From NCBI RefSeq assembly GCF_006345805.1, contig NC_043005.1:108810001-108874000 (forward strand): a stretch of 64,000 nucleotides of DNA. Reading direction: 5' to 3'. This document shows positions 1 through 64,000 of the stretch, piece by piece. How positions within the stretch are numbered: the first letter of the stretch is position 1; each line of letters opens with the position of its first letter. The stretch comes from Octopus sinensis (taxonomy: Eukaryota). The notes beneath the pieces are model-generated. The model saw only the letters and a list, made by a program, of their open reading frames with translations, did no database searches and had not been told where the DNA came from. Both the position numbers and the translations under genes were made by a program.

Positions 1-225
1 CTTGAGCAGAACTATGCTCCAGATAGTTTAACCATAGCAAACTCCAGATTTTTGTTCCAGATAGTTTAACCATAGCAAACTCCAGATCTATGTTCCTGAT
101 AGTTTAACCATAGCAAACTCCAGATCTATGTTTCAGATAGTTTAACCATAGCAAACTCCAGATCTATGTTCCAGATAGTTTAACCATAGAAAACTCCAGA
201 TCTATGTTCCAGATTTTTGAACCAC
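1..225. repeat. 38-bp minisatellite, about 5.5 copies (may extend left of the window)
   Basis: Unit CCAGATAGTTTAACCATAGCAAACTCCAGATCTATGTT recurs at 19, 57, 95, 133, 171, 209 (period 38) with few substitutions. Confidence 0.95.
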
Positions 226-1222
226 AATGAGACATCTTGCCCTTTAGAACCCCCAAAGAAGATAAACAAATAAAACTATGTAAATTATCTAATTAAAATG
301 AAAATTGCTAGAGTGTCAGGTAAGAATATATGTGGTGGTAATTGCTCATAGTCACATATTTACATTCAAAGATCAAATCTCATACAGTTTGACTTTGTAG
401 TTAATCCTTTCAGTTCAATAAAAATAAGCAGCAGAAGCCTCCAAGTACTTGACGTTGATATAATCAACAGTCAACAATACTCTTCAAAGCTGTACCCCAG
501 CATGGCCTCAGTCCAATGGCTGAAACAAGAAATAGAATAAAAACAGAAATATAGCAGAATGAAAGAAAAGAAAAAATGCAATAAAGACTGCTAATATAGA
601 TAATCAAAGGAAATATTTTCATAAAAGATATATTCATGAGATATGATATGAGAATGAAGGCGGAAACTGGGAAAATTGAAATCTGAGGTATAAGAAAAGA
701 AAAGAAGGAAAAAAACAAAGCAAAGTAACATACATATAAAAGCCATGAAATTGACTGGTCAAAACTAATTTTAAGGATACTAGCCATGCGGTATTTTACT
801 GTATAAATAGTGGTGTTTCTCTACCTTCACAGCCACACATACTGGCCAGTGTGTGTCTCCCTTTGTTACACTGAAAGCTATTGCATGCTAAGGCTATTTG
901 GTCAATATTTATGTATCTATATGGACATGTGTCTGTTCCTCTGAGTATGATGCTTCTTTGTGTGTGTGGACACATGTGTGAGTGAGTCAGTGAGTGAGCA
1001 TGCATGTGTGTGTGTGTATTAATATATATATATATTAATACAAATATATATGTATATATATATGTATGTATACATATTGTATATTATATATATATATATA
1101 TGTACATATATATATATAATAGATTTATATATATATATGTATATATATATATTAATATATAATATATATTTATATTTATAATAAGCAGGCTTTGATATAT
1201 GAATATCTATTTGCAATTATTC

Positions 1223-1315
<93 letters not shown>

Positions 1316-2278
1316 ATATATTATATATATATATATATATTTATTTATATATGTATATACATATATATACATATATATACAAGCGTATGTATATATATAT
1401 GTATTTATATAGGTATGTACATGCATATATACACACATATGTATATATATGTATATATATGTATATGGTATATATATATATATATATGTAGACACATATA
1501 TCCATGTATGTATACAAAAATAGTTATGTGAAGGCATAAGAACTGATGTGTTTGTTGATATAGGTATTTGGACATGACCACATGGACTTCACACAAATGT
1601 GTGCGAGTGTGTATAGTGTAGCGTTCTGTGTGCATAGATTTTATATATTTATCTGTCCATCTATTGTCAATAGTATGAATATATGCATGTACATACAACC
1701 ATACATATGCATATATACATATATGACATGAACATACTAATATGTATATAAATATATAAATACACACTCTTATACACACATATATATAAATCATACTTTG
1801 CAACTCTTTCTACCTGTATGGGTATATGCAGCATATATTTATACACACAAAATCTTACATATACACATAAATATGTGTTTATATGTCTTTATATATTATA
1901 TATATTCATGCATATATCAATGCAAAAATGTTTATATGCAATTGTGTGCACATTTGGTTGCATGCACACAAATGCTAATGCATATACAGTGGCACAACTC
2001 ACTCATCCATTCTCTCCCCCCTGGATGTGTGTGTGTGTGAATATGTATGTGCATGTGTGTGTGTGTGTATGTGCTCTTATACACATACGCATGCACATAT
2101 AGTCACGCATTTACATATATATAAATCTGTGTATGTATATATCTATGAATGGATAACTTTCATAAGTTATTTCATATATATAGATGCGTATGTGTGTGTG
2201 TATTAATATATGCATACATACATGTACACAAACACATATATATGATACATACATATAATACATACATACATATATGTA

Positions 2279-2310
<32 letters not shown>

Positions 2311-3210
2311 GAAAGAGAGAGCTTGGTATTTATCTATCTATCTCTCTATCTATCTATCTGTCGTTCTGTCTATCTGTATGTATGTATGCATGTATGAAGG
2401 TACGCATATATGTATGGATGGATTTTCGCGAATATATCACTATCATTGCTTTGGAAAATGTGCAGCATTTTATGAAAGCAACAAAATAATGGAAATTGGT
2501 TACCAAAATTGACATAATGCATCTTGCAGATCTGAAAGGTTAATAGCACCATCTCTGCAAGAGATTCTTCCACAGAGGCAAATATATTTACTGAAATAAG
2601 CAGTAGAGTATCTTCCATTGTAATATATTTGAGTTTCTTTCCTATAACGATGTTTACTCAAAATCTCTTTCGTCTTACATGTTTTTCAAAATCCATTGCT
2701 TATTTTCTCTCTGTTCTTTCCCTTCCATTCCGTTCCACTCTCACCCTCTTTCTCACTATGTATACACACACACAAACCAAGAATGAGAGTGATATATATA
2801 TCAATAAATATATATATATATATATTAATAAATATATATATATATTATATATATATATATTATATATATATGTTAATAAATATATATATATTCTTCATTT
2901 GATCTATGTTCTTCCTTATTTCTCTTCTTATTCTCTCTGTCTATTAAACACGTTTTATATATTTCTCTAAAAGTCTATTCCCATTATGGGTTAAGGTAGA
3001 AATTATTACCTTTTCATGAAAAAACTCCATTTTATTTCTTTTACATCTTTGCTACTGTGCTGCAAATATTCAATGTCAATTACATTATTTTAAGTTCTGC
3101 AATAATTAGTGTTTCATAATTAGTGGGGCCAAAGCTAGGTACATATCCTCTAACCAGTTTCTACTCATATCAGTAGTTAGTTGTCAGGACACTGCCTCAT
3201 TTATATCATT

Positions 3211-3608
3211 ACTCTTTTACTTGTTTCAGTCATTTGACTGTAGCCATGCTGAAGCACCGCCTTTAGTCAAGCAAATCGACCCCAGGACTTATTCTGCGTA
3301 AGCCAAGTATTTATTCTATCGGTCTCTTTTGCTGAACTGCTAAGTTATGGGGATGTAAACACACCAGCATCGGTTGTCAGGCGATGTTGGGGAGACAAAG
3401 AGAGATGCACAAACATATACAAACACATACAAATATACATATATACGATGGGCTTCTTTCAGTTTCCGTCTACCAAATCCACTCACAAGGCTTTGGTCGG
3501 CCCGAGGCTATAGTAGAAGACACTTGCCCAAGGAGCCATGCAGTGGGACTGAACCGGGAACCCTGTGGCTGGTAAGCAAGCTACTTACCACACCGCCACT
3601 CCTACGCC
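3211..3608 (-). mobile_element. tRNA-derived SINE, family A (full length)
   Basis: Reverse strand begins GGCGTAGGAGTGGCGGTGTGGTAAGTAGC (A-box-like) and GGTTCCCGGTTCAGTCCC (B-box-like). It has an internal TA/CA linker and an (AAGAGTA)n-type tail, and is homologous to copies at 28023, 28747, 35199. Confidence 0.9.
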
Positions 3609-4550
3609 TATATTAAGAAAAAAATTTTTGAGATAATTAATAATAATTCATTCAGTAATGCAGAGTTTTTAAAAATTAAAATAATCATGTATGTTGATGT
3701 CTGTTGTAACCCTTTCTACAAACCACACCACACACACACAAGCGCACATACATACATGTAAACATATACAGACATATATCTAAAAATGCAAGATGAAGCA
3801 TATCATGAGAGGACAGACATCGAGATAGGTCAAATAGTTTTTCATCGACCAAGCAAAACAGAACCATTTACTAGTGATAGATACATTTGGTTGTCATTTG
3901 TAGGTTGTCTTTTTTTTTAAATAAACCATCTTTCTTCAATAAATTTTAAAAGGAAATGTTTGCTACATATATAATGGCATTTATTGATTAAGTAAACGCT
4001 GATATAAAGGATACAATAAATGCTTTCTTTTTATAATTTTACAAATATGTTTCTTTGTGTATTTTCATTGATATAAACTGGAGCCATACTAGCATTCAGT
4101 GGTCATTGAAATGGTTCCTTGGTAAATGATCCATCTATCTTAATCACACTAAGTCGTATATATACTGTTTGTTTTCTATCAAATCCATCCTCAGATTTGA
4201 TATGCATAATAATTATGTGTATCACAGACCCTAAACCTGAAATATGGACATAGGGAATAGTTGATCACATCTATACCAGTTCAATACTGGTATTTTATTT
4301 CATCTAACCCAATGGGATAATATTAGAGTTGAATGAACTTCATGTGATTTGAACTCAGAAAATGAAGAGCTGAAATAAGACCTGCAAGGTATTTTTATCT
4401 AATGCCCTGACAATTCTACCAGCTAATTGCTTCAATAATAATCTCTAATTTGGGCCAACAGTTTTGTCAGTGAGAAGGTTAGTCAGTTACAGCAGCAAGT
4501 ACAATATTTCATTGATTACAAAAAAGAGTGAAAGGCAAAGCTGATCTTAA

Positions 4551-4771
4551 CCCTCTCGATACCAACCCACCTGAAACCACCTCCGGTTCTGAGTACAAAT
4601 ATCTTGTTTTCAAAAGGTCTGAATTAAAATCTTTCATTAAACCTTAGTCACAATTTATGTTCATAACACTAGCTTAATGATAACTAAGTTATTTTACTAA
4701 ATTCTTTGTTATATTTAAAATTAATTGAAAGAAACACGGGGCGTCTCAACAGAAATATGGCAACAAAAGGG
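4551..4771. mobile_element. piggyBac-like MITE
   Basis: TTAA at 4547-4550 and 4772-4775; CCCT...AGGG termini with an imperfect TIR; homologous to 23536-23760 and 44925-45145; sits inside a decayed family B SINE. Confidence 0.85.
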
Positions 4772-5565
4772 TTAATGTGATTTGAACTCAGAATGCTAAA
4801 GCAAGAGCACATATTACAAGGCATTTTGTCCAACACTAAGCTAATTCTTCCAACCTGTCACCATAATAATTAAAACATGCTTTAATAATTATATTCTGAT
4901 AATACTTTATAATACAGTGTCTTTTTTTTGGTAGCTCAAAATAACTCTGTGTAGAGCAACTTTACCAATTAAATACTTATTCAGGAGATTATTTTTGATG
5001 TGTATCTCATTGCCAGTATATTTCGCCTGCAATCTATTCTGTTTCTTATAATTCAATTTGTAATTCTCTCTTCCAGTCATTAAATAAAACTAATTGAATC
5101 TAGATTCTCTCATTTGGTATACGACTCTTACAAGAATTACCATCCAGATAGACATCATCATCATCATCATAATCTAACAATTTTTGAATCTACTGATATG
5201 TCTATCTAAACCCTTAAAATGTTGTTTTAAGATGAATTTTTTTTTCTTGTTTTATTCCTTTGAGTGTCTCATTGAGTCTCTGTTTTCTTTAGTTTTGACC
5301 TGAACGAACATGTTATTTTTACATGCAAATATATTCTGACCTCTGATGACACAAAGTACACTGAAACAGTTTATGTACTCTATAAGACCAGTAAATAACT
5401 TGCAAAGAATAATGAACATTATATATAAGTACGTGAAGAAATATGTGTGTATGAAGGTGAACATATATGCCTATATGTGTATATCTATCTATCTATCTAA
5501 CTCTCTTTCTCTCCCTCTCTCTCTCTCTCTCTCTCTAGATATATATATACATACACACACAATAC

Positions 5566-5600
<35 letters not shown>

Positions 5601-5819
5601 TATGTATATGTATATATATATATTCGCCATGATAGATCGGTAGCCTCTATACACATTTTTTTTCTCTCCTTGTTTCTCTCTGTGTTCCTTTCTGTGGAAG
5701 AGCGTAGGCTCAAAACGTTAAAGACTTTTTCAATTCCCAAGCGTTATACTAATTCATGTTTGTTTTCGACGCCACCTGTCTTCATCTTTTGTTTTTTCAT
5801 GAATTCTTCCCCTAGAGCA

Positions 5820-5948
5820 TGGCGTTAGGAAGGGCATCCAGCCGTAGAAACAGTGCCAGATCAGCCTTCTGGCTTCCCAGACCCCAGTTGAACCGTCCAA
5901 CCCATGCTAGCATGGAAAGCGGACACTAAATGATGATGATGATGATGA
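5820..5948 (+). mobile_element. SINE family C 3' fragment (RTE-type tail)
   Basis: GGCGTTAGGAAGGGCATCCAGC...CCGTCCAACCCATGCTAGCATGGAAAGCGGAC followed by (GAT)n; same tail as many other copies. Confidence 0.85.
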
Positions 5949-5961
5949 TATATATACAGGC

Positions 5962-5998
<37 letters not shown>

Positions 5999-6023
5999 AT
6001 ATATATATACATACATACATACA

Positions 6024-6055
<32 letters not shown>

Positions 6056-6067
6056 CACATACATATA

Positions 6068-6970
6068 CAGAGGTCCCGAATTTAAGGCAACTGAAGTTTC
6101 GGGCTTAATAACTATCAATAAATGTGATAAGATTTGAAAATTATACATCATTATAAAACCTTAGAGTATCTTCTTTTTGTTTCAGACTAAATAAATTCAG
6201 ATTTATAAATTAGTTAATGGTTATAGACTGAAACACAATCGTAACTTTCTACAAAAGAAGTAAAAGTAATACAGCTAAAGCAAAAAAGCTAAAAATTAAC
6301 TGAATCACAGTGTGGAAAATCATCAAGGAATATCAAGAGACTGGTTCCATAGCTCATTGACCTGGATGTGGCTGAAAAAGAAGTGTGCTGTCGTCTCAGC
6401 TTATCAAAAGTACCAGAAAAACGATACAGTGAAATCGTCATCATTCCATCAGAAAACTGGCTGCTACAGCAAAAATAAGCTGAACATCGATGTATTGAGT
6501 GCTGAAGGAGGACTGCAAGACCCATCCCTACAAGGCGATCTACTTTCATGAGCTCACACAAGTTTAGAAGGCCACAAGACTGGAGAGAAGTCTTCTTATC
6601 CTGTGTCAGTTTGCTGAAGGCTTGTGACCCAGCTTGATGTTCACTGATGAAAAGGAATTTGACATCAAACAGAGTGTAAACCACCAGAATAACCGACTTT
6701 GGAGTGTATTTGATTCCATTGAGGGTAGACTTATAAATTGATGTCAACATCCATAGTCAGTTATGGTTTGGGCTGCTGTAAAAGCCACTGGAGGGTCTCA
6801 CCTCATTTTTGTGCCCTCAGGTGTTAAAATTAACGTCCACCAATTCATTAGTGACAGTCTGCAAGCTGAACTGCTTCCATGGGTGAAGCACACCTTGGAG
6901 TCTCCGATAGGACTCAGCACCATCTCACAGCTCCAAACAGACACGACATTGGATTCAGAAAAACATTTTG
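6068..6970 (+). mobile_element. Tc1/mariner (maT/DD37D-like) transposon relic, 3' truncated
   Basis: TA then CAGAGGTCCC at the left end. Interrupted translation from ATG 6217 gives an HTH-like segment (KLKIN*ITVWKIIKEYQETGSIAH*PG), then LMFTDEKEFDIKQSVNHQNNRLW and VMVWAAVKATGGSHLIFVPSGVKINVHQFISDSLQAELLPW. Many stops and frameshifts. Confidence 0.88.
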
Positions 6971-7873
6971 TCATTCACAGGTAAGGACATATGGCCCACA
7001 AGAAACCCCAATCGAAGAAGCTAATATGGCTGACAATATGCCAATCAGATTCACTTTTGCTCTGGTATGCAGGTACGTGATTGCCCTATATGATGATGAA
7101 AATAAAAAAGAATTTACGAATTGAAAGAATAAAAGTACATCTCTGAAGAATGACAAGTAACCTGAAGCAGATTGACATGAAATTTCCAGTTAATATTTTG
7201 TCTACTTGAAGGTGGCAAACTGGCAGCATTGTTAGCATGACAGGCAAAAGGCCATATGACATTTTGTCTTTACATTCTGAGTTCAAATTCTACTGAGCTC
7301 GACTTTGCTTCTCTTCCTTTTGTAGGTCAATAAGTTAAGTACCAGCTAAACACTGAGATCGATGTAATCGACTTACCTCTGGTCCCAAGCTTGCTGAGTT
7401 TGACTCATAATTTGAAAGCAATATTTAGTCTAATTAAGAGAACAATGAAGTGTTTTTATATCGTTACAATCCCCACCTCTAAAGGTTTTCTAGATAACTT
7501 TCAACTTATTTATATTACTGATATTCTGAATTACACTGTTCTCTCTCTGTCCCTTTCTCTCTCACTCTCTTTCCCTCTCTCTCTCTCCATGTATATATAC
7601 ACATATACACATACACATACACACACACACGCACACACATATACATGCATACAGACACACAAACATACACATTTTATATGAAGCAATATCCATATTATAT
7701 ATGTTTATGTGTTTACACACACACGCACACAGAGACTTACATATATATATATATATTAAAATTAGGGTTCAGCAAAGATTTACTTTACCACATACTGAAG
7801 TTTAGAAATAGCAGCCAAAGTACCTTAGCAATTTCTTCTACTTTAAGAAGAGACTCCCAGACAAAAACATATA

Positions 7874-8270
7874 TCTTTATATATAAAAGAGAAGTTGTGT
7901 GTCTGTCTCCCACGATTTAGATTCCTAACTACTCCCACATTTTGCGGTGCAGTTTAACCAAAACCGGGTATCTTATAGTTGTGATTCATATCGAGCCCTT
8001 CTGGGTATTAGCGCGCATCTACGATGAGTCTACAATTTTTAAAAAAATTTACCGTCATTTTTTTCCATTTTAATGCATTTTTTTCGCTATTATATAAGGG
8101 AAGTAACTCTCTAAATATGTCTACGATGAGTCAACGATTTAAAAAAAAATTACCATAAATTTTTTTCATTTTAATGCATTTTTTTGCTATTTTTTGGCTA
8201 TAACTCTCTAAAAATGCTTATATAGTTATTTCCCTTACAAACCCGAGCAACGCCGGGCGATACTGCTAGT
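7874..8270 (+). mobile_element. Non-autonomous Helitron/Helentron-type element (HINE-like)
   Basis: 5' TCTTTATATATAAAAG; 3' hairpin CCCG-AGCAACGC-CGGG (8242-8257) followed by CTAGT at 8266-8270; internal ~100-bp direct repeat (about 8018-8115 and 8119-8213). Confidence 0.8.
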
Positions 8271-8744
8271 ATATATATATATCAAGCACACACATAAATA
8301 TGCCCCACATGACAACTCTCACCATCACTTCCGCGACTCCCGTCATCACTCGTTATGGCCATCTGCCCTCTCCCTCTTATGTAAAATCTCCCTCTATCAC
8401 TCCTGCCTTCTCATTCTGTGCAATCGTCTGTTCCACTTTATCACCCCCAGGTATAGCCTCGAGGCTATATCTATACACAACTCCACCACCAGCTACCTCT
8501 CTTGTCTCTGTATCTGTCTATATTTTTAGTTTCTGTCTCTTTCTCCCTATATTTCTCCCTAACCCTATCTCTCCTTCTCTCCTTCCTTTCCCATCTGGAG
8601 TAGCCATGCATCTCCTCTATTGCAAGACACCTAATCTCTACACCTTTATTATTCTTTAATCTTCAAAATTGTATAAAGCCGCCTCTCCTGTTGAGGGTGG
8701 GGGTCTTTTTCTCGCAAAGTACTTGGTGAACCTGTCGATGCTGG

Positions 8745-9152
8745 GGCTATGTAAAAATTCACTCTGTACACTGGTCAGTAATAGAATGGGTATCCAGCCA
8801 TAAAAAAAAACCATGCCAAAGTAGACAGGGCTTCGCACAAATCTTCTGGCTAACCAGCTCCTGTGAAACCATCCAATCCATGCTAACATGGAAAATGGAC
8901 ATTAAAGGATGATGATGATGATGATGAAGATGGTAATGAAGATGTCATCATCATCATTATCACCTCCACCACCACCACCACCACCGTCGTCGTCATCGTC
9001 ATCATCATCATCATCATCAATGTTTGATGTCCATTTTCTAAGCGTAAAATGTGGCTAGTGTTTGGAAGGGCATCCAGCTGTAGAAACCATACCAAAAAGA
9101 TCTTGGTTCTCTGGCTTGTCAGCTCTCATATATGTATATATATCATCATCAC

Positions 9153-9183
<31 letters not shown>

Positions 9184-9216
9184 GTTTAACGACCGCTTTC
9201 CATGCTAGCATGGGTT

Positions 9217-9252
<36 letters not shown>

Positions 9253-9410
9253 AGTGGTTGGCATCAGGAAGGGCATCCAGCTGTAGAAACACTGCCAGAT
9301 CAGACAGGAGCCTGGTGCAGCCTCCTGGTTTCCCAGATCCCGTTCGAACCGTCCAACCCATGCTAGCATGGAAAACGGATGTTAAACGATTATGATGATG
9401 ATGATGATAT
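8745..9410. mobile_element. Cluster of four SINE family C 3' fragments in alternating orientation
   Basis: Tails at about 8745-8925 (+), 9000-9125 (-), 9165-9218 (-), 9250-9410 (+), each carrying the CCATGCTAGCATGG palindrome or a variant, plus (GAT)n/(CAT)n. Confidence 0.85.
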
Positions 9411-9799
9411 ATATATATATATGATGAAGATGATGACGCAGTTTAGGAAAATGGCTACAATAATGAAAATGATGCTGGTAATAATAAGAGGTAGAAGAAG
9501 GGGCCATACAGCGAAAGAGGAGGAAAACCAATTCTCTCTTTTGATGCTAACACTGTATTAGAATAAAATATGAAAAATAAATTTAAATAACAAAAACGAA
9601 CTATCCACGAGAAATAATGTAGTACATAGACTGACAACTTATCAACCCCATCCTCTCAGCCCCTTTAGACACCTTCCCAGTATAGCTCCCATTGCCTCAA
9701 AGCCACACTATTTCATTACTGGTGATTATTTTATTATCGAACAAAATTTACAATGAGCTACATTCATACACATATATGTACTTGCATGTGTATGCACGT

Positions 9800-11340
<1,541 letters not shown>

Positions 11341-11569
11341 ATGCATAGTTCTATATGAATGTGTGTCTCTATTTGCATTGAAATATATGGGTAAAGTGAC
11401 ATGACTAGACACTAAAACTAGCATTAAATATAATATATTTTATCGGAAGCTTAAAGTTTAGAAATCATTACTTTGAGATTCTCGTTGGCATTCTAACCAA
11501 CTGATGGTCACTAGGGAAAGGCTAATAGTAATAATTTGTGAAATAACAGCTGGAAATAAATTATATGCA

Positions 11570-12355
<786 letters not shown>

Positions 12356-12527
12356 ATTATCATTATAAATGTACATAAGCAGCTTGATTCAGCTCCACAT
12401 CTTCTTAAGATGTTATGGACACAGAATAGTTTCACATTCTCAGATGTTTGAAGGCAGAGTAAAAAAGCATTCAAATGAAATTTGAAATGGCCTCCTGGTG
12501 AGAATATTTGAGTCTCCATTGGCCACT

Positions 12528-12668
12528 TCAGATCAGACCATGAGGATATTGTAACAAGGCTGAGATTCTAATTTCTTCATTTGGTGCACCACGTGGTAGA
12601 AGAGGTTGTGTGTTAGCACCTGGTAGTTTGTGTTCTGTTGAGGTTGAATTTTCAGTGATGCTAGTTAC
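12528..12668 (-). CDS. Candidate terminal coding exon of an unidentified gene (46 aa + stop)
   Basis: Pyrimidine-rich acceptor TTTATCTTGTTGCTAG|G at 12669/12668. Only frame 0 is open: VTSITENSTSTEHKLPGANTQPLLPRGAPNEEIRISALLQYPHGLI*. Unique sequence, higher GC than its flanks. No homology search possible. Confidence 0.4.
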   Translation of the reverse strand, partial: VTSITENSTSTEHKLPGANTQPLLPRGAPNEEIRISALLQYPHGLI

Positions 12669-14612
12669 CTAGCAACAAGATAAAGTGTTTGATGGTATCA
12701 TGCTTTAATTATATCTTTTATAATATTGCATGCCACAACAGAAACTAAGATGTATCCATAGTTTTCACTCCACACTTCAGCCTGTAACTATTGAAATCAC
12801 AGCAAATACTCACTGGGGGTGATTCTGTCTCTCAAAGGCTGTGATCATGACAGCCACCTTCAGATACTATACAGACATAACAGCCAATGATTTCAAAGGA
12901 AAATCACCACCACATATGCACTCCTTTGGGTGTACAGAAGGGAAAGATCAACTCCTTGAATTGCTTCATCTTGAGACCTAAGGAAATAACTTCCCTTACA
13001 TCACATGGAGCATATTTGACAGGGCCTCTCCTTACTCCCAAGGAGTTTGTAATTGCTAATCCTGCTTTCATAAAAAAAACTGCAAATACTAAAATAACGT
13101 ATTGTATCCACCAACAGGAAAACTGAACTATCTTATAGTTAACAGCAAAAATATTGCCTGTCAATGAACTTCAAAACATTCACCAGTGATAACTAGAAAT
13201 ACTAGGCTTTCCCTAGCTGTCTTACATACTGCTGCAGGGCATATAATTCCTGTTTGCCAACTGTGATATATTCACTCTTCAGCCTATCACTGGAGCTGTA
13301 ATAGAAGACATTAGCCCAAGGTGCCAAGCTGTGAGACTGAACCAGGCACTATATGTTTGGGAAGCAAACTTCATACCACACTGCTGCTCTGTATAGATAT
13401 CTATAATTGCATACATGCATGTGTTTCATATTTCCTACTTTAATCTTTCTCAGATACTTATATTTCTAGGTTCTTCATCGTATATATTTTGACTTCCTTG
13501 GAAATAAATTTTCAAAAGATATTCTGTCTTATAATTGGTAAAATATAAAAACTTCAAAATGAAAAACAAAAATAGCACACGTATTATCAATTAGAAATAT
13601 CCCAAAATGCCAAATGTGCAATATTAGAAGATAGCTAAATTACGTACAAGTAAAAATATCGATGAATACCATACAAAATATACAATAACTTTAAAGTGAA
13701 AGAGTATATAAATAAATTTTAGAGATATATTTTGCGCTATTAGAAAAAAGAAATATCATTGCTGATTTCTGCACAGACTGCTGGACTCATGCTTACATTA
13801 AAGAATGCTTTGTGATTTTATTAATTCATTAAGCGCTTGGTGCTTTAAGATCATTTTATAGACATATATGATATATCTAAGAGGATTGTGAAAATTTTGT
13901 TTTAAACAGAGTCTGATAAAATCAACAAATCATTTCTTGAGTATTTTACCATAGATTTAAGGATGGTCCTTCTTTTGAAAAGGAAATTAGCCACAGTAAT
14001 TTATTTCCAGCCAGGCACTTATCTTGCAAATACATTAATCAATGACCTTCCAGCCATGATCATCACAACATTATATTCGTGTGCAGCATATCCAGTGCTA
14101 CATTATTTGAATATGTCCTCTCCTCACATTAAAATATTGAAGTGGAATTTGAAAGACATTTGACTGTTATGTCTGGCGATCAAGCAGAAGCTATTTTGCT
14201 GTCTCTGTGTGAATGTTATTCAAAGGTTTCCGAATAAATATAATGCATGACATGACATCAGCATGAGCATCAGCATCATCACATTCTACATCACCCTCAC
14301 CATCACCTTCACCATCCACATCCTTATGAATACCACAAAGAACAGCTAGCATGTTGCAGCTGTAAGGTTTTATTCTAACATCCTGCAAAACACTACCTGG
14401 CCACATTCACTTTTAACTGTGTGGACTGGAGCAATGTTAAATGAGATGCGTCGCTCAACGGCACAGCAACCCACCCCTCCTGTCCTGGGAAACTGTACCA
14501 ATGATTTTATGTACATATATTCTGCAGGCTAACCATTGGGCCACATGTTCATGCCAGATTTTATAAAATAGAATGACTTTATGTAACCAAATGCTTACCA
14601 AAATTACAGACA

Positions 14613-15032
14613 TTTCTTATTTCTTTATTGCCCACAAGGGGCTAAACATAGAGGGGACAAACAGGGACAGACAAACAGATAAAGTCGATTATATCGATCC
14701 CAGTGTGTAACTGGTACTTATTTAATCGACCCCGAAAGGATGAAAGGCAAAGTCGACCTTAGCGGAATTTGAACTCAGAACGTAACGGCAGACAAAATAC
14801 CTATTTCTTTACTACCCACAAGGGGCTAAACACAGAGAGGACAAACAAGGACAGACAAACGGATGAAGTCGATTACATCGACCCCAGTGCGGAACTGTTA
14901 CTGAATTTGTGGACCCCAAAAGGATGAAAGGCAAAGTCGACCTCTTTGGAATTTGAACTCAGAATGTAATGGCAGACAAAATACTGCTAAGCATTTCGCC
15001 CGGCATGCAAACATTTCTGCCTGCTCGCCACC
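14613..15032 (-). mobile_element. SINE family B (tRNA head, CORE-like domain): one head plus two tandem bodies
   Basis: Full copy at about 14802-15032 and headless copy at about 14613-14801; the whole unit is flanked by a 9-bp direct repeat TTACAGACA (14604-14612, 15033-15041). Confidence 0.9.
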
Positions 15033-15779
15033 TTACAGACAGTTCTAGAGGCATCATAATCTGCATGGTCCCAAACGATGATGATTTATAAGGTTTGATT
15101 TCTAAAGTCAATTTGAGTATGTTCCAAAAGAAAATCTTGTCAATGAAAAAAAAAAATTGGTAGGATATATGTGACTCTGTTATATTACTGGTATATATAT
15201 CCTGTGAGCTATAGAAAGATGAAAGGCTAAAAAAAAAATCAATTCACACAAAAAGAAGAGGAAGAAGAAATGATAACAAAAATATGCAATAAAAAAAATA
15301 AATAAAATAAAATTAAGCAATCATAAAAACTTTGCAATCAATGGTTTGTTTGGTTTTTTTTTCTTTTACTTTTGGAAAAATTACAAAACAGAAAATTAAA
15401 AAGTATAAAATTAGATAAAAATATGTTATTTATTTATAAATACAAAAATAATATAAAATATAACGATTTTTTTTTCCGCTGTTTCGAATCATGAAATATC
15501 AAATGCTAACAGATGCAAAATATTAAAGTAGAGGATTACGTATAATCTAATCGTTAAAATTGGAGATTACATTTCTAAATAACAGCAGATATAATCTACA
15601 AACATTTATTTACTGAATGTCATCACATGAAAGACTGTATTAATACGTAGAGCATTCTATAATCATACAACTGTGTGTTGTATATGCTTCTTTTACTTCA
15701 TCACATATCTTTCTATCTCTTTCTCCATATTTCTACTTATATACATATATGTATACATATAGTGTGTATCTGTAAATAC

Positions 15780-15877
<98 letters not shown>

Positions 15878-15946
15878 TATATATATATATATATAAATGT
15901 ATGTATATATATATATATGTATGTATATATAAATACATGTATATGT

Positions 15947-15978
<32 letters not shown>

Positions 15979-16062
15979 TATATATATACAGATATCTATA
16001 TCTATCTATATATATATATATATATAAATATACATATATATATAATATATATATATACATAA

Positions 16063-16113
<51 letters not shown>

Positions 16114-17207
16114 GCTTATATATATATATATATAATAATGTATATATATATATATTATATATATATATATTATATATATTATATATTATATATATATGTG
16201 CTTATATATATATATAAATATATGTATATATATTATATATATATATTATATATATATATATATATGTATATATTATATATATTATAATATATATATATAT
16301 ATTTGTGCATATTGTATAATGTGCAATTTGAGTGCATTTTTGTTAGCATGTATTAGTTAAAGAGTACACACACACATACACACATACACATCTTCAAATA
16401 TTTATATCACTGATTCAGATAAGGTAGCAGCCATCTTCATTTTTTGAAAGCTGTATTTGTGTTTGAATTAGATTTAGCCTTTGTACCTGTGTGCATGTAT
16501 CTGAGTATGTATGTTTGAAAATATAAAAAAATAGTCCATATAAGTGAATGTATATGTATATGTATGTGCAACCAATGTACTTGGTTCCACATCATACCAA
16601 TTAATGTATACAAAAAATATTCATAGATTATCTATTTGGCAATATGTATGTAGCTGTATGTAAAACATGTCTATCTATATCTCTAGCCATCTATCTGTTG
16701 TCTGTCAGTCTGTCTATCTATTAACACACACACATACATATATATGTCATCATCATCATCATCATCATCGTTTAGCGTCCGTTCTCCCTGCTAGCATGGG
16801 TTGGACGGTTCGACCGGGGATCTGATATATATATATAAATATATGTATGTATATCTGTGTATATTATGTATATTAAATATGTCTATATATACAAGTATAT
16901 ATGTATATGTATGTATACATATATATACTCACCTATCTCTGTTTATCTGAAAGCATGTAAATGTATATATATATTTTTCTCAGTTTTTCTGTTTAAATAT
17001 ACATATACGCAGGTATATATATTTGTTTTTTAGTATGCAGAAATCAGTTTGCAATTATACTCCTCTATCAAAATGCATGCATTCACATCTGTGCAAGCAT
17101 GCATATTTAACCACACATATGCACACATATGCACATCTGCACATGGGTAAATACCTATACATACAAATATAAATAAATGTGTAACACATATAGACATATA
17201 CACATGC

Positions 17208-17240
<33 letters not shown>

Positions 17241-17610
17241 TATACATACATGCACACATACATACATGAGCATTTATGTGTATATATATTCATCTATCTA
17301 TGTGTTAGTAAGTTTGGAACTTGATAAGGGTCTGTTTTGTATTTTTTTTCAAAATGCTGATGATAAACATGATCAGGATGATATTGACAATAATGATGTT
17401 GATTATGACGATGGTGATGATTTCTGTAATCTCCCATCAGCCATGTCAATATTACATAAACCATCTAAATATTAGATTTAAAGAGATTTTATAAAATTGA
17501 CTGATAAAACTTGCTTATTTTCTATATTTTTGCTATTAATTATCATATTTTCAGAAAACTTTGTAGGGGTTTAATTGGGATGCAATGTGTGTGTATATAT
17601 ACATATATAT

Positions 17611-17716
<106 letters not shown>

Positions 17717-18480
17717 TATGTATATATATATATATATCATCATCATATATATATGTATATATATATATATGTATTTGTATATATATATATATATATATGT
17801 ATATTTATAAATATATATATATATATATATGTATGTATATATGTATACACATATATGTATTTATATAATATATAATTAATGAAAAATAATGTATGTCTCT
17901 CTCTCTCTCTCCCTACATCCTCTCTCTATATATATGTGTGTGTGTGTGTAATTTATAAATATATAAAATGTATAAAATATATATATACATACAGACATAC
18001 CCACATATTTATATGTACATTTATATATGCATATATATATACATATATATGTAGGTATATAATATATAATAAATGAAAAATAATGTATGTCTATATGTAT
18101 AATTTATGAATATATAAAATGCATAATATATATATATATATATACATATGCCCACACACACACACACATATTTATATGCACATGTATGTATGCATATATA
18201 TATAATATTCACATACAACTACATACATGTGTGTGTGAGTGTGTGTGTGTATGTGTGTGTGGTTTGCTAAGTGTGTTTGTCAGTGTATAATTACATGACT
18301 TCATGACTGTAGGTGTATATGTTTGACAGTGAATGCCTTATTCATTCTACACCAGAATTGGAAGCAGTGTCATAAATGAAAAATTATGGAGTTGTCCTTT
18401 GAAGTCCTCTTTTAAGGACCAGGCATCAGATTTGAAATCATGTGTATTATTGAGTGTATCTTATATGTGTTTGTGAGTGT

Positions 18481-18833
18481 ATACAAAGGGAAGTCAAAAA
18501 TTATGTGCACTTTTGCCATAACATATCTTTATCATAGTCACACTGCCTTCTGCATACGCACGCTTATAGTTGGTACTATTGTGGTCACTTGATCAAAGTT
18601 TGTGCCTTATCAGGCTATTTTTCTTTCTGGCTTTACAGTGTAAGTATGGTCCCTCCACTAGCAATGTGCACCAAAGAAGAACAAAGACCAGCAATCCAGT
18701 TCCTCTGATCAAAAGGTGTGTTAAGGGCTTTTAACACAATATGGGGACAGTGTGCTACTGTGTAGAAGTGAGTATGAATGGACTGAGAAGTTTAAAAGTG
18801 GCTGGACAAGCATGACACACAAAGAGGGAGCAG
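18481..18833 (+). mobile_element. mariner transposon 5' relic
   Basis: TIR-like TACAAAGGGAAGTCAAAAATTAT. Translation MVPPLAMCTKEEQRPAIQFL*SKG...QYGDSVLLCRSEYEWTEKFKSGWTSMTHKEGA matches the mariner N-terminal HTH pattern. Joined to a family A SINE tail at about 18833-18935. Confidence 0.85.
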
Positions 18834-18959
18834 TAAGTACTAGGCTTACAAAGAATAAGTCCTGGGGTCAATTTGTTCGACTAAAGGCTGTGCTCCAGCA
18901 TGGCCACAGTCAAATGGCTGAAACAAGCAGAAGAAATATATATATATATATAGACGTAG

Positions 18960-19023
18960 AGTTAGATAGATAGATAGACAGACGGACAGACAGACAGACA
19001 GACAGACGGACAGACAGACAGAC

Positions 19024-19104
<81 letters not shown>

Positions 19105-19190
19105 AGTAGGTAGGTAGGTAGGTAGGTAGGTAGGTTGGTAGGTAGGTAGGTAGGTAGGTAGACAGATAGATAGACAGAAGACAGACAGAA
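18960..19190. repeat. (GATA)n/(GACA)n/(GGTA)n compound microsatellite
   Basis: Directly visible. Confidence 0.95.
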
Positions 19191-19409
19191 AGATATCATC
19201 AAATGGGAGCTCCTGTTCAAACGCTTGATCAGGACTTTGGATTGAGGATAACTTCCTCCTTTCCTTGCCATCAGTTTGGTTGTCCATCTTCCTCTGAATA
19301 TGTTATAAATATCCCCAGCATCAGATTTTAAAATTCAAATCATAATTTTGTAATAAGTACATTATTTACATATGCCCATGGGCATATGGCATGAGTGGTG
19401 GTGGTTTTG

Positions 19410-19453
<44 letters not shown>

Positions 19454-20020
19454 TACTTAGCCCTGTATCAACACTGATTGATCAGACCTGAATTTAAATG
19501 CATTGCATCGTATGCATTATTTCTTTATTAGATGTAATTTGCGGGAGGTTCTGGCTACCGTTTCCAACAAACTAATCATATAGAGATTTAGTACCTCATA
19601 TGCACTAAATCTGAGAAATTTCTGCCAACAGTATAAGTTTCTGAGGTGTATCACAACATTAAAAAAAATATCAAATAAATAACAGGGAGCTCAGAACGGA
19701 ACCTTGTTGAATGCAGCTTGAATCACATTTCTTAATATCCAAGTAACTTGCTAAGAATGCAAATCTCCAAAACCAAACAAGAATTATACATTTTCTTTTC
19801 ATTTTGTGTAATAATCATTGATTACAGATTTGGAAAAAGACTGTTTTGCTTCATGGCTTTTTGATATTTGCTTAATAATCACTGATAACAGATTTGGACA
19901 AGACTTCACTTGCTTCATGAGTTTCTGAGAAATCAGAGTTGATATCAGAACAGTCAATCATATCGAGCAAACAAACTCTTCAAAAACAGAGTGATTGGAT
20001 ACTGCTTTTATATATATATA

Positions 20021-22708
<2,688 letters not shown>

Positions 22709-22721
22709 TACATATATATAC

Positions 22722-22752
<31 letters not shown>

Positions 22753-22772
22753 ATATATACATACACACACAC

Positions 22773-22811
<39 letters not shown>

Positions 22812-23406
22812 CATATATATTTATACAAATATATACACACCCATGTTTATGTATGTATATAACAACATGAAAGAATAACAAAAACAGCTATGAGAGCTGC
22901 AACAAGAAAGACTTGTATTTTCAAAAATTCTGACAAAGGTATTTTTGTTAAGCAAGTGTTGCATCTTTTGTTGATGGTAAAATTGAATTTCTTCATACAT
23001 TAAGGCTGGATTTTGGCTCTTTCTTTACCAAAACCTACTCAACCTTTTCTATTTTGAAGTAAAAGTAAAAAAAAAAAAATGTCCATAATAATAAATTATA
23101 TAGATTAATCAAAATCAGGATGAATAACAAATAGAAAAAATAAATAAGAAAAATTTAATGAAGAATGATGATGATGATGATGATGATGATGACAATGCTA
23201 ACAATGCAAGGATGATGATAAACATTATTTTTAACACAAAATCATGAGAATCAGACTGCAAACAACATATTAACTATATTCTTTTAAAAATTATTAATAT
23301 TAATACTTTTATCATCGTCCTCATTGTCGTCACCATCATCATCATCATCATCATTATCATCATCATCATCATCATCATCATCGTCATCATCATTCTCATC
23401 ATTAGT

Positions 23407-23850
23407 TAGGTGGTGAGCTGGTAGGATCGTTAGGCACTATGGACAAAATGCATGGTGGTATTTCATTTATTTCTATATTCTAAGTTCAAATTCGACCAAG
23501 GGTGACTTTGCATTTCATTCTTTTGGGGTCATTAACCCTTTTTATTACCAACCCGGCTGAAACCAGCTCTGGCTCTATAATACAAGTGTTTTGTTTTCAT
23601 AAGTTTTGAATTAAAATCTTCCGCCAAACCTTAGTCACAATTCATGTTCCTAACACTAGCTGAATGATAACTAAGTTATTTTACTAAACTCTTCGTTATT
23701 TCTCTGTTGTTAATTAAAAGAAACACAGAGCCTCTCGAAATAAATACAGTAAGAAAAGGGTTGAAATAAGTGGCAGTCAAATACTAAAGTCAAAGTAGTT
23801 AACTAGCCCTGCCCCATAAAATTTCAGGCTTTGTATCTATAGAAGATTGG
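23407..23850 (+). mobile_element. Decayed SINE family B interrupted by a piggyBac-like MITE
   Basis: GTGGTGAGCTGGTAGGATCGTTAG head and GACTTTGCATTTCATTC CORE-like segment; resumes after 23760 and ends at AAAATTTCAGGCTTTGTATCTATAGAAG + (TTA)n. Confidence 0.75.
23536..23760. mobile_element. piggyBac-like MITE
   Basis: TTAA-CCCT...AGGG-TTGA; homologous to 4551-4771. Confidence 0.85.
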
Positions 23851-24564
23851 GTTATTATTATTCTTTTAACTCAAGTTATTATTATTATTATTCTTTTAAC
23901 TCAAGTTATTATTATTATTATTCTTTTAACTCAAGTTATTATTATTATTATTCTTTTAACTCAAGTTATTATTATTATTATTCTTTTAACTCAAGTTATT
24001 ATTATTATTATTCTTTTAACTCAAGTTATTATTATTATTATTCTTTTAACTCAAGTTATTATTATTATTATTCTTTTAACTCAAGTTATTATTATTATTA
24101 TTCTTTTAACTCAAGTTATATTATTATTATTCTTTTAACTCAAGTTATTAATATTATTATTCTTTTAACTCAAGTTATTATTATTATTATTCTTTTAACT
24201 CAAGTTATTATTATTATTATTCTTTTAACTCAAGTTATTATTATTATTATTCTTTTAACTCAAGTTATTATTATTATTATTCTTTTAACTCAAGTTATTA
24301 TTATTATTATTCTTTTAACTCAAGTTATTATTATTATTATTCTTTTAACTCAAGTTATTATTATTATTATTCTTTTAACTCAAGTTATTATTATTATTAT
24401 TCTTTTAACTCAAGTTATTATTATTATTATTCTTTTAACTCAAGTTATTATTATTATTATTCTTTTAACTCAAGTTATTATTATTATTATTCTTTTAACT
24501 CAAGTTATTATTATTATTATTCTTTTAACTCAAGTTATTATTATTATTATTCTTTTAACTCAAG
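23851..24564. repeat. 30-bp minisatellite, 24 copies
   Basis: Unit TTATTATTATTATTATTCTTTTAACTCAAG. First copy short, one 29-bp copy (24116-24144), one substitution (24151); otherwise homogeneous. Confidence 0.97.
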
Positions 24565-24656
24565 ACTCCTGGAGTCTTGTATAAGTAGTGGGCCTGTTAC
24601 TTAAAGCCTATGGTACCATGCTATTCATTCTCTTCCACTATCTAATAGTTTCTTGA

Positions 24657-24891
24657 GTAAGGCAGCGAGCTGTCAGAATCGTTAGCACGCCGGGCGAAGT
24701 GCCTAGCGGTAATTTGTCTGCTGTTACGCTCTGAGTTCAAATTCCGCCAAGGTCAACTTTGCCTTTCATCCTTTCGGGGTCGATAAATTAAGTACCCGTT
24801 ATACACTGGCGTCGATGTAATCGTCTTAATCCCTTTGTCTGTCCTTGTTTGTCCCATCTGTGTTTAGCCCCTTGTGAGTAATAAAGAAATA
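24657..24891 (+). mobile_element. SINE family B (full length)
   Basis: GGCAGCGAGCTGTCAGAATCGTTAGC head, GTTCAAATTCC B-box-like; TSD AGTTTCTTGA at 24647-24656 and 24892-24901. Confidence 0.92.
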
Positions 24892-25349
24892 AGTTTCTTG
24901 ATGATTCTGGCTGTGCCAAGGGGGAAAATTTTTGCAACAGCTCTCCTGGGCACTCTGTTCCCATTTCTTTTATATTTCTCTCAATAACTTTTGAATGCTG
25001 TCCCCACAACCTCAACAATAATTGGCACTGTCTTCACCTTTTTTCATTTTCTATAGTTCAGCTATCATGTATTCAAGAGGTTTGTATATGTCCTTCTTAA
25101 CTATTTGTGGGTCAACAGAGCACACAACAGCATTTATAGGGGAAGATATAGTTCATCTTGTCCACCACCTCTTGGTCTGGTTTCTTGTGTTCAAGCACCT
25201 GATCCATTTGGATTGGAATTTCCCACAGGATTTTGAAAGTCTCTGACTCAGTCACTCTCTGTGGTCTGTGTTTGTATCTCGGATTGCCTCTCACTAACCC
25301 ACACTTTCCATACAGTTTTCAATGTGGCACTTTTGCTACCTCCTCCTCC

Positions 25350-25540
25350 TCCTCATCATCATCATCATTTAACGTCTGTTTTCCATGCTAGCATGGGTTG
25401 GACGGTTCGACCGGGGTCTGTGAATCCAGGAGGCTGCACCAGGCTCCAGTCTGATTTGTCAGTGTTTCTACAGTTGGATGCCCTTCCTAATACCAATCAC
25501 TCCGCGAGTGTAGTGGGTACTTTTTACGTGCCACCTGTGG
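25350..25540 (-). mobile_element. SINE family C 3' part
   Basis: CATCATTTAACGTCTGTTTTCCATGCTAGCATGGGTTGGACGG...; splits the Dong/R4-like reading frame. Confidence 0.88.
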
Positions 25541-25849
25541 TCAAAATTTATATTGATTTGAAGCAAGTTGATGGTATTCATTCACAATATGGGCAACAGT
25601 TTCTCAAATCCATTACAAATTTGACACAATTTCTAAGGTTGACCCTCTGATTTGTGACCAAAGTTTGGCTTTGCACTGCAAGTATAATGCTCTCAGTCTC
25701 CTTTTTAAATGTTCAGTTCTTTAACCAGTTCCATCACTTGTTCTCCAGCAACTTCAGCTGTGGCCAGATGGAATTGGTTGTGTTGCCCCTTGCTGAAAAT
25801 TTCTTTTGATACTTCTTTCCTTTTTCCTGCTTTTTCCAATCATCATCAC

Positions 25850-26000
25850 TATCACCACTGCCGCCGCCGCCACTGCCACCACCTTCGTCGTCGTCGTCGT
25901 CATCATCATCGTCATCATCATCGTCATCATCATCATCATCATCATCATCACCACCACCACCACTACCACCACCACCACCACCACCACCACCACCACCACC

Positions 26001-26059
<59 letters not shown>

Positions 26060-26062
26060 GAA
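25850..26062. repeat. (CGT)n/(CAT)n/(CAC)n trinucleotide array
   Basis: Directly visible; source of the poly-His/Asp/Gly ORFs. Confidence 0.95.
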
Positions 26063-26699
26063 CATTATCACTATCACACTGTGGTAAGGAAATATTTGCT
26101 TTTTTGTTTTTGCTTTTGTCTTTTGGTCTGTAAATGTTATTTCCTACTTGCTTCTGTCTAGAAATCAAGGGAAATGACGATTTTCCCCTCCAAACTTTGC
26201 TTTTGTGACCTGTATCGTTTCTAGTCGTCTCAGCTCTCACCAACTGACTATAAAATATACAAAGCTGACAGGGTCCAAGAGTAGCATCACTCCTCTGAAT
26301 GTTCTTTGCTATAATCCTTATATTGCAGCATCCCACAAGGCAACATGATGACCACAGAAAACATGGAAGTGTTTTCCTAATCATTAAAACAATGTGTATC
26401 CTTGGCCTTTAAGCTCCTACATGACCTGCCCTGATCAGCAAAACAAAAAAAATATGCTTTCATATATCACTTAGTCACCAAGTTAGGAGAAATATGGTAC
26501 AGTCTTACAAAAACAGTGATATGGTCATTTATAAAAGAAATGAGCGTGATAGATGACTTAGTCTAGGAACAGTCAATAGGCTAAGACAAGCAAACAAAGT
26601 TGTCCAAGCAAGAGACTCAGAGCACAATTCTTCAGGCGAGGAAAATGTAATGATTCTCTCATCCTCAAATATTGACATGAACAAGGTAAAAATAGGAAA

Positions 26700-27250
26700 C
26701 CACAAAGCTGGAATCAAAATCAGTTCTATTTTCAGGCCCTTGACCAAGATCAACACAAAATATCCGCAAAATGGATTTATGCAAAGAAAATGTTAAATGA
26801 CAAACAAATTTGTAAAGCAGAACTTGTAGTAAGAGACTTTCAAAACAGAGATGCTTGTAATACCAGAAGTGACCCTTCCACATGTTTATAAAAGGGGTTA
26901 CGTATAGCATTAACAATTATGGCATCTCAGAGTTGGCTATACAAATCAATGGATATTAAAACTGCCTTCTTACAAAGAAAGCCATGATACAGACTAGTTT
27001 ACCCAGACATTCTAGGTAAACTAATTTGGCCAATGTACCTCCAGATTATATATGGAAATTTTCAAAATGTGAATATGGCTTGACTGATACTTCAAGGTCC
27101 TGGCATCTAACAATCAGAGAGGAATTAATTGAGTTGGGGTCAGTAGCATCAAAATACGATCTGGCAATATTTACATGATGCTGTAGAAACAAACTGCATG
27201 GTAGTGTTGCTACATGTGTGGATGACTTCTGCTTTCCAGATTCAATGACC
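26700..27250 (+). mobile_element. Ty1/copia reverse transcriptase relic
   Basis: DQDQHKISAKWIYAKK..CKAELVVRDFQ..RSDPSTC..LRIALTIMASQSWLYKSMDIKTAFLQ; after a frameshift IWKFSKCEYGLTDTSRSWHL..LIELG..SKYDLAIF..LHGSVATCVDDF. Matches the copia KARLVARGF, DIKTAFL, LxKxxYGL and VDD motifs. Upstream 26160-26700 may be decayed integrase or linker. No LTRs seen. Confidence 0.88.
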
Positions 27251-27440
27251 ATTCAGACTCAACTAATAGATAGGCACCATAAATCATTTAAAGTTAAGTC
27301 TGAGGATTAGAAATGAAAAAGAATGGGAAAAAATATTAAACTCGGAAAAGATGAATATGTAAAAAAACAATTGAAATATTAGAAATATTAAATTTCTAAA
27401 TGTCTCAAAGAGACATGAGCGGTGGTGGAGCGATAAAGTA

Positions 27441-27723
27441 GTTGTATACTGTCAACTTAACGTGACAGTCCCGTATGGAAATTACACCACCGCTGTTTAG
27501 CCCTAGGAAGCATCGACGCTTCCTGTTGGCCTTGACACATTTCCTGTGTTTTTATATATTTATGAAGGCCTAGCTGTTGGGGGTGCTTGTCTCCCCTTCA
27601 TAAATATATAAGGACACAGGAAATGTGTCAAGGCCGACAGGAAGCGTTGATGCTTCCTGGGGCTAAATAGCAGTAGTGTGATTCCCTTTACGAGACTGTC
27701 ATGTTAAGTTGACAGTATGCAAC
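27441..27723. mobile_element. Palindromic (foldback) MITE
   Basis: Arms 27441-27568 and 27595-27723 are reverse complements (about 90 percent identical, mostly transitions) around a 26-nt spacer. Confidence 0.9.
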
Positions 27724-28022
27724 CACTCAATTGAAACATGTTCCAATTGAAACTAATAGAAAATTAGAAAATCAAAATTTCAAAAAGAGATTCTATAGAA
27801 ATTGCAAAAATGAGAGGCCAAGTAAATTGGTTAGCCACACAAAGTAGACCAAAGATTTATGTTATGATGTTAGTGAATTAGATTCTATTCTAAAACATGG
27901 AAATATGGAGTGCGTTAAAGAAATTAACAAAACAGTAAAGAAAGTTAGTAAAATCTCATATTCTAGAATTAGGAAATTTTGATTGTTTACAGATAATGGT
28001 TTATAGTGATGCTACTCTTTAA

Positions 28023-28427
28023 TCTTTTACTCTTTTACTTGTTTCAGTCATTTGACTGCGGCCATGCTGGAGCACCGCCTTTAATCGAGCAACTCAACCC
28101 TGGGACTTATTCATTGTAAGCCTAGTACTTATTCTATCGGTCTCTTTTGCCGAACCGCTAAGTGACGGGGACATAAACACACCAGTATCGGTTGTCAAGC
28201 AATGTTGGGGGGGACAAATACAGACACACAAACACACACATGCATATATATATATACATATATACGACGGGCTTCTTTCAGTTTCCATCTACCAAATCCA
28301 CTCACAAGGCTTTGGTCGGCCTGAGGCTATAGTAAAAGACACTTGCCCAAGGTGCCACGCAGTGGGACTGAAACCGGAACCATGTGGCTGGTAAACAAGC
28401 TACTTACCACACAGCCACTCCTGTGCC
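28023..28427 (-). mobile_element. SINE family A (full length)
   Basis: Homologous along its length to 3211-3608. Confidence 0.92.
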
Positions 28428-28746
28428 TACATTCACTAATTTGGAAGATAGTAGGGGAGTGGGTCACCAGGAAGTTGAATGGTCCTTTTGGTTGGTGACA
28501 ACAGTAATTATATGCTTTTGGCATGACAATCTAAGCATATTAGAAGAGATGTCAAAAGCATTATAGCTGCGGAAACCTTGGCATGGTTGACATGTTGGGT
28601 AGTTTTTATATAAAATTGTTTTTATTAGAATGGCTACAGTAGAGGATAATAATGGAAACATAAAAATAACTTGCAAGATAAACAATTCTTACGTCTATGA
28701 TACAGTAAACTCAACCACTCAAATTTTAAGACTTTACACAGAAATA

Positions 28747-29040
28747 GGCTCAGGAGTTGCTGTGTGGTAAGTAGCTTGCTTACCAACCACATGGTTCCGG
28801 GTTCATTCTCACTGCGTGGCACTTTGGACAAGTGTTTTCTACTATAGCCTCGGGCCGACCAAAGCCTTGTGAGTGGATTTGGTAGATGGAAACTGAGAGA
28901 AGCCCGTCGTATATATGTATACGTATATATATGTGTGCTTGTATGTCTGTGTTTGTCTCCCCCTCACTCAACATCGCTTGACAACCAATGCTGGTGTGTT
29001 TACATCCCTGTAACTTAGCGGTTCAGCAAAAGAGACCAAT
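28747..29040 (+). mobile_element. SINE family A (3' truncated)
   Basis: GGCTCAGGAGTTGCTGTGTGGTAAGTAGC head through AAAAGAGACC. Confidence 0.9.
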
Positions 29041-29239
29041 TTGCTGACATTTTGACAAAGAATTAGGTACCACCTTTTTAAGATTTTGGGGCTTAAGATT
29101 CAGTACAATTGCTAAAGTTATCCAAAAACAAGTACTTTTGACTTACCTCAGATGCTGAGGTTTCTTGTTAAAAATGATTCAAAAATAGAAATTACTCAGT
29201 AAATGCAAATTTTGTAGTAAGAGAAGAGTAAAATTGCAG

Positions 29240-29880
29240 CCAAAGGTGCTCGTTATAATTTCCTATTCCTTCAGTGGGGATCTATATAGCATTCACAAGT
29301 ACTTTCAAGATGTTATGGCTATAGTAGGGAACTACAAAAGAACTGAGTGTTTTTTTTTTTTTTCCAGCATACACCTGTAATTCAAAATGACCAGAAATTG
29401 TAAGCCATGATACTGAAACTATGGAAAATTGCCCTAACTTGACAACCAGTGTATACAATTTTCGGCTTACTGAGTTACTAAATAATTCAAAAGAATTGCT
29501 AATTTTTACAGTCTCAGATTCACATGTTTATGTAATGGAATTTCAGAACCATGGACTTCCTTATTGCCACATGTTAATTCTTCTACAAGATGAGAATAAC
29601 ATGAGAACTCAAGTTGATATTGACAGCAGAAATTACAGGTGAAAACAAAAACATGTAATTTCAGAAAATTGTGAAAAAAATTGTGATACAGAGACCTCAG
29701 CTCTTTGCTTTATAATTGGATTATATCAAAAGAAATTCCCCGAAAGCTTCCAGGAAAAAAACCCATTTTAAATATAAGCATTTAATCTGAATACTGTCAC
29801 TACAGTAATGAAACTGAAGTACATGTTGAATACTATTTTATTGACAGTTGCTATGTGGTGCTGTATATCACAATTGTGTT
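29240..29880 (+). mobile_element. Helitron Rep (HUH) domain relic
   Basis: HKYFQDVMAIVGNYKRTE..YTCNSK*PEI..CPNLTTSVYNFRLTELL..YVMEFQNHGLPYCHMLILL..RTQVDID; later YQKKFPESF and IDSCYVVLY. Parallels the Helitron YQDAMA, FTCNPKWPEI and EFQKRGLPHAH motifs. Frameshifted, HUH motif degraded. Confidence 0.85.
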
Positions 29881-30369
29881 TAGACTAATTTTAATATACA
29901 TTAAAAGTACAAAATATTTTTTTTTTATATATGTTTAACAGTGAAATGATTTTGTATCCATAGAAACAACAAGCAGTGTTGCCAATTATTTTATTGTCAT
30001 TGCTTAGTTGCTAATAATGAATTAGAGGAAAAATAAATTAATGTGCAACTCCAGTAATTTTATCATACCTGTAGATTTGTGTCCCCCCCCAACACACCTT
30101 GTAACAGCTTGGTGATTGTTACATGTACAAGATATGTAGTACACCTACATAGTTTACTGACTAACTATCCTCCTCCCAAGACAGTGAAGAGTGTACCTTT
30201 AAAGAGGTGAAGCTCATTAATCCACTGAGGTTCACCTTTGACCGTTTTGTTACTTTAATAGCATGGCATAAGCTAAAATCTTGAAGTTAATGCATTTATT
30301 ATCTCAAACAGATGAACTCCCACTTAGGATGTTTACAAAGAAAATGGAAAGAAATTGATGTAAAGAAGC

Positions 30370-64000: not shown

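What the first reader, a model, noticed from the sequence alone, without database searches (positions are those of the whole stretch)
23851..24627. A minisatellite made of the reiterated 3' end of a Dong/R4-like retroelement
Seen: on the minus strand the element ends ...GTARIIKKLLDSGRE* (TGA 24625-27), followed by a ~75-nt UTR finishing CTTGAGTTAAAAG-AATAATAATAATAATAA. The 24 array units are exactly this terminal segment (about 15 nt of unique sequence + about five AAT triplets), lying between the element body and the (TTA)n tail of a SINE. Known: Dong-type elements target (TAA)n repeats, and TPRT starts at the RNA 3' end. Inference: either the RT repeatedly re-copied the RNA terminus before elongating (telomerase-like reiteration or template jumping), or the junction expanded later. 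Caveat: the array is almost homogeneous (2 variants) while the body is heavily decayed, which favours late expansion or homogenisation.
Basis: partly seen in the sequence, partly recalled or inferred. Interest (0 to 1): 0.85.

Follow-up and report, generated by a model that had tools for sequence, protein, structure and literature searches.

The report
Minisatellite grown from a LINE tail
The last 13 bases and (TAA)5 tail of an old, broken Dong-like retrotransposon have been copied 24 times in tandem, most likely by recent DNA-level expansion and not by the element's reverse transcriptase, which makes it an ordinary transposon-derived minisatellite.

Summary
Positions 23852-24564 hold 24 head-to-tail 30-nt units: CTTGAGTTAAAAG plus (AAT)5AA on the minus strand. 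Unit 1 is contiguous with a 60-nt 3' UTR that follows the natural stop codon (24625-27) of a 5'-truncated, decayed LINE encoding a restriction-like endonuclease (RLE).

- **Relatives are Dong-type.** Relatives with the same C-terminal domain carry (TAA)n tails and sit inside (TAA)n tracts. The clade itself could not be tested, because this copy has no RT domain.
- **The 13-mer is native.** A paralogous copy from a short-read assembly (L014) has a homologous UTR that ends in the same motif, once only. So the 13-mer is the element's own terminus, and reiteration is not a family rule.
- **No reiteration elsewhere.** The four 3' ends checked in related Dong-like families also show plain (AAT)n tails.
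- **The array is much younger than the element.** The array shows 1 substitution and 1 indel in 713 nt. The ORF has at least 5 stops and 4 frameshifts, plus two later SINE insertions that are themselves 5-8% diverged.

The present array therefore reflects late slippage or unequal exchange. A reverse-transcriptase event cannot be excluded for the first duplication. One candidate is an ultra-short re-insertion into the element's own (TAA)n tail, since such stacking is common in relatives. Interest is low to moderate.

The parts
23852..24564 (-). Minisatellite: 24 head-to-tail units of CTTGAGTTAAAAG+(AAT)5AA (30 nt, 87% A+T). 21 units are identical, units 14 and 15 each carry a single change, and the last unit is shortened to (AAT)3AA.
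24565..24624 (-). Unique 60-nt 3' UTR of the LINE, directly contiguous with unit 1. Homologous (about 72%) to the 3' UTR of the paralogous copy L014.
24561..24579 (-). Perfect hairpin/palindrome CAAGACTC-CAG-GAGTCTTG. Its last four bases (CTTG) are the first four bases of unit 1. The CCAGGAG core is conserved in L014.
   Evidence: the local stem is real; the whole-UTR fold is not better than shuffles, z = -0.96
24625..24627 (-). Natural stop codon (TGA) of the LINE ORF. The tail ...LGTARIIKKLLDSGRE* aligns with the C-termini of intact relatives (...LLGTAKIVRKFLGV*, ...LLGTAGILRKVL*, L014 ...FGTARIIRKVIDN*).
24628..25835 (-). 5'-truncated, decayed C-terminal part of an RLE-LINE ORF (CCHC zinc knuckle plus PD-(D/E)xK endonuclease region). 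At least 5 in-frame stops and 4 frameshifts over about 210 aligned codons, and catalytic motifs are eroded. It is interrupted by the two inserts listed below. There is no RT homology upstream of about 25835.
24657..24893 (+). Later SINE insertion into the ORF tail, with the 8-bp target duplication tttcttga at 24649-24656 and 24894-24901. It is 6.3% (5.3% non-CpG) diverged from the consensus of 6 window copies.
25341..25535 (-). Later insertion of a second SINE-like repeat with an (ATG)n(AGG)n tail. It is 7.7% diverged from the consensus of 7 window copies.
25840..26070 (.). Compound (GAT/GGT/GAC)n microsatellite (minus-strand reading) abutting the 5' truncation point. It is not (TAA)n.
23766..23851 (.). 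86 nt flanking the distal end of the array. It has no other copy in the window and no significant similarity to the SINE 3' part.
23527..23765 (+). MITE with terminal inverted repeats AACCCTTTCGTTACC / GGTAACAAAAGGGTT, inserted next to or into a SINE-like head (23404-23530). Other copies lie at 44916-45150 and 4542-4776.

Best explanation
A Dong-like (RLE-type, (TAA)n-tailed) LINE inserted long ago as a 5'-truncated copy of about 0.74 kb and then decayed. Its native 3' end is a UTR hairpin, then CTTGAGTTAAAAG, then an (AAT)n tail. Much later, a 30-bp segment made of those last 13 UTR bases plus (AAT)5AA was duplicated. It was then amplified to 24 copies at the DNA level, by replication slippage and/or unequal sister-chromatid or homologue exchange within an 87% A+T tract. 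The result is an ordinary transposon-derived AT-rich minisatellite. Shown here: the anatomy, the LINE origin of the unit, the age gap between array and element, and the absence of reiteration in the other copies examined. Inferred: the DNA-level mechanism and the nature of the very first duplication.
For: 1. **The unit is the native LINE terminus.**
   - Unit 1 is contiguous with the UTR.
   - The UTR hairpin uses the first 4 nt of unit 1.
   - The paralogous copy L014 has a homologous UTR (about 72%) that ends in CTTGTGAGAAAGAG plus an A/T-rich (AAT) tail.
2. **Age gap.**
   - The array has 1 substitution and 1 indel in 713 nt.
   - The ORF remnant has at least 5 stops and 4 frameshifts in about 210 codons.
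   - It is only 66-70% identical to its paralogues.
   - Two SINEs that inserted into it afterwards are already 5.3% and 7.6% diverged at non-CpG sites.
   - At 5.3% divergence about 38 substitutions would be expected in the array. The Poisson probability of seeing 1 or fewer is about 1e-15 (my calculation).
3. **Tail length is copied faithfully.** All 22 internal (AAT) tracts have the same length apart from two point changes. DNA copying of a 30-bp block predicts this. Independent reverse-transcription initiations on a microsatellite do not: in relatives the tails vary from 50 to 194 nt.
4. **Other copies lack reiteration.**
   - L014 has one terminal segment and then unrelated sequence, in a short-read contig that runs through the site.
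   - In L008 copy 1 and L010-L012 the 15 nt of UTR nearest the tail occur once each, followed by plain (AAT)n.
5. **Precedent.** TE-derived minisatellites that expand by slippage or unequal exchange are well documented (review PMC6947457).
Against: - There is no short direct repeat flanking the unit that would explain the first duplication by classical slippage. The junctions GGAGT|CTTGAG and ATAA|CTTGAG share at most a 1-nt (C) microhomology.
- Single-stranded DNA folding of the units is no better than shuffles, so no structure-driven slippage is evident.
- Only one same-family copy could be examined.
- Neither copy-number polymorphism nor the orthologous locus could be checked.
- An old RT-made array that has been kept homogeneous by concerted evolution would look the same today.
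Confidence: 0.7

Rival explanations
1. RT-seeded, DNA-amplified. The first duplication arose when a (TAA)n-specific Dong-like element re-used the (TAA)n tail of this copy as a target and deposited an ultra-short 5'-truncated copy (13 nt of UTR plus tail), perhaps aborted at the UTR hairpin. Alternatively the RT switched template once during the original TPRT. Later slippage or unequal exchange amplified the two-unit seed.
For: - In relatives, 5'-truncated Dong-like copies and a ~55-nt (TAA)n-tailed mini-element are stacked head-to-tail inside the tails of earlier copies: L008 from 3826 and from 4696, L012 from 2190, L010 at 2264-2414.
- The unit junction lacks the flanking microhomology expected for slippage.
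- The unit boundary lies at the foot of a perfect hairpin.
- Dong-R4 LINEs are reported as recently active in Octopus vulgaris (PMC13282606).
Against: - The stacked copies seen in relatives are 55-750 nt long, not 13 nt, and they have variable tails.
- The unit starts 4 nt inside the stem, not at its base.
- Nothing in this single locus distinguishes this seed from a non-homologous DNA duplication.
- It explains at most one or two of the 24 units.
Confidence: 0.17
2. The whole array was made during the original TPRT by telomerase-like reiteration or repeated template jumping over the last 30 nt of the RNA, and it has since been kept homogeneous by concerted evolution.
For: - Telomerase-like template slippage on a LINE 3' repeat is documented for eel UnaL2, on (UGUAA)n (PMC1636434).
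- The unit is exactly the RNA terminus.
- The unit length is uniform.
Against: - The array is about 99.7% homogeneous inside a heavily decayed element that predates SINE insertions of 5-8% divergence. Without extra assumptions it cannot date from the insertion.
- The same-family copy L014 and four ends in related families show no reiteration.
- The known slippage involves 5-nt units at about n = 3, not 30 nt x 24.
- In my recollection (not checked here), end-to-end template jumping needs a template 5' end, which an internal position of the UTR does not provide.
Confidence: 0.06
3. The LINE inserted next to, or into, a pre-existing 30-bp minisatellite whose (TAA)5 tracts attracted it. On this reading the units are not LINE-derived.
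For: - Each unit contains a (TAA)5 tract, the preferred Dong target (PMC3812793, PMC7998251).
- The array is not found elsewhere in the window.
Against: - The 13-mer is homologous to the UTR end of the paralogous copy L014, which has no array.
- The UTR hairpin spans the UTR/unit-1 boundary.
- There is no (TAA)n between the UTR and the first 13-mer, as an insertion into a (TAA)5 tract would leave.
Confidence: 0.03
4. Assembly artefact. The copy number, or the array itself, is inflated by mis-assembly of a low-complexity AT-rich region.
For: - Perfectly repeated 30-mers are hard to assemble.
- The single 1-nt deletion in an A/T run could be a read error.
Against: - Two distinct internal variant units and clean unique junctions on both sides are what a read-spanned array looks like.
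- No reads are available to test this.
Confidence: 0.04

Closest known systems
Transposon-derived minisatellites (for example Alu-, B1- and MaLR-LTR-derived minisatellites; review PMC6947457)
   Same: A short internal or terminal piece of a retroposon becomes the unit of a head-to-tail array. The array grows by slippage or unequal exchange long after insertion, so it is much more homogeneous than the parent element.
   Different: Here the unit is the extreme 3' end plus the microsatellite tail of a (TAA)n-specific RLE LINE. No flanking 5-10 bp direct repeats are visible that could have started it.
Dong / R4-clade non-LTR retrotransposons ((TAA)n-specific; Bombyx Dong, DongAg, snail DongBg)
   Same: - An RT-zinc knuckle-RLE protein type.
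- An (AAT)n 3' tail.
- Relatives with the same C-terminal domain sit between (AAT)n tracts (L010-L012).
- Dong-R4 LINEs are abundant in octopus genomes (PMC13282606, PMC8967140).
   Different: - This copy has no RT domain, so the clade (R4/Dong versus HERO and others) cannot be assigned.
- Its 5' flank is (GAT/GGT)n, not (TAA)n.
- One distant relative (L007) ends in poly(A).
Template slippage at the 3' (UGUAA)n repeat of eel LINE UnaL2 (PMC1636434)
   Same: Reiteration of the 3'-terminal RNA segment next to a 3' stem-loop, made by the element's own RT.
   Different: UnaL2 units are 5 nt, about 3 copies, and are present on every copy as part of the mechanism. Here there are 30 nt x 24 at one old locus, absent from the other copies seen, and far younger than the insertion.
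Expanded AT-rich minisatellites at rare human fragile sites (FRA16B ~33 bp, FRA10B ~42 bp units; recalled from general knowledge, not checked here)
   Same: Units of about 30-40 bp that are more than 80% A+T and expand to many near-identical copies by DNA-level instability.
   Different: Those expand to kilobases and are defined cytogenetically. No instability data exist for this locus.
Head-to-tail stacking of 5'-truncated Dong-like copies in (TAA)n tails (seen here in L008, L010, L012)
   Same: The tail of a (TAA)n-specific element regenerates its own target, so terminal fragments pile up in tandem, separated by (TAA)n.
   Different: The stacked pieces are 55-750 nt with variable tails. The window's units are a uniform 13 nt + 17 nt, which points to block copying.

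Membership tests
RLE-bearing non-LTR retrotransposon (R2/R4/NeSL/HERO/CRE group) | C-terminal CCHC zinc knuckle followed by a PD-(D/E)xK restriction-like endonuclease domain | tested here: met
   - The 68-aa piece finds 114 relatives (E from 1.5e-9) carrying ...KILWDF.IQTD..IEH.RPDIV..DK...IIDVAVP...EK..KY.DL.
- The frame-aware alignment covers the knuckle through to the C-terminus.
- The motifs are eroded in the window copy (IDVAVP>INAVVCS; knuckle cysteines partly lost).
RLE-bearing non-LTR retrotransposon (R2/R4/NeSL/HERO/CRE group) | Reverse transcriptase domain upstream in the same ORF, and no APE endonuclease | tested here: inconclusive
   - The feature is absent from the window copy, which is 5'-truncated at about 25835.
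- The intact relative P0098 has RVT_1 (E 9.8e-24) and no Exo_endo_phos hit. Its best solved-structure matches are R2 proteins (2e-31), compared with 5e-14 for L1 ORF2p.
Dong / R4 clade | Placement in the R4 clade by RT-domain phylogeny | not testable with these tools
Dong / R4 clade | (TAA)n at the 3' end of the element | tested here: met
   - Every unit, and the last junction, end in (AAT)n.
- Relatives with the same C-terminal domain end in (AAT)n of 50-194 nt.
- The distant relative L007 ends in poly(A).
Dong / R4 clade | Insertion into (TAA)n, i.e. (TAA)n on both sides of the element | tested here: not met
   - The 5' flank of the window copy is (GAT/GGT/GAC)n.
- The 3' flank beyond the array is unique sequence.
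- The feature is met in relatives L010 and L011, which have (AAT)n at about 1350-1480 just upstream of the truncated copies and again downstream; L012 has an upstream tract, but farther away at 767-1068.
- Old age and 5' truncation may have erased it here.
Transposon-derived minisatellite | Head-to-tail array of 10-100 bp units | tested here: met
   30 nt x 23.8 copies at 99% matches.
Transposon-derived minisatellite | The unit is a segment of a transposable element that is single-copy in other copies of the element | tested here: met
   - Unit 1 is contiguous with the UTR.
- The L014 homologue has the motif once.
- This rests on only one same-family copy.
Transposon-derived minisatellite | The array is younger or more homogeneous than the parent element | tested here: met
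   2 changes in 713 nt, compared with at least 9 disabling mutations in about 630 nt of ORF and 5-8% divergence of the later SINE inserts.
Transposon-derived minisatellite | Copy-number variation between individuals or species | not testable with these tools
   No reads, population data or sister genomes could be reached. Window ORFs are not on record in the contig index.
RT-made 3'-terminal reiteration (UnaL2-type slippage / telomerase-like) | Terminal repeats present on family copies generally, as a product of each retrotransposition | tested here: not met
   L014 (same family) and four ends of related families (L008 copy 1, L010-L012) carry a single terminal segment. The sample is small.
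RT-made 3'-terminal reiteration (UnaL2-type slippage / telomerase-like) | The repeats date from the insertion event | tested here: not met
   Array homogeneity is incompatible with the age of the element unless concerted evolution is invoked.

The most novel reading that the evidence does not exclude
Microsatellite-specific LINEs can seed minisatellites by self-targeting. Because a Dong-like element regenerates its own (TAA)n target at its tail, abortive TPRT stopped at the 3' hairpin deposits ultra-short 'terminal unit + tail' copies in that tail. These then serve as the seed for DNA-level expansion. This would be a general, RT-initiated route from a LINE terminus to an AT-rich minisatellite.
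Probability: 0.15. Interest if true: 0.55.

Novelty: new member of a known kind. Interest (0 to 1): 0.25.

Why it matters
If the ordinary reading holds, this is one more example of a transposon terminus turning into a minisatellite. It is useful as a likely hypervariable marker and as a caution for repeat annotation. It adds an RLE/Dong-type LINE tail to the known sources, which are mostly SINEs and LTR elements.

It would matter more if a family-wide survey showed that short 'terminal unit + (TAA)n' copies are regularly deposited in the tails of Dong-like elements. That would link target-site regeneration by microsatellite-specific LINEs to the birth of minisatellites. It would also offer a natural system for studying abortive or reiterated TPRT by an R2-like enzyme.

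Tried and rejected
- **Word-indexed protein searches.** The decayed 68-aa piece, the array's own + strand ORF ((YYYYYSFNSS)n/(IIIIILLTQV)n), and a three-sequence family profile found nothing beyond the inputs.
- **Exact look-ups of four window ORFs around the array.** None is on record. No orthologous or population contigs could therefore be fetched.
- **DNA pattern scans.** Scans for the unit (all three collections) and for the UTR/unit junction (metagenomes only) gave zero hits. This was expected, since none of these collections holds animal genomes.
- **Pfam on the short stop-free pieces.** No hits. The domain was identified through relatives instead.
- **RNA fold of the UTR.** The local 8-bp hairpin is real, but the overall fold is not better than shuffles (z = -0.96).
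- **DNA folds of four units, either strand.** These are no better than shuffles. I therefore dropped a structure-driven slippage argument.
- **'SINE with a (TTA)n tail' on the distal side.** The 86-nt flank has no other copy in the window and scores below shuffles against the SINE consensus.
- **Loci L001-L006.** They stop before the 3' end or hold only a short LINE piece.
- **L007 (contig of intact relative P0098).** It ends in poly(A) and is too distant to inform on this family.
- **L009.** It is broken and has an unclear tail.
- **L013.** This is an annotated multi-exon gene range and was not pursued.
- **Whole-window repeat finder.** It was swamped by TA-rich microsatellites.

Full report
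**What is there**

Positions 23852-24564 hold a tandem array with period 30, 23.8 copies and 99% matches. It is the strongest non-microsatellite repeat in the 64-kb window. On the minus strand each unit reads CTTGAGTTAAAAG followed by (AAT)5AA.

The 21-mer core occurs 24 times, only in the array, against 0.01 expected by chance. The unit-by-unit listing shows:
- 21 units are identical.
- Unit 14 has one A>T change.
- Unit 15 has one 1-nt deletion.
- The last unit ends in (AAT)3AA immediately before the flank CCCAATC.

**The element it hangs on**

Upstream on the minus strand lie a 60-nt unique UTR (24624-24565) and a TGA at 24625-27.

The ORF tail ...GTARIIKKLLDSGRE* reads through only if a later SINE insertion is skipped. 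That SINE lies at 24657-24893 and has the target duplication tttcttga. A second SINE-like insert sits at 25341-25535.

The longest stop-free piece (68 aa) finds 114 relatives in the 1.84-billion representative library. These relatives share the pattern C..C...ET..HI...C – KILWDF.IQTD – RPDIV..DK – IIDVAVP – EK..KY.DL – VIPVV.GALG – LLGTA.ILRK.L*. This is a zinc knuckle followed by a PD-(D/E)xK restriction-like endonuclease at the very C-terminus.

The intact relative P0098 (1105 aa) has RVT_1 upstream and no APE domain. Its best solved-structure matches are R2 proteins.

A frame-aware alignment of the window DNA to the last 265 residues of P0098 (about 210 codons aligned) shows 35% identity, 5 in-frame stops and 4 frameshifts, with eroded catalytic motifs. 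No RT homology exists upstream of about 25835.

So the 'body' is a 5'-truncated, heavily decayed fragment of about 0.74 kb from an RLE-type LINE.

**Is it Dong-like?**

The literature states that R4/Dong elements carry RT plus a REL-endonuclease. It also states that Dong targets (TAA)n in insects, molluscs and cnidarians (PMC3812793; PMC7998251). Dong-R4 LINEs are abundant and recently active in octopus genomes (PMC13282606, PMC8967140).

I fetched the genomic context of relatives with the same C-terminal domain.
- In L008 and L010-L012 the stop codon is followed by a 60-110 nt UTR and a plain (AAT)n tail of 50-194 nt.
- The 5'-truncated copies in L010 and L011 have (AAT)n immediately upstream as well.

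That is the Dong hallmark. The window copy shares the (AAT)n tail, but its 5' flank is (GAT/GGT)n. Clade assignment by RT phylogeny is impossible for this copy.

'Dong-like' is therefore reasonable as a description. It is not proven as membership.

**Is the unit really the element's end?**

Three observations say yes.
- Unit 1 is contiguous with the UTR.
- A perfect hairpin (CAAGACTC-CAG-GAGTCTTG, 24579-24561) uses the first four bases of unit 1.
- A paralogous copy supplies direct evidence. L014 comes from the same short-read sample as the closest protein hits and is 66% identical over 680 nt of ORF remnant. Its ORF ends ...FGTARIIRKVIDN*. Its homologous UTR (about 72% identical) contains the same CCAGGAG palindrome core and ends in CTTGTGAGAAAGAG plus an (AAT)-like tail.

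This rules out the idea that the LINE merely landed beside an unrelated minisatellite.

**How the array arose**

It has a real precedent in UnaL2 template slippage on (UGUAA)n (PMC1636434). Four results speak against it for the array as it exists now.

1. *Age.* The two SINEs that inserted into the already-present LINE are 5.3% and 7.6% diverged at non-CpG sites from local consensuses. At the lower figure, about 38 substitutions would be expected in 713 nt, whereas 1 is seen. The Poisson probability is about 1e-15 (my calculation). Even 1% divergence would give about 7 substitutions.
2. *Uniform tails.* All internal (AAT) tracts are the same length. Tails made by independent TPRT events in relatives range from 50 to 194 nt.
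3. *L014.* It carries the terminal motif once and continues into unrelated sequence. A short-read contig would have broken inside a homogeneous 30-mer array.
4. *Related families.* In the four ends tested in related Dong-like families (L008 copy 1, L010-L012), the 15 nt of UTR nearest the tail occur once per locus; the fifth end, L008 copy 2, was only read by eye.

It is thus met as far as the available data go.

The best explanation is a late, DNA-level amplification (slippage or unequal exchange) of a 30-bp block. This is the standard route for TE-derived minisatellites (PMC6947457).

**What remains open**

The first duplication is not explained by flanking direct repeats, since at most a 1-nt microhomology is present. 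Single-strand folding gives no hint either.

In relatives, the (TAA)n tails are repeatedly re-used as targets.
- A 5'-truncated second copy begins right after the tail of the first in L008 and L012.
- A ~55-nt (TAA)n-tailed mini-element sits in tails in both L008 and L010.

An ultra-short re-insertion, or a single template switch, could therefore have produced the two-unit seed. I rate this at about 0.15-0.2. A single locus cannot distinguish this from a non-homologous DNA duplication.

Assembly error cannot be tested without reads. The two internal variant units and the clean junctions argue against it.

**Limits**

- No animal genome collection was available.
- All three word-indexed protein searches returned nothing useful.
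- Exact look-ups of window ORFs failed.
- DNA pattern scans of the metagenome, prokaryote and viral collections were empty.
- The family survey therefore rests on one same-family paralogue plus five ends from related families.
- The source organism was not identified. The SINE and TA-rich repeat landscape suggest an octopod, but that is my recollection and not a test.

**Verdict**

The RT-reiteration reading is disfavoured. This is a new example of a known kind (a transposon-derived AT-rich minisatellite) and is of low to moderate interest.

Noticed in passing
L008:3574-4900; L010:2032-2540; L012:2032-2640: In related Dong-like families from two long-read ENA assemblies, (TAA)n tails are re-used as targets. 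5'-truncated copies are stacked head-to-tail. A ~55-nt (TAA)n-tailed mini-element (CTGARGAAGATTTTAMATCGAAACGT...ACAGTTGTGTT) occurs in both assemblies, once as an inverted pair in L010.
   Followed up: partly
window 23527-23765, 44916-45150, 4542-4776: A MITE family of about 238 bp with terminal inverted repeats AACCCTTTCGTTACC / GGTAACAAAAGGGTT. The three copies are 6-12% diverged from their consensus. One copy sits inside a SINE-like head next to the array.
   Followed up: partly
window 25341-25535 and six other sites (for example 60035-60229, 31374-31570, 45871-46062): A second SINE-like repeat family with a triplet (ATG)n/(AGG)n tail. One copy interrupts the LINE ORF. Long compound (GAT/GGT)n tracts elsewhere in the window (25840-26070, 23311-23402) may be grown tails of this family.
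   Followed up: partly
window 20162-21484 and 21485-22807: A tandem segmental duplication of about 1.32 kb at about 90% identity, carrying the same series of microsatellites and 27-28-nt repeats in both halves.
   Followed up: partly
window 30400-30731 (+): A fragment of a second, different PD-(D/E)xK-type retroelement C-terminus (...RPDLVLW...LLELTVPWKENI...KRYGKL...AVGARGF...). It has no (TAA)n tail nearby.
   Followed up: no
window 63488-63925 (+): An RT-domain fragment matching residues 641-791 of the intact RLE-LINE relative P0098 (28% identity, E 2e-14) at the window edge. It may be another RLE-LINE copy running off the window.
   Followed up: no
window 7-214: A second true minisatellite: 38-nt unit x 5.5 copies at 93% matches (CAGATCTATGTTCCAGATAGTTTAACCATAGCAAACTC), cut by the window start.
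   Followed up: no
window 27026-27178 (+) and 29421-29642 (+): Short ORFs that look, by eye only, like a copia-type RT fragment (...YGLTDTSRSWH...) and a Helitron/Pif1-type helicase fragment (...EFQNHGLPYCHMLILL...). Neither was run against Pfam.
   Followed up: no
L014:1395-1440 and L005:1229-1265: The sequence following the LINE tail in L014 (TTTATTGATCACGAGGGTCAAACACA...) looks by eye like a stretch in the unrelated contig L005 (not aligned; blastn between the two contigs, reported only the LINE piece). It may therefore be another dispersed repeat abutting or inserted into the tail.
   Followed up: no
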